From Corallococcus sp. (GTDB lineage: Bacteria; Bacillota; Clostridia; Christensenellales; CAG-314): a stretch of 64,000 nucleotides of DNA. The first letter of the stretch is position 1, and each line of letters starts with the position of its first letter. The notes under the pieces were generated by a model. The model made no database searches and was not told the DNA's origin. It worked only from the letters and a program-made list of their open reading frames with translations. This document shows positions 1-64,000 of the stretch, piece after piece. A program made the translations under genes and the position numbers. The stretch lies in contig JAMPEJ010000004.1 in the NCBI GenBank assembly GCA_023665205.1, forward strand, positions 93,112 to 157,111, written 5' to 3'.

Positions 1-1600
1 TACGCAACGCCTCGCTACCGCCGTTTTCCAGTGCTTCGTTATAACGGTCGATAATTTGTTTAAGTTCGACGGATTCTTCCAGGCGATTTTCCTCGCCGAA
101 TCTGCTTCCTACTCCGACGAGATGTTTGCAAACTTCGTACAAGTCGTCGGTAGCGGTATCTTCGATATACTTGAAACTTGCCTGCCAACTTTTGTCCGCG
201 TCAAAACCGTTTACGTTCCAAGTGTAATCTGCGCAAGCAAAAATACTTATTTTGGATGCCTCCGCTTCTTGCAACGGGTTGACCACTATTCCGCTGAACG
301 CAGCCTCCTGTCCTTCGGCAAGTTTGGTGTTGAACACTTCGCCTTTGCCGAGCAGCAAATACGGTTTGATACTTTCCAAGTCTCGCGTAGAATAGGTGTA
401 ATCGTTTACGGGCCAGTTCATCCACATAAAAGGCTTGCGTCCGTCGGTCAAAGTCGTAAATTCCTGAAACTTGCCGTTATTCGTGGTACTGCAAACCTTG
501 TTGCCCGTCCACATGATTTCCACGCTTTCGTCAAGCGCCGTTTCGCCGCTGCCTATAAGTTGATCAAAGTAGTCTTCGTTACCGTCGTAGTTGTCGCTTT
601 CGTCCGGTTTTGCCAACCAGTAAACCGTAGGAACGAACACCAGATTTTTGACGTCGCCCTTGGAATTTATCCAAGCTGTAATATCGTTGCACAAATCTTT
701 CTGCAAAACGGGATCGATGGCGTTATTGGGCATATCGTCCGCAGAAAGGGCAAACTGACGCACGCCCGCTTGATACAATTGGTCAAACTTGGCAAGCAGA
801 GTATTTAGATCTTTTTGATAGTTTGCGCGAGTAAAAGGATTGCCTTCCATAAAGGGATGGATTGCCCACACGAAACGCGTTTTCGTTTCCACTCCGGTCG
901 CTATTTGCTCTTTAAGTTCCGCAAGGTCGGTTGCGGAATACAATCCCCGCCAGTTTGATGAATGATACGGATCGTCCTTAGGAGCGTAAATATATACGTT
1001 CGTTTTGAAATTGCTTCCGAAACGCATAAGTTCCACGCGCTCGTCGGTAGTCCAAGGAATTCCGTAGTAACCTTCGATAAAACCGCGGTACTTACCGTCC
1101 GCCCAGTCTTCTATTTGCAAACGGCGAACGGTCTTGCCGCTTTGAGACAAAATCGCTTTCAGCGTTGTTACGCCGTAAAACGCCGCGTCGGTATCTTTGC
1201 CCAGCACGACTATCGCGTTGCTTGTCACGGCAAGCAGATACGCATCGTTTTTGTCGAACAATCCGCCGACAAACGACAACGAATGCGCAAAGTTATCCGC
1301 CGCGTCGCCGCTACCGTACACTCCCAAATATACTTTGGTTTGCGCGCCGTCGGCTACGATAACGTCCATTTGCGACAACGCGTCGTACAAACGGTTTACC
1401 GTAGGTTGGTCAATTGCGCTGCCGATACTTACGGAGACGGTATCTCCAACCTGCAAATTACCGCTTTCATACCGAACGCTGTGAGGTATCGGATAAATTT
1501 CGTATTCTACGCCGGCATCCGCATGCGCAGCTCCCAGCGGCACTGCCGCAATAATACTTGCCAAACAAATCACCGCCAAAACCAAAATAGATTTTTTCAT
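1..1600 (-). CDS. Glycoside hydrolase family 84 beta-N-acetylglucosaminidase (NagJ/O-GlcNAcase-like); N-terminal ~533 codons present, C-terminus lies beyond the window start
   Basis: Absent from the supplied ORF track because it runs off the edge. My translation of the minus strand from ATG at 1600 gives MKKSILVLAVICLASIIAAVPLGAAHADAGVEYEIYPIPHSVRYESG (signal peptide). It then gives YRGFIEGYYGIPWTTDERVELMRFGSNFKTNVYIYAPKDDPYH and QFALSADDM, which fit the GH84 catalytic-domain signature including the DD catalytic pair. The start overlaps the upstream stop as ATGA (1597-1600). Confidence 0.8.
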   Translation of the reverse strand, partial: MKKSILVLAVICLASIIAAVPLGAAHADAGVEYEIYPIPHSVRYESGNLQVGDTVSVSIGSAIDQPTVNRLYDALSQMDVIVADGAQTKVYLGVYGSGDAADNFAHSLSFVGGLFDKNDAYLLAVTSNAIVVLGKDTDAAFYGVTTLKAILSQSGKTVRRLQIEDWADGKYRGFIEGYYGIPWTTDERVELMRFGSNFKTNVYIYAPKDDPYHSSNWRGLYSATDLAELKEQIATGVETKTRFVWAIHPFMEGNPFTRANYQKDLNTLLAKFDQLYQAGVRQFALSADDMPNNAIDPVLQKDLCNDITAWINSKGDVKNLVFVPTVYWLAKPDESDNYDGNEDYFDQLIGSGETALDESVEIMWTGNKVCSTTNNGKFQEFTTLTDGRKPFMWMNWPVNDYTYSTRDLESIKPYLLLGKGEVFNTKLAEGQEAAFSGIVVNPLQEAEASKISIFACADYTWNVNGFDADKSWQASFKYIEDTATDDLYEVCKHLVGVGSRFGEENRLEESVELKQIIDRYNEALENGGSEALR

Positions 1601-3483
1601 TTTGCCACCCCGTTAAAGTAGGCCGCAAGAGCATTATTCAAAACGTCGTTACCGGCAAGGACCAAGACGGAGTTCCAAGACGACGCGTCGCTGTTGAAAT
1701 ATGCTTTTGTAACCGTCGCACCCAAAAACGCGTTTGCGCCGACTTTTTCCAAATTCCAGTCTAAATAAAGTTTGGAAATCGTAACGCTTACGTCGGAATC
1801 TGCCGAAGAATAGAACAGACGCGCAGGAAGGCTTGTTACGCTTGCACCTACCGTTACAGTAAGCGTCGCGTCCTTGCCTGCGTTGGCAAACGTGCGGTTG
1901 CCCGCAGCAAGGTCGTTGCAGGAAATTGCGTCGAATTGCAAGGAAGAAAGTTTGACGCAGTCTTCAAAAGCGCCGTTGCCCAAGTTTTCAAGAGGTTTGG
2001 GCAACACGACGGACTGAAGATTTTTGCAGCCGTAAAACGCGCGTTCACCCAAACTTTGCAGCGAAGAACCCAATCGGCAATCGGTCAAAGCAACACAATT
2101 TTCAAAAGCGCAGTCGCCGACGGTTTCCGTAGTGCCGGACAATTTGACCGTTTGAAGTTTTACGCAGTTTTTGAACGCATCCACTCCTACCGTTTTTACC
2201 TGAGCGCCGGACATATCGACGGACGTCAATTCGCCGCAATAGTTAAAACAGTCGTTACCTACCGACGTAAGACCCGCGCCGAAAGAAACGGTTTGCAAAT
2301 TGTAACAAGCGGCAAAAGCACTGTTGCCGATAGAAGAAACGGCGTCGCCGAATTCCACCTTTTTAAGGCGCGTGCCGTAGCAAGCGTAATCGCCGATTTT
2401 TTCCACAGACGAAGGCAAAGTCAACTCGGAGATTTTGGTTTTGTAAAACGCGTAATCGCCGATTTCTTTGACGGAACAGTTTTCCGCAAAAGTAACTTTA
2501 TCTAACGACACAGTTTTGTCGGGATTTGTTACCAGAGGCAAAAACATATTGGCAGGTATGCGCGTAACTTCCGCGCCCACGACCAATTCTATCGCCGTAG
2601 TTGCATTGGCATAAGGATAGAATACCCAGTTTTTGCCGTTGAAATCGTCGCAGTTTACGGCGTTGAAATAAATCGTTTTCAAAATAGGAGCGCGCATACA
2701 TTCGCCCATATTGAACGCACCCGCACCGAAAGTCGTCAGCGTTTCCGGAATAGTGACCGTTTCCAACCACCATATACTGCTGAAAGCTTCGGCGCCGATC
2801 TCCTTGACGGGTTTGCCGTTGTGATATGCAGGAATAACCAAGTTGCGATCGTTATAACCGGTAAGACGACCCTCTACAATGTAATACGTGCCGTCGGTAG
2901 ACAGCCGGTAGTCCAAATTTGTAGAAGCAATCTTAGTATTGCATTCGGGGCAATACAGCATATCGCAAGGACTTTCTCCGCTGTTGTCGGTTTTGATTAC
3001 CGCGTTATCGTAGTCGTGTTTAAGTTTAGACAATACGACCGTATACGTGCCGTATTGCGAACTTGAGTACACTTTTTGTCCCGCGCGGTCGCAAGAGGCG
3101 GCAACCGTTTGCAAAGAGTAGTCGTTTGATGAAAGTTTGGGTACGGCTTTTATTTCCGCATGGGCGCCGTCGTGCGAACAAACGCGGCGCATCGTGCCGT
3201 CCTTTTGTTCGGTAGGATTTACTACCGTTTTCCAACTACCATAGGCGTGACCCAAAGCATCGATTTTTTGCGCCGATACGGTTTTGCCGCACTTTTCGCA
3301 AACAGTTTCCGTAATGCCGTCTTCCGTGCAGGTTGCCTGCGTCGTGCGGACAAAAGTGCTGTCGTGCGCGCAGGGTTCGCCTTTCGGTCTAAATCCCAGA
3401 CCTAATCCCAATCCCAATGCAAGTCCCAAAACAGCGACGCCGCACACAACGGAAACGATTATGATTTTTGTTCTTTTACTCAT
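1597..3483 (-). CDS. Membrane-anchored leucine-rich-repeat (BspA/TpLRR-type) surface protein with a Cys-rich N-terminal region
   Basis: ORF 1597..3522. The likely start is ATG 3483 (MSKRTKIIIVSVVCGVAVLGLALGLGLGLGF, a TM anchor), preceded by GAGGA. There are many repeats of the type IGDYAF..C..L..V.LPSSV and IG..AF..C..L, typical of BspA-like LRR proteins. Confidence 0.75.
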   Translation of the reverse strand: MSKRTKIIIVSVVCGVAVLGLALGLGLGLGFRPKGEPCAHDSTFVRTTQATCTEDGITETVCEKCGKTVSAQKIDALGHAYGSWKTVVNPTEQKDGTMRRVCSHDGAHAEIKAVPKLSSNDYSLQTVAASCDRAGQKVYSSSQYGTYTVVLSKLKHDYDNAVIKTDNSGESPCDMLYCPECNTKIASTNLDYRLSTDGTYYIVEGRLTGYNDRNLVIPAYHNGKPVKEIGAEAFSSIWWLETVTIPETLTTFGAGAFNMGECMRAPILKTIYFNAVNCDDFNGKNWVFYPYANATTAIELVVGAEVTRIPANMFLPLVTNPDKTVSLDKVTFAENCSVKEIGDYAFYKTKISELTLPSSVEKIGDYACYGTRLKKVEFGDAVSSIGNSAFAACYNLQTVSFGAGLTSVGNDCFNYCGELTSVDMSGAQVKTVGVDAFKNCVKLQTVKLSGTTETVGDCAFENCVALTDCRLGSSLQSLGERAFYGCKNLQSVVLPKPLENLGNGAFEDCVKLSSLQFDAISCNDLAAGNRTFANAGKDATLTVTVGASVTSLPARLFYSSADSDVSVTISKLYLDWNLEKVGANAFLGATVTKAYFNSDASSWNSVLVLAGNDVLNNALAAYFNGVAK

Positions 3484-3505
3484 TATGTCCTCGTTACTGA
3501 ATAAT

Positions 3506-4909
3506 TTACTTTTTATCTGCAATAAAACGCCGCAGCACCTCTATATTGGCATACGCTTCCTCTGCCGTAGGAAATTCGGCAAATACGCGGAACACGGGTT
3601 CGGTACCGGACAAACGGATAAGCGCCCAACTGCCGTCGCTGAAAATATATTTGAAATTGCGATTGAAGTGCGTAAACTGCGCTACAGGTTTGCCGAAAGA
3701 CGGCATATTTTTTTGCAGATAATCTACAAGCCCTTCCTCGCTGTCAAAACCGATTTGATCCTCCACGCACACAAAATTGTAGTCGGCAAATTGGTGCAAA
3801 TCGGCTATGATTTGAGAAACGGGTTTATCCATTACTATCACCATTTCCGTAAACAGCATACTGCTAAAAACGCTGTCCTTGCCGAATATGTATCCGCGAA
3901 CGGTAAGTCCGCCGCTGCTTTCGCCGCCGATAAGCGCGTCCGTGCACTTGATTTCCGCAGAAATATTTTTGAAACCCACGTCTACTTCGTGACACTTGAA
4001 ACCCAGTTTTTCGGCAACCTTGTCCACCAAAACGGAGGTGGCGCAGTTTTTTACCACGTCTCCGCTCATGCCGCGGTACTTGACCAAATAATAGTACAAG
4101 GCAGCCAAAATGTCGTTGCTGGAAACGTAGTTGCCTTTTTCGTCCAGTATTCCCAAACGATCGGAATCGCTGTCCGTTCCGAAAGCGAAATCGTACTTTT
4201 CGCGCAACACGACTTCGCGCAGATGTAGCATATTCGCCTCGGTAGGATTGGGCATTTCAAAGTTGAAAAAAGCGTCGTGCTGCGTATGTAAAACGGTAAA
4301 ATTTTTGATACCTACTTCCTTAAAAAGCGGCGCTATGCAACTTGCGCCGACGCCCCACAAATTATCGTACAACACGTTAGCTTTATTGCGCTTTACTTTG
4401 GGATCCACAAAGGCTTTTATATTATCCAAATATTGACGTTTATTGGAATAATCGCGCACCAATCCCGCACTTTTAGCGGCGGCAAGAGGCATTTCCTTCG
4501 CTTTTGCCGTTTTTTGACATATCGTTTCAAGTCTGTTTGTAAACGCCACGTCGGCGTCCATACCGCCCTCCACAAACAGTTTGACGCCGTTGAAATAGTA
4601 CGGATTGTGACTAGCGGTAATCATAACGCCGTAATGTAGTTTTTCATCGCGAACGGCCGCCATGATAGCCGGAGTAGGCATCGGTTCGTCGTACAACAAC
4701 ACAGGTATACCGTTTGCCGCAAGAGTTTGCGCAACCCACTGCGCAAAACGGTCGGAACAAAACCTGTGGTCGAATCCTACCGCAACTGGCAAATCGCTTT
4801 TTTCTTCTTTGATGACCGTTGCGAGCGCCTGAGATACAAGTTGTACGTTTTGTTTGGTAAAATCGTCTCCTATAACTCCGCGGAAACCGCCGGTGCCGAA
4901 TTTTATCAT
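3506..4909 (-). CDS. Phosphoglucomutase/phosphomannomutase family (alpha-D-phosphohexomutase)
   Basis: 467-aa ORF. It has the active-site TASHNP motif (ITASHNPYYFNGVKL), the metal-binding loop FGTDSDSDR and the sugar-binding loop GGESSGG. Confidence 0.85.
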   Translation of the reverse strand: MIKFGTGGFRGVIGDDFTKQNVQLVSQALATVIKEEKSDLPVAVGFDHRFCSDRFAQWVAQTLAANGIPVLLYDEPMPTPAIMAAVRDEKLHYGVMITASHNPYYFNGVKLFVEGGMDADVAFTNRLETICQKTAKAKEMPLAAAKSAGLVRDYSNKRQYLDNIKAFVDPKVKRNKANVLYDNLWGVGASCIAPLFKEVGIKNFTVLHTQHDAFFNFEMPNPTEANMLHLREVVLREKYDFAFGTDSDSDRLGILDEKGNYVSSNDILAALYYYLVKYRGMSGDVVKNCATSVLVDKVAEKLGFKCHEVDVGFKNISAEIKCTDALIGGESSGGLTVRGYIFGKDSVFSSMLFTEMVIVMDKPVSQIIADLHQFADYNFVCVEDQIGFDSEEGLVDYLQKNMPSFGKPVAQFTHFNRNFKYIFSDGSWALIRLSGTEPVFRVFAEFPTAEEAYANIEVLRRFIADKK

Positions 4910-4983
4910 TTGGTTAATCTCCTTAGTCTTGCTTATGCCGGAAATTTCTTATTCCTGCGACAAGCGCGTTATACAGTTGCAAA

Positions 4984-5006
4984 GTGCGGTAACGATATTA
5001 CCGCAC
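4984..5006 (-). terminator. Possible hairpin terminator after the phosphoesterase gene
   Basis: GTGCGGTAA-cgata-TTACCGCAC, a 9-bp stem just downstream of the stop at 5015. The T tract on the minus strand is weak (TTTGCAAC). Confidence 0.3.
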
Positions 5007-5014
5007 CGTAAATT

Positions 5015-6547
5015 TTATTTTTGTTCGGAACGTTTGCGTTTGAGAGCGAATACGACGCCTAACGTTACGCCTGCTGTAACAAGCACGCAGCCAACCGCTA
5101 TCAAGGCGATTTGCCAAGCAAGCAGTCCGCCGTTTACGCCAGCTTCTCCGTGCAAAATCGCAAACGTGTGATACGGAACGCTGTTGAAAGCGTTATCCAT
5201 CGTATACGTCTGCACTACAATACTGTCGCCGTCTACGGTTATAGCCGTATACATCAGCGCGTTGGGATTGTTTGTTTTTACAATCAAATCCGGATCATAG
5301 TTTACGTTTGGAGTATAGTATTTACTTCCGCTCGCGCTACCGCTGTTTAGATACAACGTGCCTTTGGGTGAAAGATACGTTTCCGTTTCCGCGCCGTCTA
5401 TCACGCGAATTTCCGGTTGTTCCTCAGCCGTTTCTTCCAATACGCCGTTTACCGTATTGGCAACGATAGGCGCAGATTTGCTGTACAAGTGGTCGTGTCC
5501 CTGCAAAACCAAGTCCACGCCGTACTCCGTGAACAAAGGAGCAAGCTGTTCGCGAATTTTTGCGATGTCGTAGTCCTCGCTGCCGGAATCGATCACGGCG
5601 TTTTGACAGTGATCGCCGCTGTCGTAAATACCTTTGTGCATAAGAACTATCAACCACTCCGAATTTTTGTTGGCTTCGAGATCCGCCTTGATCCAATCGT
5701 ATTGCGCGGCGGACAACCCCGTTGCCGCAGGAGTAGTTTTGTTAGTAGTATCGTTAGTATTAAGACACACAAAGTGCGCGTTGGAGTAGTTGAAAGAATA
5801 ATAGCAGCCGGTCGACGTATCCGAGCCTTGCGGAACGTCGTAGGTAAAACGGGAGTAAAAATCGTCGGTTGCCGCTTCGTGGTTTCCGGCGACGGCAGCA
5901 ACAGGCGTGTGTCCCATAAAGTCAAACCTATCCGTCAGCGCCCATTCCCACTGTTCCAGTTGCGGAGTGTGCTCCGCCCAACTGTTGTTGACGATATCGC
6001 CCGTCAGCGCCACGAAAGAAAAATTGTAAAGGCTGCTTGCCGAGGCAAGCATTTTGCCGTAATTTTCATAATAACGTTGTTCGTAGGCCTGCGGATCGCT
6101 TACGTGCAAAAACGTAAACGCGCCCTCGCCGGACGTTTTGAAACTGCCTTGCTCGCTGAAATTTTGCAGTTCGCAGTCGCCTACTTTGAATATGTATTCT
6201 GTTGCGGGCGTAAGATGCGACGCTACGGCTCTGTGAATATAGCCGTCGCCCGCGACGGTGCTTTTGGTTGCAGTTCCGACAAATTTTTTAACGGACGCAG
6301 ATTCGAAACCCTGCGCGTCGGATTTTTCCACAATCAAAACGTCGCTACCCGCATATTGGATAGTGTTCCAGTTAAATGCCATTTGCGTAGTCGTATCGCC
6401 GTACAGGCACACCGTTATCATACGTGGTGCTTGATTGGGGTTTACGACCTGCACTGCTTGTGCAGCGGCGGGAAAAGCCGCCGCTGCTACGATAAGCAAT
6501 GCTACAAAAATAATAGATAAAGTTTTTGCGACAAATTTACTTGTCAT
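5015..6547 (-). CDS. Secreted, C-terminally anchored metallophosphoesterase with a purple-acid-phosphatase-type N-terminal domain
   Basis: Signal peptide MTSKFVAKTLSIIFVALLIVAAAAFPAAAQA. Calcineurin-like motifs are present: GD (LTGDIVNN), GNHE (VAGNHEA) and GHDH (LQGHDHLY). A C-terminal TM segment is followed by KRKRSEQK. Confidence 0.75.
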   Translation of the reverse strand: MTSKFVAKTLSIIFVALLIVAAAAFPAAAQAVQVVNPNQAPRMITVCLYGDTTTQMAFNWNTIQYAGSDVLIVEKSDAQGFESASVKKFVGTATKSTVAGDGYIHRAVASHLTPATEYIFKVGDCELQNFSEQGSFKTSGEGAFTFLHVSDPQAYEQRYYENYGKMLASASSLYNFSFVALTGDIVNNSWAEHTPQLEQWEWALTDRFDFMGHTPVAAVAGNHEAATDDFYSRFTYDVPQGSDTSTGCYYSFNYSNAHFVCLNTNDTTNKTTPAATGLSAAQYDWIKADLEANKNSEWLIVLMHKGIYDSGDHCQNAVIDSGSEDYDIAKIREQLAPLFTEYGVDLVLQGHDHLYSKSAPIVANTVNGVLEETAEEQPEIRVIDGAETETYLSPKGTLYLNSGSASGSKYYTPNVNYDPDLIVKTNNPNALMYTAITVDGDSIVVQTYTMDNAFNSVPYHTFAILHGEAGVNGGLLAWQIALIAVGCVLVTAGVTLGVVFALKRKRSEQK

Positions 6548-6573
6548 TGTCTTGCTCCGTTTCGTTTTTCGTA

Positions 6574-7680
6574 TTAGACTGCCGCCACAAGCAGTGTAAC
6601 GTCCGTCAACGTTACTTCGCCGAAAGATTCGATCTCAATTTGTATTGTTGTGCAGTTCTGCGGCGTTTCCAACACGATCGGTTCGCCAAGCGTGCCGGCA
6701 ACTTCGCCCGTGACGACTACGTCGTCCACAATACTGCCGTAGATAACCTTGACGTTGGCGTTGCCGTTACCCTCTACAAGCAAGTTGTACGTCAGCCCTA
6801 AACAATCTAAATACACGTTTTGCACCAACGTACCGTCAAGTGTCAAATTGCCGTTATTTACAAGTGCAGTGCCATCGGTAACGCTCCAAGCGTCGTTTAC
6901 CGTTACGTCGTAGTCAAAGTTTCCGTTAGCAATCAGGTTTTTGACAGGAATTTCCAAGTCCGCCACCCAACCGCCGTTGGCAAGCGTATTGCAATTTTCT
7001 TTGTCGGCGATTTCGCCGTCAAAAGGCATATAAGTAAAGTATTTTACAACGGCGCAATCCGTTTCGAAGTCTGCTTCGCCGCACCATTGATACGGGAACC
7101 AACACCCGATATTGACGTACATTTCGTTGGTAGGCACGTTGGTATACTGCGTAACCACAAGTACGCCGTCAATGTAGTACTCTACGCGCGCATCGTTGCC
7201 CGTGTGCCAATCTATGCGGTAGGTGTGGAAATTGCCGTCGGCAAGGTTGTACCCGACGTTTTTGTACTCGCTGGTATAACTCTGCTCAGTAACCCAAGTG
7301 GTAAACAACGGCGTCGCCAAGTTGCCTATATTTTTACTGCCGTTGTCCATGCCCAACAATTTGCCGTTTACAACCGCAGTCCCGTGAATTTCTATATCTA
7401 TTTCGTAGTTGTGGACACGTCCGTCCGCGCCGACAAAATTGTTGTACAGCCACATCGACGTGCAAATGCCGTTGAATGAAGGTATCTTCATGGACACTTC
7501 GAAACTGCCCGGTCCGTACGTCTGTGTGGACTGTACTTTGGCGCCCGTACGCTGTCCGCCGCTTACAAGAGAATCTTGCGCGCCGACGTCAATGCCTTGT
7601 TTATCGCCCGCATACCAATCTCCGTTGACGATGAGTACAAGATTTCCGTCTTCGTCAAAAGCGACGTTGTCTGCAAGCAC
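6574..7680 (-). CDS. Glycoside hydrolase family 16 domain plus a C-terminal CBM-like beta-sandwich; the ORF as called starts at GTG 7680, but GH16 homology continues upstream in frame to 7818 with no start codon (see findings)
   Basis: The catalytic motif E-I-D-I-E is present (HNYEIDIEIHG). It is paralogous to the GH16 at 17130..18659. There is no signal peptide. Forty-six in-frame upstream codons (FNSAIDRNEWFTKDQIWSGAF...) align with the N-terminal strand of the paralog. Confidence 0.8.
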   Translation of the reverse strand: MLADNVAFDEDGNLVLIVNGDWYAGDKQGIDVGAQDSLVSGGQRTGAKVQSTQTYGPGSFEVSMKIPSFNGICTSMWLYNNFVGADGRVHNYEIDIEIHGTAVVNGKLLGMDNGSKNIGNLATPLFTTWVTEQSYTSEYKNVGYNLADGNFHTYRIDWHTGNDARVEYYIDGVLVVTQYTNVPTNEMYVNIGCWFPYQWCGEADFETDCAVVKYFTYMPFDGEIADKENCNTLANGGWVADLEIPVKNLIANGNFDYDVTVNDAWSVTDGTALVNNGNLTLDGTLVQNVYLDCLGLTYNLLVEGNGNANVKVIYGSIVDDVVVTGEVAGTLGEPIVLETPQNCTTIQIEIESFGEVTLTDVTLLVAAV

Positions 7681-7813
7681 GCCGCCGTGCGTTTGCAGGT
7701 AAAGTGCAAACTCCTCCGCGTCAAGGGGGAGGCGGTTGCCCGCCTCGTCTTCCTTAAAAGCGCCGGACCAAATCTGGTCTTTGGTAAACCATTCGTTCCT
7801 ATCTATGGCTGAG

Positions 7814-7827
7814 TTAAAGACCCTCCT
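7814..7827 (-). other. Candidate prfB-like +1 ribosomal frameshift motif: AGGAGG-GU-CUU-UAA(-C)
   Basis: Minus strand 7828->7813 reads CAG GAG GGU CUU UAA C. A Shine-Dalgarno-like AGGAGG lies 2-3 nt upstream of CUU, followed by a stop and then C. The +1 frame reads UUU AAC and continues as the GH16 domain. Confidence 0.35.
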
Positions 7828-10800
7828 GAGGCTCGGTAATAGTTACCAATTGCCCCGGCAGATAGCCGTTATTAGTTACGTTTATTGCGAAAGAGTAAGT
7901 CTGACCGACTTGCAATTTTTCTTTCAGAGCATCCGACAACTTTATGGTATAGGTGTTGTTTTCGCCCTTTTTACAGCCGTACCATTCGCTGTTGATACCG
8001 CTACGGATATAAATAAAGTTAATTGCATGGCTGGCGTCCATTGTAAGAGTAAAAGTCCACTCGCCATCCAAAGCCATGGTTGTAGCCACGTTCGTCAACA
8101 CCACGTAACGCTTGTAAACGGGACCGTAGTTTTCAACGTAAACCCAGTCGGTTTCCGTACCCAACGTTGCGCTTGCAGTCAGGAAATCTTCGCTGCTTGC
8201 AGCAAAGCAATTTTCGGCGGTTGCATAGTTGGTATAAATAACGTTTAATGCACCGGTTGTTACGTTATCTTCTTTAACTACGGTTGTTACATAGCACACG
8301 ACGTTGCGCACGGTGCCTTCTCCCTTGTTGTACGTCACTACGCCTGCCGTCAACCAGTTTGCAGTTATTGCGCAAGTAGAGTCGACGACTACGTTTTCGA
8401 TCAAACCTTCGTTTACCGTTGCGATAAAGGCAGTTTGGTTTTTGGATTTAACGGTTGCGTTCTTAAGAGTGAAGTTTTTGACTTCTCCCGTTGCTCCAAC
8501 GTATCCGAACATAGACAATCCGAATCCGTCGCCATTGAAACTGCTTCCTTCAATCTTAAAGTATTTGATAGTATATCCGTCGCCGTCAAATTTACCGGTA
8601 AACGGAACTCCCTTTTGTTCCAAACCGTCCGCGTAAGGATTATCTACGTTGCAAGTTGTGTCGTCTCCGCCTTGAACAGGTTGTTTGCCCACGGTAGTTA
8701 TAACGGCCTCTTCGAAATCAAGGTCCTTAGTAAGTCTGTAGTAACCGGCACGATTTGCTTGCATAAGCGCCCAAGCCTGTGCCGCAGTTTCGTCGCCTTG
8801 CGCCAGTTCGTACCAAATATCGTAAGTCTGTTTTTCGGATACGGTCGCATAGTCGTCCGTATAGGTGTAAGTTATCTCGTGTTGACCGGCTTCGGCCTCG
8901 CTTGCGGAAATTTTGGAAGTATCCGCATTAACGGTTGTGCCGCTTGCCATTACTAGAGCGTAGTCGGCTGCCGCAAGCAGATCCAAAGCCGTCGTCTTGG
9001 AGTAAGCAAGTTGCGGTATGCCGTTGTCGGTGGGCAACGCCGCTTTGGGCGTAACTTTCAATGCCGTTGCATAGTCAACAACTGTGACCGCTATTGTCGC
9101 GGTTTTGCCTTCGTAAGTAACGGTAATGTCCGTGCTGCCGGCCGTTGAGAAATCGTAACCGCCGCTAATCATTGCGTCGGTAATTGCAATGCCCGTTGTG
9201 GGATCGCCCGACGACATAGTTGCCGTGATTGTGGCGCCGGCAAGATCGGCTAAAGCGGAAACCGCAGAATTAAGTTTGTAGGTATCTTTTGCCGGAGTAC
9301 CTACGATTGCAATACCGGTTACGGTAACGGCCGCGTCTTTCACCGTGATACCGAACGTGCATTCGCTTCCGCCGTAGGAAACTTTGACGTTATAAGCCCC
9401 GGCAGTTGTCAAATCGTAGGTCGTGCCGTCCAACATAGCCGACGTAACGTCGATAATGCCGCTTGTGCCGTTGTTGTAAGAAACGTTGATTTTTGCGCCG
9501 GTCAAATCCAATACGGTATCTGTACCGATTGTGTAAGTTGCTTTTGCGGGTTGCGCGCTCATTGCAATACCTGTAACGGCTTTTGCAATAAGAGTTACTT
9601 TAAGCGTTACGTAATCGTTGTCGCCGGTGCCGTAGAACGCCTTGACTGTCTGCACTGCGCCGACGCTACCGTTAGCGTCGTAGCCGTCCAAGCGCGTGGG
9701 ATGGATTGTCGACGACGTGCCGTCGCTCATATTTTTGCGAACGTTGATCGTATCAAGATCGATATTCAAACCTTCGGTAATACTGACGGGAAGTTCCGCA
9801 ACAACGTTATTATCGCCGTCCAATAAGTCGTAACCCGTGACATACGCCGCAGTAATATCGATGGTAAACGTTGCGGTCGTACCGCTGCCGCTAACCGCCA
9901 TGTTGATAGATTCGCCGCCAACCAACGTAGTTGAAGCAATATTTGCAATTTTAACGTACAGCTTGCCTGCTCTCCACTCGTAGGAAAGTTGCGACGCATA
10001 CGGTCCGAAGAAAGTAACTTCTACGTTAGCGGGATCGCCTTCTTGAATGATAACGTCCAAAGCTAGTTCGTCGTTTCCGATAGCAAGCACGTGATCCGTA
10101 GAGTTGATACGCACGTAACTGGGGGTTACGTACAACGTGCCGATACCGTCGAAGTATCTCCAACCGCCGCCGAGTTTTGCGGTATGATCGCCGTTGTCGG
10201 CGAAGCCGTTTTTGACGGTTTCGTCAACTACGCCGCTGCCCTTATAAGCAAGTTCGATTTGCGGATTAGCAATCAGACTGACGACGTTTTTGATCGTACC
10301 GAAGTTGTATCCTACAAACGCCGCAGTGTGGTGGTAAACAGCGCGCGGATTACAACTTTCCTCCAAACTGACGTTTTCGATCGTGCCGGAATTGACGCCA
10401 ACCAACGTTGCAGCGTAACCGCCGCCGGAAGTAGAAACGTTGCGCAAATTGAGATTACATATTTTCGCATCCTCACCTAACCATCCGAACATGGCACGGC
10501 CGTAACCTTCGGCTTTCCAATTGGTAGCCTCTTTGACGCGATAATTCATTATAGTGTGTCCCAAACCGTCCAACGTACCCAAGAAAGCAACGCCGTTTTG
10601 GTTCTTGACCGGATCCATGGGATTACCTTCTTCGTCTTTAGGAGCACCGTCGCCGTCACCGGGCGCACCGTTTACAGGATCGGGCGTATAGATATTTTCC
10701 GTATCGACGATATGAGATACGGCAATAGGAGCCGCGCCGACAGGATCCTGCCAAGCGTTTTCAAAATCGAGGTCGCGGGTAAGCACGTAGTACTTACCTT

Positions 10801-11713
10801 GGGAATTGGCGACGTCCGCCGCCATGGCCTTGAATTCGTCTGGCGAGGAAATAGGAGTTCCTACAACTACCAAAACAAGTTGCGTACCGTCGCCGTCCGT
10901 AACGGAAAGTAGATTACGTCCTATCGTCAAAGCGGACGTGCTTACGCTGGTCGTATCTTCGTTGAGCGTAATTTCAAGTACGTCGCCGCGCATGTTTGCA
11001 ACTTTGGTAGCCAAACTGTTTGCTACAATGTAGTCGACGGAGTTTTGATCGTTTACGATGATTTCCACGCCGTTGACGTCTATGTCTGCATCTGTGCGTT
11101 CGCGCAGTTCAAACGTTACGGTAAATTGCTTTGTAACGTCGTTTTCCGTGTAGGAAACGGTAACGTCAAAGTCGCCTTCCGTCATAGTGTAGTCGTCTAC
11201 GTCAAGATCGTTTATCGTAAGAGATTTGGAAGAACCGTTGTCGTACTTAGCCAAAAACGCCGCGCCGGTGAAATCAACTTCCGTTACCAGTTCGTCCAAA
11301 AAGTATACGGATTTGGTCGGTTCTTGCGTCATAGTAAGTTGCGTAAGCACCTTATCCGTGCTGCTTGCAGACTTGGTATACGTCACCTCGTTGGAGGGTT
11401 TGCTTGCCGAATACTTAGCCGTATCGGTCGACTTGGCTGTTACCGTCACTTTGTACGTGCCTTCAGCAGTACTGCTTGGAAATACGTAACTCGTAGTAGT
11501 TACGTTTATCGCCGCGCCGTTGTTGACCTTTACGTCGTAACTGTCGGCATGCTCTACCTTTTTCCAACTTACCGTCCCCGTTTCGCTGTCCAGCGTTATG
11601 ACCGGAGCAGTCAGTTGAGTAGTTTCCGGATCGTCGTTACACGCAGCGAACACCAAGCAAAGGCACGCCACAAGCAACAACGATACTATTGCTACCAGTT
11701 TTTTGAGTTTCAT
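7814..11713 (-). CDS. Giant surface lipoprotein (1299 aa) with Ig-like (Big_3-type) repeats and two GLUG-motif modules
   Basis: Lipobox signal MKLKKLVAIVSLLLVACLCLVFAAC, with GGAGG 8 nt upstream of the ATG. Tandem repeats resemble Big_3 (TGIAMSAQPAKATYTIGTDTVLDLTGAKINVSYNNGT...VKVSYGG). GLUG-like strings include ATLVGVNSGTIENV, AAFVGYNFGTIKNV and GVVTYNKGEGTVRNV. Confidence 0.75.
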   Translation of the reverse strand: MKLKKLVAIVSLLLVACLCLVFAACNDDPETTQLTAPVITLDSETGTVSWKKVEHADSYDVKVNNGAAINVTTTSYVFPSSTAEGTYKVTVTAKSTDTAKYSASKPSNEVTYTKSASSTDKVLTQLTMTQEPTKSVYFLDELVTEVDFTGAAFLAKYDNGSSKSLTINDLDVDDYTMTEGDFDVTVSYTENDVTKQFTVTFELRERTDADIDVNGVEIIVNDQNSVDYIVANSLATKVANMRGDVLEITLNEDTTSVSTSALTIGRNLLSVTDGDGTQLVLVVVGTPISSPDEFKAMAADVANSQGKYYVLTRDLDFENAWQDPVGAAPIAVSHIVDTENIYTPDPVNGAPGDGDGAPKDEEGNPMDPVKNQNGVAFLGTLDGLGHTIMNYRVKEATNWKAEGYGRAMFGWLGEDAKICNLNLRNVSTSGGGYAATLVGVNSGTIENVSLEESCNPRAVYHHTAAFVGYNFGTIKNVVSLIANPQIELAYKGSGVVDETVKNGFADNGDHTAKLGGGWRYFDGIGTLYVTPSYVRINSTDHVLAIGNDELALDVIIQEGDPANVEVTFFGPYASQLSYEWRAGKLYVKIANIASTTLVGGESINMAVSGSGTTATFTIDITAAYVTGYDLLDGDNNVVAELPVSITEGLNIDLDTINVRKNMSDGTSSTIHPTRLDGYDANGSVGAVQTVKAFYGTGDNDYVTLKVTLIAKAVTGIAMSAQPAKATYTIGTDTVLDLTGAKINVSYNNGTSGIIDVTSAMLDGTTYDLTTAGAYNVKVSYGGSECTFGITVKDAAVTVTGIAIVGTPAKDTYKLNSAVSALADLAGATITATMSSGDPTTGIAITDAMISGGYDFSTAGSTDITVTYEGKTATIAVTVVDYATALKVTPKAALPTDNGIPQLAYSKTTALDLLAAADYALVMASGTTVNADTSKISASEAEAGQHEITYTYTDDYATVSEKQTYDIWYELAQGDETAAQAWALMQANRAGYYRLTKDLDFEEAVITTVGKQPVQGGDDTTCNVDNPYADGLEQKGVPFTGKFDGDGYTIKYFKIEGSSFNGDGFGLSMFGYVGATGEVKNFTLKNATVKSKNQTAFIATVNEGLIENVVVDSTCAITANWLTAGVVTYNKGEGTVRNVVCYVTTVVKEDNVTTGALNVIYTNYATAENCFAASSEDFLTASATLGTETDWVYVENYGPVYKRYVVLTNVATTMALDGEWTFTLTMDASHAINFIYIRSGINSEWYGCKKGENNTYTIKLSDALKEKLQVGQTYSFAINVTNNGYLPGQLVTITEPQEGL

Positions 11714-11729
11714 TGTGTTTCCTCCGTTT

Positions 11730-12863
11730 TTATTTGAATATATCGTCTGTCAAAGCTTCTACCGCTTTAGAAACCGCACCGATTACCGAAGCGTTACCCT
11801 GCAAACAGGAAGCGACCGCCGTCGCCTCGTTTATGGATTTGCCGACTTCGGCGTTTACCGTTTGGACGTATTCGTCGATTTGCGCCAATCTTCCGGAAAT
11901 AACGATCGTCGAAATGTCCAAAAGTTCTACAATGTCTTTAAGCACTTTACCAAGGCAACTCGCCGTTTTTAATATGTGTTTACGGGAGTACTCGTCTGTA
12001 TTGAACAGCGTTGCCACTTCGTCTGCGGCAACCTCGCGTCCGAATTGCTGCGAAAGATGTTCGCGCACGGCGCGCAGAGAAACGAATTCGTCCAAAGCAT
12101 CGCTTTTGCCGTCAAATTCCGCGCGCATAAGTCCGACTTCTCCCGCAAATCCGTGTTGTCCAAAATAGGGTTTGCCCTGAAGTATCAGCGCACCGCCCAC
12201 GCCTTCGTCGATATGTACGAGCATTCCGTTTTGAACGCCGCACATTTTGCCCGCGTGCATTTCGCCGATTGCCGCAAGGTTTGTGTCGTTTGTCATAACT
12301 ACCGGCACGCCGAAATGCTCCGAAAACAGATTGACTATGCTGTTTTTTTCGCAGAAAATTTCTTTATCGAACTGAGGAGACAACTGCAATTCGCCCGTAA
12401 GAGTATTTACGCGCCCGGGTACGGATAAATCTATACCCAAAAGAGGCATATCGCGGTATTTGTCGGCGGAAAGCATAGTTTTGAGTTTCAACACAAGTTG
12501 AAACAACATTGCAAGATCGTATTTTTCCACGTTTTGCTCGGTGCTTTCGATAACGTTCTTTTTCATATCCGACACTACGATTTTTGCAACGTAGTCGGAA
12601 AAACTGACCACCACTACGTAACCGAAGTTTTCGTTTATCGTATAATATACGGGACGTCGGCCCAAGCCCTGAGAATTGGGGGCGTCGGCCACTTCCTTAA
12701 CGTAGCCGTTTTTTTGCAATTCGGCAACGATAAAGGAAATTGCCGCATTGGATAAATTAAGTTTTTTTGACAACATAGTCGCCGAACAAAGTCCCTCGCG
12801 CAATTCGCGCATGACTAGTTGGTTGTTGACTTGTCGCGCATAAGTTTGATTTTTTCCCGTCAT
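11730..12863 (-). CDS. ROK-family transcriptional regulator (N-terminal wHTH plus ROK sugar-kinase-like domain)
   Basis: 377 aa. The N-terminus ARQVNNQLVMRELREGLCSATMLSKKLNLSNAAISFIVAELQKNGYV looks like a wHTH. The ROK-like core includes GIDLSVPGRVN, MTNDTNLAAIGE and GEVGLM. Confidence 0.8.
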   Translation of the reverse strand: MTGKNQTYARQVNNQLVMRELREGLCSATMLSKKLNLSNAAISFIVAELQKNGYVKEVADAPNSQGLGRRPVYYTINENFGYVVVVSFSDYVAKIVVSDMKKNVIESTEQNVEKYDLAMLFQLVLKLKTMLSADKYRDMPLLGIDLSVPGRVNTLTGELQLSPQFDKEIFCEKNSIVNLFSEHFGVPVVMTNDTNLAAIGEMHAGKMCGVQNGMLVHIDEGVGGALILQGKPYFGQHGFAGEVGLMRAEFDGKSDALDEFVSLRAVREHLSQQFGREVAADEVATLFNTDEYSRKHILKTASCLGKVLKDIVELLDISTIVISGRLAQIDEYVQTVNAEVGKSINEATAVASCLQGNASVIGAVSKAVEALTDDIFK

Positions 12864-12900
12864 ATATTTGTACCGCCGATCTTTTGTTTGGTTTTTTAGT

Positions 12901-15288
12901 TTACGCTATGGTTACGATCACGCGGAATTTTTCTCCGCTTTCCGTTTGAATAAGCACGCTTATTGGTTCGCTGCCGTACTTGACAAACTGACTTCCTGCA
13001 ATCACGACCGTATCGCCGCTGCAAGTAAACTCTGCCTCTTTACCGAAAATTTTGACGCCCGATACGGTCAAACCGCTTTGAGGCAAAGAGAGTTGTACGT
13101 CGGTTAGATTTTGTCTGTCCAGTTGCACCGGATCCAACAAAGTATCGCCTACTACGGTTATCTGTTTTTGTACTTTTTCTCCGTCGGCAAGCGTTGCGAC
13201 AAGGTTAAACGTACCGCTTTGTACGTTTGGAGCGATAGAAATAACGTCGCCCTTTATGGACACGCCTTGCGTAGCACCTGTAATAGAATAAGTGACTTTT
13301 TGGTTGGCGGTAGCAGGAAGCACCGCACAATTTACGCGATAATGGCCGTCGGCGTACATAACGTCTTCGGTATCTACGAACGCCGTTTGCTGCAAATTGA
13401 CCTTGGCGTACACCCACACCGTATAGTCTGCGTAAATCTCGCCGCAGGTTATGCGTACCGTTACGTATTCGCCGGCTTGTGCGTTACGTACGCTCAAAAG
13501 GCCTTCCGCAGTTACCGTTGCGCCGTTGCCTTGCACTATTTCGAAAGTCAAACCGTTTGCAGCCGCGCTTGAGGGGTTTGTCGTAACGTCCAATTGCAAA
13601 GAATCGCCGCGCGTAAGATGAGTTTCGGTATTGTTTACAACGACCGATTTTAGAGGATACTCTAAGTCCAAACTCGGCAACACCGGAAGCGAACCTGCGC
13701 TATGTTGCCAATTGCTCCAAGACGAATAATCCATCTTGGCAAGATTTGTAGAGTCGCTTGCAAGAGCGCAATTTGTTGCGCTGCCGCTACCGGAAAAAGC
13801 GTACGTTTTATTTTGAACGGCATAGCAATCGGTAATTATCCCCATGTTGTCGCCGCAGAAACTGCCGACGTAACTTTCGCCGGAGGCCTTGCCCAAACTG
13901 TAACAGTTTTTAACGGTACCTTCGTTTTTGCCTACGAATCCGCCCAAAATTCGGCAGCCGTCGGCAGTAACGTCCACGTCTGCCCAACAGTCGTACACTT
14001 TGCCCATATTGTATCCGACCATTCCTCCGCTAAACGACTTGACGTTATTAAAACCTTTGACGCCAAGATTTTTGACTATGCCGCTTGCCGAAACGCACCC
14101 GAACAGTCCGGAGTTGAACGCAAAATTATCGCTGCGCGTAATACTCAATCCGCTGATAACGTGTCCGTTACCGTCAAATTCGCCCGCAAAGGCCCAGTCG
14201 GTTGCAGTCCCGTCTGTTCTGTCGTAATACACGCCGATCGGCTTCCAGCGGTTGCCGGAATCGTAACCTTTACCGCCCACGGCAAGATATTTTGTCAGAT
14301 CCAAGTCGCAAGCCAAAACGTAAAAACCGCGCAAATTTTCCTGACTGTCGTTGATAGCGGCAAGTTCTTCCGCACTTGTAACGTATTTTGCGATTTTTAC
14401 TTGCACCGCAACTGCGTTTTTGGCAGTGACGATACGAAACATATTTATACCCATGCCCAGTCCGCTTGCGTATCTGGGAGTCAAAGTCAGCGTATTAGTA
14501 GCGGAATCGTAAGCGTAATCGGTATGAGCGCTAAGCCTGTTGTGTCCGCGTGTAACACCCAAGATCCCCTCCGCTTCCGCATCGGCGTTAGTCCCGAAAT
14601 CCAGCGTAAAAGATATTCCGGTTCCTACGCCCAGTTCGGCAATAGCCTCGTCCTTTTCGGCAGTGACGTAATTTCCTACTGCAGCTACGAAATTTTTTTC
14701 CGCAACGGCTCCGTGAGAGGAAACCACCACGGTAAACGGAGTACCGTCCGTTACCGCCTCGGTAAAGGTAACTTTGCCTGTGACCGAGTTGACTTTTATA
14801 CCTACGTAATCATCTTTGAGAGTGTACGAGATAGAATACGCGGGAGACGCTACGGCTTCCGCAGTATCGCCGCTTATCAGATAATCGGAAAGGTTGGTTA
14901 TTTCCAGTTCGGGCGCTTCCACTTTTGCGACGACGGTGCATACGGTCGTATCGGTGCACTTTCCGCCGCTTTTTGCACCCAAAAGCACCTGAGTGCCGTT
15001 TGCCACCGTGTCTGCAACGGAAAAAGTGCCGTTATCCGACACGCGGATTCCGTCAGGCGCTTTGCCTACGATAAAATAGGACGCTTTGCCGTTGGCAGTG
15101 ACGCGGATTCCGTCCGCAATTTCGTATACGTCGGCGTCAAAGCGCACAGCCTCCGTATCTGCCGACAAATCTGCGCCTTCGTTGTAGTCGGAAGGAGTAT
15201 CGGTCGCGTCGTTACAAGCAACCGCTGCGATAAGCGAGCAGCACAAAACCAAACACAATATTAAAACGAGTGCAATTTTTTTGCGCAT
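12901..15288 (-). CDS. Surface lipoprotein (about 796 aa) with a GLUG-motif module and Ig-like domains
   Basis: The ORF track extends to 15495. The lipoprotein signal MRKKIALVLILCLVLCCSLIAAVAC begins at ATG 15288, which overlaps the upstream permease stop as ATGA. GLUG strings include FSGGMVGYNMGKVYDC, ILGGFVGKNEGTVKNCY and YVGSFCGDNMGIITDCY. Confidence 0.75.
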   Translation of the reverse strand: MRKKIALVLILCLVLCCSLIAAVACNDATDTPSDYNEGADLSADTEAVRFDADVYEIADGIRVTANGKASYFIVGKAPDGIRVSDNGTFSVADTVANGTQVLLGAKSGGKCTDTTVCTVVAKVEAPELEITNLSDYLISGDTAEAVASPAYSISYTLKDDYVGIKVNSVTGKVTFTEAVTDGTPFTVVVSSHGAVAEKNFVAAVGNYVTAEKDEAIAELGVGTGISFTLDFGTNADAEAEGILGVTRGHNRLSAHTDYAYDSATNTLTLTPRYASGLGMGINMFRIVTAKNAVAVQVKIAKYVTSAEELAAINDSQENLRGFYVLACDLDLTKYLAVGGKGYDSGNRWKPIGVYYDRTDGTATDWAFAGEFDGNGHVISGLSITRSDNFAFNSGLFGCVSASGIVKNLGVKGFNNVKSFSGGMVGYNMGKVYDCWADVDVTADGCRILGGFVGKNEGTVKNCYSLGKASGESYVGSFCGDNMGIITDCYAVQNKTYAFSGSGSATNCALASDSTNLAKMDYSSWSNWQHSAGSLPVLPSLDLEYPLKSVVVNNTETHLTRGDSLQLDVTTNPSSAAANGLTFEIVQGNGATVTAEGLLSVRNAQAGEYVTVRITCGEIYADYTVWVYAKVNLQQTAFVDTEDVMYADGHYRVNCAVLPATANQKVTYSITGATQGVSIKGDVISIAPNVQSGTFNLVATLADGEKVQKQITVVGDTLLDPVQLDRQNLTDVQLSLPQSGLTVSGVKIFGKEAEFTCSGDTVVIAGSQFVKYGSEPISVLIQTESGEKFRVIVTIA

Positions 15289-16169
15289 CAACCTTTCAAA
15301 CCTCCGGCGACGGTATTTTCTATAATGGTCTTTTGGAAGCAAGCGAACAAAATAAGAATGGGAATTACGGCAACCATCACCGCGGCAAACTGCCAAGGAT
15401 AATTGCCCTTTGCCTCCGTTTGCAACGCCTGCAATCCTACTGCCAAAGTTTTGGTGCCGGTCATGTACAAATACGGTGTGGAGTAGTCGTTCCACAAGGC
15501 GATCGCCTGCAAAATAGACACAGCTATGATAGGACCTTTTGCAAGAGGCAGCATAACGCGGAACAAGATTTGAAACCTGCCCGCGCCGTCAATCTGCGCG
15601 GCCTCCGCATAACTCCAAGAAATGGTTTCGAAAGAACTGTGCAGCAATATAAAGTTGAAGCCGAAGCACCCCGAATACAGGAACAGTACGCCGAAGATGG
15701 AATCGTCTATTCCCAAAGTTTGCAGCATGCGGTAAGTTGCTGGCATAGTACCGATTATGGGAACAACCATGGTAAAGATTGCGGCGCCCAAGATAAAGCG
15801 TCTGCCCGGAAAACGGTACTTTGATACGCAATATGCGGAAATTGCCGAAAGCCCGACGTTTATTACCGTACCCAAAACCGTAAGCAGCACGCTCATAAGC
15901 AACATGCTTAGCATGGATTGTCCTGCGATTTCAAAGGAAAGCACGTCGCTGTAATTTTGGAAACGCCAAATACGCGGAAATCCGAAATGGTTGGGTGAAA
16001 TATAGTCCTCGTTTGCTTTGACACTGTTCAATAGCATCCATACGAACGGCGCCAACAGCGAGATCGCATACGCAAGCATAATGACGAACATAATCCACTT
16101 GACGACGTTGAAGGATGAAAATTTCTTGGTTTGTATCGGGAGATATTTTTTCAGTTGTCTTTTTGTCAC
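15288..16169 (-). CDS. Carbohydrate ABC transporter permease (CUT1, MalG/LplC-like)
   Basis: 293 aa and multi-pass. It has an EAA-loop-like SYAEAAQIDGAGRFQILFRVMLPL. Confidence 0.8.
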   Translation of the reverse strand: MTKRQLKKYLPIQTKKFSSFNVVKWIMFVIMLAYAISLLAPFVWMLLNSVKANEDYISPNHFGFPRIWRFQNYSDVLSFEIAGQSMLSMLLMSVLLTVLGTVINVGLSAISAYCVSKYRFPGRRFILGAAIFTMVVPIIGTMPATYRMLQTLGIDDSIFGVLFLYSGCFGFNFILLHSSFETISWSYAEAAQIDGAGRFQILFRVMLPLAKGPIIAVSILQAIALWNDYSTPYLYMTGTKTLAVGLQALQTEAKGNYPWQFAAVMVAVIPILILFACFQKTIIENTVAGGLKG

Positions 16170-16181
16170 GTTCGCACCTCC

Positions 16182-17123
16182 CTAAAAATCCACGTCGGCG
16201 TACTTTTTGGACATTCTGTTGCGCACAAGCAAAACGATAGGTGCCCAAATGACGGAAAATAACAAACCTTTAGCCGCGCTTTCTCCGTATGCGTTGAGGT
16301 CGTAAGTTCCCACGCTGTTGAATATCTGCATTGCAATGGTATCCACGTTGCCACGCTCGGCGGCCAGCAGATAAGGCTGCAAATACAAAGTCAAAACGTT
16401 TGTCATACCAAGTACTACCAACGTTACGATGGTAGGCCAAATAAGAGGTATTGTAATTTTTGTAAATTCCGTAAAATATCCGGCGCCGTCCAATTGCGCG
16501 CTTTCAAAAATCTCTTTGGGAATGCGCCCGATTGCGCCGGACAACAGAACGACGTTATAGCCGAGTCCGGCCCAAATACAGTACACGTACACCATGATCT
16601 GCGAAGACGGCCATGCACCGTAAATATCCCATGCCAAGCCCATTTTGTCCAAAATTTCGTACATATATCCGCCGGGTTGCATGGGTATGTTATATGCCAT
16701 TGTAAGCGCGACTATCGGAATAATGTTAGGTAAAAAGAATATCACGCGCAAAACGTTTGCAAACGGCATCTTTTTTTGTAAAAAGTACGCAAACAACAGC
16801 GACAGAGGCAGACTGATAAAAATAGTCACTACTCCGTAACCCAAAGAGTTGAGCACCGCTATCCAAGCGCCGTTTATGCCGTACTGCAAAGTGGCGGCGT
16901 CGGAGCGGAACATCTGACGCACTACTTCGGCAAAATTGTTAAACGTCCAAACGGTCTCGCCGCGTATGTTTTGCTGAAAAGCCATCATAAGGGACCCGAC
17001 GTTTACAAACAGCCAAGTACCTACAAACTGCAATACGGGATATGCAAGCAAAATGGCGACGAAGATTAGATCTCTTCTGCGCCGCTTATTTTTATTGGGA
17101 CTAAGCGATAGTCTTCTGTGCAT
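16182..17123 (-). CDS. Carbohydrate ABC transporter permease (CUT1, MalF/LplB-like)
   Basis: 313 aa and multi-pass. It has the EAA loop FESAQLDGAGYFTEFTKITIPL. Confidence 0.8.
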   Translation of the reverse strand: MHRRLSLSPNKNKRRRRDLIFVAILLAYPVLQFVGTWLFVNVGSLMMAFQQNIRGETVWTFNNFAEVVRQMFRSDAATLQYGINGAWIAVLNSLGYGVVTIFISLPLSLLFAYFLQKKMPFANVLRVIFFLPNIIPIVALTMAYNIPMQPGGYMYEILDKMGLAWDIYGAWPSSQIMVYVYCIWAGLGYNVVLLSGAIGRIPKEIFESAQLDGAGYFTEFTKITIPLIWPTIVTLVVLGMTNVLTLYLQPYLLAAERGNVDTIAMQIFNSVGTYDLNAYGESAAKGLLFSVIWAPIVLLVRNRMSKKYADVDF

Positions 17124-17129
17124 CGTTAT

Positions 17130-18659
17130 TTACACCATCCTCAAATCCACGTCGTCCAATTGCAAAAAGCCGCCGTATTCCGTGGAAAACGTAAATTTCA
17201 ATTTATAGCAATTGGCGGGAGCGGTAAGTTTTTGAGTATATTTATGCCATTGCTCCGCGCTGTCTATATCGATCGTTACCTGACTTATCCGTTCGGAAAC
17301 GTTGAAATACTCAACGACAAGTTGACCTTTCCCCATTGCCGCGACAGATAAATCGAACTGAAATCCGCCGTACACGCTGTCGATTTCCTGCGAAAAACGC
17401 GCGATATCCGTAAGGCGCACGCCGCAAGATCCCAAATTGCCAAGTTGTTTGTCTACGGTAACATAAAGTGAAGCGTCGTCGGAATCTTCTATTTCGTTTA
17501 TCATACGGTTGACTTCAGCTTTCACCTGCGCTTCGGTATATTCCGGATGAGCTGCGGAAACCTGTTCGGTAAACTGCACGCGCAAAGCTGCCGTTTCGGC
17601 GTTTGTAAGCCACCTGGTGCCGCTAACCCAACCGCTTGCCGCGTTTGGATTTTTAAGTACGTATTCAAAGTCCCCGTTGGCAACCTTATTTACGTTTTCC
17701 GTAGAAACGGGATAGGAGGGATATTCGTCCGAAGTAGCAACCTGAGTAGACGAAATCAAAGGAGTAAACTTGGTACAAGGTTGATCCTTAAAAGGCACGT
17801 ACTTGACCCAGTCTACGTACATACAGTCGCTCTCAAACAACGCGTCGCCGACAAAACCGGTGTTGTTGGGAAACCATACGCCCAACCACAAACGGGAAGT
17901 ATACGACGGAACGAAGGTTCCGGAAATGGAACTTACGGCGGTAACTTTGCCGTCGATATAGTACACCACACGCTTCGGGTTGGTATACCAATCGAAGCCG
18001 AAGGTGTGCCACTCGCCGTCGTTCAACGCGTAATCTTTGTCGCCGAATACTTCGGTCAAGTCGGCGCTTGTGGATTCGTTTTCGTTGACTGTGATATAGT
18101 TGGTATTAAGTACCTTTTGGAAGGAAATGCCCGTGGGCGTACCTTTGCCGCCGGGAAGTTCGATGTCTATTTCGTGGTTGCCCTGAGTTTCGTTATCGAA
18201 TGCGTAAGTCCAAAAAGCGGTACACGCGCCCTGACGCGGCAACACCTTCATGCGGACTTGGTATCTGCCGGGACCCGTAACGAATTTGCTGATAAGCGCT
18301 CCGCCCGTAAGCGAACCGTCCTTGACGGTGCCTACGCCCGCAACGTCTCCCGCGGTGTAATACTCGCCGTTGCCGCTTATTACCAAAACTCCGTCGTCGG
18401 TGTAATTTACGTTTTCGGGGATAACGCCGCCGTTTTCGCCTGCACCCCACGCTTGTTTGCCGATATACCAGTTATCCGGATCGACACCGTTTGTGAAGTC
18501 GTCGAAAAAGGCGTTATCTATGTCCATTTCTACGCCGCTGAGCAAATATGCTTCACCGCCTATCTCATGCATGTCTCCGTCGCCGTTGCAGCCTACAAGC
18601 AGCAACGAAAGCGACAATATTACCACAAGTATGACGGCTGTCTTTTTCAATTTAGTCAA
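17130..18659 (-). CDS. GH16 lipoprotein (beta-glucanase family) with a C-terminal CBM-like region
   Basis: The catalytic motif NHEIDIELPG is present. The ORF track starts at 18725. I prefer TTG 18659, preceded by GGAGGA, which gives MTKLKKTAVILVVILSLSLLLVGC (lipobox). The exact start is uncertain. Confidence 0.75.
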   Translation of the reverse strand: MTKLKKTAVILVVILSLSLLLVGCNGDGDMHEIGGEAYLLSGVEMDIDNAFFDDFTNGVDPDNWYIGKQAWGAGENGGVIPENVNYTDDGVLVISGNGEYYTAGDVAGVGTVKDGSLTGGALISKFVTGPGRYQVRMKVLPRQGACTAFWTYAFDNETQGNHEIDIELPGGKGTPTGISFQKVLNTNYITVNENESTSADLTEVFGDKDYALNDGEWHTFGFDWYTNPKRVVYYIDGKVTAVSSISGTFVPSYTSRLWLGVWFPNNTGFVGDALFESDCMYVDWVKYVPFKDQPCTKFTPLISSTQVATSDEYPSYPVSTENVNKVANGDFEYVLKNPNAASGWVSGTRWLTNAETAALRVQFTEQVSAAHPEYTEAQVKAEVNRMINEIEDSDDASLYVTVDKQLGNLGSCGVRLTDIARFSQEIDSVYGGFQFDLSVAAMGKGQLVVEYFNVSERISQVTIDIDSAEQWHKYTQKLTAPANCYKLKFTFSTEYGGFLQLDDVDLRMV

Positions 18660-18786
18660 AATACGGCATCCTCCGATACGGTTTTTCCACATTATAGCAT
18701 ACGGAAATGTTGATTTCAATACCATTTTTTAATTTTGTTAAAAAATTTTGAATATTTTTTATGCCCAGTGTTAAAATAGGAAATTA

Positions 18787-18803
18787 TTGTAATAATATTA
18801 CAA
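18787..18803. promoter_or_regulatory. Perfect 8-1-8 palindrome TTGTAATAATATTACAA in the divergent intergenic region; candidate operator
   Basis: Read directly from the sequence. It lies between the minus-strand GH16/permease operon and the plus-strand binding-protein/phosphorylase operon. Confidence 0.35.
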
Positions 18804-18852
18804 AACGGCTAAAATTAATGTATTTTGCCCGTCAATATTACCGAATTTGGTA

Positions 18853-18881
18853 TTGACAACGCCTTTTTTGTGTGTTACTAT
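18853..18881 (+). promoter_or_regulatory. Sigma-70-type promoter for the binding-protein/phosphorylase operon
   Basis: TTGACA (18853-18858), a 17-nt spacer, then TACTAT (18876-18881), about 50 nt upstream of ATG 18931. Confidence 0.5.
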
Positions 18882-18930
18882 TTGATTGATTTTTAACAAA
18901 ATTAAAAAAATCGACGAGAGGTATCAAAAA

Positions 18931-20391
18931 ATGAAGAAAAAATTGATTTGCATCGTGCTATCGGCGCTTTTGATAATCGGTGCGGCGCTTACGGTAGCGG
19001 CATGCGGCCCCAAAAACGACGAACACACGTTGAATATCGTGGTTTTGGACAAAGGTTACGGCACAACTTGGATCGACCCGATTGTTGACGAATTCAAGAC
19101 CCAGAACCCCGGTTACGACGTAAAGCTGGAACGCAGCGCGGACGCAAGCAACTTGATCAACAACCACATAAACGGACGTAACAACGTAGACGACCTGTAC
19201 ATCAGCGTCGGCGCAAGTTGGCTTACTTACGCACAAAAAGGTCTGCTTGCAGAACTTGACGACATAATGGACGATGAAATCGACGGCGTCGCATTGAAAA
19301 ACAAAGTTGCCGACGAATACAAAACGTCCGTACTCTACCCCAATATGAAAACGGGCGAACTGCACACCTACCGTTTGCCCTGGATTTCCGGAACAGGCGG
19401 TATATTCTACAACAAAAAGATGTTTACGGCAAACGGTTGGGACGTACCCGCTACTTTTGCGGAACTGTTGGCACTGTGCGACGAAATAGTATCCGACAAC
19501 CTTAAAGACCCTGTTTCCAGCGATAAAGAAAGAGTAAAACCCTTTGTCTACACAGGACAAAACGTAGACTACTTCGACTACGCCGTGTACACTTGGTGGG
19601 GACAACTTGCCGGGGAAACTGCCATCAAAAACTTTACCAACTACTCCTCTGCAAGCAACTTTGACGCCGCAAACGACGCGACCTACGGCAAACTGAAAAC
19701 CGCAGTTGAAATGTGGAACCAACTTATCGGCAACGACAGTTACGTCAACAGAAAGATCTGCGCCTCCGCAAGCAACTACGACGCGCAAACGGCATTTATC
19801 CAAGGCAGAGCGGCAATGATGTTTAACGGAGACTGGATCTACAACGAAACCGCTCCTTTGTTAAACGACAGCAACAAAGAAACGTTCGAACTCGGTTTTA
19901 TGCCACTGCCTACGGCAACCGGCGCAACGGATACGGAAATGTTGTACACCATCGGCGAAGACCAATGGATCGGAGTGCCGGAATCATCCATCAAAAAAGA
20001 TTTGGCAAAGAAATTTATCAAAATTATGGTAAGCGACTTCGGCTGCAAGACCTTCCTTACAGAGGCCAACGGTATGCTTGCATACAAGTGCGACTACACT
20101 GAGGTTTTGAACGACGAAAATACGAACGAATTTTTGAAAGACCTTATCAATATCCGTACTTCATGCACAAAACCCTTTACCGACTATCCCAAAGATATGA
20201 CGGGAGACGTTTTGAATTCCACTCGCACGATTTACTTTATGCACGACATACACAACATTTGGGGCAGCAGCAGCTGGCGTCCCTACGACAGTATTTTGAA
20301 AAGCGTTTCCATAGACGACGCATTCAAGAACATTGCTAACAGCGTCAGCGGCGAATGGAGCAAGTGGACGACTCACGCCGGACTGAAATAA
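18931..20391 (+). CDS. ABC transporter extracellular solute-binding lipoprotein (family 1, carbohydrate type)
   Basis: The ORF track starts at 18886. ATG 18931 gives MKKKLICIVLSALLIIGAALTVAAC (lipobox) and follows GAGAGG. Size and composition fit MalE-like sugar-binding proteins. Confidence 0.8.
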   Translation: MKKKLICIVLSALLIIGAALTVAACGPKNDEHTLNIVVLDKGYGTTWIDPIVDEFKTQNPGYDVKLERSADASNLINNHINGRNNVDDLYISVGASWLTYAQKGLLAELDDIMDDEIDGVALKNKVADEYKTSVLYPNMKTGELHTYRLPWISGTGGIFYNKKMFTANGWDVPATFAELLALCDEIVSDNLKDPVSSDKERVKPFVYTGQNVDYFDYAVYTWWGQLAGETAIKNFTNYSSASNFDAANDATYGKLKTAVEMWNQLIGNDSYVNRKICASASNYDAQTAFIQGRAAMMFNGDWIYNETAPLLNDSNKETFELGFMPLPTATGATDTEMLYTIGEDQWIGVPESSIKKDLAKKFIKIMVSDFGCKTFLTEANGMLAYKCDYTEVLNDENTNEFLKDLINIRTSCTKPFTDYPKDMTGDVLNSTRTIYFMHDIHNIWGSSSWRPYDSILKSVSIDDAFKNIANSVSGEWSKWTTHAGLK

Positions 20392-20408
20392 TGCACGGAG
20401 AAAACAAA

Positions 20409-22940
20409 ATGAACTTTTTTGAAACAATTTGCGATTTGTTAAAAAAAGAAGAGAACTTGGCAAACTGCGTTGAACTTCAACGCAGTTCTGCTTTGCCGGA
20501 AAAGTGCTATTTTTTAGATAAGGACACGGTGCTTTGTTATCCGCGCACGACCGGCGACAGCCGTTACCCCTACTGCGCCGACGGATTTACCTTGTGGGCA
20601 TATTCCTCCGGTTATATGTCGCTTAACGAAAGCACTTTTTACTGCATACTGCCTGCCGACGAAGGCAAAGAGCCCTACGTCAATTTTTTTGCCGGACTTA
20701 AAAATGCCGACGGCGGTTATACGCCGGTATCCCTTACGGGAGCCGCCCGTCAACCGCAGGAAAAAGCAAAGCGTTTTTGCGTTTATACTCCCGAGGCAGT
20801 CTACTACGTCACAAAAACCGACGGCGCGGCATTTTGTTTGCGCGCATTCGTTTCTCCGGACAAACAGGCGTGTTTTTCCGTCGGAGCGGTAAACTTAGGC
20901 AACGAAAAGGAAATATATCTTTCGGCTCTTTTCAACTGCCTGTTTATGCACCAAGCCGGCGAAAACGTAGAAACGAAATGGTTTAAGCAATGCAACGTAA
21001 CGCAACGCGGATTTTTGTTCCAAAGCGTAGAGGACTTGGACCGCACCACTCACTTGGAAAACTTCGGCGTTATAAACCGCAATGTAAACGCAAAAGTCAA
21101 TTATTTGGAAAGTACGACGTCGCGCTCCGACTACGTTGGAGGCAAAACCAATTGCCAAAACTGCGCAACGCCGCTGTTTAGCGGTCACTTTGAAAAACGC
21201 AAGAGCGCGTGCAAGTTTACCGATACCGCGGCAGCGGGAGATATTTGTCAAATAACATTGCAACAAAACGGTTTTGCCGAAATCGACTACGTTTTGGAAG
21301 TTTACTTTGACGCCAAAGAAGCAAACGAAGCCGTGCGTGCCGTAAGCGACGGTTTTTGCGACGAACTTGTACGCCGAGCAAAGCAGTCCTACGACAATAA
21401 AAGCAAAAGCGAAACGGCTCTTGCTATGACCTTTGAAAACAGTACTGACGGTGCGCTTAACGGAGACGTGCTGACAAAGTTTGTGCACAACGTAATGCGT
21501 CAGACGGAGTTTGCCGCGCTTGCAAAAAACAGCGGCGTGTCTCTCTTGGGAGTACGCGACGTTACGCAGCAATTGGAAGCCGCTCTTATGTGGAACCCAA
21601 AAGACTCGCGCGAAAAGTTTTGCGAACTGTTAAACTTTATCGATCCCTGCGGACGGCCGCCGCGTCAATACTCTCTGCCGGCAAAGGGCGCTTTGCCGCA
21701 AATGGATACCCGCGCGTTTATCGATCAAGGCGTGTGGATAATATCCGCCGTCTACAACTATTTAGCTTTTACGGGAGACTACTCTATCTTGGACGAAATT
21801 TGCGGTTACTACAAAATTGTGGGACATAACCGCGTAGAACACGTCGAAGAACGCAACAGCGTATTCGAACACTTGACGAGAATTTGCGACTACCTGATAG
21901 AAAACATCGACGGCGAAACAAACTGCCTGAAAGCGCTGTACGGCGATTGGAACGACGCGTTGGACGGACTAGGCGTATCGACGGATCCCGACCGAGAATA
22001 CGGCAACGGCGTGTCCGTTATGGCAACGTTGCAACTGCTTAGAAACGTGCGGGAAATGCAAAGCATAACAGAAACGGTCGGCGACCGCCTTAACAAAGGC
22101 AGTCTGTACCGCGAAACGGAAAAGAGACTTACAAAAGGTCTCAAAACCTATTGCATAGATACAGACAAAAAAGGCAACCGCAAAGTGCTTCACGGTTGGG
22201 GAGACAAGCGCGAATACAAGGTAGGAAGTTTTTGCGACGTGGACGGTGTTGCCCGCGACGGATTGGCGGCAAACGCATTTTGGGTGATTTCCGACGCATA
22301 CTTGTGGGATACGTCCATAAAAAAAGACATATTGGCAAGTTACGGCCGCCTGGACAGCAAATACGGACTTAAAACTTTTGAACCGTACTTTAAGCGCGGA
22401 ACCAAGGGCGTCGGACGTATAGTAAACCTGCCCAAAGGCACGGCGGAAAACGCCGCAACTTATATACACGCAACCATGTTCGGGATTTGCTCTCTGCTTA
22501 AAATGGGTGAAAGCAAACTTGCTTGGGAACAGTTGTACAAAGTGTTGCCTTTAACGCACGAACTTGTGTCCACCACTCCGTTTATCATGAGTAACAGTTA
22601 CTCCTACAATACGGAATTCGGTATGGACGGAGAATCTATGAGCGACTGGTTTACCGGAAGCGCAAACGTACTTATCAAAATGTTGGTGTGGTATATGTTC
22701 GGCGTAAGACCGACGCTAAAAGGGGTGGAAATTTGCCCTGCAAACTATCTTCCTTTTGAAAAAGCGAGCATATCCCTGTCTATCCGCGGAAAACGCATCG
22801 ACTTGACGATGCACGGCGGCGGAAAGATTTTTGAAATGGACGGCAAGCCCGCACAAACGGAATACGACGAGGCGCGTCTTTCGCAAAAACTGTTTATTCC
22901 CTTTGACAAACTTAAAGATTGCAAAATAGAAATCAAATAA
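20409..22940 (+). CDS. GH94-like (alpha/alpha)6-barrel glycoside phosphorylase (cellobiose/beta-glucan phosphorylase superfamily; exact family undetermined)
   Basis: About 843 aa with no signal peptide. Key strings are LKALYGDWNDALDGLG (the catalytic-region D-W-N-D motif of GH94-type phosphorylases), FIDQGVWIISAVYNYLAFTGDYSILDE and AATYIHATMFG. ATG 20409 follows GGAG; an alternative ATG 20391 overlaps the upstream TAA. Confidence 0.6.
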   Translation: MNFFETICDLLKKEENLANCVELQRSSALPEKCYFLDKDTVLCYPRTTGDSRYPYCADGFTLWAYSSGYMSLNESTFYCILPADEGKEPYVNFFAGLKNADGGYTPVSLTGAARQPQEKAKRFCVYTPEAVYYVTKTDGAAFCLRAFVSPDKQACFSVGAVNLGNEKEIYLSALFNCLFMHQAGENVETKWFKQCNVTQRGFLFQSVEDLDRTTHLENFGVINRNVNAKVNYLESTTSRSDYVGGKTNCQNCATPLFSGHFEKRKSACKFTDTAAAGDICQITLQQNGFAEIDYVLEVYFDAKEANEAVRAVSDGFCDELVRRAKQSYDNKSKSETALAMTFENSTDGALNGDVLTKFVHNVMRQTEFAALAKNSGVSLLGVRDVTQQLEAALMWNPKDSREKFCELLNFIDPCGRPPRQYSLPAKGALPQMDTRAFIDQGVWIISAVYNYLAFTGDYSILDEICGYYKIVGHNRVEHVEERNSVFEHLTRICDYLIENIDGETNCLKALYGDWNDALDGLGVSTDPDREYGNGVSVMATLQLLRNVREMQSITETVGDRLNKGSLYRETEKRLTKGLKTYCIDTDKKGNRKVLHGWGDKREYKVGSFCDVDGVARDGLAANAFWVISDAYLWDTSIKKDILASYGRLDSKYGLKTFEPYFKRGTKGVGRIVNLPKGTAENAATYIHATMFGICSLLKMGESKLAWEQLYKVLPLTHELVSTTPFIMSNSYSYNTEFGMDGESMSDWFTGSANVLIKMLVWYMFGVRPTLKGVEICPANYLPFEKASISLSIRGKRIDLTMHGGGKIFEMDGKPAQTEYDEARLSQKLFIPFDKLKDCKIEIK

Positions 22941-22956
22941 ATTATTACCTATTATC

Positions 22957-22996
22957 GGGCGTGCCGCGTTTTGTTACGGCGCGCTCCGTTTTTTTA
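22957..22996 (+). terminator. Rho-independent terminator
   Basis: GGGCGTGCCG / CGGCGCGCTC form a 10-bp stem (two G-U pairs) with a 10-nt loop, followed by CGTTTTTTTA. Confidence 0.5.
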
Positions 22997-23197
22997 TACT
23001 ATTAAACGACTGCCGACGAAATAAAACGGAGAACAAAACTGCCCGTCTGCCAAACCGTCGGCGCATTACGTATCGATCGCGACGCATTTTTTCAAGACGT
23101 TTGTTTGAAAGTTTGTGCAAACAAAAAGCAAAAAAACCTATAAACATAGCGTATTTTAAGTCGCACACAATAAAATAACCTTGACAAAACGGTATAT

Positions 23198-23226
23198 TTG
23201 ACACTGGGAAACAAATTACTTATAAT
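23198..23226 (+). promoter_or_regulatory. Sigma-70 consensus promoter for the M48 protease gene
   Basis: TTGACA (23198-23203), a 17-nt spacer, then TATAAT (23221-23226). GGAGAAGG precedes ATG 23244. Confidence 0.6.
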
Positions 23227-23243
23227 AAGTACGGAGAAGGACT

Positions 23244-24131
23244 ATGTACATTGCAGGTTTTATCAAAAGTTTGTTTACGCCGAGAAAATTTCCTTCGGCC
23301 TTGTACTTTTTGGCAAATCAGATTATCGTATTTTTTGTGTTCTACGGAATCGGATTGACTGCAAGCGCCGACAACCCCTACGTTTGGGGAGCAATAGGTT
23401 TGGCTCTTAACGTTGCGGCAATGCTTGCCATGCTCAGTCCCTTTGGCGAAGCCGTCGTCCGTTACAGAGAAAACGCTCGTCCCATCAACAAAGACGCATA
23501 CCGGTATGCGTACTCCCTCTTTGAGGACGTTTGTATTACGGCGCGCAGCGTCAACCGCAAACTGCCGAAAAACATCAATTTGTACGTTATGGAAAGTAAC
23601 GATATAAACGCCGCGGCAACCGGACACCACACTGTGATAGTTACCAGTGCGCTGCTCAAACTTGTGGACAGAGGCGACGTTTCGCCGCAGCAGTTCAAAG
23701 CCGTTTTAGCGCACGAACTGGGGCATATATCCCACAGCGACACTTGCCTGACGTTGGGGATAGTTGTTTCCGGCGGACTGCTGCAACTCGTACTGTGCTT
23801 TTACGTGTTTATCATACGTATGATAGCAATGTTGTTCGCGTTGATTTTGCCCATACTTTCAACGGTATTCGTGATAGTATTCGGAAGGACCGTAACGTTT
23901 GTGTTCGACTGCTGGAACTGTTTGGGCATACTGCTTACCAACGCCACCAGCCGCAAGGACGAGTTTGCGGCGGACGACTTTGCAGGTAAATGCGGATACT
24001 CCGACGCTTTGTGCAGTTTTTTGCAGGCGCTGGATCCGTCCAAGCAACGTGGCAACTTTTTGTCCGTGCTTACCGAAACTCACCCTGCGACGGTCGAACG
24101 CGTAGAAACCTTGCAAAAACATTACGGGTGA
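23244..24131 (+). CDS. M48-family (HtpX-like) membrane zinc metalloprotease
   Basis: It has the HEXXH motif LAHELGHISHSD, several TM segments and the C-terminal ETHPATVERV typical of M48 peptidases. Confidence 0.75.
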   Translation: MYIAGFIKSLFTPRKFPSALYFLANQIIVFFVFYGIGLTASADNPYVWGAIGLALNVAAMLAMLSPFGEAVVRYRENARPINKDAYRYAYSLFEDVCITARSVNRKLPKNINLYVMESNDINAAATGHHTVIVTSALLKLVDRGDVSPQQFKAVLAHELGHISHSDTCLTLGIVVSGGLLQLVLCFYVFIIRMIAMLFALILPILSTVFVIVFGRTVTFVFDCWNCLGILLTNATSRKDEFAADDFAGKCGYSDALCSFLQALDPSKQRGNFLSVLTETHPATVERVETLQKHYG

Positions 24132-24223
24132 TTTGTACTACGGCAAAACAGAAAAACAAAACTTTGCGCGCCGGTTGTATTTGACGCGCAAAATTGACAA
24201 TAATATAACTAGCGGAGGCTACG

Positions 24224-24931
24224 ATGAAAAAGATTGCGGAAAAAGTCGCCATAGTGGCGCAAATTTGCATAACGTTGGTGTTTGTCCTTACTACGGTGCT
24301 GTATATGGCAAACGCCATACCCCAACAGGAAAACTGGAACCAAAACGGCGTTCTTAACGTGTTGATGATAATTTTGGCCGTGGCGTATCTTGCAATATCA
24401 GCTTACATCCTGTACGTCAACTTTTCGGAAAACGCCAACCTCAAACGCATACTGCTGTTCTGCGACAGCGACAGCGCAACGCACGCCACTGTAAAAGTTA
24501 TAAACAATATAGTAAAAGGCTGCGCCAAACAGGTGGACGGAATAAAAGTAAAAAAGATAAAAATACGTTCCGACGAAAAAGCGGGATTTATCGCCACACT
24601 TTCGATAGAAGTTACTGCCGACAGCGTTGCCGAAAACGTAAACAGACTGCGCACGCTTGTCTCCAAAAGTTTTTACGAAACTTTGGGGCTAAAATTCAAT
24701 ACCGTAAACTTTAACATAGAAAAACTGCACGGCCACTACGAACCTAGCAAAAAGGTAGTGGAGGAAACCACGGCGGAACTTTTGGAACAACAAGAGGAAA
24801 GCGCCGAAAACTATCACGAACCCGTTGACACCGCCGAACAGGAAGAACGCGAACCCGTGGAAGTTGTAGAAGACAAGGACGTGGAACACGTAACCGCCGA
24901 CAAAGCGGAGGAAACGGAAAAACAGGACTAG
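24224..24931 (+). CDS. Membrane-anchored Asp23/Gls24-like (alkaline-shock family) protein with an acidic C-terminal tail
   Basis: Two N-terminal TM helices are followed by VKVINNIVKGCAKQVDGIKVKKIKIRS...ATLSIEV...VAENVNRLRTLVSKSFYETLGLKFNTVNFNIEKL, which resembles the Asp23 fold pattern. The tail is Glu-rich. Confidence 0.45.
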   Translation: MKKIAEKVAIVAQICITLVFVLTTVLYMANAIPQQENWNQNGVLNVLMIILAVAYLAISAYILYVNFSENANLKRILLFCDSDSATHATVKVINNIVKGCAKQVDGIKVKKIKIRSDEKAGFIATLSIEVTADSVAENVNRLRTLVSKSFYETLGLKFNTVNFNIEKLHGHYEPSKKVVEETTAELLEQQEESAENYHEPVDTAEQEEREPVEVVEDKDVEHVTADKAEETEKQD

Positions 24932-24953
24932 AATAACACCGCTTAACGTAAGC

Positions 24954-24986
24954 AAAAACGGGCTGCATAATTGCAACCCGTTTTTT
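24954..24986. terminator. Bidirectional rho-independent terminator
   Basis: AAAAACGGGCTGCA-taat-TGCAACCCGTTTTT, flanked by an A run and a T run. It lies between convergent genes. Confidence 0.6.
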
Positions 24987-25075
24987 ATTACAGTTGATTT
25001 TTCCAAATTGGAACGTTAAATACGCGTAAGTTTATTCTTAACGCTTACAGATAAAGCCACTCCTTATCCGCCAAA

Positions 25076-25723
25076 CTAATAATCGAAAAGTTCCGTTTCC
25101 ACAGCCAAGCAAATCGCATGATACAGCGGCAAATGGCATTCCTGAATTTTGTACGTGTCCTTTTGCGGAGCGTCGATCAAAATATCGCAAACGCCTTTCA
25201 GTCTGCCGCCCGATTCGCCTGTCAACGCCACCACCGTCATTCCCTTTGCCTTTGCCGTTTGCGCGGCGTACAAAACGCTTGCGGAGTTACCGCTGGTGGA
25301 AATGGCAAAAAGCACGTCGCCTTTGTCCCCCAAAACGTTTACAAGTTGAGCGTAAACAAACTGACCGTCGCAATCGTTGTGAAACGCAGTAGCGTAACCC
25401 GAAAAGCCCGTAAGAGGCACGGCTTTGACGCCTTGCTGCAAATTGTCGGCAATTGCGTCTCCGGTATTTTCGTCCGCCGCAATCAACCTTGCGCGAAAGC
25501 CGTCGCTTACGGGACGTCTCAAACAAAAACCTTTTAACAATTCTCCAGCTATATGTTCGCAATCGGCCGCGCTACCGCCGTTACCGCACAGCAGCAATTT
25601 GTTTCCGCGCTTGTGCATTGCAACGATTTCCTCCACGCACGACTGCACCCTGTCGCGCAAAGGTGCAAAACGCTCGTTTTCTTCAAAAAAGTTCTGCAAA
25701 ATCTGCGTTGTCGCCTGTTTCAT
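25076..25723 (-). CDS. gmhA: D-sedoheptulose-7-phosphate isomerase (SIS domain)
   Basis: 215 aa. It has LLCGNGGSAADCEHIAGEL and ISTSGNSASV, typical of GmhA. It sits next to hddA and hddC-gmhB. Confidence 0.8.
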   Translation of the reverse strand: MKQATTQILQNFFEENERFAPLRDRVQSCVEEIVAMHKRGNKLLLCGNGGSAADCEHIAGELLKGFCLRRPVSDGFRARLIAADENTGDAIADNLQQGVKAVPLTGFSGYATAFHNDCDGQFVYAQLVNVLGDKGDVLFAISTSGNSASVLYAAQTAKAKGMTVVALTGESGGRLKGVCDILIDAPQKDTYKIQECHLPLYHAICLAVETELFDY

Positions 25724-25724
25724 A

Positions 25725-27011
25725 CTATTCTCCCAAAACGATTTTTACCGCTTGAAGAAGGCTGTCTGCCTTGCGGCAAGCAGGGTACTTCTCCTCTTCG
25801 CAAAGTTCCGAACGAACCTTGACAACCGGAATGCCCGCGTTTTGTGCCGTTTCCACGTCTCTGTTACTGTCTCCTATCAAAACGCATTTGGACATATCCA
25901 AATTGTAGCATTGCTCCGCCTGTTTCAGCAATCCGATTTTCGGTTTGCGGCAATCGCAATCGATTTTAAGTTCCGCAATTTCACCCTTGTAGCCCTTGTG
26001 AGGATGATGAGGACAATAGAAAATACCGTCCAAGTATGCGCCGCCGTTGCCAAGCAACGTTTCTATTTTTGCAAACGTTTCTTCCACTTCGGCAAAGGTA
26101 GCTTCTCCCCTAGCAATTACGGGCTGGTTGGATACGACGATTGCAAGGTACTCGCTTTTGTTTATCATGCGCACCGCTTCTATCGCATCGTCTACCAGTT
26201 CTATTTCGTCGGCGTTTGTTATAAAGCCTTTGTACTTGTTCAAGGTGCCGTCTCTGTCCAAAAACACTGCCTTTTGTTTGTGAGAAAGGTTTTTCTTTGC
26301 AACGAGACCGCGCTTGATATCCTGCTCCGTCAAAGCAAAACGTTCCGGCGTACCAACGTCTTTGACGTACTCGGCAGACTTGTAAGCGTAGACCTTGCCC
26401 AAAGGTACAAAGTGAGAAACAAAATCCTTTTCCATATTGACGTATTTGCGTTTGTCAAAGAAAGAAAGTGCGCGCGGCGAAACCATCAAAATTCCGGCGT
26501 TTACGGCGTTGGAGTAGTAAAAATCGCGCAGGCTGTTTTTATAATTGATTTCCGTAACTTTGCCGCTTGCGTCTGATATTATCAAATCGCTGTCATACGG
26601 GTGTAAATTGGGATGCACAAACATTGTTACGTAACTGTTTTTCTCTTTGTGGAAAGCCGCCATACGCGCAAAATCCACGTCGAAAATCGCGTCGCCCGGG
26701 CAGACGACAAAGTCGTCGTCCATTTCTTCTTTTAAGTAAAAAAGCGCGCCGCCGGAGCCCAGCGGTTCATTTTCCACAATATAGCGTATATGCACGCCGA
26801 ACTGCGTTCCGTCGCCGAAATAATCTTCTATAACTTCGTGCAAATGCCCCAAACTTAAAAACAGTTCCGTTATGCCGTTTTCTCTAAGCCTTTCCACGGC
26901 GTGCAGCAAAATCGGTTTGCCGCAAAGCACCGCCATCGGTTTCGGGATAAGACCTTTTGTCAGTGCCGCAAGCCTGCTTCCTTTGCCTCCGGCAAGAATA
27001 AGCGCTTTCAT
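25725..27011 (-). CDS. Bifunctional fusion: N-terminal D-glycero-alpha-D-manno-heptose-1-phosphate guanylyltransferase (HddC-like) plus C-terminal D,D-heptose-1,7-bisphosphate phosphatase (GmhB-like)
   Basis: The N-terminus MKALILAGGKGSRLAALTKGLIPKPM is a sugar-nucleotidyltransferase G-loop. The C-terminal half has FLDRDGTLN, CPHHP...CDCRKPKIGLL and IGDSNRDVETAQNAG, the HAD-IIIA GmhB motifs with the Zn-binding Cys/His residues. Confidence 0.75.
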   Translation of the reverse strand: MKALILAGGKGSRLAALTKGLIPKPMAVLCGKPILLHAVERLRENGITELFLSLGHLHEVIEDYFGDGTQFGVHIRYIVENEPLGSGGALFYLKEEMDDDFVVCPGDAIFDVDFARMAAFHKEKNSYVTMFVHPNLHPYDSDLIISDASGKVTEINYKNSLRDFYYSNAVNAGILMVSPRALSFFDKRKYVNMEKDFVSHFVPLGKVYAYKSAEYVKDVGTPERFALTEQDIKRGLVAKKNLSHKQKAVFLDRDGTLNKYKGFITNADEIELVDDAIEAVRMINKSEYLAIVVSNQPVIARGEATFAEVEETFAKIETLLGNGGAYLDGIFYCPHHPHKGYKGEIAELKIDCDCRKPKIGLLKQAEQCYNLDMSKCVLIGDSNRDVETAQNAGIPVVKVRSELCEEEKYPACRKADSLLQAVKIVLGE

Positions 27012-27023
27012 TACGTCCCTCCG

Positions 27024-28055
27024 CTAATCGACTATCCAACTTTCGACGCCCAATTTTGCAAACTTGACGGGATAGACTTTGCCGTCCAACATAGACATTA
27101 CGTCCATAACTTTTTGGCGGTTTGCAGGGTCGCAGTACAGCATCAAAAATCCGCCGCCGCCTGCGCCGCTTACTTTTACTGCGTCAACTCCGCATGCCAA
27201 TGCAAATTGTATCGTGCGTTCCAACTCTCTGTTGGAAACAATGGAAGAAGTTTTCTTTTTGTCTTCCCAACTTTCGCGCAGGATATCGGCGAAACCGCGC
27301 AAATTACCCATCAAAACGCAATCTTTCATTTTGACGGAATGCTCTTTGATACGGTGCATCGCCGCAATAGTGGTTTGATTTTTCTGCTCGGTATTTTTGA
27401 TTTGTTCCTTTATGATTTGCGCCGAACTGCGACTGCGCCCGTTGCTGAACAACAACAGCGAACACTCCAATTCGTTGATAACGTCGCGTTCGATACGCAG
27501 CGGATTGACTATCGTAGTACCGTCGGTTTTGAATTCCATGTAGTTGAATCCGCCGAACACCGCAGAATACTGGTCCTGTTTTCCTCCGGCAAGCGCCAAG
27601 TCCTCGCGTTCGATGCTGTACGCCAACTCCGCCTTGCGGTAATCCGTAAGCCCTAAGCCGAGCCACTTGTTGAACGCTTCCAAAATAGCGACCACCATCG
27701 TGGAACTTGTGCCCAATCCGGAGCCTACGGGCGCGTCGTTACTGGTGCTCATTTCAAAAGAAAGAGGCTTTCCGAAGTTGTAATCGCGCACTATGCGGTT
27801 GTATACGCCTTTGTGCAAGATAAGGTTTTCGTCCGTTACGTCAAAATGCGCAACGGCAGGCACGTCCAACGTGTTGTGATTATCAAAAGCTTTTATTTTG
27901 ATTCTTCCGTCGGTCGTGGGCACGATAGTACAATATGCGTACATACCCACGGCGGCGTTGAATACCGCTCCGCCGTGCAAACTGCTGTAACTTACAAGAT
28001 CCGTCCCGCCGCCGGCAAAACCGATACGCAACGGCGCTCTACTTCGTATCGTCAT
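27024..28055 (-). CDS. hddA: D-glycero-alpha-D-manno-heptose-7-phosphate kinase (GHMP kinase)
   Basis: It has RAPLRIGFAGGGTDL, the GHMP motif PVGSGLGTSS and KVSGAGGGGF. It lies in the heptose gene cluster. Confidence 0.75.
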   Translation of the reverse strand: MTIRSRAPLRIGFAGGGTDLVSYSSLHGGAVFNAAVGMYAYCTIVPTTDGRIKIKAFDNHNTLDVPAVAHFDVTDENLILHKGVYNRIVRDYNFGKPLSFEMSTSNDAPVGSGLGTSSTMVVAILEAFNKWLGLGLTDYRKAELAYSIEREDLALAGGKQDQYSAVFGGFNYMEFKTDGTTIVNPLRIERDVINELECSLLLFSNGRSRSSAQIIKEQIKNTEQKNQTTIAAMHRIKEHSVKMKDCVLMGNLRGFADILRESWEDKKKTSSIVSNRELERTIQFALACGVDAVKVSGAGGGGFLMLYCDPANRQKVMDVMSMLDGKVYPVKFAKLGVESWIVD

Positions 28056-29214
28056 CTTTACGTTCCTTTACAATTTGTTTAAGTCTTGCGACAAATTGGT
28101 TTGTGCATTCTTCCCAAGTAACGTACAGGTCTACGCCCGCCTGTTTACCTACTTTTTTAAGTTCGTCCCTGTCGGCAACGGCTTTTTGAATACGGTTGGC
28201 AAACGCTACGGGATTATCTTGCGCAAGATACCCGTTTACGCCGTCCGTCACCCCGTAGCCGGCACAAGAGTTTTGGATATACAGTCCCGGCGTATCGAAA
28301 GCCGCGGCTTCTACCTTGACAAGCCCGAAGTTGTCGTACAGCGAAGGGAACAAAAGCATATCTCCGCGCGCATACAACGCGTTGAACAATTGCTCGTCGT
28401 CTAAAAAACCCAAGAATTTCACTTCTTCGTCCAAACCCAACTTGCTGACGCGTTTGGTAAGTTTTTTCAGCGCTCCGCCCGTACCTGAGACAAAAAATTT
28501 GAAAGACAAACCGCGATCTTTCAATATTTTTAGGCTGTCCAACGTAAAATCGATACGTTTGAGTTGCTCCAAACGTCCAACGTAGATAAATACCAATTCG
28601 TCACGGCTTAAACCCAGCGCCTTGTCGGCGTAGTCGCGCAGTTCTTCCTTATTGTCGCACTTAGGACGGTTGGTACCGAAAGGCAGATAAAAAACCTTAC
28701 CGGTGTAACCGTACGTGCGCAGTTGCTTTTCCACCAAAGGCGAACACAAAAACACTTCGTCAAACTTATTGTACAGTTTGCCGAACCGGCGCATAAAAAC
28801 TTCGGTAACTTTTTTAGATTTAACAACCGAACGAAATATCGGCCGCATATTGGTGTGGTAAGTGATCACTGCGGGGATATTTTGCTTTTTTGCCACTTTC
28901 AAGGCAAATTTTGCCATATTAAAGGGCGAATGCACATGGACTATATCGTACTGCGTTTCCGTAACCTGCTGCCAAAACTTTTTATCGTTTGTAGCCAAAC
29001 CGTATTGGATATTCAGACCGGGTACGTAAATGCTGTTGCAGCGCACTATTTTGTACGGCAAGTCGTCCGTGTGTTTTTTGTAGCGCGGAGCCGCCGCAAC
29101 GACGTCTTCCGTTTTGCAAGCGTTTGTACAGTAGTTATGCATGCAATTGATCACCCCGTCCACGTGCGGCAGATAGGAGTCTATTGCCTCTAACAGTTTC
29201 AATTTTTCCGACAT
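28039..29214 (-). CDS. Glycosyltransferase family 4 (GT-B fold)
   Basis: It has the GT4 C-terminal pattern LLFPSLYDNFGLVKVEAAAFDTPGLYIQNSCAGYGVTDGVNGYL. The start is either ATG 29214 or ATG 29256. The 3' end overlaps hddA by 17 nt. Confidence 0.7.
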   Translation of the reverse strand: MSEKLKLLEAIDSYLPHVDGVINCMHNYCTNACKTEDVVAAAPRYKKHTDDLPYKIVRCNSIYVPGLNIQYGLATNDKKFWQQVTETQYDIVHVHSPFNMAKFALKVAKKQNIPAVITYHTNMRPIFRSVVKSKKVTEVFMRRFGKLYNKFDEVFLCSPLVEKQLRTYGYTGKVFYLPFGTNRPKCDNKEELRDYADKALGLSRDELVFIYVGRLEQLKRIDFTLDSLKILKDRGLSFKFFVSGTGGALKKLTKRVSKLGLDEEVKFLGFLDDEQLFNALYARGDMLLFPSLYDNFGLVKVEAAAFDTPGLYIQNSCAGYGVTDGVNGYLAQDNPVAFANRIQKAVADRDELKKVGKQAGVDLYVTWEECTNQFVARLKQIVKERKDDDTK

Positions 29215-29311
29215 GACGCGTTTCCTTGTTGTAAAAAGTGATTTTAATTTGCGCAAAGCCCTATAATACCGCCTAAATTAAAACGGATTTTGCGCGCAGT
29301 AATTATTTTTA

Positions 29312-29340
29312 AGTTTACCTCAACGACACAAGATAGTCAA
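29312..29340 (-). promoter_or_regulatory. Sigma-70-type promoter for the GT4/heptose operon
   Basis: On the minus strand: TTGACT (29340-29335), a 17-nt spacer, then TAAACT (29317-29312). Confidence 0.4.
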
Positions 29341-29383
29341 CTAAATTGACGCGCGACAGGTCGTATCAGGGCGTTTATGCGGC

Positions 29384-29410
29384 AAAAAAGCCCCTCGTGA
29401 GGGGCTTTTT
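29384..29410. terminator. Rho-independent terminator downstream of tadA (bidirectional shape)
   Basis: AAAAAAGCCCCTC-gt-GAGGGGCTTTTT. The GC-rich stem is flanked by A and T runs. Confidence 0.7.
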
Positions 29411-29454
29411 ACACCAAAAAACTATTTTCACAACATAAAGCGCGCTGTTTGGCA

Positions 29455-29898
29455 TTATCGTTTGCTTTTGAAGTAATCCGTCAGAATTTGCGAACATTCC
29501 GCTTCCATAACGCCGCCTTTTACAAACACTTCGTGGTTCAAAGTTCTGCCTAACGTTTCCGCAACCGGCAAGCAGCCGTTGCCGCTAAGGTCGTATGCGC
29601 CGAAATACACGTTTACAAGCCGCGCGTTAAAGCAAGCGCCCAAACACATAACGCACGGCTCCAACGTTACGTACAGTTCGCAGCCGGATAGCCTCCAATC
29701 CCCCAACTTTTTGCAAGCGCGGGATATTGCAACCAACTCGGCATGTTCCGTTGCGTTTTTGGATTTGTTGCGCGTGTTGTGCGCTCTGGCAATGATTTTT
29801 CCGCCCTTTACCACCACTGCGCCTATGGGAACTTCGTCCTGCGAAAGCGATATTTGCGCCTGTTTAAGCGCCGCTTTCATAAATTTTTTGTCCATCAA
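29455..29898 (-). CDS. tadA: tRNA-specific adenosine deaminase
   Basis: 147 aa. It has the CMP/dCMP deaminase zinc motifs HAELVAI and LEPCVMCLGA. Confidence 0.85.
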   Translation of the reverse strand: MMDKKFMKAALKQAQISLSQDEVPIGAVVVKGGKIIARAHNTRNKSKNATEHAELVAISRACKKLGDWRLSGCELYVTLEPCVMCLGACFNARLVNVYFGAYDLSGNGCLPVAETLGRTLNHEVFVKGGVMEAECSQILTDYFKSKR

Positions 29899-31643
29899 AG
29901 TTTTACCTTTTTGTTGATCTCTTTCATCATATCGGCGTCTACTTTAAGCACTTTGCGGTCGTATGTCAAAAGTCCGTTTACTTCGTCCTCCACGTCGGAG
30001 ACTTGTGTGTACACCGTTGCGGACAAACCTTCGGGTATGCGCGCTATCACGTCGCGTTCGTACAATTGCCCAAGTCCTTCGTTAAACGACTTTTTATCTG
30101 CAAACGTCTTGTAGCTGAACGCACCGTCGGGATTAAAACTGTGTTCGGCTTCCTTGTAACTGTAACCGCCGAATTCCGAAAGCACAGTTACGCGCTTTTT
30201 GTCGTTTTTGAAACGCACTGTTTTGAAATACACGTGTAAACTTTGGAAATCGCCGCCGCCCTGATCGTGCCAGCCGCTGGCATGGTCGACGAAACGGGTA
30301 GGATCGAACTTTTTGGTAAACGCGGCGACTGCGTTTGCGTCAAACTGCCCCCAACCCTCGTTAAAAGGCACCCAAGTTGCAATGCACGGGCAATTGTAAA
30401 GTTGATTTAACATTTCGGAATATTCGCGAAGATAAGTTTTACGGCTTTCTTCGCTTGCTCGAGAGAACCTGCGGTACTTATTATCTTTGATTTTGTCAAA
30501 TCCCAAAAACGGCAAATACAGCGTCGTCATTTTGTGCTGTTTCGTGCCGCCGCTGGGCATATCCTGCCACACAAGCATACCCAGCCTATCGCAATGGTAA
30601 TACCAACGCATGGGTTCTACCTTGATGTGTTTGCGTAGCATATTGAAGCCCAAATCTTTCATAGTTTGGATATCGTAAACCATTGCCTCGTCGCTTGGAG
30701 CGGTATACAGTCCGTCGCTCCAATAGCCTTGATCCAACAATCCGTTGTGAAAATACGGACGGTTGTTGAGCATAAGGCGTAGATAACGACCGACCTTGTC
30801 AACGGAGAACTTCCGCATAGCAAAGTAACTGTCCGCCTTGTCCCTGCGGGAGATAATTTTGAGATCGTACAAAAACGGTTTTTCCGGAGTCCACGGGGTA
30901 AACTTTCCGTCGGGGAAATACGCAGTTACGGAGCCTTTGCCGTCGGCCTTGCATACTTCTTTTTCGCCGTCGTAAACAAATACGGTAAACGGTTCGTCAA
31001 AATTACAAACGGCTTCCACCGTGACGCAGGCATTGTCAAAATCGGGCGTTATTTTTACGCTTTGAATGTACTGTTCCGGTACGCTTTCCAACCAAACCGT
31101 CTGCCAAATTCCGCTTTGCGGGGTGTACCACATACCCTTACGGTTAGAGGACTGTTTGCCGTTTGTATAGTGGCGCGTATCGGTAAAATCACGAACCTTG
31201 ACCGTCAGCACATTTTTGCCGTTTTCCGCCAGAAAACGCGTTATATCCGCCGTAAACGCATTGTATCCGCCTTCGTGATGACAAACGCGGTTGCCGTTGA
31301 CAAAAACGTCGCAAATGCTGTCCACAGCTCCAAAGTGCAAAAGAACTACGTCTTTTACAAAACTTTGAGGCAAATCGAACTCGCAAAAATACCACAAATA
31401 TTCGTTCGGTTTTATGTGTCTGTTGACGCCGGAAAGAATACTTTCCGGAGAAAAAGGCACCAATATCTTGCCGTCAAAGCGCGTTGGTTCGACGTCCTTT
31501 TTAGTGACGGCATAGTGCCACCAGCCGTTGAGATTGATATAACTTTTACGCACGAATTGCGGGCGCGGATATTCCTGCAAAGGTTTGTCGGAAACGTTTT
31601 CGCCCCACACGGTTTTGAGATTGCGTAACGACATAGCATTCAC
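29895..31643 (-). CDS. Glycoside hydrolase family 2 (no signal peptide)
   Basis: 582 aa. The GH2-like N-terminal sugar-binding region has EYPRPQFVRKSYINLNGWWHY and GGYNAFTADIT. It also has WYTPQSGIWQTVWLE and a TIM-barrel WVPFNEGWGQ (acid/base NE). The stop overlaps the tadA start as ATGA. Confidence 0.7.
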   Translation of the reverse strand: MNAMSLRNLKTVWGENVSDKPLQEYPRPQFVRKSYINLNGWWHYAVTKKDVEPTRFDGKILVPFSPESILSGVNRHIKPNEYLWYFCEFDLPQSFVKDVVLLHFGAVDSICDVFVNGNRVCHHEGGYNAFTADITRFLAENGKNVLTVKVRDFTDTRHYTNGKQSSNRKGMWYTPQSGIWQTVWLESVPEQYIQSVKITPDFDNACVTVEAVCNFDEPFTVFVYDGEKEVCKADGKGSVTAYFPDGKFTPWTPEKPFLYDLKIISRRDKADSYFAMRKFSVDKVGRYLRLMLNNRPYFHNGLLDQGYWSDGLYTAPSDEAMVYDIQTMKDLGFNMLRKHIKVEPMRWYYHCDRLGMLVWQDMPSGGTKQHKMTTLYLPFLGFDKIKDNKYRRFSRASEESRKTYLREYSEMLNQLYNCPCIATWVPFNEGWGQFDANAVAAFTKKFDPTRFVDHASGWHDQGGGDFQSLHVYFKTVRFKNDKKRVTVLSEFGGYSYKEAEHSFNPDGAFSYKTFADKKSFNEGLGQLYERDVIARIPEGLSATVYTQVSDVEDEVNGLLTYDRKVLKVDADMMKEINKKVKL

Positions 31644-31699
31644 TCTCCTTGTACGGATATTTTAACACAAATCCGATTTGATGTAAACAAACATTTGCA

Positions 31700-31745
31700 A
31701 AAGACGAAAAAGCGAAATCCCCAACGGTAAACCGTTAGGGATTTT
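31700..31745 (-). terminator. Rho-independent terminator after the ABC ATPase gene
   Basis: The minus strand reads AAATCCCTAACGG-ttta-CCGTTGGGGATTT followed by CGCTTTTTCGTCTTTT. Confidence 0.6.
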
Positions 31746-31799
31746 ACGTAATTTTTTTGTAAAACCGATAAGTCTTAATCTTGCCGAAACGCAGTAAAA

Positions 31800-33383
31800 C
31801 TACTTTTTGCTTTTGCTGGCAGAAGTTTTTTTGCTTGCCGCAGTTTTTGTTTTAGGAGCGGCTTTTGCACCGTCGCCGGCTTTTGCGGGAGACTTCTTTA
31901 CAGAAGCAAGAGTCAACGTGCCTATGCCGATTTTGTTTTGACTTTCCTTGTTAAACAAAACTATTTTGTCTCCGACGATTTCGTAGTTGACCTCTTGGTT
32001 TACGGGATAGTCCACGCCGCCAAACACTACGGAAGTCAACACGGAGTCCCCAACAGCAAGTTTAACGGTGGTTTCCATACCGGCAGGCAACGTAGCGTAA
32101 ATTTTGCCGAACGATTCGCCGCGTTCCAAACGCAAAAATTCCGGACGCACGCCCAAAACAACGTCCAACTCGCCTTCGGCGTCGATAGCGTCGCTTTTGA
32201 AAGTAAACTTTTGTCCCAACGCTTCGATTGCGGCCTCATTGCCTTTTACGACTGCTTTGCCGTCGATAAAGTTCATTGTCGGGTTGCCGACGAAGTCCGC
32301 GACAAACAGGTTGTTGGGTACGTTGTAAGTTTCAAGAGGGGGTGCATACTGTTGCAGCAAGCCCATACTCATCAGGCACACTTTGGTAGCAAGCGTCATT
32401 GCTTCCAACTGGTCGTGCGTGACGTACACGAACGTGGAATCCGTTTCGGAGTGCAGGCGTTTGAGTTCCGTACGCATTTCCATACGTAATTTAGCGTCCA
32501 AGTTACTTAAAGGCTCGTCCATAAACAGCACCTTGGGGCTTGTCGCCAGCGTACGGGCAATAGCCACGCGTTGCTGCTGACCGCCGGACAGTTCCGAGGG
32601 GTAGCGCTTCATAAAGATACCTATCTTCAAAATACGCGAAACTCTGCGAACTTCCAAGTCCATTTCTTCCTTGGACAATCTGCGAACGCTTGTTACAACT
32701 TCGCCGTCTTTTACGTACTCGAAGTTTTCGTTTAGAGTGCATCCTTCTTTTGCCGCCGATTCGCGGGCAGCGTCGATTTTTTGTTGCAATTCCGCCACCG
32801 CTTTAGCAACGGTTTCATCGGGATTTTCCACGGTATCGAGACGGTATCCCAACAGTTTTTGTACGGAGTATTGCGAAATTGTGTATCTGTCGATAAGCGC
32901 TAATTCAACTTTGTTTACTTCCGACCGTTTCACTTTGCCGGCTTCCGGATCGGCGTTGTTTTTGATTGTTTCTACAACGTCTCGCCAGTCACCCAAGATT
33001 TCTATCATTCTTTGAGCAGCGCGCGCTTCCAGAGCAATTTTCGGTTTTAACGTTTTTACGTTTTCCAAGCCGAAATGAATGTTTTGGTACACGGTCATAT
33101 GCGGCCACAAAGCGTAGTTTTGAAAAAGGAAACCGATGTCGCGCTTGCCGGGAGCGACGTTTATTCCTTTTTGCGAGTCGAAAACCACAGTGTCTCCGAT
33201 AGTAATTTTGCCCTCCGTAGGAGTTTCCAATCCGGCTATCATACGCAACGTCGTGGTTTTTCCGCAGCCGGACGGTCCCAAAAGAGTTACGAAACCGCGA
33301 TCCTCAATTTCCATATTGAGATCTTCTACGGCTACGAATTTATCAAATTTTTTCGTTACATGTTCTAAAATTATTTTTGGCAT
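31800..33383 (-). CDS. ABC transporter ATP-binding protein (MalK/PotA/FbpC-like) with a large internal insertion and a Lys/Ala/Ser-rich C-terminal tail
   Basis: It has Walker A GPSGCGKTT, the Q-loop FLFQNYALWPH, the signature LSGGQQQR and Walker B VLFMDEPLS. The Q-loop-to-signature distance is about 175 aa, against about 50 aa in canonical members. Confidence 0.85.
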   Translation of the reverse strand: MPKIILEHVTKKFDKFVAVEDLNMEIEDRGFVTLLGPSGCGKTTTLRMIAGLETPTEGKITIGDTVVFDSQKGINVAPGKRDIGFLFQNYALWPHMTVYQNIHFGLENVKTLKPKIALEARAAQRMIEILGDWRDVVETIKNNADPEAGKVKRSEVNKVELALIDRYTISQYSVQKLLGYRLDTVENPDETVAKAVAELQQKIDAARESAAKEGCTLNENFEYVKDGEVVTSVRRLSKEEMDLEVRRVSRILKIGIFMKRYPSELSGGQQQRVAIARTLATSPKVLFMDEPLSNLDAKLRMEMRTELKRLHSETDSTFVYVTHDQLEAMTLATKVCLMSMGLLQQYAPPLETYNVPNNLFVADFVGNPTMNFIDGKAVVKGNEAAIEALGQKFTFKSDAIDAEGELDVVLGVRPEFLRLERGESFGKIYATLPAGMETTVKLAVGDSVLTSVVFGGVDYPVNQEVNYEIVGDKIVLFNKESQNKIGIGTLTLASVKKSPAKAGDGAKAAPKTKTAASKKTSASKSKK

Positions 33384-33537
33384 ATACTTTTCTCCATTAT
33401 CAGTTCTCTTTTTGAAATTGCAGAAACTAGCAAAACGAGGCGGGTGCGAATTTCGCGAAATGAATGTACTGAGCGTACATAACCGAGCGAAAACGTAAGA
33501 CCGACAAAGTATTGCGAAGTTTATACGGTTTCAAAAA

Positions 33538-35397
33538 TCAGCCACCTATACCTTTATCTAATGATGCACCCGTAAGTTTGTTGGTTACAAACTGAATTAC
33601 AAGCACTACTATGATGATAAGCAAGTTGATTGCGTTTGCCGATTGCGTAAGGCCTGTGCGGCTGTACTCTCCCAACAAACTGGTCAGCAACGTTTCGTGG
33701 CTTGTCATCAACAATACGAACAGCGACAGTTCCCTCATACACGAAATAAACGGTAGCAGATATCCGCTCATAAAACTTGCCTTTTGAATAGGGAACAATA
33801 CCCTTGTCATGCGCTTCCACCAAGGCACGTTTTGCATAATTGCCGCTTCCTCGATTTCTCCGGAGACCTGCAGCATTGCGTTTGTTCCGGTACGTGAGGC
33901 GAAAGGCATAAACTTGATCGCGCCAACCAATATGAACAAAAAGAAAGAGTTGTACAGCCAAGTAAAGCCGGGGGTAAACGCAAATGCAAGATACACCGCG
34001 CCGAAACTCAAAGACGGGATAAGGTACGGGAAAAACGCCAGATTGGAAACCCAAGTTGCCAATCGGCTTCCGCGTTTGCGCGCCACCGCATATCCGATAA
34101 GCACGCCTGCCGTACCTGCAAGCACCGCAACGACCAAAGACAACGCCAAAGATCTTCCCAACGCTTTCCACATTGTACTGCTAGCCAAAATACCGATTGT
34201 ATCGCTCTTGTTACTGCCTGCCGCAACTTCCGACGAGAACCAGTACTTAAACGTCAAACGGCTGTAATCGCCTGGGGTTTGAATCAAACTTTCCAATGCA
34301 AACGTTACAAGCGGCACGATGGCAAAGAATCCGACGATAATTACCATTACCGTAGTCCAAACGTATTTGCCGCGTTTGCCAAGATTTACCATGGACACTT
34401 GTCCGGATTTACCGGTAACCGTCGTATAATTTTTCCGCTTGCCCGTAAACCAGTTGTTCAAAGTCAAAATGGCAATGGAAATAAACATCAAAAATATCGC
34501 CATTACGAAACCTTGACCCTTTGTGCCTCCGTCCTGAAGCAAACTTCGCATCTGAATAGATATTGCGGTAAAGTTTGTGCCGTCTACGCCTCTGTTGAGG
34601 AAGAAAGGCACAGTGTAACTGCTTATACTGCTGGAAAATACCAAAAGGACGGTGGAAATCAAAGCAGGCGCAACGATAGGCAGCGTTACGCGCCACAAGA
34701 TTTTTGCGCGCGACGCTTTGAGCACGGTTGCCGCTTCTTCCAGGTTAGCATCCATATTGCGCAAAATACCGCCGATAAGTATGTATGCAAAGGGCGCGTA
34801 GTGAAGACCCAAACATATTGCGCAGGGTACAAGTCCGTAAACCATGCTAGCAGGCATTTTTATACCGGTAAGCGCTTGCAGGATGCCCTTGCTGGTTCCC
34901 GTTATGCCGTCGTTTTTGAAAAAGTTCTCCCAAAACATCGCAATAGACCAACTGGGCATAATGTAGGGGAAAACAAACACTGCCGAAATAAACTTTTTGC
35001 CCGGCAAATTGGAACGAGTGATAAACCAGGCCACAACTCCGCCGAATACGACTGCAATGAGACACGCAAGTAAAGCCATACCGATAGATTGACCGAGAGG
35101 CAGCCAAAATGCTTTGATAGACCAATCGTAAGTTGTGCTTGTCAACAGCGTCGCCCAATGGTATCCGGTCAAATCGCCGACTTTGTAAATTTCTCCGCCC
35201 AACTGACCGTTGACGGTTTCCATTTCCTGGAAGCCGTTTATTTTGAACGAACCGATAAAGATCGATATCAGCGGAATGACCACCGTAACCATCAACAACG
35301 CAAAAAATACAATTGTGATGATGTTGGCAGGCTTGGAAAAATAGGATTTCAAATTGTTTCCAAGCATGGCTCCGTTGAATTTTTTCTTGTTTACCAT
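33538..35397 (-). CDS. Fused two-domain ABC transporter permease (FbpB/AfuB-type, about 12 TM)
   Basis: The likely start is ATG 35397 (MVNKKKFNG), preceded by GAGGAG. There are two permease halves, each with an EAA-like loop (LEEAATVLKASRAKILWRVTLP and IEEAAIMQNVPWWKRMTRVLFP). Confidence 0.75.
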   Translation of the reverse strand: MVNKKKFNGAMLGNNLKSYFSKPANIITIVFFALLMVTVVIPLISIFIGSFKINGFQEMETVNGQLGGEIYKVGDLTGYHWATLLTSTTYDWSIKAFWLPLGQSIGMALLACLIAVVFGGVVAWFITRSNLPGKKFISAVFVFPYIMPSWSIAMFWENFFKNDGITGTSKGILQALTGIKMPASMVYGLVPCAICLGLHYAPFAYILIGGILRNMDANLEEAATVLKASRAKILWRVTLPIVAPALISTVLLVFSSSISSYTVPFFLNRGVDGTNFTAISIQMRSLLQDGGTKGQGFVMAIFLMFISIAILTLNNWFTGKRKNYTTVTGKSGQVSMVNLGKRGKYVWTTVMVIIVGFFAIVPLVTFALESLIQTPGDYSRLTFKYWFSSEVAAGSNKSDTIGILASSTMWKALGRSLALSLVVAVLAGTAGVLIGYAVARKRGSRLATWVSNLAFFPYLIPSLSFGAVYLAFAFTPGFTWLYNSFFLFILVGAIKFMPFASRTGTNAMLQVSGEIEEAAIMQNVPWWKRMTRVLFPIQKASFMSGYLLPFISCMRELSLFVLLMTSHETLLTSLLGEYSRTGLTQSANAINLLIIIVVLVIQFVTNKLTGASLDKGIGG

Positions 35398-35479
35398 AAA
35401 AACTCCTCTGATTGTAAATTGTGGGAGAGTAAACCCTCCCACAATAAACTACACGTGTTTTAATTAAACAAACGCTTTA

Positions 35480-36775
35480 TTATTTGATGCCCGTTACAAA
35501 CTGTCTGACGGAGAATCTGTTTGCTCTCAAGAACTCAAAGTTTTCGCCAATAGTAACTGTTTTCCATTGAGCCAAAGTTTTATCGCCTGCCGCAACGTCA
35601 ACAAGGTTGTTAGAAGAATAGTAACCAAGGTTTCCGCCGAATCCCGCGTCATAACCGTTTTCGGAAAGAAGATATCTAATGAACAAGCAAGCCGTGTAGG
35701 GAAGTCTTGCAGTTGCGGGAATCAACGTCCACATGTTGTAAGTGAAGCCGGAAAGACCTTCAACTTCCACGTTCCAACCGGCAGCGCCGATAGCGTTTGC
35801 ATAGTAATTTTCGTTTGAAGTGTCTCCGCCGCCTTCCGTGTTACTGATATAGTCTTTGAATTTGGCTACGCCTATAAATGAAATCTTGTCGGCATTTTTA
35901 TATTCCGAAGTGGCAAGAGCCTTTGCTTGAGTAGTATCGGAACTGTGAGAACCGGCATTTTTCCAAAATTCATACACGAACTTATAGCCGATATTTTCGT
36001 AATCGTCTTTGCTGCCGTCATAAGCCGTTCCGAAATAAGATTGGTATGCAGATTCCAATTTTGCGCATGCATCGGGGCTGGTAAGCATTACGAGGAAACT
36101 CATGTTGATGTCTTCCGCAGTAGGATCTTGGAAAGTAACGGACGTACGACCTTTCAAGGTTGCGCCGTCTTTACCCGTCAACTGCCATACGTTTTTAAGA
36201 TAATCGGCATCCTTACCGATTTTGTTGTACATAAACACTTTGTTGAAAGTTACGCCAACAAGAGGATTTTGATCGGTTTCAGCAATATCGAAATCATCAC
36301 CGGTCGGTACATAACTAAGCAAGAAACCTTGACGAACCAAAGAATCGACGAAAGACGCGTCTTGAACCATAACGAAATCGGCAACGTATTGATTGTTGCC
36401 CGCGCTCCATGCGTCTACCGCAGCGTTCAATACAGGTTGATATGTAGCACCTTTTTTGCTGTTGTACGCTACTCTGTCTTTCGCCCATTCGTACTTTTGA
36501 ACAAATCCGGGTTTTTTGAGTGTCACGCCGTCCGTGTCATAGACCCCAAGCAATGCTCCTTTAACACCGGAGGTAAGAGAGTCTGCGTTGAAAGTCAATC
36601 CGGGATTTTCTTCCAATTCCTTTTTAGCAGCAGCTTCAAGCTCCGCCAACGTCATATTTTGTGCAGCTTCTATTGCTTTTTCAACTTCGGTTTTATTGTT
36701 GTCGCAAGCGGCAAGAACAAAAATTGCCGAAAAAGCCAGTGCTACAACCAAAAGCATAGCAAACAGTTTTTTCAT
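35480..36775 (-). CDS. ABC transporter substrate-binding lipoprotein
   Basis: Lipobox signal MKKLFAMLLVVALAFSAIFVLAAC. 431 aa, located directly upstream of the fused permease. Confidence 0.7.
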   Translation of the reverse strand: MKKLFAMLLVVALAFSAIFVLAACDNNKTEVEKAIEAAQNMTLAELEAAAKKELEENPGLTFNADSLTSGVKGALLGVYDTDGVTLKKPGFVQKYEWAKDRVAYNSKKGATYQPVLNAAVDAWSAGNNQYVADFVMVQDASFVDSLVRQGFLLSYVPTGDDFDIAETDQNPLVGVTFNKVFMYNKIGKDADYLKNVWQLTGKDGATLKGRTSVTFQDPTAEDINMSFLVMLTSPDACAKLESAYQSYFGTAYDGSKDDYENIGYKFVYEFWKNAGSHSSDTTQAKALATSEYKNADKISFIGVAKFKDYISNTEGGGDTSNENYYANAIGAAGWNVEVEGLSGFTYNMWTLIPATARLPYTACLFIRYLLSENGYDAGFGGNLGYYSSNNLVDVAAGDKTLAQWKTVTIGENFEFLRANRFSVRQFVTGIK

Positions 36776-36834
36776 AATTTGTTTCTCCTTGTTTTTATTT
36801 TTTTCCCGCCCGTTACGGACGGTGAAATTCTGAT

Positions 36835-37773
36835 TTAGCGAGCCTTACCTACGCTGCCCATAATGTTGGCCATCTTGTCCAACACCATTTCTTCCACGGC
36901 AAGGCGGGCGGGTTCCAAAAATTCCCGTCCTTCGAACTTGGTGGGTTTTTCAACAAAGCATTTGCGCATTTCGCCGAAATAGCAGATACGTATATCGCTG
37001 CCGACGTTGATTTTGCAAACCGCCATAGACGCGGCTTTGCGCAACATTTCTTCAGGGATACCTATAGCCTCCGGCATTTGTCCGCCGTATTTATTGAAAA
37101 TATCCAACCGCGCTTTGGGTACGGAAGAAGCTCCGTGCAGCACCAAAGGGAAATTAGGCAGTTTGTTCTGCACTTCCTCCAAGATGTCGAAACGCAGTTG
37201 CGGTTTTTGTCCGGGTTTGAACTTGTACGCACCGTGAGCCGTACCTATAGCAATAGCAAGGCTGTCTATACCGGTACGTTCTACAAATTCTACAACGTCG
37301 TCCGGATGGGTAAAGTGACCGTACTTGTCGTCCACTACAACGTCGTCTTCGATGCCGGCAATCGCGCCCAATTCGCTTTCTACCACTACTCCGTGCGCGT
37401 GAGCGTAATCGACGACCTCCTTAGTCATCTTGACGTTTGTTTCAAAGTCATAGGAAGACGCGTCGATCATAACCGAAGTAAAACCGCCGTCGACGCACTG
37501 CTTACACAATTCCACGCTTTTGCCGTGGTCCAAATGCAAAGCAAACGGAACGGTTATTTCTTCCGCTGCGGCAAGCGCCGCGTGTTTGACGTAAGACGGG
37601 TGCATATATTTAAGCGCGCCCCCGCTGATTGCAACGATAACCGGCGACTGCGCTTTTTCGGCTGCGCCCAAAATACCTTGCATAACGTCCACGTTATCCG
37701 CATTGAACGCGCCTACCGCGTAACCATCTTTGTATGCTTTTGCAAACATTTCTTTTGTGGTGACCAAACCCAT
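36835..37773 (-). CDS. fba: Class II fructose-bisphosphate aldolase
   Basis: It has MGLVTTKEMFAKAYKDGYAVGAFN, LHLDHG, GTAHGAYK and LVLHGASS. I prefer ATG 37773 (GGGAG 8 nt upstream) to the track's TTG at 37788. Confidence 0.85.
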   Translation of the reverse strand: MGLVTTKEMFAKAYKDGYAVGAFNADNVDVMQGILGAAEKAQSPVIVAISGGALKYMHPSYVKHAALAAAEEITVPFALHLDHGKSVELCKQCVDGGFTSVMIDASSYDFETNVKMTKEVVDYAHAHGVVVESELGAIAGIEDDVVVDDKYGHFTHPDDVVEFVERTGIDSLAIAIGTAHGAYKFKPGQKPQLRFDILEEVQNKLPNFPLVLHGASSVPKARLDIFNKYGGQMPEAIGIPEEMLRKAASMAVCKINVGSDIRICYFGEMRKCFVEKPTKFEGREFLEPARLAVEEMVLDKMANIMGSVGKAR

Positions 37774-37897
37774 AATCGTTTCTCCCAACCGGTTGTCGGT
37801 TACAAATTTTTTTCAGTTATACACATATTTCCGTTGATTTACCCTTAAATCACCGATATATAACAAACTGACGATAGTTAAGAGTAAACCTGGCATT

Positions 37898-37924
37898 ATT
37901 ATAACACCCCCCCCCTCATTGTCA
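37898..37924 (-). promoter_or_regulatory. Perfect -35 and -10 hexamers separated by a 15-nt spacer that contains a G8 homopolymer
   Basis: The minus strand reads TTGACA-ATGAGGGGGGGGTGT-TATAAT (37924->37898), about 120 nt upstream of the fba ATG. Confidence 0.45.
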
Positions 37925-38058
37925 ATACAAAGTTATATAAATAAAAATAAAATCGGATTTTTCGCTAAAAAATCAAAATTTTAAGGGAAAATCAGGACAC
38001 AAAGTTATGCACATTGATATATAACTGCCGGCACGCGCGGAACGAAAAGATATTTCTG

Positions 38059-38087
38059 TTGATAAAAAGATTGCGATATGCTAAAAT
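38059..38087 (+). promoter_or_regulatory. Sigma-70 promoter with an extended -10 for dut
   Basis: TTGATA (38059-38064), a 17-nt spacer ending in TGc, then TAAAAT (38082-38087). Confidence 0.45.
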
Positions 38088-38145
38088 AGAAATAACAAAA
38101 AAGCGCAAACCGAATTCGGCAATTGCGCAACAAGGAAATGTAAAA

Positions 38146-38619
38146 ATGAGAACTAAAGCAAAATTTGAAAAGGTATCCGAGCGGCAATTTTTGCAATACG
38201 GTGACGAACGAACTTACGGCAATATCAAACTGCCGGTACGAGCAACTACTGCAAGCGCCGGCTACGACTTTTTTGCTCCGACAAAGATACTCCTGTCTCC
38301 GGGCGAAACGGAAACCGTGGCAACGGGCGTAAGGGCGCTAATGCCGGACAATTGGTGTTTGATGATTTTTCCGCGCAGCGGATTGGGATTCAAATACCGC
38401 CTCAAACTAAACAATACCGTCGGAATCATAGACGCCGACTATTCGCAAAGCGACAACGAGGGACACATCTTCGTGCGCCTGACGAACGAAGGAAACAAAA
38501 CGTTGGAAATTGAATGCGGAACAGCGTTTGCGCAGGGTGTTTTTGTGCAATATTTGCTTACGGAGGACGACGACGTGAGCGAACAACGCAACGGCGGATT
38601 AGGTTCCACAACAAAATAG
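38146..38619 (+). CDS. dut: dUTP diphosphatase (trimeric dUTPase family)
   Basis: The start is ATG 38146 after AAGGAA. dUTPase motifs are present: SAGYDF, PRSGLG, GIIDADY and a C-terminal RNGGLGST. Confidence 0.8.
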   Translation: MRTKAKFEKVSERQFLQYGDERTYGNIKLPVRATTASAGYDFFAPTKILLSPGETETVATGVRALMPDNWCLMIFPRSGLGFKYRLKLNNTVGIIDADYSQSDNEGHIFVRLTNEGNKTLEIECGTAFAQGVFVQYLLTEDDDVSEQRNGGLGSTTK

Positions 38620-38676
38620 AAACTTCAACAACAACTTACGTTTTTCATAAAACTAAGTCTTGCGCGCCGTAGCGAC

Positions 38677-38702
38677 GCACTGCAATTTTGCGGTGCATTT
38701 TG
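38677..38702 (+). terminator. Rho-independent terminator after dut
   Basis: GCACTGC-aatttt-GCGGTGC followed by ATTTTGA. Confidence 0.45.
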
Positions 38703-38735
38703 ATACACCGCGCACAACAAAATGCTCGGCACAAA

Positions 38736-38764
38736 TTGACAAGAGCAAATTTAACTGTTATAAT
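38736..38764 (+). promoter_or_regulatory. Perfect sigma-70 consensus promoter
   Basis: TTGACA (38736-38741), a 17-nt spacer, then TATAAT (38759-38764). It lies about 200 nt upstream of tRNA-Ser. Confidence 0.65.
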
Positions 38765-38767
38765 ATG

Positions 38768-38952
38768 AAAAGTTTGTAAGCGTATCGAACGCCGTGGTCA
38801 TTAGCCCGGTTAAATAGGGCTCCCGCAAAAAGGCTTTTGAGGGAAAAGGAGAATCCGCACAGAAAGCAATTAAAACGCAAAACGTTTTGTTGCAAGAAGA
38901 GCGAGATTCGACGCGCGAGTGCCGATCACTTCGGTACGCTAACCAAAACTTT
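38768..38952 (+). ncRNA. Unassigned structured RNA candidate of about 185 nt (rod-like, 6S-like in size and shape; identity not established)
   Basis: It lies between the consensus promoter and the tRNA and has no plausible ORF. The 5' end AAAGTTTGTAAGCGTATCGAA pairs with the 3' end TTCGGTACGCTAACCAAAACTTT. An apical hairpin GCAA-tt-AAAACG-caaaa-CGTTTT-g-TTGC is present with purine-rich internal loops. Confidence 0.35.
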
Positions 38953-38969
38953 ATATAATCCAAAATTAT

Positions 38970-39060
38970 GGAAGCGTATCGAAGTGGTCATAACGGCCCG
39001 CACTCGAAATGCGGTTGTCGGGCAACCGGCACAAGGGTTCGAATCCCTTCGCTTCCGCCA
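38970..39060 (+). tRNA. tRNA-Ser(CGA): tRNA-Ser (anticodon CGA), type II with a long variable arm, CCA encoded
   Basis: The acceptor stem is GGAAGCG/CGCTTCC. The anticodon stem-loop is CCGCA-CTCGAAA-TGCGG. The variable arm is TTGTCGGGCAACCGGCAC. The T arm is AAGGG-TTCGAAT-CCCTT, followed by G-CCA. Confidence 0.9.
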
Positions 39061-39094
39061 ACGACGCAAGTTTGCTTGTAGTCGAACAAAATAA

Positions 39095-39124
39095 GGAATG
39101 CGATAAAGCATTCCCTATTTTTTT
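39095..39124 (+). terminator. Rho-independent terminator after tRNA-Ser
   Basis: GGAATGC-gataaa-GCATTCC followed by CTATTTTTTT. Confidence 0.7.
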
Positions 39125-39215
39125 CTCCTTTTGCTACGCTTGCGTTTCTCTACACAGTAGGGAAAACGAAATAACGTATCACTCGCTTCGCTCGTTCCCC
39201 TGCGCTACGCTTGGA

Positions 39216-39237
39216 CGAATCCCTTCGCTTCCGCCAA
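39216..39237 (+). repeat. 22-nt direct repeat of the tRNA-Ser 3' end (identical to 39040-39061)
   Basis: CGAATCCCTTCGCTTCCGCCAA occurs at both 39040-39061 and 39216-39237. The second copy lacks the rest of the tRNA. Confidence 0.85.
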
Positions 39238-39260
39238 GCAGCGTCCTATATGTAAGCCGT

Positions 39261-39292
39261 AAAAAAAGAGCACGACAACGTGCTCTTTTTTT
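39261..39292. terminator. Bidirectional rho-independent terminator (serves hydA on the minus strand)
   Basis: AAAAAAA-GAGCACG-acaa-CGTGCTC-TTTTTTT. Confidence 0.7.
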
Positions 39293-39388
39293 GTTCGTTT
39301 AATTATTACGTTTCAAAACAAGCAGAATAAATTACATATAATGTTGCGTAGTCTATCCTTTGCCTAAACTATTAAACTTAAAATTCCG

Positions 39389-41128
39389 TCACTCCTTAGT
39401 AAACTTTGGCATGGGCTCGTACGTCGTATGCAGCAGTTTGTGCGCTTTTGCTCCGTTTGGTTCACCCAAAAAGTTTCGGTAAATTTCGTTTACGGAGCCG
39501 TTGTTGTGACTGCGGCGGTTACTCATTGCTTTATCCGCACTGTACAATACGGAGGCCCTACTCTTGGCCACTTCGTCGTGATGTTTTACGAAAGTTGCTT
39601 TTATCGGCTGTCCTCCGCCCATCACACAGCCCCCGGGACAAGTCATCACTTCCACAAAATGATAGTCTGCCTGACCGCTCTTAATTTTGTCGCAAAGCGC
39701 CGCGGCATTTCTCAATCCGTTTACTACCGCTATTTTCAATTTTTTATCGCCTATCTGATAAATTGCTTCCTTTACGCCTTTTAGTCCGCGAACTTCGGAA
39801 AACTCTAAGCGGGCATATTTTGAATCCGGTTCCAAAACGCTTGCTGCAGTACGCAAAGCCGCTTCCATAACGCCGCCAGTCGCGCCGAAAATGATTCCCG
39901 CGCCCGAGTATTCGCCGAAAGGACGGTCGGTTTCTCCGTCCGGCAAATCCGGCAGCAAAATCCCGTTACCTTTCAACACGTGCGCAAGTTCGCGCGTGGT
40001 AAGCACTGCGTCAACGTCGGCAACGCCGTCGGTAAAAGTGCGGAACTTTTCGCCCTTTTTGGCAGTGCACGGCATAACCGTAACTACAAAAATATTTTCC
40101 GGCTTTATACCCATTTTTTTGCCGTATGCTTGCTTTACAAGCGCACCGAACATTTGCTGCGGAGACTTGCACGTGGAAAGATTATCCAACAATTCCGGAT
40201 AATTTTTTCGGCAATACGTTATCCAACCCGGGCAGCAACTGGTAAACATCGGCAATTTACCGCCGTCTTTAATACGGGAAATAAGTTCGTGTGCCTCTTC
40301 CATTATAGTAAAGTCTGCCGAACTGTTTACGTCAAAAACTTGTTTGAATCCTAAATAACGCAAAGCCGTGTTTATTTTGCCCTGACAATTGGTACCGGAC
40401 GGCATATCGAATTCTTCCGCCAAAGCTGCGCGAACGGCGGGTGCTGTTCCCACCACTACGTATTTATTAGGATCGTTTAACGCAGCCCACATGCGGTCGA
40501 CTTCCGACTTTTCGGTAAGCGCACCCGTAGGACATACGTTGATACATTGACCGCATCCGACGCAAGAAGTATTTTTCAGTTTCATATCGAACGCGCAAGC
40601 AATGTGCGTATCGAAGCCGCGTTCGTTAGCGCCTATCGCTCCCACGCCTTGCATTTTTTTGCAAACAGCGACGCAACGGCGGCACAAAATACATTTGCTG
40701 TTATCGCGTACTAAGTATTCGGTAGAGTCGTCGTGAACAAAGTCGCGCGTAGCACCGGCGAACTTATTGCTGTCGCACCCGTACTTATAGGAAAGACGCT
40801 GTAACTCGCAATTGGTATTTCTTTCGCAAGACAAGCAGTCTTTGCGGTGATCGGACAAAATCAATTCCAAAGTGGTTTTGCGTGCGCTGAATACGCGCTT
40901 AGTGCTTGTGTACACTTCCATTCCTTCGGCGGCGGGATACTCGCAGGCGGCCACTAAACTGCGCATCCCTTTTACTTCCACAACGCAAACGCGGCATGCG
41001 CCCAGTTCGCTCAGTTCTTTCATGTGGCACAGTGTAGGTATCTTTATGCCGATGCTGCGGGCGGCTTCCAAAAGCGTACTACCCTCTTCCACACATACGG
41101 GAATATCGTTTATTTTAAGATTGATCAT
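39389..41128 (-). CDS. hydA: [FeFe] hydrogenase catalytic subunit (group A3, bifurcating type)
   Basis: It has an N-terminal 2Fe-2S ferredoxin-like domain, multiple 4Fe-4S Cys clusters, and the H-cluster motifs TSCCPGW, MPCTAKKGE and EVMTCPGGCVMGGGQP. Confidence 0.9.
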   Translation of the reverse strand: MINLKINDIPVCVEEGSTLLEAARSIGIKIPTLCHMKELSELGACRVCVVEVKGMRSLVAACEYPAAEGMEVYTSTKRVFSARKTTLELILSDHRKDCLSCERNTNCELQRLSYKYGCDSNKFAGATRDFVHDDSTEYLVRDNSKCILCRRCVAVCKKMQGVGAIGANERGFDTHIACAFDMKLKNTSCVGCGQCINVCPTGALTEKSEVDRMWAALNDPNKYVVVGTAPAVRAALAEEFDMPSGTNCQGKINTALRYLGFKQVFDVNSSADFTIMEEAHELISRIKDGGKLPMFTSCCPGWITYCRKNYPELLDNLSTCKSPQQMFGALVKQAYGKKMGIKPENIFVVTVMPCTAKKGEKFRTFTDGVADVDAVLTTRELAHVLKGNGILLPDLPDGETDRPFGEYSGAGIIFGATGGVMEAALRTAASVLEPDSKYARLEFSEVRGLKGVKEAIYQIGDKKLKIAVVNGLRNAAALCDKIKSGQADYHFVEVMTCPGGCVMGGGQPIKATFVKHHDEVAKSRASVLYSADKAMSNRRSHNNGSVNEIYRNFLGEPNGAKAHKLLHTTYEPMPKFTKE

Positions 41129-42999
41129 TTTTTGCCACCTACCTTTTTGATTGCGCCGAATTTACACTTTGTCTCGCACACGCCGCACTTTATGCAAAGT
41201 TCGGGATCGATTTTGTGCGGCTGCTTGATTGTACCGCTGATAGCGTTGGCGGAGCAATTGCGCGCGCACAAGTTGCAGCCGATACATTTTTCGGGATCGA
41301 TTTCGTAGTTGATAAGCGCCTTACAAACGCCGGCGGGACATACCTTATCCTTGATATGCGCCTCGTACTCGGCGCGGTAGTACTTCAACGTGGACAATAC
41401 GGGGTTAGGCGCCGACTGTCCCAAACCGCACAAAGAATTATCCTTTATGTAGTAGCAAAGTTCCTCCATCTTATCCAAGTCTTCCATAGTCGCCTTGCCG
41501 TCGGTAACTTTGCACAGCATTTCGTACAAGCGTTTTGTTCCAATGCGGCAGGGAGTACATTTTCCGCAAGACTCGTCGACGGTAAACTGCAAAAAGAACT
41601 TGGCTATGTCTACCATGCAGTTGTCTTCGTCCATTACTATAAGTCCGCCGCTGCCCATCATAGAGCCTATCGCCGTCAGGCTTTCGTAATCCATAGGCGT
41701 ATCTTGCAATTCCGACGGAATACATCCGCCGCTCGGACCTCCCGTTTGCGCAGCCTTAAACTTTTTTCCGTTGGGAATACCGCCGCCGATTTCGTCGATG
41801 ATTTCCCTGAGAGTGATCCCCATTGGAACTTCCACAAGTCCGGTATTATTGATTTTACCGCCCAAAGCAAAAACTTTTGTTCCTTTGCTGTTTTCCGTGC
41901 CGACAGACGAGTACCAATCGGCACCGTTCAAGATAATTTGAGCAATATTTGCGTAAGTTTCCACGTTGTTGAGCAAAGTAGGCTTGCCGAACAATCCCTT
42001 GACTGCAGGGAAAGGCGGACGGGGACGCGGTTCTCCGCGCTTACCCTCGATACTGGTCATAAGAGCAGTTTCCTCTCCACAAACAAACGCGCCTGCGCCG
42101 AGCCGGATTTCCAAATCGAAACAAAAATCCGTCTCAAAAATATTTTTGCCCAGAAGTCCGTATTCGCGCGCCTGTTCCAAAGCGTGCTGCAAACGTTTTA
42201 CTGCGACGGGATACTCCGCGCGCACATACACGTAGCCTTGCGTTGCGCCGACGGCGTATGCGGCGATAGTCATTGCTTCTATTACGGAGTGAGGATCGCC
42301 TTCCAATACAGACCTGTCCATAAACGCGCCGGGATCGCCCTCGTCGGCGTTACAGCACACGTATTTTTGGTCGGCATGCGCCTGTTGGGTAAATTTCCAT
42401 TTTCTACCCGTCAAAAATCCGGCGCCGCCCCTGCCGCGCAGACCGGAGCGGATGATTTCGTCTATTATCGCGTCTCCTGTCATGCCAAGCGCCTTTTCCA
42501 AAGCCCTATAACCGTCACGCGCAATATATTCGTCGATACTTTCCGGATCTATCACGCCGCAGTTACGCAAAGCGCGCTTACACTGCTTGCGGTAAAATTC
42601 GGTATCTTCGATAGTTCGAACGCTTCCGTCGGCTTCGCGGTACAAGAGTCTTTCTACCGCGACGTTGTTTTGTAAATGCGAAACGACTATTTCTTCAACG
42701 TCGCTTTCTTTAACGCGGCTGTACAGCGTGCCGTCGGGATAAACGACAACGACCGGACCTGCCGCACACAAACCGAAACAGCCCGTCTGACCTACGTACA
42801 CGTGAGACAAAGATTTTGACTCTATGGAATACTTAAGTTTGTTGTATACGGCAAGAGAACCTTCCGAAGCACACCCTGCAACGCCGCACACCAAAACTTG
42901 TCGCTTGTACTCCATACCTTTGACGGACGCATTCGTAAATCTGTTTCCGACCTTTTTGAGAGTGGTTTTGCGTATTTCTTCCAATCTTTTTGCGTTCAT
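41125..42999 (-). CDS. hydB: NuoF-like flavoprotein subunit of the bifurcating hydrogenase (FMN/NAD(H) binding with Fe-S clusters)
   Basis: 624 aa. It has GRGGAGFLTGRKW and CGKCTPCR, plus two C-terminal ferredoxin-type 4Fe-4S motifs. It overlaps hydA as ATGA. Confidence 0.85.
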   Translation of the reverse strand: MNAKRLEEIRKTTLKKVGNRFTNASVKGMEYKRQVLVCGVAGCASEGSLAVYNKLKYSIESKSLSHVYVGQTGCFGLCAAGPVVVVYPDGTLYSRVKESDVEEIVVSHLQNNVAVERLLYREADGSVRTIEDTEFYRKQCKRALRNCGVIDPESIDEYIARDGYRALEKALGMTGDAIIDEIIRSGLRGRGGAGFLTGRKWKFTQQAHADQKYVCCNADEGDPGAFMDRSVLEGDPHSVIEAMTIAAYAVGATQGYVYVRAEYPVAVKRLQHALEQAREYGLLGKNIFETDFCFDLEIRLGAGAFVCGEETALMTSIEGKRGEPRPRPPFPAVKGLFGKPTLLNNVETYANIAQIILNGADWYSSVGTENSKGTKVFALGGKINNTGLVEVPMGITLREIIDEIGGGIPNGKKFKAAQTGGPSGGCIPSELQDTPMDYESLTAIGSMMGSGGLIVMDEDNCMVDIAKFFLQFTVDESCGKCTPCRIGTKRLYEMLCKVTDGKATMEDLDKMEELCYYIKDNSLCGLGQSAPNPVLSTLKYYRAEYEAHIKDKVCPAGVCKALINYEIDPEKCIGCNLCARNCSANAISGTIKQPHKIDPELCIKCGVCETKCKFGAIKKVGGKK

Positions 43000-43005
43000 T
43001 ATCCG

Positions 43006-43503
43006 TTACCCCCTCTCCCTGTATTTTGCTATTATCGCGTCTACTTCTTCCGGCTTAACTTTGCCGTACACGTCGTCGTTGACGGTCATTACCGGAGCCA
43101 TTCCGCAACACCCCACACAACGGGTAGCGTCTAGCGAAAACAGTCTGTCCATCGTACACTCGCCGCTTTGAATACCTAAAATATTTTGCAATTTGTCATA
43201 TATTTCCTGTGAACCGTTGACGTAGCACGCAGTCCCCAAACAAATGCCTATTTGATACTTTCCTTTCGGCATAAGCGAAAACTGCGAGTAGAAGGTCGCT
43301 ACGCCGTACACTTCAGAAAGAGTGACGTTGAGTTCCTCGGCAACTATCATTTGCACCTCGTAGGGCAAATATCCGTACAATTCCTGAGCAAACTGCAATG
43401 CCGGCATAAGAGCGCCGTCTTTTGTTTTAAGTTCGGCAAGTTTGTTGCGCAATATCGTTTCCTGCTGTTTTGTGCCGTCAAACGGCAACGAAGAACCTTT
43501 CAT
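43006..43503 (-). CDS. hydC: NuoE-like thioredoxin-fold [2Fe-2S] subunit
   Basis: 165 aa. It shows the NuoE pattern: CLGTACYVNG ... CVGCCGMAPVM. Confidence 0.85.
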   Translation of the reverse strand: MKGSSLPFDGTKQQETILRNKLAELKTKDGALMPALQFAQELYGYLPYEVQMIVAEELNVTLSEVYGVATFYSQFSLMPKGKYQIGICLGTACYVNGSQEIYDKLQNILGIQSGECTMDRLFSLDATRCVGCCGMAPVMTVNDDVYGKVKPEEVDAIIAKYRERG

Positions 43504-43837
43504 CCGTATTCCTCCAAATAAAGGTCGCGCAATAAGCGCGCAATAGAATCAGTATACCATACGCGGCATTTTTCGACAACTTTTTCACTTACGGACAAGC
43601 AAGCGATAGACATACCGATTTATTATATCGCGATAAATAAAACCTATGAAAAAAAACAATACCGTTCCGTAAAATACAACAAACGGATTAAATAAATTAC
43701 ACAATCCTTTGCATCTGTTACAGATAAAGTATCTTATGCGCTTGCTACTGCATACAAATATTCTTTGATTTCGCGCGCACGTAAAAAAGCAAAACAAACG
43801 GCGCGAACGCTAAGCCCGACGCCGAAAAAATTGGAAT

Positions 43838-44515
43838 TTATTTAAGCAAGGTCTGCAGTTGCGATCTTATTTGCAAACTTTGAGCGTCGGTATCCCTACG
43901 CTCGCTTCTTGGAGCGTTTATTTCCGCTTCCAGCGTCATCGTTGCCGGTCGCCCCTGCAAAACGTATATTCTATCAGCTAGCGCAATTGCATCGTCGATA
44001 TCGTGAGTAACAAACAAGACCGTTTTTTGTACGACGCTCAACATTTTGTCCAACACAATGCGCAATTGAAATTTCGTTCCGTAGTCCAAATTGGAAAAAG
44101 GTTCGTCCATCAGCAAAACGTTTCTGCCGGAAGCGAAAGCGCGCGCCAAGGACACTCTCTGCTGTTCTCCTCCGGAAAGACGCGGAGCGTATCTGTTGCG
44201 CTTATCCAAAAGTTCCGTCATTGCCAATGCCGACTCGATATCCCGCGCATTGCCGCCTTTGGGCAAAACCAAGTCGACGTTCTTCCACACGGATACCGGT
44301 GCCAAACAGGGATTCTGAAACACCAAAGCCGCTTGTCCGTCCTTACGGCAATCGCCGTCATAATCTACCAAACCGGCAATTACGTTAAGCAAAGTAGTTT
44401 TGCCGCAACCGGACTTACCCAAAACCACGTTTACGCCTTCGCCGAAAGAATAACTGAAGTTTTCGTACACTACGTTGTCGCCGTAATTTACGCTTACGTT
44501 TTGTAACGTTATCAT
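43838..44515 (-). CDS. ABC transporter ATP-binding protein (NitT/TauT family)
   Basis: The start at ATG 44515 overlaps the permease stop as ATGA. It has Walker A GKSGCGKTT, the signature LSGGEQQR and Walker B LLMDEPFS. Confidence 0.8.
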   Translation of the reverse strand: MITLQNVSVNYGDNVVYENFSYSFGEGVNVVLGKSGCGKTTLLNVIAGLVDYDGDCRKDGQAALVFQNPCLAPVSVWKNVDLVLPKGGNARDIESALAMTELLDKRNRYAPRLSGGEQQRVSLARAFASGRNVLLMDEPFSNLDYGTKFQLRIVLDKMLSVVQKTVLFVTHDIDDAIALADRIYVLQGRPATMTLEAEINAPRSERRDTDAQSLQIRSQLQTLLK

Positions 44516-45264
44516 TTTGCCGTCCTCCTTTCGATAAGAGCAAATATTCCGCTCAAAAACAAACATATCAAAAGAGCAAGCAACGTAAGCGCCAAAACGT
44601 TTGCGGTAAGTAAATTGACTTTTGCAACGTACATCTGTTTACCCAACCCCAAACGCGGCAAAGCCAACACTTCTCCTGCAATAACCACCTTGATACAAAG
44701 GGGCAAACCGTCGTGACATTGCCAAATCATTGCTTTGCTTATTTGCGGAAACAATACGTAGCGCACTCTTTTGCCTGCGGGTACGTTGTAGATCTTGCAC
44801 AAATCGCAAAGTTGTTTATCTTCCGTTTCGCGCAGGAACGCTCCGTATACAACGGGAAATGTAACCAAAAAAGCCACCGCAACAGGAACGACGGACGAAT
44901 CGCTAAATACCACCATCAACACAAGTATTACGGAAATTGTGGGAATCGCACGCAATACGGTTACAAGTCCGCCGACAAAAGGCTTGACGACAGGATAAAC
45001 TCCCACCCAAAGCGTAAGGACGACGGCCGCGCCGAAAGACAACGCAAACGCAACGACGGCCCGAGCCAACGTAAGCGCAAGAGCCAAATACGTTTGACCG
45101 TTCAAAAGCAGCCTGCCGGCAATTTTGAGCACTTCAAAAGGCTCCGGCAAAACCAAATCGTTGTCGGCGACGGCGGCAAACAGCCACCACAGTAAAATAA
45201 CTACTGCCGCGCTTGCGATAACTTTTACCGCACATACGGAAATTTTTTTGAAAGTTTTATTCAT
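44512..45264 (-). CDS. ABC transporter permease (NitT/TauT family)
   Basis: Multi-pass. The likely start is ATG 45264 (MNKTFKKISVCAV...). Confidence 0.7.
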   Translation of the reverse strand: MNKTFKKISVCAVKVIASAAVVILLWWLFAAVADNDLVLPEPFEVLKIAGRLLLNGQTYLALALTLARAVVAFALSFGAAVVLTLWVGVYPVVKPFVGGLVTVLRAIPTISVILVLMVVFSDSSVVPVAVAFLVTFPVVYGAFLRETEDKQLCDLCKIYNVPAGKRVRYVLFPQISKAMIWQCHDGLPLCIKVVIAGEVLALPRLGLGKQMYVAKVNLLTANVLALTLLALLICLFLSGIFALIERRTAK

Positions 45265-46222
45265 AGAAAATATCTTGCGAAAGCGGCAAATACTGTTGCA
45301 CGGCGGCAAACTTGTTCAGGTAGGTTTCTATGTCCGCTTTGACGTCTTTTGCAAAAACGGGATTTAAGTTACAGTTTTTTATAATTTCCGAAGTGTAATT
45401 CACGTCCAGACTGCTGCCTATGCTTTGCATAAGAGCATTCAATTCTCCGACGTTATTTTGCAAAAACTCGCCGTTGGAAAACACAAGAGTTTTAAGACTG
45501 TCTGCAAACGTTTTATTTTGTAACAAATTCCTTTTGACGATCAAACTCGCTTGCGGATAGCCTGCCGTTTGACTGTTTGTCGCCTGTTGCCACAATTGTT
45601 GCAAATCGAACAGACGGTACATTTCTTTACTCTGCTGTTCGGCCTTTGCAAGCAAATTAGATACGGCCGGTTCACCCAAAACGGCAAATTTTGTTTCGCC
45701 TTTTTGCGCCGCCTGCATCAACAGCGGAATTATCGTCGATCCGTCCTGGTAATACTTTATTTGCACCGCACCGTCCGAAGCGTATTGTACGGTTGCGGCA
45801 TCCAAAACGGTTTTGAACACGAACTCCGGCGTGTTGCCCAAACCTATGCTCAATATTTCCCCTTGCAACTGCGAAACGTCTGCAATATGCTTGGTTCCCA
45901 CAACGTACAAAAGCCCGTGAACGTTGACGCTGTACATGACGTAATCGCTGCGTTTACTGCAAATCGTTACCGCGGCGTTGGTGGGCAAAACGGCCAAATC
46001 CGCTTCGCCTGAGGCACACTTAGCCACCACGTCCTCGCCCGTAGTTACGATTGTTTCTACCGACGTGTCTCCTATATTTTTGCCGCTTGCAATATTGGCG
46101 ACTGCAAGCGCCGGCGCGCCGTCCGGCACATAACAAGTAACGCTGTCGCTGCCATTTGAACAACCGCAAAAAAACAGAGACAACATTGCAACCATAAATA
46201 AAACAACACATATCTTTTTCAT
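45257..46222 (-). CDS. NMT1/THI5-like ABC substrate-binding lipoprotein
   Basis: Lipobox signal MKKICVVLFMVAMLSLFFCGC. Size and operon context fit NitT/TauT-type binding proteins. Confidence 0.6.
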   Translation of the reverse strand: MKKICVVLFMVAMLSLFFCGCSNGSDSVTCYVPDGAPALAVANIASGKNIGDTSVETIVTTGEDVVAKCASGEADLAVLPTNAAVTICSKRSDYVMYSVNVHGLLYVVGTKHIADVSQLQGEILSIGLGNTPEFVFKTVLDAATVQYASDGAVQIKYYQDGSTIIPLLMQAAQKGETKFAVLGEPAVSNLLAKAEQQSKEMYRLFDLQQLWQQATNSQTAGYPQASLIVKRNLLQNKTFADSLKTLVFSNGEFLQNNVGELNALMQSIGSSLDVNYTSEIIKNCNLNPVFAKDVKADIETYLNKFAAVQQYLPLSQDIFYE

Positions 46223-46246
46223 ACGTTCACCTCTGTTCCGTTATAC

Positions 46247-46975
46247 TCATCCGTCGATATCCGTAGGAGGCAACGGCGGAACTAAACCGTCTTTTTGCTG
46301 TTTGGGTGTTTTGTTGCCCAAAGGAGAAGAAATACTTCCGCCGCCGTCGCAACTGCATCCGTCGCCGCAACCGTCGCATCCGTCACCGCCCAATACGGCA
46401 AGCAAAATTATCGCCGCGCATATAACGATGCTGTACGACGAGATCCACAAAGCGCGGATCTCATCCTCCAAATCGCCGCAACTGAAACTGCAACCCAAAA
46501 TAAAACTTAACTGCAATATTCCGTAATATCCCAAAGTGGAAACCCACGTTGTCGTTGTACAAACCACCAATGCTATATATCCGCCCAGCGACAGCAAAAC
46601 AAATACCGTAACGTATATGCCGTAATGACGCGATACTGCAGGTATAAACAACGGCAAAACGAACAAAACCGTGTACGCAACAGCCAAAGCCGCTACGCCC
46701 AGCATCAACCAAATGCCGTTGTCAGTAAAACCGCGGCTGATATACCATGATTGCAAATAAAAACCCATTGCTACGGCATTGATGAAAAAAGCGACGACTT
46801 TGCAAGATATATGCTTGACGCAGCCGATACCTATTCCCACCGCCAATACTCCGGTAGCAATACCGAACATCGTCCAAAAATGCGTGATTTTTGTATAATA
46901 GGCCAAATAACCCACCAACGAACACACCGTCAAAAACAAAAACGACGCTAAAATCGTGCGAGCAAGTCTCCTCAC
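46247..46975 (-). CDS. Multi-pass membrane protein of unknown function with a Gly/Asp/Cys-rich C-terminal tail
   Basis: The likely GTG start at 46975 follows GGAG. It has about 7 hydrophobic segments. The tail is GGDGCDGCGDGCSCDGGGS. Confidence 0.5.
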   Translation of the reverse strand: MRRLARTILASFLFLTVCSLVGYLAYYTKITHFWTMFGIATGVLAVGIGIGCVKHISCKVVAFFINAVAMGFYLQSWYISRGFTDNGIWLMLGVAALAVAYTVLFVLPLFIPAVSRHYGIYVTVFVLLSLGGYIALVVCTTTTWVSTLGYYGILQLSFILGCSFSCGDLEDEIRALWISSYSIVICAAIILLAVLGGDGCDGCGDGCSCDGGGSISSPLGNKTPKQQKDGLVPPLPPTDIDG

Positions 46976-47213
46976 AAATAACACTCCTTTTTGCGTATAG
47001 ATAAAAGTTCGACACTGTAACGTCAAAACTTAAAACCGCAGTTTTGTGCGTTCTGACGCAAAGTATTGTAGCACATTTTTTACGTCGGCGCAACAAATGC
47101 AATACTTTGCGCGAGTACGTATTGCAAGTCGTAATAAGCAGAGCGGTATAACGGCAAAAGAATAAAAAACTCTCAAAAAACTACAAAAAAACACTTTTAA
47201 TTGAAAATCGCTA

Positions 47214-47242
47214 TTGACTTGGCATTTCTTTTGTATTATAAT
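47214..47242 (+). promoter_or_regulatory. Sigma-70 promoter for the MgtC-family gene
   Basis: TTGACT (47214-47219), a 17-nt spacer, then TATAAT (47237-47242). Confidence 0.55.
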
Positions 47243-47311
47243 AAGCGCGGATTTGAAAAAGGCTTGCGACAAAAGTCGCTTGCCCTTTACTGTATATAGG
47301 AGCGTGACAAA

Positions 47312-48079
47312 ATGTTTTTCAATTTGATATGTTTCGCCGAAGCGGCAAAAGAATTTACCGATCCTTTTGCGTCGCTACCGTTGGAACTAAACTACGTCTT
47401 GAAAATCCTGATTGGCGGAGTTTTCGGTTTGGCGTTGGGCTTTGAACGCAGCCGCCGTCAAAAAGAAGCGGGAATGGCGACACACTTTGTGGTAGGATGT
47501 GCGTCTACGTTACTAACTTGCGTTTCACTGTGGTTCAAAGAAATCGGCAGCGACTACAACGCTGCGGCAAGAATTGCGGCGCAAATCGTTTCCGGAGTAG
47601 GCTTTTTGGGCGCAGGAATGATATTCTTCCGTCGTGAAAGTTTGCGCGGATTAACAACGGCTGCCGGAATTTGGGCCACTGCGGCAATTGGTATGTGCGT
47701 AGCAACAGGAATGTTCTACCTGGCATTGGGAGCTACCGCGCTTATTATTCTCGTACAAGTCGTATTGCACTCGAGATTTATCAAACGGCACAAACAGCAC
47801 CTGCTATTCGTAAAAATGGAATATACGGAAGAAATAAAAGAAAGCATGAGAGAATACTTCGGTTTTCACAATTTTCACCGTCTCAAAGTAACCGCCTCCA
47901 ACGAAACCGTGATGACGGAACATATCGACGAAAACGGCGAAACTGTGCTTACGGAAGGTAAAAAACTTGTTGCCGAAGCGGTAATATATCCCACAAAAAA
48001 TTGCAGCGCGGAAGAAATTACTTTCTTCTTGCGCGAAAATCCGCAAGTGGTTTCCATAGAACGGTTGGAAGATCTGTAA
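47312..48079 (+). CDS. MgtC/SapB-family membrane protein with a C-terminal soluble domain
   Basis: It has ILIGGVFGLALGFERSRRQKEAGMATHFVV, typical of the MgtC N-terminal domain. Confidence 0.7.
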   Translation: MFFNLICFAEAAKEFTDPFASLPLELNYVLKILIGGVFGLALGFERSRRQKEAGMATHFVVGCASTLLTCVSLWFKEIGSDYNAAARIAAQIVSGVGFLGAGMIFFRRESLRGLTTAAGIWATAAIGMCVATGMFYLALGATALIILVQVVLHSRFIKRHKQHLLFVKMEYTEEIKESMREYFGFHNFHRLKVTASNETVMTEHIDENGETVLTEGKKLVAEAVIYPTKNCSAEEITFFLRENPQVVSIERLEDL

Positions 48080-48146
48080 GTCTACGCACAAGAGTGTAAA
48101 AGAAATTTACAAAAAGTTCTGCGGAAAATAAAGCGTATAAAACGAA

Positions 48147-48184
48147 GACGGCGTGCAATAATTTGCACGCCGTCTGTATTTTTA
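48147..48184. terminator. Rho-independent terminator between convergent genes
   Basis: GACGGCGTGCAA-taat-TTGCACGCCGTC forms a 12-bp stem followed by TGTATTTTTA. Confidence 0.7.
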
Positions 48185-48283
48185 CAAATTTATTTATACG
48201 TCCTCAACGTTATAAGTACGGCAAAGATTCACTTACAATTGTCTACCTTTTCGCTGTGCAATAATAACGCGCTGCAGAGCGTT

Positions 48284-49090
48284 TCAATCTAAGGATTGTA
48301 TTATAAGCGTGCCTGTCAAAGTTACCGTTTCGTAACCTTCGCAAGAAACGACCCATTTTACTTCGTACACGCCCGCTTCCGTCGCTCCGTGTGCCTGTTC
48401 GCCGTTGTACGTCACGGTAATTCCTACGTTGCCGGGCAAACTGTTTACGTCTATATTTAGTTCCAATTTGTGTTCGGCACCGTCGTAAACCACAGTTTTA
48501 TCCGCCAGCGACATATCCGGAAAATGCAATGCAAGTATCACGAGAGTACGGGTTATGACTATCGTTTCGTAACCGGCCTTAGATACCGTCGCTTTGACGG
48601 TATATTCTCCGACGTCCGTTACTCCGTCAGTAATTACGCCGTTGTAAGAATAAACCACTTCGGTGCCCTCCGGCAAGGTTCCCGTAACCGTCAAACAGTG
48701 TTTGTTTCCGGTATAGTTGACGCTGGAATTGGGCATAGAAACGTTTGAGTCAAACTTTTTCCCCTTTATTACAAGCGTTGCGGAAAGTTGCAACGGTTTG
48801 TATCCGTCGCAAGTAACGATCGCTTTTACGTCGTACGTCCCGACGTCTGTAACGCCGTCCGATCCTATTGCGCTTTCCGAGCCCTGCAAACAGTAAACAT
48901 AATTTACTTGCGCTCCCTTCGGCAACTCGCCGACGACAGCCAACGAATGCTTTGCTCCGTCGTAATCCACGGTTTTGTCGGCAAGCGTAACTCCGGTAAT
49001 TTCATCCTGACCGGCGCATGCGACAAAACACGCACACAAACACAACAATACTGCCGAAATAATAAATGCAGTAGTTTTTTTCATATACAC
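48284..49090 (-). CDS. Surface lipoprotein with three tandem MBG-like Ig-fold repeats
   Basis: The signal is KKTTAFIISAVLLCLCACFVAC. There are three repeats of the form LADKTV.YDG..H.L...G.LP.G..V.Y.YNG......GVTDVG.Y.VKA.VS..GY....L...L.I. Confidence 0.6.
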   Translation of the reverse strand: MYMKKTTAFIISAVLLCLCACFVACAGQDEITGVTLADKTVDYDGAKHSLAVVGELPKGAQVNYVYCLQGSESAIGSDGVTDVGTYDVKAIVTCDGYKPLQLSATLVIKGKKFDSNVSMPNSSVNYTGNKHCLTVTGTLPEGTEVVYSYNGVITDGVTDVGEYTVKATVSKAGYETIVITRTLVILALHFPDMSLADKTVVYDGAEHKLELNIDVNSLPGNVGITVTYNGEQAHGATEAGVYEVKWVVSCEGYETVTLTGTLIIQSLD

Positions 49091-49177
49091 CCCTCCGCTT
49101 TTATCGTGAGTAATTACAAATATTTTACTTGCAAATTATATTACATAATTGCGAACCTGTCAATTTTTGCGCCGCTA

Positions 49178-49206
49178 TTGACTTGCACTCGCCGCTGTGA
49201 TACAAT
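49178..49206 (+). promoter_or_regulatory. Sigma-70 promoter with an extended -10
   Basis: TTGACT (49178-49183), a 17-nt spacer ending in TGa, then TACAAT (49201-49206). Confidence 0.55.
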
Positions 49207-49239
49207 AAATTCTAAAACAATTTAGGGAGAAATTCTTTT

Positions 49240-50238
49240 ATGGGAATATGGGACGACTTGAAAAACGGTCTAAAACAAGCGGTAAATTACGATAAAAATA
49301 AACCGTACGTGCAGGCATGGCAATCGATAAGCAAATACGATACGATAATAATACACCGTCATAAAAACCCAGACGGCGACGCTATAGGCAGCCAAACGGG
49401 ATTGAAACTTGTACTGAAACACAATTTTCCGGAGAAGAAAATTTACGCGGTAGGCGACGACCCAAAACGTTACGGTTTTGTGGAAGGCAGCGTCCCCGAC
49501 GAAGTTGCGGACGCGGAGTACGAAAACGCTCTTGCTATCGTGTTGGACAGCGCCGACACTCATCTCGTATCGGACGAGCGTTACAAAACGGCAAAAGCCA
49601 CGCTACGTTTTGACCACCACATATTCGTTACTAAGTTTTGCGACGTAGAAATCGTGGATACCGCGTTTGAAAGTTGCGCGGGATTAGTCGCCAACTTTGT
49701 GCAAACTTGCAATTGGGAAATTCCGCAAAACGCGGCGAAAGCGTTTTTTACGGGAATGGTTACCGACAGCGGACGTTTCCGCTACGACTCCACCACACCC
49801 AAAACTTTGCGCGTGGCGGCGGATCTGTTGGACATCGGTTTCGATCTTAACGACGTGTACACGCCGCTTTACGCAGACGACTTCGATATGATCAAATTGC
49901 GTGCGCAATTTGTATTGAACGTGCAATTTACAAAAAATAACGTTGCGTATATATATACCGACAAACAGCGCGTAAAAGATTTGGGCATAGACACTTTTAC
50001 CGTATCTCGCGGTATGGTAGGCGTGATGTCGGATATTCGCGGCGTTGACGTTTGGGTAAACTTTACCGAAACGGACGAAGGCGTACTGTGCGAACTGCGT
50101 TCTAAAAAACACAACGTAAACCCGATTGCGGTAAAATACGGAGGCGGCGGACACGCCAAAGCCAGCGGCGCATGCGTATGCGACAAGGAAACGGCGCTAG
50201 CAATGCTTGCCGACCTTGACTTACTAGCCAAGGAATGA
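49240..50238 (+). CDS. nrnA: DHH/DHHA1 phosphoesterase, NrnA-like (nanoRNase/pAp phosphatase family)
   Basis: It has IIHRHKNPDGDAIGS, DHH (RFDHHIF) and the DHHA1 motif GGGHAKASGA. Confidence 0.7.
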   Translation: MGIWDDLKNGLKQAVNYDKNKPYVQAWQSISKYDTIIIHRHKNPDGDAIGSQTGLKLVLKHNFPEKKIYAVGDDPKRYGFVEGSVPDEVADAEYENALAIVLDSADTHLVSDERYKTAKATLRFDHHIFVTKFCDVEIVDTAFESCAGLVANFVQTCNWEIPQNAAKAFFTGMVTDSGRFRYDSTTPKTLRVAADLLDIGFDLNDVYTPLYADDFDMIKLRAQFVLNVQFTKNNVAYIYTDKQRVKDLGIDTFTVSRGMVGVMSDIRGVDVWVNFTETDEGVLCELRSKKHNVNPIAVKYGGGGHAKASGACVCDKETALAMLADLDLLAKE

Positions 50239-50315
50239 TTTGATAAAAAATCAACCGCGTTATATTTGAAACGGCACGATAACAAACTACAATAAAAAAA
50301 AACGAGAGGCAACAT

Positions 50316-51302
50316 ATGACCGAACAAAAAGAAACGATGAAAAAAATATTGGACAAAATAGAGCAATACGACAAAATCGTTATTGCACGCCACAAAAGGC
50401 CGGACGGCGACGCAATAGGCTCCACCCTGGGGTTACGCGGTATATTGCGCCTGACCTATCCGAAAAAAGACGTGCGGCTGATAAACGGCGATATGTCCGA
50501 CTATCTTGCATTTTTGGGAGGAGAGGACGAACCCGTTGAGGACGAATGGTACAAAGACGCATTGATGATCGTTGTAGACACGGCAACCCTTGACAGAATA
50601 TCCAATCCTAATGCACACTTGGCAAAAGAAATTGTCAAGATCGATCACCACATTGATATAAAACCTTACGGCGATTTGTGCTGGATAGAGGATTGGCGTT
50701 CCTCGGCATGCGAAATGATTGCATTCTTTTACGACACGTTCAAAAACAAACTCAAAATGGATCTGCAAACGGCAACGTACGTATTTTGCGGAATGGTTAC
50801 CGACAGCGGACGCTTCCGCTACGAAACGGTGACCGGCGACACGCTGCGATTGGCAGCAAACTTGTTAGACTTCGGCATAGACACCGACACAATGTATGCC
50901 CACCTGTACTTGGAAGACTTCGATTATTTGAAATTTCAAGCGTACGTGTACAAAAAAATGCAAATTTCCGAAAACGGAGTGGCATATCTGTACGTAGACA
51001 AAAAAATGCAAAAGAAATTTGCGCTGACAAGCGAGCAAGCCTGCGAAGCCATTTCCTTCTTGAAAGGAATAAAAGGCTGCATTGCCTGGATAGCTTTTAT
51101 AGAAATGGCAGACGGCACAATACGCGTGCGCTTGCGCAGCCGCTTTATGACAATAAACAAATTGGCGGAAAAATACAACGGAGGCGGACACGAATACACC
51201 TGCGGCGCAACCCTTACAAACAAAAAGCAAGCGGCGGAACTGATTGCCGACGGCGACAAAATGGTTGCGGAATACAAAGCAACGCACGAAGGTTGGCTGT
51301 GA
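50316..51302 (+). CDS. Second DHH/DHHA1 phosphoesterase, NrnA-like paralog
   Basis: It has VIARHKRPDGDAIGST, KIDHHID and GGGHEYTCGA. Its architecture matches the upstream gene. Confidence 0.7.
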   Translation: MTEQKETMKKILDKIEQYDKIVIARHKRPDGDAIGSTLGLRGILRLTYPKKDVRLINGDMSDYLAFLGGEDEPVEDEWYKDALMIVVDTATLDRISNPNAHLAKEIVKIDHHIDIKPYGDLCWIEDWRSSACEMIAFFYDTFKNKLKMDLQTATYVFCGMVTDSGRFRYETVTGDTLRLAANLLDFGIDTDTMYAHLYLEDFDYLKFQAYVYKKMQISENGVAYLYVDKKMQKKFALTSEQACEAISFLKGIKGCIAWIAFIEMADGTIRVRLRSRFMTINKLAEKYNGGGHEYTCGATLTNKKQAAELIADGDKMVAEYKATHEGWL

Positions 51303-51469
51303 CGATAGACGTGAACCGAATACCATGTCGAGCAACGCCGAAACATTTAGCGACAACGAAAAAATAAGGTGGCGCTATGCCATATGACATAATGGAAACG
51401 CCACGCCGGATCCCTCCGCTTCGGTCGAGATGACATGAACCTACGAAACAATGCAAACGGAAAAAGAAA

Positions 51470-52162
51470 ATGAAAATACTAATTACCAACGACGACGGAA
51501 TAGACAGTGTCGGACTTGAAATACTTACCAAATGGGCAACCAAACTGGGCGACGTGACGGTTGTGGCGCCAAAAACTCAACAAAGCGGTAAAAGCCACGC
51601 AATAACCATACACAGCCCGTTTGAAGTACAACGGGTCTATTTGGGACTGGGCGAAGTTGCGGCTTACAGCGTAGGTTCCACGCCCGTAGACTGCGTGCGG
51701 TTCGGCACGCTTGGCTTACGCTCGCAATACGACCTGATACTGTCCGGAATAAACCGCGGATACAATATTGGCGAGGACGTGCTGTACAGCGGCACGGTAG
51801 GCGCAATATTCGAGGCGGCATTAAGGCATACGCGCGGCATTGCTTTTTCCACTGTCTACACCGGCTTTGAATACGCTGAAGCGGCGCTGGAAAGTATTTG
51901 GGAATACTTCAAGACGCACGAGCTGTTTGAACGTCACTTGATTTATAACGTAAACGTACCTCCGGAGCCGAAAGGAATACTTGAAACGCGCCAAGGCGGA
52001 CCGTATTTCAACGACGAATTTGTGGATCTGAACGACGGCACTTGGCAGCAAAACGGATATTGCGTACACGATAACCGCCACGACCTGACATTGGATACGG
52101 ATGCAACTGTAGACGGTTACATTACAATTACGCCGCTGACCACCGACCGCAGCGCACACTGA
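51470..52162 (+). CDS. surE: 5'/3'-nucleotidase SurE
   Basis: The N-terminal signature MKILITNDDGIDSVGL is present, along with GINRGYNIGEDVLYSGTVGA. Confidence 0.85.
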   Translation: MKILITNDDGIDSVGLEILTKWATKLGDVTVVAPKTQQSGKSHAITIHSPFEVQRVYLGLGEVAAYSVGSTPVDCVRFGTLGLRSQYDLILSGINRGYNIGEDVLYSGTVGAIFEAALRHTRGIAFSTVYTGFEYAEAALESIWEYFKTHELFERHLIYNVNVPPEPKGILETRQGGPYFNDEFVDLNDGTWQQNGYCVHDNRHDLTLDTDATVDGYITITPLTTDRSAH

Positions 52163-52182
52163 AATCAACTTTAAGCAACAAT

Positions 52183-52213
52183 AAACCCCAAGCCATTCGG
52201 CTTGGGGTTTATT
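52183..52213. terminator. Bidirectional rho-independent terminator
   Basis: AAACCCCAAGCC-attc-GGCTTGGGGTTT lies between convergent genes. Confidence 0.75.
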
Positions 52214-52226
52214 GATATATTTCGTA

Positions 52227-53756
52227 TTACAAAGTTACACCTTCAACCGGAACAAGACGGACTACCCACCAAGTAGTGTCCATTACTTCCACAAATACAT
52301 CTGCACCGCTGTTAGTTATAACGTTGACGTTTTTGCATCCAATCGTAAAGTAGGTTGCACTACTGTCAGCCAAACAATATGTGTTGCTTCCCGTAGTAAT
52401 AACGATAACGCCGTCGGAGTTTATTGTGTAAACGCCTGCAGGTTTAGTTGTAGTTATTTCAGTAGTACCGCTGCCGGCTTTATCAGTTCTTTCGTGGAAA
52501 GAAATATAGTTCTTTGTCTCGCCGCTCATAAAGTACAGATAGAATCCGCCTTCACCGTTTTCAATCAGAATGTCAACCGATGATGCAAGATCATTGGTAG
52601 AATCCAGATAATAACTGTTTTTGATTTCACCCTTGATATATTGAACGGATTGTTTTCCGCCGTGATAGAACGCAAGCTTATAGGAAGTGCCTTCAACAGG
52701 GTTTGTAATTACCGCTTGTCTGAACTTAGCACCATTGTCATCCAGAGTTTTTCCACCGTATTGGTTGTAATCGCCGTCGCCGATCAATCTTACAACGCAT
52801 TGACTACCGTCAACGTTTGCAGCGTTGCTACCCGTAAGGTAGTAGGAACTGCTAGAAGACATCGTCGTATAACTGCTTTGACCGCCAAGATAGAAATCGT
52901 TATCTCCCAAGTCGCCGCAAACAACCGTCGTTTTAAGCGCTCCGTTGAGAGAAGCATCCAACGAGAAAACGGTTGTGGGAGTAGTAGTGATACTGCAATC
53001 TGCATACGGAGTCGCTTTACCCGTGCTGCTTGTACCTGCTCTACCGGTAAACGTCAAATACTTGGTCGTTCCGCCGTCGTCAAAGGAAATATAGAATCCG
53101 CCTGCAGCTTCTACCAATTTAACTTTTTTGGAATTGGAAAGAGTATCGCTCGTATCAAAATACTTGCTGTCTTTCATTGCACCCGTAAAGTAGTACACGT
53201 AGTTTTGAGCGCCGTTGTACATGCTCAAATTGTATTCCGTATTCATTGCGGGGGATGTAACAACGTCGGGCAAGTAATGTTGAAGCAAAGCGTTGTCTCC
53301 GCCGAGTTGAGAAACCGTGCGGTTGAATTTTACTTGATATACGGCGTCTTCGTCGCCGTTGTAACCTTTGTACGGTTCGTCTTTATCGTTGACAAGAGTT
53401 CCAACCAAAGTGTAAGCAACGGTTTCCGTAAGAGTGGATTGATCGGGAACGTTTACTGTGTAGTTTCCGTTGCTGTCCTTGTCCTTGCTTACGGTAACTT
53501 TATCGGAACCTTCGATAGTCCACAAAACGTTACATTTGATTTCTTTGCCGTCGGAATCGAAACTCGTTACGGTTCCCATAACTTTGTAGCTTTTGGCTTG
53601 TTCTGTAGCGTCTTCTCTGTACTGGTTGTACAAAACCGAACGCAAACTTTTAAGGTTCTCGTCGTTTAATTCACTGCCGCCACATGCTGCGAAGACGGAA
53701 AGCAAACCGACTGCCAAAATCGCGATACAACAAATGATTGCAATTTTCTTTTTCAT
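52227..53756 (-). CDS. Lipoprotein of unknown function with an internal duplication
   Basis: Lipobox signal MKKKIAIICCIAILAVGLLSVFAAC. I recognise no family motif. Two similar modules centre on GGFYISFDDGGTTKYLTF and GGFYLYFMSGETKNYISF. Confidence 0.6.
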   Translation of the reverse strand: MKKKIAIICCIAILAVGLLSVFAACGGSELNDENLKSLRSVLYNQYREDATEQAKSYKVMGTVTSFDSDGKEIKCNVLWTIEGSDKVTVSKDKDSNGNYTVNVPDQSTLTETVAYTLVGTLVNDKDEPYKGYNGDEDAVYQVKFNRTVSQLGGDNALLQHYLPDVVTSPAMNTEYNLSMYNGAQNYVYYFTGAMKDSKYFDTSDTLSNSKKVKLVEAAGGFYISFDDGGTTKYLTFTGRAGTSSTGKATPYADCSITTTPTTVFSLDASLNGALKTTVVCGDLGDNDFYLGGQSSYTTMSSSSSYYLTGSNAANVDGSQCVVRLIGDGDYNQYGGKTLDDNGAKFRQAVITNPVEGTSYKLAFYHGGKQSVQYIKGEIKNSYYLDSTNDLASSVDILIENGEGGFYLYFMSGETKNYISFHERTDKAGSGTTEITTTKPAGVYTINSDGVIVITTGSNTYCLADSSATYFTIGCKNVNVITNSGADVFVEVMDTTWWVVRLVPVEGVTL

Positions 53757-53860
53757 TTTTTTCTCCTTTTATTTTTTGTTGGGAAACAATAGTTACCAAA
53801 TTTAGTTTCAGGCAAGGTAAGCCCGTTTTCAAACGCCCTTACGATTTAACAATGTGCAAC

Positions 53861-55417
53861 TTAGTCAACAAACTCTATTTGCGAAAGGCTGAACACGTTT
53901 ATTTGATAGGGGCTGGTGCCGTATTGCTCATTACTGTCGCTGTTGTAATAACCGATTACGCCCTTGACGTTGAAAGTTTTGCCAACAAAGTAATCTGCTA
54001 AAACAACTCCCTCGGGCAAATCCGAAGAACTTGACGGTGCAGGCGCAATGTACTGCAAAGGTACGTTAAACGCGCCGGTGGGATCTTTCAAAACGCCGGT
54101 ACGAATAACAATTTCTTTGGTAGAACCTTCTTGCGTACAGGTGATAGAAATTGCTCCGCGCGACGAACTGGAAAGCGCCGTGGTTGTGTAAACAGACTTA
54201 ACGACCAAATTTTTCATATATACGGACGTTGCTTGAGTCAAAGCAGCAAGGTCTTTTGTTACGTCTTGATCCTCAACGTCGTCTTTACCGAGTATGGTAA
54301 CGGTTTTTTCATTGTAAAACTCTTCTACCGTCAGTTCCGTCCAACGGGGGTCGAAATGTTTTTCTTCGTCGCCCGGTACATAAGTGGTATTGTTTGGGTC
54401 GTCGGGATACAATTCGCGATAAGACAGACCGGACACTTGATAAGTTCCGTTGAATTCGGACACGTTTCCGACTATACGCACGTGGTGCCCCACCATCAAA
54501 ATGTCGCGCAATGCGCCGTTTTTGGTGAAGCCGTAGTAAGCGTACATACCGTAGCAGATTTCATCGTTTTCATCGTAATCTTCAACGTAAACGCCGTTGT
54601 TGTTGTCCAAAACTACTATTCCGTCAAAAGCAACCTTCAAACCGTTGTACTCCTCAACGTTGCAACGAAGTTCTTTCAGCGTTACGGGGATAGCGTCGCC
54701 GTAATAGAAAGTGTCGTCGGGAACGTCGTCGTCATGAACGCGGTATTTCAGACGTTGCGCCTGTCTTATTGCATTGCCGCAAATTTCTCCGTAGCAGTTG
54801 CCTTCGGCGTTGGACGCAATGCCCAAGCCTTCTTGCAACAGTTCAAGATTGAGGTTGCGATAATCGCTTGTGGAACTTGTTCTGTACCAAATCCACACGG
54901 TGTAACGCGTACTTGTAGAGTCCTTGTTCCAGTTGCCGTCGCCCGATTCCAAAATAATTTCCGATGCGGAAGAAAGTTTAGATTTGGTGAAGTTAGAAGC
55001 GACCTTTCCGTAAGGTTCCACTTGTCCTGTGGACTCGGGAGTGTTAACTGCAAGGTAACGCGCTTTAAGCACGCCTGTCGGATCTACGCTCGTAGGAACG
55101 TTGAAGTGCGTCGTATCGCCGTCTACGTAATTTTTGACAGTTGCCGTCGTCCAGTTTCTGCCGGAATTTGTATTGAGTTTCAATTCGGAAACGTAGTCTA
55201 CAAAGTCGTCTGCTGTGGCTTCGTCGTACACGCACACGCCGTTATGCCAAGTGTGAGTGCCCGTCAATTCGCATTTGTCTTTACCGCAAACCGTGCATAC
55301 GCCGTTTTTATCGTAGACGTGTCCGTTCTTGTCGCACTCGCTTGCGCAGGCAAACAGGCAAGTGATTGCCAGACTGAGAACGAGCATTAAACCTAGGATT
55401 CTAATGGTTTTCTTCAT
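53861..55417 (-). CDS. Surface lipoprotein with a staphylococcal-nuclease (SNase/thermonuclease) domain
   Basis: Lipobox signal MKKTIRILGLMLVLSLAITCLFAC. The SNase core is VDGDTTHFNV...LKARYLAVNTPES...YGKVASNF...LNLELLQEGLG. A Cys-rich segment lies at the N-terminus, and the long C-terminal region has no assigned function. Confidence 0.7.
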   Translation of the reverse strand: MKKTIRILGLMLVLSLAITCLFACASECDKNGHVYDKNGVCTVCGKDKCELTGTHTWHNGVCVYDEATADDFVDYVSELKLNTNSGRNWTTATVKNYVDGDTTHFNVPTSVDPTGVLKARYLAVNTPESTGQVEPYGKVASNFTKSKLSSASEIILESGDGNWNKDSTSTRYTVWIWYRTSSTSDYRNLNLELLQEGLGIASNAEGNCYGEICGNAIRQAQRLKYRVHDDDVPDDTFYYGDAIPVTLKELRCNVEEYNGLKVAFDGIVVLDNNNGVYVEDYDENDEICYGMYAYYGFTKNGALRDILMVGHHVRIVGNVSEFNGTYQVSGLSYRELYPDDPNNTTYVPGDEEKHFDPRWTELTVEEFYNEKTVTILGKDDVEDQDVTKDLAALTQATSVYMKNLVVKSVYTTTALSSSSRGAISITCTQEGSTKEIVIRTGVLKDPTGAFNVPLQYIAPAPSSSSDLPEGVVLADYFVGKTFNVKGVIGYYNSDSNEQYGTSPYQINVFSLSQIEFVD

Positions 55418-55454
55418 AGTTTACCGTCCTTTTTTATTGGGTCAAACAGCATTT

Positions 55455-56975
55455 TTAACCGCTGTATTCGCATTCGTTGATTGCGTTTACAAAGGCAGTC
55501 CTAATAATCGAGTCGGCATCGGTACCCTTATTGCTGATGCAAGCAACCAACAATTGTCCTACTTGATCGCGCGCGGTAGAAGAACCGGGGAACGCTGGAG
55601 AAGTAAAGAAAGATTTGTAGTTGTTGCCTTCGGCAAGTCCCAAGCAAACTTTTTGAGACAAATAGGAAATTCTGTCCGTACCGTTAGCCTGTTCCATATT
55701 CTTTATGTACAGTTTAACTGCGGGAATTTCATCTGCCAAAGTGGGATCGGACAAAGACTTGATCGGGGGTACGTATCCGCCGATGTTGGTAAATTCGAAT
55801 TGGAACGCATGGCTTGTAAGCAAGTATTTGAGGAACAGCCAACTTGCCACAACTTCTTGCGGGTTAGATCTGTTGAAAAGACATACGTTCGGTCCTTGCG
55901 AAATAGCCGTAGCATTGTCAACGTCCATTTGGGGAATAGTCGTGATACCTACTTCAAACGGATAAGTTCCCGTGTTGGCATCCTTATCGGGGCATTGATT
56001 GCCTGCGCCGGCGGAGGAACCGATCGTCATGTAACTTCTTGTGCTGGCGTTGTTACCTTTGAACAAGTTGCTGGTGTAACCGCTGGTCGAACCGGAGTTA
56101 TACAGAGTACCTGTCGTAAAGTAACCGCTATTGTACCATCTGCGCAGAGTCTTCATCAATTTTTGCGCGTCGGGCGTATTAAATTGATAGTGATTGCCTT
56201 TAAGCGCCGTATAAGAAATACCCGCTTGCTGACAAAGAGTGATAAACCAGTTGGATTCGCTGTCATAACCGAAAGGCGTGCAACTGGAATCCAATTCTTT
56301 AAGTTTAGCGCATACGTATTCTACACTGGTGGTATCGCTGGAAGCCAAGCCTTCTTTACCGTCGCTTGCAAACCAGTGATCGGGAACTTGCAAGCCGTCA
56401 CTCGCGTGCGCCTCGAAAAAGTCTCTGTTAAAGTACAACACTTCGGTGGATTTTGCAAACGGCAACGTGTACATTTTGCCGTCTTCAAATTGTTTACCTT
56501 CTTCCCAGAACGTTTCGACAAAGTCGTCTTTTTGCGCTTGCGTAAAGCCCAAAGGAGACTTGTTGCCCAAAGCGTCGGTAATTTCGATCGTGCTGTCAAT
56601 CAAACTGTCAAGAGCAACGACTTTTTTGGTTTGGTTGTACAAAGCAACGTGATCGGGATAGCAATAGGCCATATTGGGATAATCGTCGCCGGTCAATTCG
56701 GTTTTGATTTGGTTACGTACGTCGTCGTAACCGCCGATTGCTTTTTGGTCGACAGTAATATTTGGATACAACTTGTTGAATTCTTTGATATGGTTATCCA
56801 AAGTTGTCCTGTATTCCTGTCCCATGATGTGATAGAACTTGATTGTTACTTTGCTTCCGTCGTAACCGTTCGCGGGAACTTCGAATTCGGACAAGTTATT
56901 TCCGCATCCTGCGAAAATTGCGCCCAACGATACGACCAATGCAAGCGTCAATACAAGTGCAATTAGTTTTTTCAT
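55455..56975 (-). CDS. ABC transporter extracellular solute-binding lipoprotein (family 1)
   Basis: Lipobox signal MKKLIALVLTLALVVSLGAIFAGC. 506 aa with MalE-like composition, located in an ABC operon. Confidence 0.75.
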   Translation of the reverse strand: MKKLIALVLTLALVVSLGAIFAGCGNNLSEFEVPANGYDGSKVTIKFYHIMGQEYRTTLDNHIKEFNKLYPNITVDQKAIGGYDDVRNQIKTELTGDDYPNMAYCYPDHVALYNQTKKVVALDSLIDSTIEITDALGNKSPLGFTQAQKDDFVETFWEEGKQFEDGKMYTLPFAKSTEVLYFNRDFFEAHASDGLQVPDHWFASDGKEGLASSDTTSVEYVCAKLKELDSSCTPFGYDSESNWFITLCQQAGISYTALKGNHYQFNTPDAQKLMKTLRRWYNSGYFTTGTLYNSGSTSGYTSNLFKGNNASTRSYMTIGSSAGAGNQCPDKDANTGTYPFEVGITTIPQMDVDNATAISQGPNVCLFNRSNPQEVVASWLFLKYLLTSHAFQFEFTNIGGYVPPIKSLSDPTLADEIPAVKLYIKNMEQANGTDRISYLSQKVCLGLAEGNNYKSFFTSPAFPGSSTARDQVGQLLVACISNKGTDADSIIRTAFVNAINECEYSG

Positions 56976-57039
56976 AGTTTTCCTCCATATTTGTTTTGCA
57001 ATAAAGTTTCTATTTTATTTGCCGAAGCAAACGTTATAT

Positions 57040-58170
57040 CTAACCTTTCAATCCGCTGCGGCTCACGCCTTTCATAATGTATTTACGCAAGAAGATAAAC
57101 ACCAAAAACAGCGGGAAGGACACCATTGCAACGGCCGCCATCTGCACCGGATAGTTGACTTGATCGGAGTTGATAGTGCCGTCCGCGTTGATAACGAAGA
57201 AAGATGTGCCGCGCAATCCGTTTGTAATAAGTTTGTGCGCATCGTCGTTAGCAACCAAACGGGGCCAAATGTAACTGTTCCACGAACCCATCATTTTGAG
57301 AATAGTTATCGATATAATGGTCGGCAGCGCCAACGGAATCATTACTTTCCACAAATATTTCAGGTCGCTTGTTCCGTCAACCTTGGCAGCGTAGTACAGT
57401 TCGTCCGGTATCTGCATAAAGTTTTGACGAAGCAGATAAACGTAAAACACGCTGACCAAAAAAGGAATGATAAGTGCCGTGTATGTTTCTTTCCATCCCA
57501 AAAACTGAGTGACGGTTCCGTAGTTAGTAATAGTAAACAATTCGCCGGGGATCATCATTGTGGCAAGCAATGCCGCAAACAATGCGTTCTTACCGCGGAA
57601 CTGCAACCTTGCAAAAGCAAACGCGGCAAGCACAGTGATAATCAAAGACAATACCGTAGAAACGATACCGACGAATACGGTGTTGACAAACAGCGTACCT
57701 AGGTTCGCCGTATTAAATGCCTGAGCGTAGTTGCTCCACATAATTTTGTGAGGGAAAAACGTCGGCGGAGTTTGCTGATATTCTTCCCAGGATTTCAAAG
57801 AAGAAATGATCATCCAATAAAACGGGAACAATACTCCGATAGCTACTGCAATAAGGAACGTATAAATAACTATAAGAACCAGTACTCTTACGACTTTTTG
57901 ACGTTTGGTTATCTTTTCGATATTACGTTCTTTCATCACGCCCTTGCCGAGAGCCTGAGTATCGCCCAATGATTCGGTAACAAGAGCGGGTTCAGCAACG
58001 GTTTCCGGAGCGACAACGTCCAAAGGAGAGGCCTCGGTATTTGTCACAACAGGCGCCGTTTCCGCAATCGCTTCTTCCACTACGGCAACTTCTTCAACAG
58101 TCGGGGTCAAGTTTTCTTCTGTGATAGGAGTTGCGTTTTTCTTACTTTTTCTTTCAGCCATTTTTCGCAC
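57040..58170 (-). CDS. ABC transporter permease (MalG-like) with an N-terminal low-complexity extension of about 95 aa
   Basis: It has the EAA loop YYAAKVDGTSDLKYLWKVMIPL. The first ~95 aa are rich in Glu, Val, Thr, Ala and Pro and contain no TM segment. Confidence 0.75.
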   Translation of the reverse strand: MRKMAERKSKKNATPITEENLTPTVEEVAVVEEAIAETAPVVTNTEASPLDVVAPETVAEPALVTESLGDTQALGKGVMKERNIEKITKRQKVVRVLVLIVIYTFLIAVAIGVLFPFYWMIISSLKSWEEYQQTPPTFFPHKIMWSNYAQAFNTANLGTLFVNTVFVGIVSTVLSLIITVLAAFAFARLQFRGKNALFAALLATMMIPGELFTITNYGTVTQFLGWKETYTALIIPFLVSVFYVYLLRQNFMQIPDELYYAAKVDGTSDLKYLWKVMIPLALPTIISITILKMMGSWNSYIWPRLVANDDAHKLITNGLRGTSFFVINADGTINSDQVNYPVQMAAVAMVSFPLFLVFIFLRKYIMKGVSRSGLKG

Positions 58171-58176
58171 CTCCTT

Positions 58177-59127
58177 CTAATAATGCACGCGCTTCTTGCT
58201 TACGTACATATTAAGCATAGTCACGACAAATATTATAACAAACAATATTAGTGCCGCAGCACTAGCCTTACCTTCGTGCGCGTTGGAATCCATAATGTTT
58301 TTGTTGATAAATCCAACCATTGTGTTGAGTTGTCCGGGAGAACCGGTAGGTCCCATATTATCGCCGAATACGCCTACGATACTGCTGTATTCCTTAAAGC
58401 CGCCGATAAAGCCTGTGATGATAACGTACGCAAGCATCGGGGACAGCATAGGAACGGTAATTCTCCAAAACGTACGCGCACGACTGGTGCCGTCGACTTT
58501 CGCAGCCTCGTAGTACTGTTTGTTGACGCTTTGCAATCCGCCAAGCAAAATCAAAATTTTGAAAGGAAGCGCGTTCCAGACTATGTACACTACCATAACG
58601 AACATATTGGCGCCCCAAGTAGAACCTTCGTTTACCCAGTTGACGGCTTTTCCGCCGAAAGCCTCGATAATGTTGTTGATAATACCCGACGTGGTGATTA
58701 TCGGATTGTCGGTAGTTAAACCGACGCCCACGATACTGAACATCGTAGAGAATACAAGTCCGATAGCAATTGTGTTTGTAACGTAGGGCAAGAAATAAAT
58801 CGTTTGAAGCAGTCTGTTTAGCGGTTTGATAGAATTTAAGCAAACAGCAATCAGCAACGCCAACAACGTGGAAATAGGAACGGTTACCACAGTCAGGAAC
58901 ATTGTATTGCCCAAACAAGTTAAAAACCCTTGATACTGGATAACTTTTGCAAAGTTATCCACGCCGAAGCTGAATGTCATTCCGCCGATTTCGTCCATCA
59001 ATTTGTAATCGTTAGAAAACGCCATACGCACGGTGTTTACTATCGGATAAACGGTAAACACCAACGTTAAAATGATGACGGGCGACAGATACAACCACGC
59101 TTTCCATTGTTTTTTTCCGTCTACCAT
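58177..59127 (-). CDS. ABC transporter permease (MalF-like)
   Basis: It has the EAA loop YYEAAKVDGTSRARTFWRITVPML and six hydrophobic segments. Confidence 0.8.
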   Translation of the reverse strand: MVDGKKQWKAWLYLSPVIILTLVFTVYPIVNTVRMAFSNDYKLMDEIGGMTFSFGVDNFAKVIQYQGFLTCLGNTMFLTVVTVPISTLLALLIAVCLNSIKPLNRLLQTIYFLPYVTNTIAIGLVFSTMFSIVGVGLTTDNPIITTSGIINNIIEAFGGKAVNWVNEGSTWGANMFVMVVYIVWNALPFKILILLGGLQSVNKQYYEAAKVDGTSRARTFWRITVPMLSPMLAYVIITGFIGGFKEYSSIVGVFGDNMGPTGSPGQLNTMVGFINKNIMDSNAHEGKASAAALILFVIIFVVTMLNMYVSKKRVHY

Positions 59128-59139
59128 TAAATCACCTCG

Positions 59140-60468
59140 TTATTTGTTTTTGCCGTCGTCTTGTTCGGAAGTTTCGACGGGTACAGATTCTTCCGCAGGT
59201 ACTTCCGCCGTTTCTTCCGCAGACTCTGCATTGTTTTTTGTTTTGTTCTTTTTGAACAAGCCCGTCATTTTTTGTTTGAATTTCTGCATTTTGGTAAGTT
59301 TAAGTTGGTCTTCGCCCTGTTCGGCAGAAATTTCCATGGGTGAAAGAGGAATAGGTTCGGGAGACGGAGTGCCGTCCAAATAGATTCGCATTCCCGTTTC
59401 CTTGTTGAATACGAACACCTTATGCGGTTTAAGCGAAAAAGCAACTTCCGTAGCCGTAGCGCTTATCTTGTTGTCGGCGTCCACTATCGCACGGATAATT
59501 GGGTTCTCCGACGCTTCGTTAGTACAAACGATAGAAACGTCGCGTCCCATAACTTCCAAATTGCGAAGCGCACAGTGCATTTCGCCCTTTTCGGGATTAT
59601 AGATAAATCCTTCGGGACGGATACCGACGTTGACTTCCTGATCTTCGATGCCTTTTGCAGGAAGTACGGCTTCTCCGTTTATGTACAGTTTGCCGCGCTT
59701 TATTTCACCGCTCAAAACGTTGATTGGCGGCGTACCCAAGAATTTAGCAACAAACAGGTTGATAGGGTTGTCGTAAACTTCCTGCGGTTGACCTATTTGC
59801 TGCACTACGCCCAATTTCATAACTACGATCATGTCGGAAATGGACATTGCTTCTTCTTGGTCGTGCGTAACGAAAACCGTTGTGATTTGCGTTTCGCGCT
59901 GAATACGTTTGATTTCCTCACGCGTTTGCAAACGCAAGCGTGCGTCCAAGTTGGAAAGAGGTTCGTCCAAAAGCAACACTCTGGGCATCTTTACCAATGC
60001 GCGGGCAATAGCAACACGTTGTTGCTGTCCGCCGGAAAGTTCGCTGGGTTTGCGATCCATCAGTTCGTCGATTTGCACCAACTTTGCAACGTTGTAGGCG
60101 CGTTCCAACATTTCCGTTTTGGTAAGTTTATCGGCCCCCTTAAAGTTTTGCAAAGGAAACAGTATGTTTTGCTTGACCGTCATATGCGGATACAAAGCGT
60201 AGTTTTGGAAAACCAAACCGACGCCTCTGTTTTCCGGAGAAAGTTCCGTAACGTCGTCGTCACCGAAAAAGATTTTTCCGCTCGTAGGCTTTTGCAAACC
60301 GCAGATCATGTAAAGCGTAGTGCTCTTTCCGCAACCGGAGGGACCAAGCAAACCGATCAGCTTGCCGTCGGGAATTTCAAAATTGAACTTATCTACCGCG
60401 ACGACTTCCCGTCCTTGTTTGTTTCTGCTGGGAAAGATTTTTGTTAAATCTTGCAAAACAACTTTCAT
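59140..60468 (-). CDS. ABC transporter ATP-binding protein (MalK/MsmX/UgpC-like) with a C-terminal low-complexity extension of about 75 aa
   Basis: It has Walker A GPSGCGKST, the signature LSGGQQQR, Walker B LLLDEPLS and a MalK-type regulatory domain. The tail is TPSPEPIPLSPMEISAEQGEDQ...AEETAEVPAEESVPVETSEQDDGKNK. Confidence 0.85.
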   Translation of the reverse strand: MKVVLQDLTKIFPSRNKQGREVVAVDKFNFEIPDGKLIGLLGPSGCGKSTTLYMICGLQKPTSGKIFFGDDDVTELSPENRGVGLVFQNYALYPHMTVKQNILFPLQNFKGADKLTKTEMLERAYNVAKLVQIDELMDRKPSELSGGQQQRVAIARALVKMPRVLLLDEPLSNLDARLRLQTREEIKRIQRETQITTVFVTHDQEEAMSISDMIVVMKLGVVQQIGQPQEVYDNPINLFVAKFLGTPPINVLSGEIKRGKLYINGEAVLPAKGIEDQEVNVGIRPEGFIYNPEKGEMHCALRNLEVMGRDVSIVCTNEASENPIIRAIVDADNKISATATEVAFSLKPHKVFVFNKETGMRIYLDGTPSPEPIPLSPMEISAEQGEDQLKLTKMQKFKQKMTGLFKKNKTKNNAESAEETAEVPAEESVPVETSEQDDGKNK

Positions 60469-60536
60469 AAGTTTTATCCGTCCTTGTTTAGTTTTTTGTA
60501 TTAAACGTCAAAGTGGAAACCACTTTCAATTCGATT

Positions 60537-61007
60537 TTAATCTTCTTTAAGAACTGCAACCAACACTACGTTTGCAGCCTGAGCTACCATTCCTATGTAA
60601 GCAAAAATATAGGATATGATCATTGTAGCTTTGCTTGCAGCAAGAGCGCCTTCGCCTTTCAGTCCTTCGTTGATAAATCCTTCGATTTTTCCGACAAAAT
60701 ACTCGGTGTTGTGAAAGCAGTGCAAAAAGATAACAAATCCGACGGAAAGGGCCAAACCGATACCTCTCATAACGTACATCACAACGGGTTTTTCCAAAAA
60801 GTTATTGGAAAAAAAGAAGCAAATCGCACCGCCGAAAGAAAGCAACGTTGCAATTATCAGCCAAACGGAAGTGTTACCAAACGACAAATCGGACATTATC
60901 ATATACAGCACGCCCGCCAAAAACATAGAAATTACGCCTATTAAAAACGTAATCAATTTAGACAAGCTTTTCGCGGCTGCAACGTCTTTGAACACTTTTT
61001 TTGCCAT
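60537..61007 (-). CDS. Small multi-pass membrane protein, function unknown
   Basis: 156 aa with about 4 hydrophobic segments. I recognise no motif. Confidence 0.45.
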   Translation of the reverse strand: MAKKVFKDVAAAKSLSKLITFLIGVISMFLAGVLYMIMSDLSFGNTSVWLIIATLLSFGGAICFFFSNNFLEKPVVMYVMRGIGLALSVGFVIFLHCFHNTEYFVGKIEGFINEGLKGEGALAASKATMIISYIFAYIGMVAQAANVVLVAVLKED

Positions 61008-61047
61008 CTTCTGTCCTCCGTATCAGAAAAAGTTTCTTCAATACAAA

Positions 61048-61815
61048 TCAATAATCGGTCTTCTTGGTTTCCTCTTGGTGGAGTTCTTCCTTGTAGGCTA
61101 CCATTTCTTCCGCGTTGTTGAACACCATTTGCGTTTGCATATCCACCACTACGGTATTTGCCAATACGTCGTGAATACACGCGTTTGTTTTGGTGGCGAT
61201 AAGTATAACGATTTGCATGAGCAACAGTAATCCTACGACTACCAATCCTACTATGCCCATAACGTTATAGTAAAACACCATCAACAATAACATTGCAGGA
61301 GCCATCAACTCGATCGTATACTTGCCCAAAATTGCTCTTACAAACAACGCAAAGGTCGATATTCTTACGCTGTTTTTGAACACCACTCCCAAATTGAAAA
61401 CCTTTTTACCCACGGTCTTGCCGTTTTTCAAACAAAGCGGAATTACAAATTCAAATACTACGACGGGGATAAGTATACTGATCGTTATAATAAGCAACGG
61501 CAGCGAGCGCGTCATGCTGTACGCTTTGCGCGCATCTTCGTGTTCGCGGAAAATGCTTTGAAAAACCTCGTCGTATCTTTCCTGTTCTTCTTTGGAAAGT
61601 TTGCTGAATTCCTCTTCGGATATTGCAAAATCTACGTCATTTTTTTCGCCGTATTCTTTGTAATATCCCTGCAGAGTATCGGAATATCCTCCGATTCCCG
61701 TAATCAACGCCATAAGATACATAACGCCGACAGCCAAAATAACGATCAAAAAAAAGTCTAGCAAACCGGCAGAAACTCTTTTTAATAAACTCGCTTTTTG
61801 AATATCGTATATCAT
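61048..61815 (-). CDS. RDD-family membrane protein
   Basis: The N-terminus ASLLKRVSAGLLDFFLIVILAV is followed by later TM segments, matching the RDD-domain pattern. Confidence 0.5.
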   Translation of the reverse strand: MIYDIQKASLLKRVSAGLLDFFLIVILAVGVMYLMALITGIGGYSDTLQGYYKEYGEKNDVDFAISEEEFSKLSKEEQERYDEVFQSIFREHEDARKAYSMTRSLPLLIITISILIPVVVFEFVIPLCLKNGKTVGKKVFNLGVVFKNSVRISTFALFVRAILGKYTIELMAPAMLLLMVFYYNVMGIVGLVVVGLLLLMQIVILIATKTNACIHDVLANTVVVDMQTQMVFNNAEEMVAYKEELHQEETKKTDY

Positions 61816-62254
61816 CTTCTACCCTTTTGCTGATCCTCGGCTTTTCTTTCGCCGCGACGTTTCCAAACGACTTGCCGCGACCGCATTCTCGTGCGTAAAC
61901 TTTAACAAAAAAGCGCAAACAAACACTAAAATCCGTTTGAATTACGCTCCATTTCAAAAATACTTTCAACGGGCAAATCGGTGCACAAAGCGTTTTGCGC
62001 ACAAAATACCGCATAGTTTTGTGAGAAAAAAACTTTGTTCATGTCGTCATGCTCCTTTTAGATAAAATTTACCGAAAGGCATTCTGCCACGCGTTCTATT
62101 ATACCATGTGCAAAATAAAAAATCAATACCTTTTCTCAAATATTTATCGACAGTATTTTTACTTTTATTCGACACGGTTCGACAGCTCGTTTCAGCCTGC
62201 AAAAGTAACCGATCTACTACAAAAATTTATCATAGAATTACGTCGTCATACCAC

Positions 62255-62290
62255 AAAAAAAAGGATAGGCGCAAAACGCATCCTATCCTT
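62255..62290 (-). terminator. Rho-independent terminator of hpt (the 5' arm overlaps the stop codon)
   Basis: The minus strand reads AAGGATAGG-atgcgttttgcg-CCTATCCTT followed by T8. Confidence 0.65.
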
Positions 62291-62807
62291 TATTCAATAC
62301 GCATATATCCGAAAGTCCCCTGTACTTTTCGTCGAAATCCATACCGTAACCTACGACGAATTTGTCGTCAATTTCAAAGCCGACGTAATCCACGTCAACT
62401 TCCACCGTTCTACGCACGGGTTTGGAAAGCAACGCCGCGGTTTTGACGCTTTTGGCGCCCTTTGTCGCTAACAACTCCGTCAAAAATTCCACAGTTTTAC
62501 CGCTATCCACTATATCCTCTACTATAAGCACGTCGCGGTTTTTACAATCGGTGCACATATCTTGTCGAAGCACCGGGTTTCCGTTGGAAACCGTGCCTCC
62601 GCCGTAACTGGAAACGGAAAGGAAATCCAATTCGGCATCTGAGCCCAAATTCCGCACAAGATCCGCCAAAAACACCAAACTGCCCTTTAATACGCCAACC
62701 AAAAGAGGGCATTTTCCGTTATAGTCGTGCAAAATTTGCCTCGCGATTTCCTTGACGCGTTGCTCGATTTGTCGGCGTGTAAGCAAAACTTGGCAAATTT
62801 GTTTCAT
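62283..62807 (-). CDS. hpt: Hypoxanthine(-guanine) phosphoribosyltransferase
   Basis: The likely start is ATG 62807 (MKQICQVLLTRRQIEQRV), giving 174 aa. It has the PRPP-binding motif VLIVEDIVDSGKT, plus VGVLKGS and DFLSVSSYG. Confidence 0.85.
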   Translation of the reverse strand: MKQICQVLLTRRQIEQRVKEIARQILHDYNGKCPLLVGVLKGSLVFLADLVRNLGSDAELDFLSVSSYGGGTVSNGNPVLRQDMCTDCKNRDVLIVEDIVDSGKTVEFLTELLATKGAKSVKTAALLSKPVRRTVEVDVDYVGFEIDDKFVVGYGMDFDEKYRGLSDICVLNKG

Positions 62808-62954
62808 AAGTTCCCTAAACGATCTTGTGTCGTAAGCAATTGTTGTGCAAAAGTATTTTTTGTATTTTGCACGCAAATCGCCTGTTTGTCAACCGATTTG
62901 AACCAAATATATAATTTATACCCTTAAAGCGCGTTTTACACAAAGAATTTCCGT

Positions 62955-64000
62955 TTACTCGTCGGTAGATTTTAGCATCTTTAAGTAATACGCGTCGGAC
63001 GCAGCGTCGACCTTTACGCTGTCGGCAATTTCCACGCCGCATACGGCCAAAACGTTGTTTCCGTCTGCAATAAGCAAAAGTTGAGAGCGTAAACGTTGCG
63101 GAATTTTTTTGTCTATCAAATACCTGTTAAGCGGTTTCGTTCCGCCTCCGCCGAATTTTGTAAAAACGTCCCCCTGTCTGCACGTGCGAAAAACTGCGCT
63201 TTTCGGAATTTTGTTTACGTCTATTTGCAAGCAGCCTCGCGTTTTTTGCTTGTCTATTACAACTTTGCCGACCGGCGTATCGGTAAATCCCGTGACAAAA
63301 GAAATTTCAAAACGGTGTTCTTCCGCAACCGTATCTTTTAAGATCGCGACCTTGTCGTAATCGTTTACGGCAACCAGACCGTAGGGAAGAGAAATCTTTT
63401 TACCGCCCACATTGTACGCCAAATTGACTATCGCGTCGTAATGCTGCTTTTCAAAGTCCTGCAAAACGTTTAGTCCAGCAAAAACCTTGCGAAGTACTCT
63501 GTACGCAATGGGTTTGGGTTGAAGCAGCAAATAGGAAGGAATCTCGGCGCTATGTCCCGAAAACCTGACGGCGGAAACGTCCGCCAGACTGTCCAAATAT
63601 GCGTTGTCCTCGGCAATGTTTTCCGCAAAACGCGTAATATTGGACTGCGCGTTTTCATTGATTTGCGCAAGCAAAGGAATAACCTTGTGCCGCAAAAAAT
63701 TGCGCGCGTATTTCACCTCGCCGTTGGTTGCGTCGTACACGTGAGGCACGCCGTGAGCTTTAGCGTAGTTTTCTATGTCCTCGCGCGAAAGATGCAGTAC
63801 CGGACGCAAAAATTTTCCGCTTTCTCTACGTATGCCCTCGCTACCGTTTGCTCCGCTTCCGCGGATAATGTGCATAAGCACCGTTTCCGCATTGTCGCAA
63901 GCATTGTGCGCCGTACATACGTAATCCGCGTCCAACGAATTGAGTACGCCCAAACGCAGCAAACGAGCGCCCGTTTCCTCGGACACTTTCATCGCCTTGC
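62955..64000 (-). CDS. tilS: tRNA(Ile)-lysidine synthetase, C-terminal ~348 codons; the N-terminal PP-loop lies beyond the window end
   Basis: The frame is open to the window edge. It has TAHNACDNAETVLMHIIRGSG and the C-terminal substrate-binding pattern GGGTKPLNRYLIDKKIPQRLR. The classical tilS-hpt gene order is present. Confidence 0.75.
   Translation of the reverse strand, partial: KAMKVSEETGARLLRLGVLNSLDADYVCTAHNACDNAETVLMHIIRGSGANGSEGIRRESGKFLRPVLHLSREDIENYAKAHGVPHVYDATNGEVKYARNFLRHKVIPLLAQINENAQSNITRFAENIAEDNAYLDSLADVSAVRFSGHSAEIPSYLLLQPKPIAYRVLRKVFAGLNVLQDFEKQHYDAIVNLAYNVGGKKISLPYGLVAVNDYDKVAILKDTVAEEHRFEISFVTGFTDTPVGKVVIDKQKTRGCLQIDVNKIPKSAVFRTCRQGDVFTKFGGGGTKPLNRYLIDKKIPQRLRSQLLLIADGNNVLAVCGVEIADSVKVDAASDAYYLKMLKSTDE

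Follow-up and report, generated by a model that had tools for sequence, protein, structure and literature searches.

The stretch of DNA that was analysed, here called the window, is 64,000 nucleotides long and carries on its minus strand a large open reading frame, ORF1, and a GH16 enzyme domain, ORF2, which is read in the +1 frame relative to ORF1. The features on which the analysis rests are as follows.

11639..11713, minus strand: lipoprotein-type signal peptide of ORF1, MKLKKLVAIVSLLLVACLCLVFAAC, read by eye
7814..11713, minus strand: ORF1, putative surface lipoprotein scaffold, 1299 codons, TAA stop 7816-7814 included
7843..7845, minus strand: TAA closing the +1 frame upstream; the +1 frame is open from 7842
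7822..7827, minus strand: internal Shine-Dalgarno (SD)-like element AGGAGG, the AGGAG core of which stops 3 nt 5' of CTT
7813..7819, minus strand: putative shift heptamer CTT TAA C (P-site Leu codon CUU, A-site stop, 3' C)
6574..7815, minus strand: ORF2, GH16, +1 frame, 413 codons (NSAIDRNEWF...LLVAAV) plus stop
7678..7680, minus strand: GTG, first canonical start in the GH16 frame, 45 codons past AAC 7815-7813
7390..7404, minus strand: catalytic motif E-I-D-I-E (GH16 ExDxE; E138, D140, E142)
7075..7557, minus strand: match to Pfam Glyco_hydro_16 (PF00722), beta-jelly-roll core, 55.7 bits (cut-off 22)
6577..6950, minus strand: C-terminal all-beta domain after GH16 (AlphaFold strands 320-419, pLDDT >90)

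ORF1 ends with the residues TEPQEGL and is composed of FN3-like and Big_3 Ig-like repeats and of two GLUG-like modules of the form FxGxFDGxGYxI. Its N-terminus (MKLKK, a hydrophobic stretch and VFAAC; ...ALVAC in orthologues) was judged by eye, without a predictor, to fit a lipobox cysteine, and on this judgement the ORF1 signal peptide is the sole export signal open to the GH16 domain. The original prediction, made from the sequence of this stretch, had described ORF1 as a 1299-aa GLUG lipoprotein. The length was correct, and the GLUG label was not confirmed: Pfam matches ORF1 to Big_3 and weakly to fn3_6, and the GLUG model (PF07581) gave no ORF1 match at any listed threshold, even at E-values up to 10. 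For ORF1 the name GLUG hence denotes a resemblance and not a Pfam-confirmed membership. The adjoining 864-aa protein does match Pfam GLUG with 27.1 bits, and both this protein and a paralogous GH16 protein of the locus (17130..18725) show lipoprotein-type signals by eye. Orthologues of ORF1 range from 981 to 1745 aa, and a shorter relative of 448 aa is present in lineage L113.

In ORF2 no signal peptide is present in the window sequence, which upholds, with signals read by eye, the earlier statement that this GH16 lacks one and that its paralogue is a lipoprotein. The three acidic residues of the catalytic motif are invariant in the orthologue alignment and likewise across 24 sequences. The AlphaFold model of the GH16 ORF (pLDDT 84.8) shows a beta-jelly-roll fold with Bacillus 1,3-1,4-beta-glucanases (lichenases) as top Foldseek matches (E 5.6e-12, TM(target) 0.76); sequence likeness to lichenases is weak and lies far under equivalog cut-offs. 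Hydrolytic activity and substrate are inferred, beta-glucan being suggested by the content of the locus. The C-terminal all-beta domain is kept in orthologues and has no Pfam match; it possibly binds carbohydrate, a function that is likewise inferred. In the model the pre-junction +1-frame residues 1-8 have pLDDT values <50, residues 11-20 have a mean of 86, and the first strands comprise residues 18-26. The GH16 fold is thus predicted by the model to begin at the junction, and this together with conservation in orthologues supports the earlier claim that the fold starts at the upstream stop codon. The claimed alignment of the N-terminal strand with the paralogous GH16 was upheld in part. BLASTP of ORF2 against the paralogue gives an alignment that starts only at HGGV, owing to an insertion of ~25 aa in the window sequence, and the first-strand match (NEWFTKDQIW versus DNWYIGKQAW) is based on the orthologue alignment, on AlphaFold and on the spacing W..Q.W, not on pairwise BLAST.

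Re-reading of the sequence confirmed that the minus strand at 7828->7813 reads CAG GAG GGT CTT TAA C with the GH16 frame at +1, that this frame, open from 7842, contains no ATG, GTG or TTG before GTG 7680, and that the 46-residue string previously quoted for the segment before that GTG was exact. ORF1 ends in AGGAGG-GT-CTT-TAA-C (7827->7813), and the +1 frame across the junction reads LLPSLRRVF-NSAIDRNEWF.... The shift-prone P-site sequence CUU_U is present at 7819-7816, and the 3' C after the ORF1 stop is inferred to provide a weak termination context. As the TAA at 7845-7843 closes the +1 frame, any shift is limited to the last 9 codons of ORF1. The motif GGAGNNNCTTTARC occurs once in the 64-kb window, with 0.06 copies expected, and at least one match was found in 6 of 100 shuffles, so that the motif by itself is only mildly improbable; its significance comes from its exact position at the ORF junction and from its conservation in orthologues.

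For this conservation, 13 distinct orthologous junction sequences from independent MAGs and metagenomes (GC 41-59%) were compared, with assemblies from NCBI, ENA, JGI and Logan that differ in flanks and stop codons. The GH16 ORF lies in the +1 frame with zero gap in 13/13 sequences. In 10/13 the final sense codon of ORF1 is CTT, with TAA, TAG and TGA all occurring as the stop next to it, and a C follows the stop in 9 of the 10 CTT lineages and in 12/13 overall. An RGGAG or AGGGGG element at exactly 3-nt spacing is found in nine of the lineages (9/13); it is absent from L006/L013, L014, L111 and L112. L115 carries the cassette AGGGGG-TAT-CTT-TGA-C, which corresponds to the E. coli prfB cassette, and L109 carries AGGAG-AGT-CTT-TGA-C. 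In three lineages an Ala codon replaces CTT (GCC-TAG-C in L110 and L114, GCA-TGA-T in L113); simple re-pairing in the +1 frame is inferred to be poor there, and these lineages, like the four without an SD-like element, are left unexplained by a shift model and count against it. When ~109 loci were scanned for a CTT-stop preceded by a long open 0-frame and followed by a long open +1 frame, these junctions were the only hits. The orthologue alignment was among the checks that the original prediction had proposed, and neither an in-frame fusion nor a GH16 with a signal peptide of its own was found among the orthologues examined. It is very likely, as inferred from these comparisons, that the arrangement is ancient and clade-wide and not peculiar to the source genome.

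The same data bear on two explanations that the original prediction had left standing and that are now rejected, as 13 independent orthologues share the two-frame junction. According to the first, the GGG or TTT runs were misassembled or misread and the real gene is one continuous ORF. Short homopolymers are indeed present at the site; however, the frame breaks at the same codon in independent assemblies from all four sources with differing flanks and stops, and one orthologous ORF1 protein, P0003, terminates at the same residue on >55 contigs, so this explanation is all but excluded. According to the second, a 1-nt indel split an old fusion gene, leaving the GH16 part as a decaying pseudogene or rescued by low unprogrammed slippage. 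In its favour, L006-type relatives (P0005-P0007) carry a GLUG-like module in frame with GH16 in the downstream ORF, which indicates that a fusion architecture is natural for this domain. Yet the split is common to 13 lineages with saturated synonymous sites, and CTT, the 3' C and the SD-like element were kept in spite of changes in the stop and the flanks. No intact fused orthologue was found among the relatives searched: none of ~34 closely related GH16 clusters (P0005-P0007, P0014-P0045) has a signal peptide or an in-frame giant fusion, and no GLUG-scaffold fusion was seen among the closest matches of an exhaustive profile search (best 150 listed, six read).

Selection on the GH16 frame speaks against the indel as well. 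In pairwise comparisons of this frame pS is 0.6-0.84, i.e., synonymous sites are saturated, pN is well below it at 0.03-0.41, and dN/dS is 0.06-0.36 where dS could be estimated. The EIDIE motif is intact and there are zero internal stops. Over the first 17 codons past the junction the differences are mainly synonymous, and W9, W16 and EIDIE are invariant in the orthologue alignment. Purifying selection thus acts on the GH16 frame from its first codon at the junction. The data show neither mostly single in-frame orthologues nor a neutral GH16 (dN/dS about 1), and the indel explanation is very unlikely.

Codon use points to the shift site itself. In these genes CTT accounts for 21-44% of the Leu codons and for 1-2.6% of codons overall, and the chance that all ten lineages use CTT, even if Leu were required, is about 1e-5, obtained by multiplying the per-lineage CTT/Leu fractions by hand. 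The SD-like element is encoded by the minority synonymous codons GAG, AAG and CAG, with GAG, among the seven lineages scored, contributing 49% of Glu codons in L114 and 12-30% in the other six; the product of the per-lineage chance probabilities is 2.5e-9. This indicates selection at the nucleotide level on the SD-like element.

A further explanation treats the two frames as separate genes, with GH16 initiated independently at a non-canonical codon or by AGGAGG-driven termination-reinitiation, giving a cytoplasmic enzyme that acts on imported oligosaccharides. The SD-like element does lie just 5' of the GH16 frame, and intracellular glycan processing does occur, given that genes for an ABC importer, a GH94-like phosphorylase and a phosphoglucomutase are present in the locus. 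In the L006 family a TTG lies 5 codons before the junction and was taken as start by a gene caller, and in L110 a GTG directly follows the SD-like element. Against this explanation, no ATG, GTG, TTG or Ile codon is conserved around the junction, and in the window no canonical start occurs for 45 codons after AAC 7815-7813, the first post-shift codon. Initiation at GTG 7680 is inferred to remove the conserved first strands; this GTG is not conserved, the first canonical starts of orthologues being scattered from codon +29 to +91, and in most lineages the +1 frame meets a stop 7-11 codons before the junction. AGGAG is missing in four lineages and, where present, is without a canonical start at normal SD spacing downstream (0 nt before the GTG in L110, 15 nt before an ATA in the window). 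Separate genes would leave unexplained the CTT codon in 10/13, the C after the stop and the constant zero-gap +1 offset; protein conservation starts precisely at the junction, and the C-terminal beta-sandwich, like the lipoprotein nature of the paralogue, points to a role outside the cell. We regard independent initiation as unlikely.

The preferred reading is that a prfB-type programmed +1 ribosomal frameshift joins ORF1 to GH16, so that both form one recoded gene. The original prediction had raised this possibility, and it is supported by the comparative data, in which the prfB analogy holds in detail. The signal, its conservation, the selection on the +1 frame from the junction and the lack of an alternative start or signal peptide are shown; the shift itself is very likely, inferred from comparative sequence alone, and the ribosomal event, how efficient it is, which tRNA takes part and why there would be two isoforms are inferences. 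At the end of ORF1 the ribosome would hold CUU in the P site and UAA in the A site, where the 3' C would slow termination. The AGGAG 3 nt upstream would base-pair with the 16S rRNA anti-SD of the elongating ribosome and strain the P-site codon-anticodon contact, the peptidyl-tRNA-Leu would slip from CUU to UUU, and reading would resume in the +1 frame at AAC UCA GCC.... When termination wins, the 1299-aa surface scaffold would result; when the shift wins, a 1712-aa isoform (about 1710 in the earlier estimate; junction ...TEPQEGL-NSAIDRNEW...) bearing the GH16 beta-glycanase and the C-terminal beta-sandwich would be formed. Both proteins would arise from a single mRNA, the fusion being exported via the ORF1 lipoprotein signal, and the enzyme-to-scaffold ratio would be set by the shift efficiency; that the fusion is a minor isoform, as had been suggested, is not established. 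As GH16 has no start or signal of its own, it would on this model be produced solely by frameshifting, and the retention of the signal in ten of 13 divergent relatives makes it very probable that GH16 is made only by a change of frame at the stop. Among RF2-type shift sites CUU_U is the most efficient by a wide margin, and it has been tested next to a UAG codon (PMC5009743). The UAA in the window is read by both RF1 and RF2, and thus termination may compete more strongly than at the UGA of prfB.

The frame could also be corrected in the RNA, through editing or slippage during transcription, instead of on the ribosome, and transcriptional realignment is a known bacterial route to trans-frame products (PMC5009743). 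However, the sole homopolymer at the site is T3, with G3 in some lineages, whereas a polymerase slips productively only on runs of about 7-9 or more. Moreover, the conserved features, namely the P-site CUU, the stop, the 3' C and an SD at 3-nt distance, are signals to the ribosome, and RNA-level correction is very unlikely.

The prfB consensus consists of CTT_TGA_C with an SD upstream (PMC3711429). The ribosomal frameshift proposed here resembles it in the SD-like element, the 3-nt spacer, the P-site CUU, the in-frame stop in the A site, the 3' C and a functional remainder in the +1 frame without its own start. In contrast to prfB, where the shift occurs after codon 25 and the zero-frame product is a throw-away peptide, the GH16 shift site follows about 1000-1750 codons, the ORF1 product is full-length and functional-looking, and the shift would furnish a surface lipoprotein with a catalytic domain. 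Some GH16-junction lineages also lack the SD or have an Ala codon in place of CUU. RF2 autoregulation would require a UGA stop, which is not met by UAA in the window and all three stops in orthologues; as these are interchangeable, no RF2-specific autoregulatory loop is possible at the junction. We consider it very likely, on the same comparative evidence, that this is a prfB-type signal outside prfB that works like prfB and is not an RF2 circuit.

Other systems share single aspects. The tsh genes of Listeria phages PSA/A118/A500 (CCC_UGA) show a 'shifty stop' +1 shift at the end of a structural gene, and tsh and the Ig-like extensions of capsid and tail proteins yield short and C-terminally extended forms, presumably at a set ratio (PMC5009743). 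These are phage and not cellular genes, use CCC and not CUU, have no described SD stimulator, and the extension is an Ig-like decoration domain, whereas that of ORF1 is an enzyme. The dnaX gene (tau/gamma) is a cellular bacterial gene with two isoforms at a fixed ratio and stimulation by an internal SD (PMC3711429), but it uses a -1 shift on A_AAA_AAG with a downstream hairpin and truncates rather than extends its product. For the alpha-L-fucosidase fucA1 of Saccharolobus solfataricus, the full-length active form needs programmed frameshifting between two ORFs. Frameshifting of this type is covered in PMC8211752; unlike the GH16 case, fucA1 is archaeal, shifts by -1 on a slippery heptamer and joins two halves of one catalytic protein. 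Yeast Ty3 performs a +1 shift at GCG_AGU_U with a P-site Ala codon beside a slowly decoded A-site codon. Ty3, which is eukaryotic and involves no tRNA slippage, is a possible analogue of the Ala junctions in L110, L114 and L113, purely as a lead.

A bolder reading, which may as readily fail as hold, is that a Clostridia/Christensenellales-like gut clade makes this surface beta-glycanase GH16 domain only via a +1 shift after a scaffold of ~1000-1750 codons. If true, the clade would amount to a natural 'mutagenesis series' of the prfB signal in a gene other than prfB, in which any of the three stops works, the P-site codon is swapped to Ala (GCC/GCA) in some lineages, and a hairpin whose end lies 5-6 nt upstream of CUU apparently takes the place of the SD-like stimulator in others. 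The shift would then serve to set the stoichiometry of enzyme-bearing versus enzyme-free scaffold at the cell surface, and not to sense RF2.

The minus-strand junction between the lipoprotein-like scaffold ORF1 and the GH16-encoding ORF2 reads ...ACC GAG CCT CAG GAG GGT CTT TAA C TCA GCC ATA GAT... in the window sequence, and it is very probably explained by a programmed ribosomal +1 frameshift, as inferred from sequence alone.

Features at the junction (position in the window, strand, description)
11713..7814, minus strand, ORF1 of 1299 codons with the C-terminus ...VTITEPQEGL (stop)
7845-7843, minus strand, TAA closing the +1 frame upstream (window sequence)
7680, minus strand, GTG, first ATG/GTG/TTG of the GH16 frame, 45 codons past the first post-shift codon

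Past the closing TAA the +1 frame reads LLPSLRRVF NSAIDRNEWFTKDQIWS... and continues through the GH16 domain until the stop codon at 6576-6574, and the N-terminus of ORF1 (MKLKK...VFAAC) resembles a lipoprotein signal. Pfam assigns Glyco_hydro_16 to ORF2 with 55.7 bits versus a cut-off of 22. The original prediction had placed a start-less GH16 frame behind a prfB-like shift signal at the end of a GLUG lipoprotein; its coordinates and sequence strings all held on recheck, but its GLUG label for ORF1 is unconfirmed, as Big_3 is the sole Pfam match in this ORF. The string GGAGNNNCTTTARC occurs once in the window with 0.06 occurrences expected, and a comparison of the junction with Rfam gave no match.

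The window has the whole layout known from the release factor 2 gene prfB, i.e., an internal Shine-Dalgarno (SD) element, a 3-nt spacer, CUU, a stop codon and a following C. The cis signal is the same as in prfB and every sequence-level prfB-type criterion is met except for the UGA/RF2 specificity, in which the two differ. It was reported that a closely spaced SD:anti-SD duplex makes P-site pairing less stable (Devaraj and Fredrick 2010, cited in PMC3711429) and that termination is weakened by a C after the stop codon (PMC5009743). The peptidyl-tRNA-Leu would slip from CUU to UUU and decoding would restart at AAC, resulting in a predicted lipoprotein of 1712 aa and ~185 kDa with the junction ...PQEGL-NSAIDRNEW..., beside the 1299-aa termination product of ~140 kDa. 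The junction-spanning tryptic peptide of the predicted fusion would be long (...LQVGQTYSFAINVTNNGYLPGQLVTITEPQEGLNSAIDR) and Glu-C would release GLNSAIDRNE.

A chimeric query composed of the ORF1 C-terminus and the GH16 domain retrieved ORF1 orthologues of 1249-1288 aa, every one of which ends in ...E(G/S)L, as well as GH16 relatives, and no protein spanning both halves was found among these matches. Loci were obtained from the contigs of the matched proteins and from scans of one-genome-per-species and JGI collections. They are syntenic and comprise a ROK regulator, ORF1, GH16, a metallophosphoesterase (in most loci) and a phosphoglucomutase. At every junction tabulated the GH16 ORF follows ORF1 in the +1 frame without any gap.

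Junctions at the window and at the fetched loci (L numbers): SD-like element with spacer, last ORF1 sense codon, stop codon, next base
Window: AGGAGG-GT, CTT, TAA, C
L001/L010/L030: AAGGAGG-GT, CTT, TAA, C
L002/L003: AAGGAG-AGT, CTT, TAG, C
L005: AAGGAG-AGT, CTT, TAG, C
L004: AGGAG-AGT, CTT, TAG, C
L109: AGGAG-AGT, CTT, TGA, C
L115: AGGGGG-TAT, CTT, TGA, C
L006-L009/L013 (a Christensenella MAG): no SD-like element, CTT, TAA, C
L014: no SD-like element, CTT, TGA, G
L111: no SD-like element, CTT, TAG, C
L112: no SD-like element, CTT, TAG, C
L110: AAGGAGG-GT, GCC, TAG, C
L114: AGGAGG-GC, GCC, TAG, C
L113 (ORF1 of 448 aa): no SD-like element adjoining the stop, GCA, TGA, T

As UAA, UAG and UGA are interchangeable within the clade, an RF2 autoregulatory loop is excluded. 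A mechanical scan required CTT-stop preceded by 150 or more open codons and followed by 120 or more open codons in the +1 frame; among ~109 fetched loci it matched these junctions only. The JGI metagenome scan returned 79 loci with one further orthologue (L030), and the remaining JGI loci, which are unrelated and carry GLUG-like modules, served as negative control with 0 matches in the CTT-stop/+1-ORF scan. In L115, from a 57%-GC lineage, the junction AGGGGG TAT CTT TGA C (L115:5910-5925) closes an ORF1 of 1056 aa, and these 16 nt match the E. coli prfB frameshift cassette. The ORF1 of L109 (L109:813-6050) encodes 1745 aa, and its DUF2846 and GH85_C-like matches are weak. As the junction is kept with ORF1 sizes from 448 to 1745 aa, the scaffold upstream of the frameshift site is highly variable in size.

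The assemblies stem from the independent sources NCBI MAGs, ENA, JGI and Logan, and the GC content of the locus ranges from 41 to 59%. The GH16 ORF shows pairwise pS values of 0.6-0.84 (saturated) and pN values of 0.14-0.41, and the sole close pair, L002/L004, has a dS of 0.13 and a dN/dS of 0.23 in this ORF. The E-I-D-I-E catalytic motif and many further residues are invariant across the orthologues. The first 17 codons past the junction, which lie upstream of any canonical start, show mainly synonymous changes (e.g., 8 synonymous versus 4-5 non-synonymous), and W9 and W16 are invariant in the orthologue alignment, therefore translation of this stretch in the +1 frame starts at the junction itself. 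In most lineages the +1 frame is closed 7-11 codons upstream of the junction, which leaves only the last few ORF1 codons for the frame change. The two-frame junction is thus most probably neither an assembly error nor a pseudogene. Transcriptional slippage as origin of the frame change was rejected, since the homopolymer runs are of just 3 nt, and an alternative genetic code or stop-codon readthrough was rejected, since ORF1 and the GH16 ORF are in different frames.

The putative shift signal bears marks of selection at the nucleotide level. In these genes 21-44% of the Leu codons and 1.1-2.6% of codons overall are CTT, and yet ORF1 has CTT as its last sense codon in 10 lineages out of 13; with Leu needed on protein grounds only, the chance of CTT in all ten would be ~1e-5. 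This value is a hand product of the per-lineage CTT/Leu fractions and is weakened by shared ancestry, though synonymous sites are saturated. The SD-like element uses GAG, which accounts for 12-30% of the Glu codons in six scored lineages and for 49% in the seventh, L114; the codon before it is AAG or CAG, usually minority codons too. The per-lineage chance probabilities of the seven lineages multiply to 2.5e-9. A constant 3 nt separate the AGGAG or AGGGGG core from the P-site codon, and the information content of the anchored alignment is highest at the heptamer and at -8..-4.

Several lineages depart from this consensus.

Features of the departing lineages (locus and position, description)
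L006:7981-8016 and L014:7286-7321, identical 36 nt GGTAACGGGCGAACAATCCGTTGCTTACTGCCTTT, -31 to +5 around CTT (pairwise comparison)
L111:5945-5961, L006:7981-8005 and L112 ~20 nt 5' of 5934, potential hairpins of SD-less lineages
L110:6003-6009 and L114:653-659, AGGAGG-G(T/C)-GCC-TAG-C, Ala codon for CTT with SD, stop and 3' C kept
L113:5916-5948, outlier, 448-aa ORF1 ending in GCA GCA TGA T with a second TGA directly after

The flanks of the 36 nt shared by L006 and L014 are ~65-70% identical and the GH16 pS is 0.69, and the identity may point to a nucleotide-level element in the SD-less subfamily. In L006/L014, L111 and L112 a hairpin can form whose end lies 5-6 nt 5' of CTT; for L111 (GCCGGG-ACG-CCCGGC) the shuffle z is -3.1, and the other lineages are weak. 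Upstream hairpins beside the E site were shown to stimulate the +1 shift at CUUUGA in a 70S system, with ~60% of the SD effect (PMC6321510). With these weak statistics, an upstream hairpin substituting for the SD as stimulator might be considered as a lead only. An Ala codon precedes the stop in the three lineages L110, L114 and L113. A rough NJ tree does not place L110 and L114 as sisters, and the protein cluster P0021 probably has GCC-TAG-C as well, as inferred from its +1-frame peptide MPSLTV only. Since a slip from GCC to CCU would allow only poor re-pairing, a Ty3-like mechanism might be considered as a mere possibility. L113 carries AAGGAG-TAT-CTT-CAA seven codons before the stop, i.e., prfB spacing without a stop, and its +1 frame opens exactly at this upstream AAGGAG, leaving the true shift site unclear.

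No other route to make or export the GH16 domain was found. In ~34 closely related GH16 clusters from a profile search (P0005-P0007, P0014-P0045) the starts are scattered, internal and chosen by the gene caller, and none of these clusters has a signal peptide. A conserved Ile or other near-cognate start codon at the junction is absent across the aligned orthologous junctions. Neither the chimeric query nor the GH16 profile yielded a giant in-frame scaffold-GH16 fusion, and none was among the top 150 matches when 1.84 billion representatives were searched exhaustively with a profile; six larger matches inspected are multi-GH16 proteins or GH16s of other subfamilies that carry a signal peptide, with the canonical first strand FFDDF..G.D..KW. 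The AlphaFold2 model of the window +1 ORF (pLDDT 84.8) shows the eight pre-junction residues disordered (pLDDT <50), residues 11-20 averaging 86 and the first strands at 18-26, therefore the GH16 fold is predicted to begin at the junction. Foldseek confirmed a lichenase-like GH16 jelly-roll; by sequence similarity the resemblance to lichenases is weak. L006-type relatives have a +1 ORF of 733-737 codons with an extra GLUG-like module in frame with the same GH16, which shows that the GH16 is normally C-terminal on a larger scaffold.

A BLASTP alignment of the paralogous GH16 of the window with the fused junction stops short of the junction because of an insertion of ~25 aa, and this was not taken as evidence. 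By eye, the paralogue segment FFDDFTNGVDPDNWYIGKQAW (18400-18480) and ...QEGL followed by NSAIDRNEWFTKDQIW (window 7813-7830) line up ungapped, and the Leu of the CUU shift codon sits where the GH16 'DDF' first strand has a conserved Phe. From this by-eye alignment, the TTT of the slippery CTT_T might descend from that Phe codon.

The junction lies within a conserved glycan-utilisation locus.

Locus (position in the window, description)
1597-22940, conserved glycan-utilisation locus

It encodes a BspA-like LRR_5 protein, a phosphoglucomutase, a purple-acid-phosphatase-like metallophosphoesterase, a ROK regulator, a GLUG lipoprotein, two ABC permeases, a second lipoprotein GH16, a solute-binding protein and a GH94-like phosphorylase. 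The solute-binding protein, the two permeases, the phosphorylase, the second GH16 and the phosphoglucomutase suggest that the locus could serve beta-glucan utilisation, an inference from gene content, with the substrate not established. NagA and NagB are additionally present at some orthologous loci. Two listed ORF starts are too far upstream: in 12901-15495 the lipoprotein signal starts at MRKKIALVLIL... (about 15288) and in 17130-18725 at ...LTKLKKTAVILVV...

Among bacterial chromosomal genes, prfB is to our knowledge the only one for which a programmed +1 ribosomal frameshift has found wide acceptance, and neither a CUU_UAA/UAG frameshift in a glycoside hydrolase nor a publication of this case was found in the literature searched. 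A similar outcome, a C-terminally extended isoform, is known from +1 shifty-stop frameshifting in tail and capsid genes of phages. Inferred from sequence alone, the junction is highly likely to represent a prfB-type +1 programmed frameshift in a novel, non-autoregulatory cellular setting. By analogy with phage structural proteins (PMC5009743), its role is probably to set the ratio between surface scaffold with and without the enzyme, either at a fixed value or depending on the growth state. The natural variants, with and without SD, with an upstream hairpin, with CUU or GCC and with three stops, constitute a panel for models of +1 stimulation. The GH16 genes of this set are all truncated by gene callers at arbitrary internal starts and labelled cytoplasmic, therefore these gut MAGs carry a systematic error in their CAZyme and PUL annotation at this locus. 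If the frameshift holds true, UGA and RF2 autoregulation would not be intrinsic to the +1 mechanism, and the RF2 signal would have been recruited or reinvented to append a catalytic domain to a surface lipoprotein, giving two isoforms per gene.
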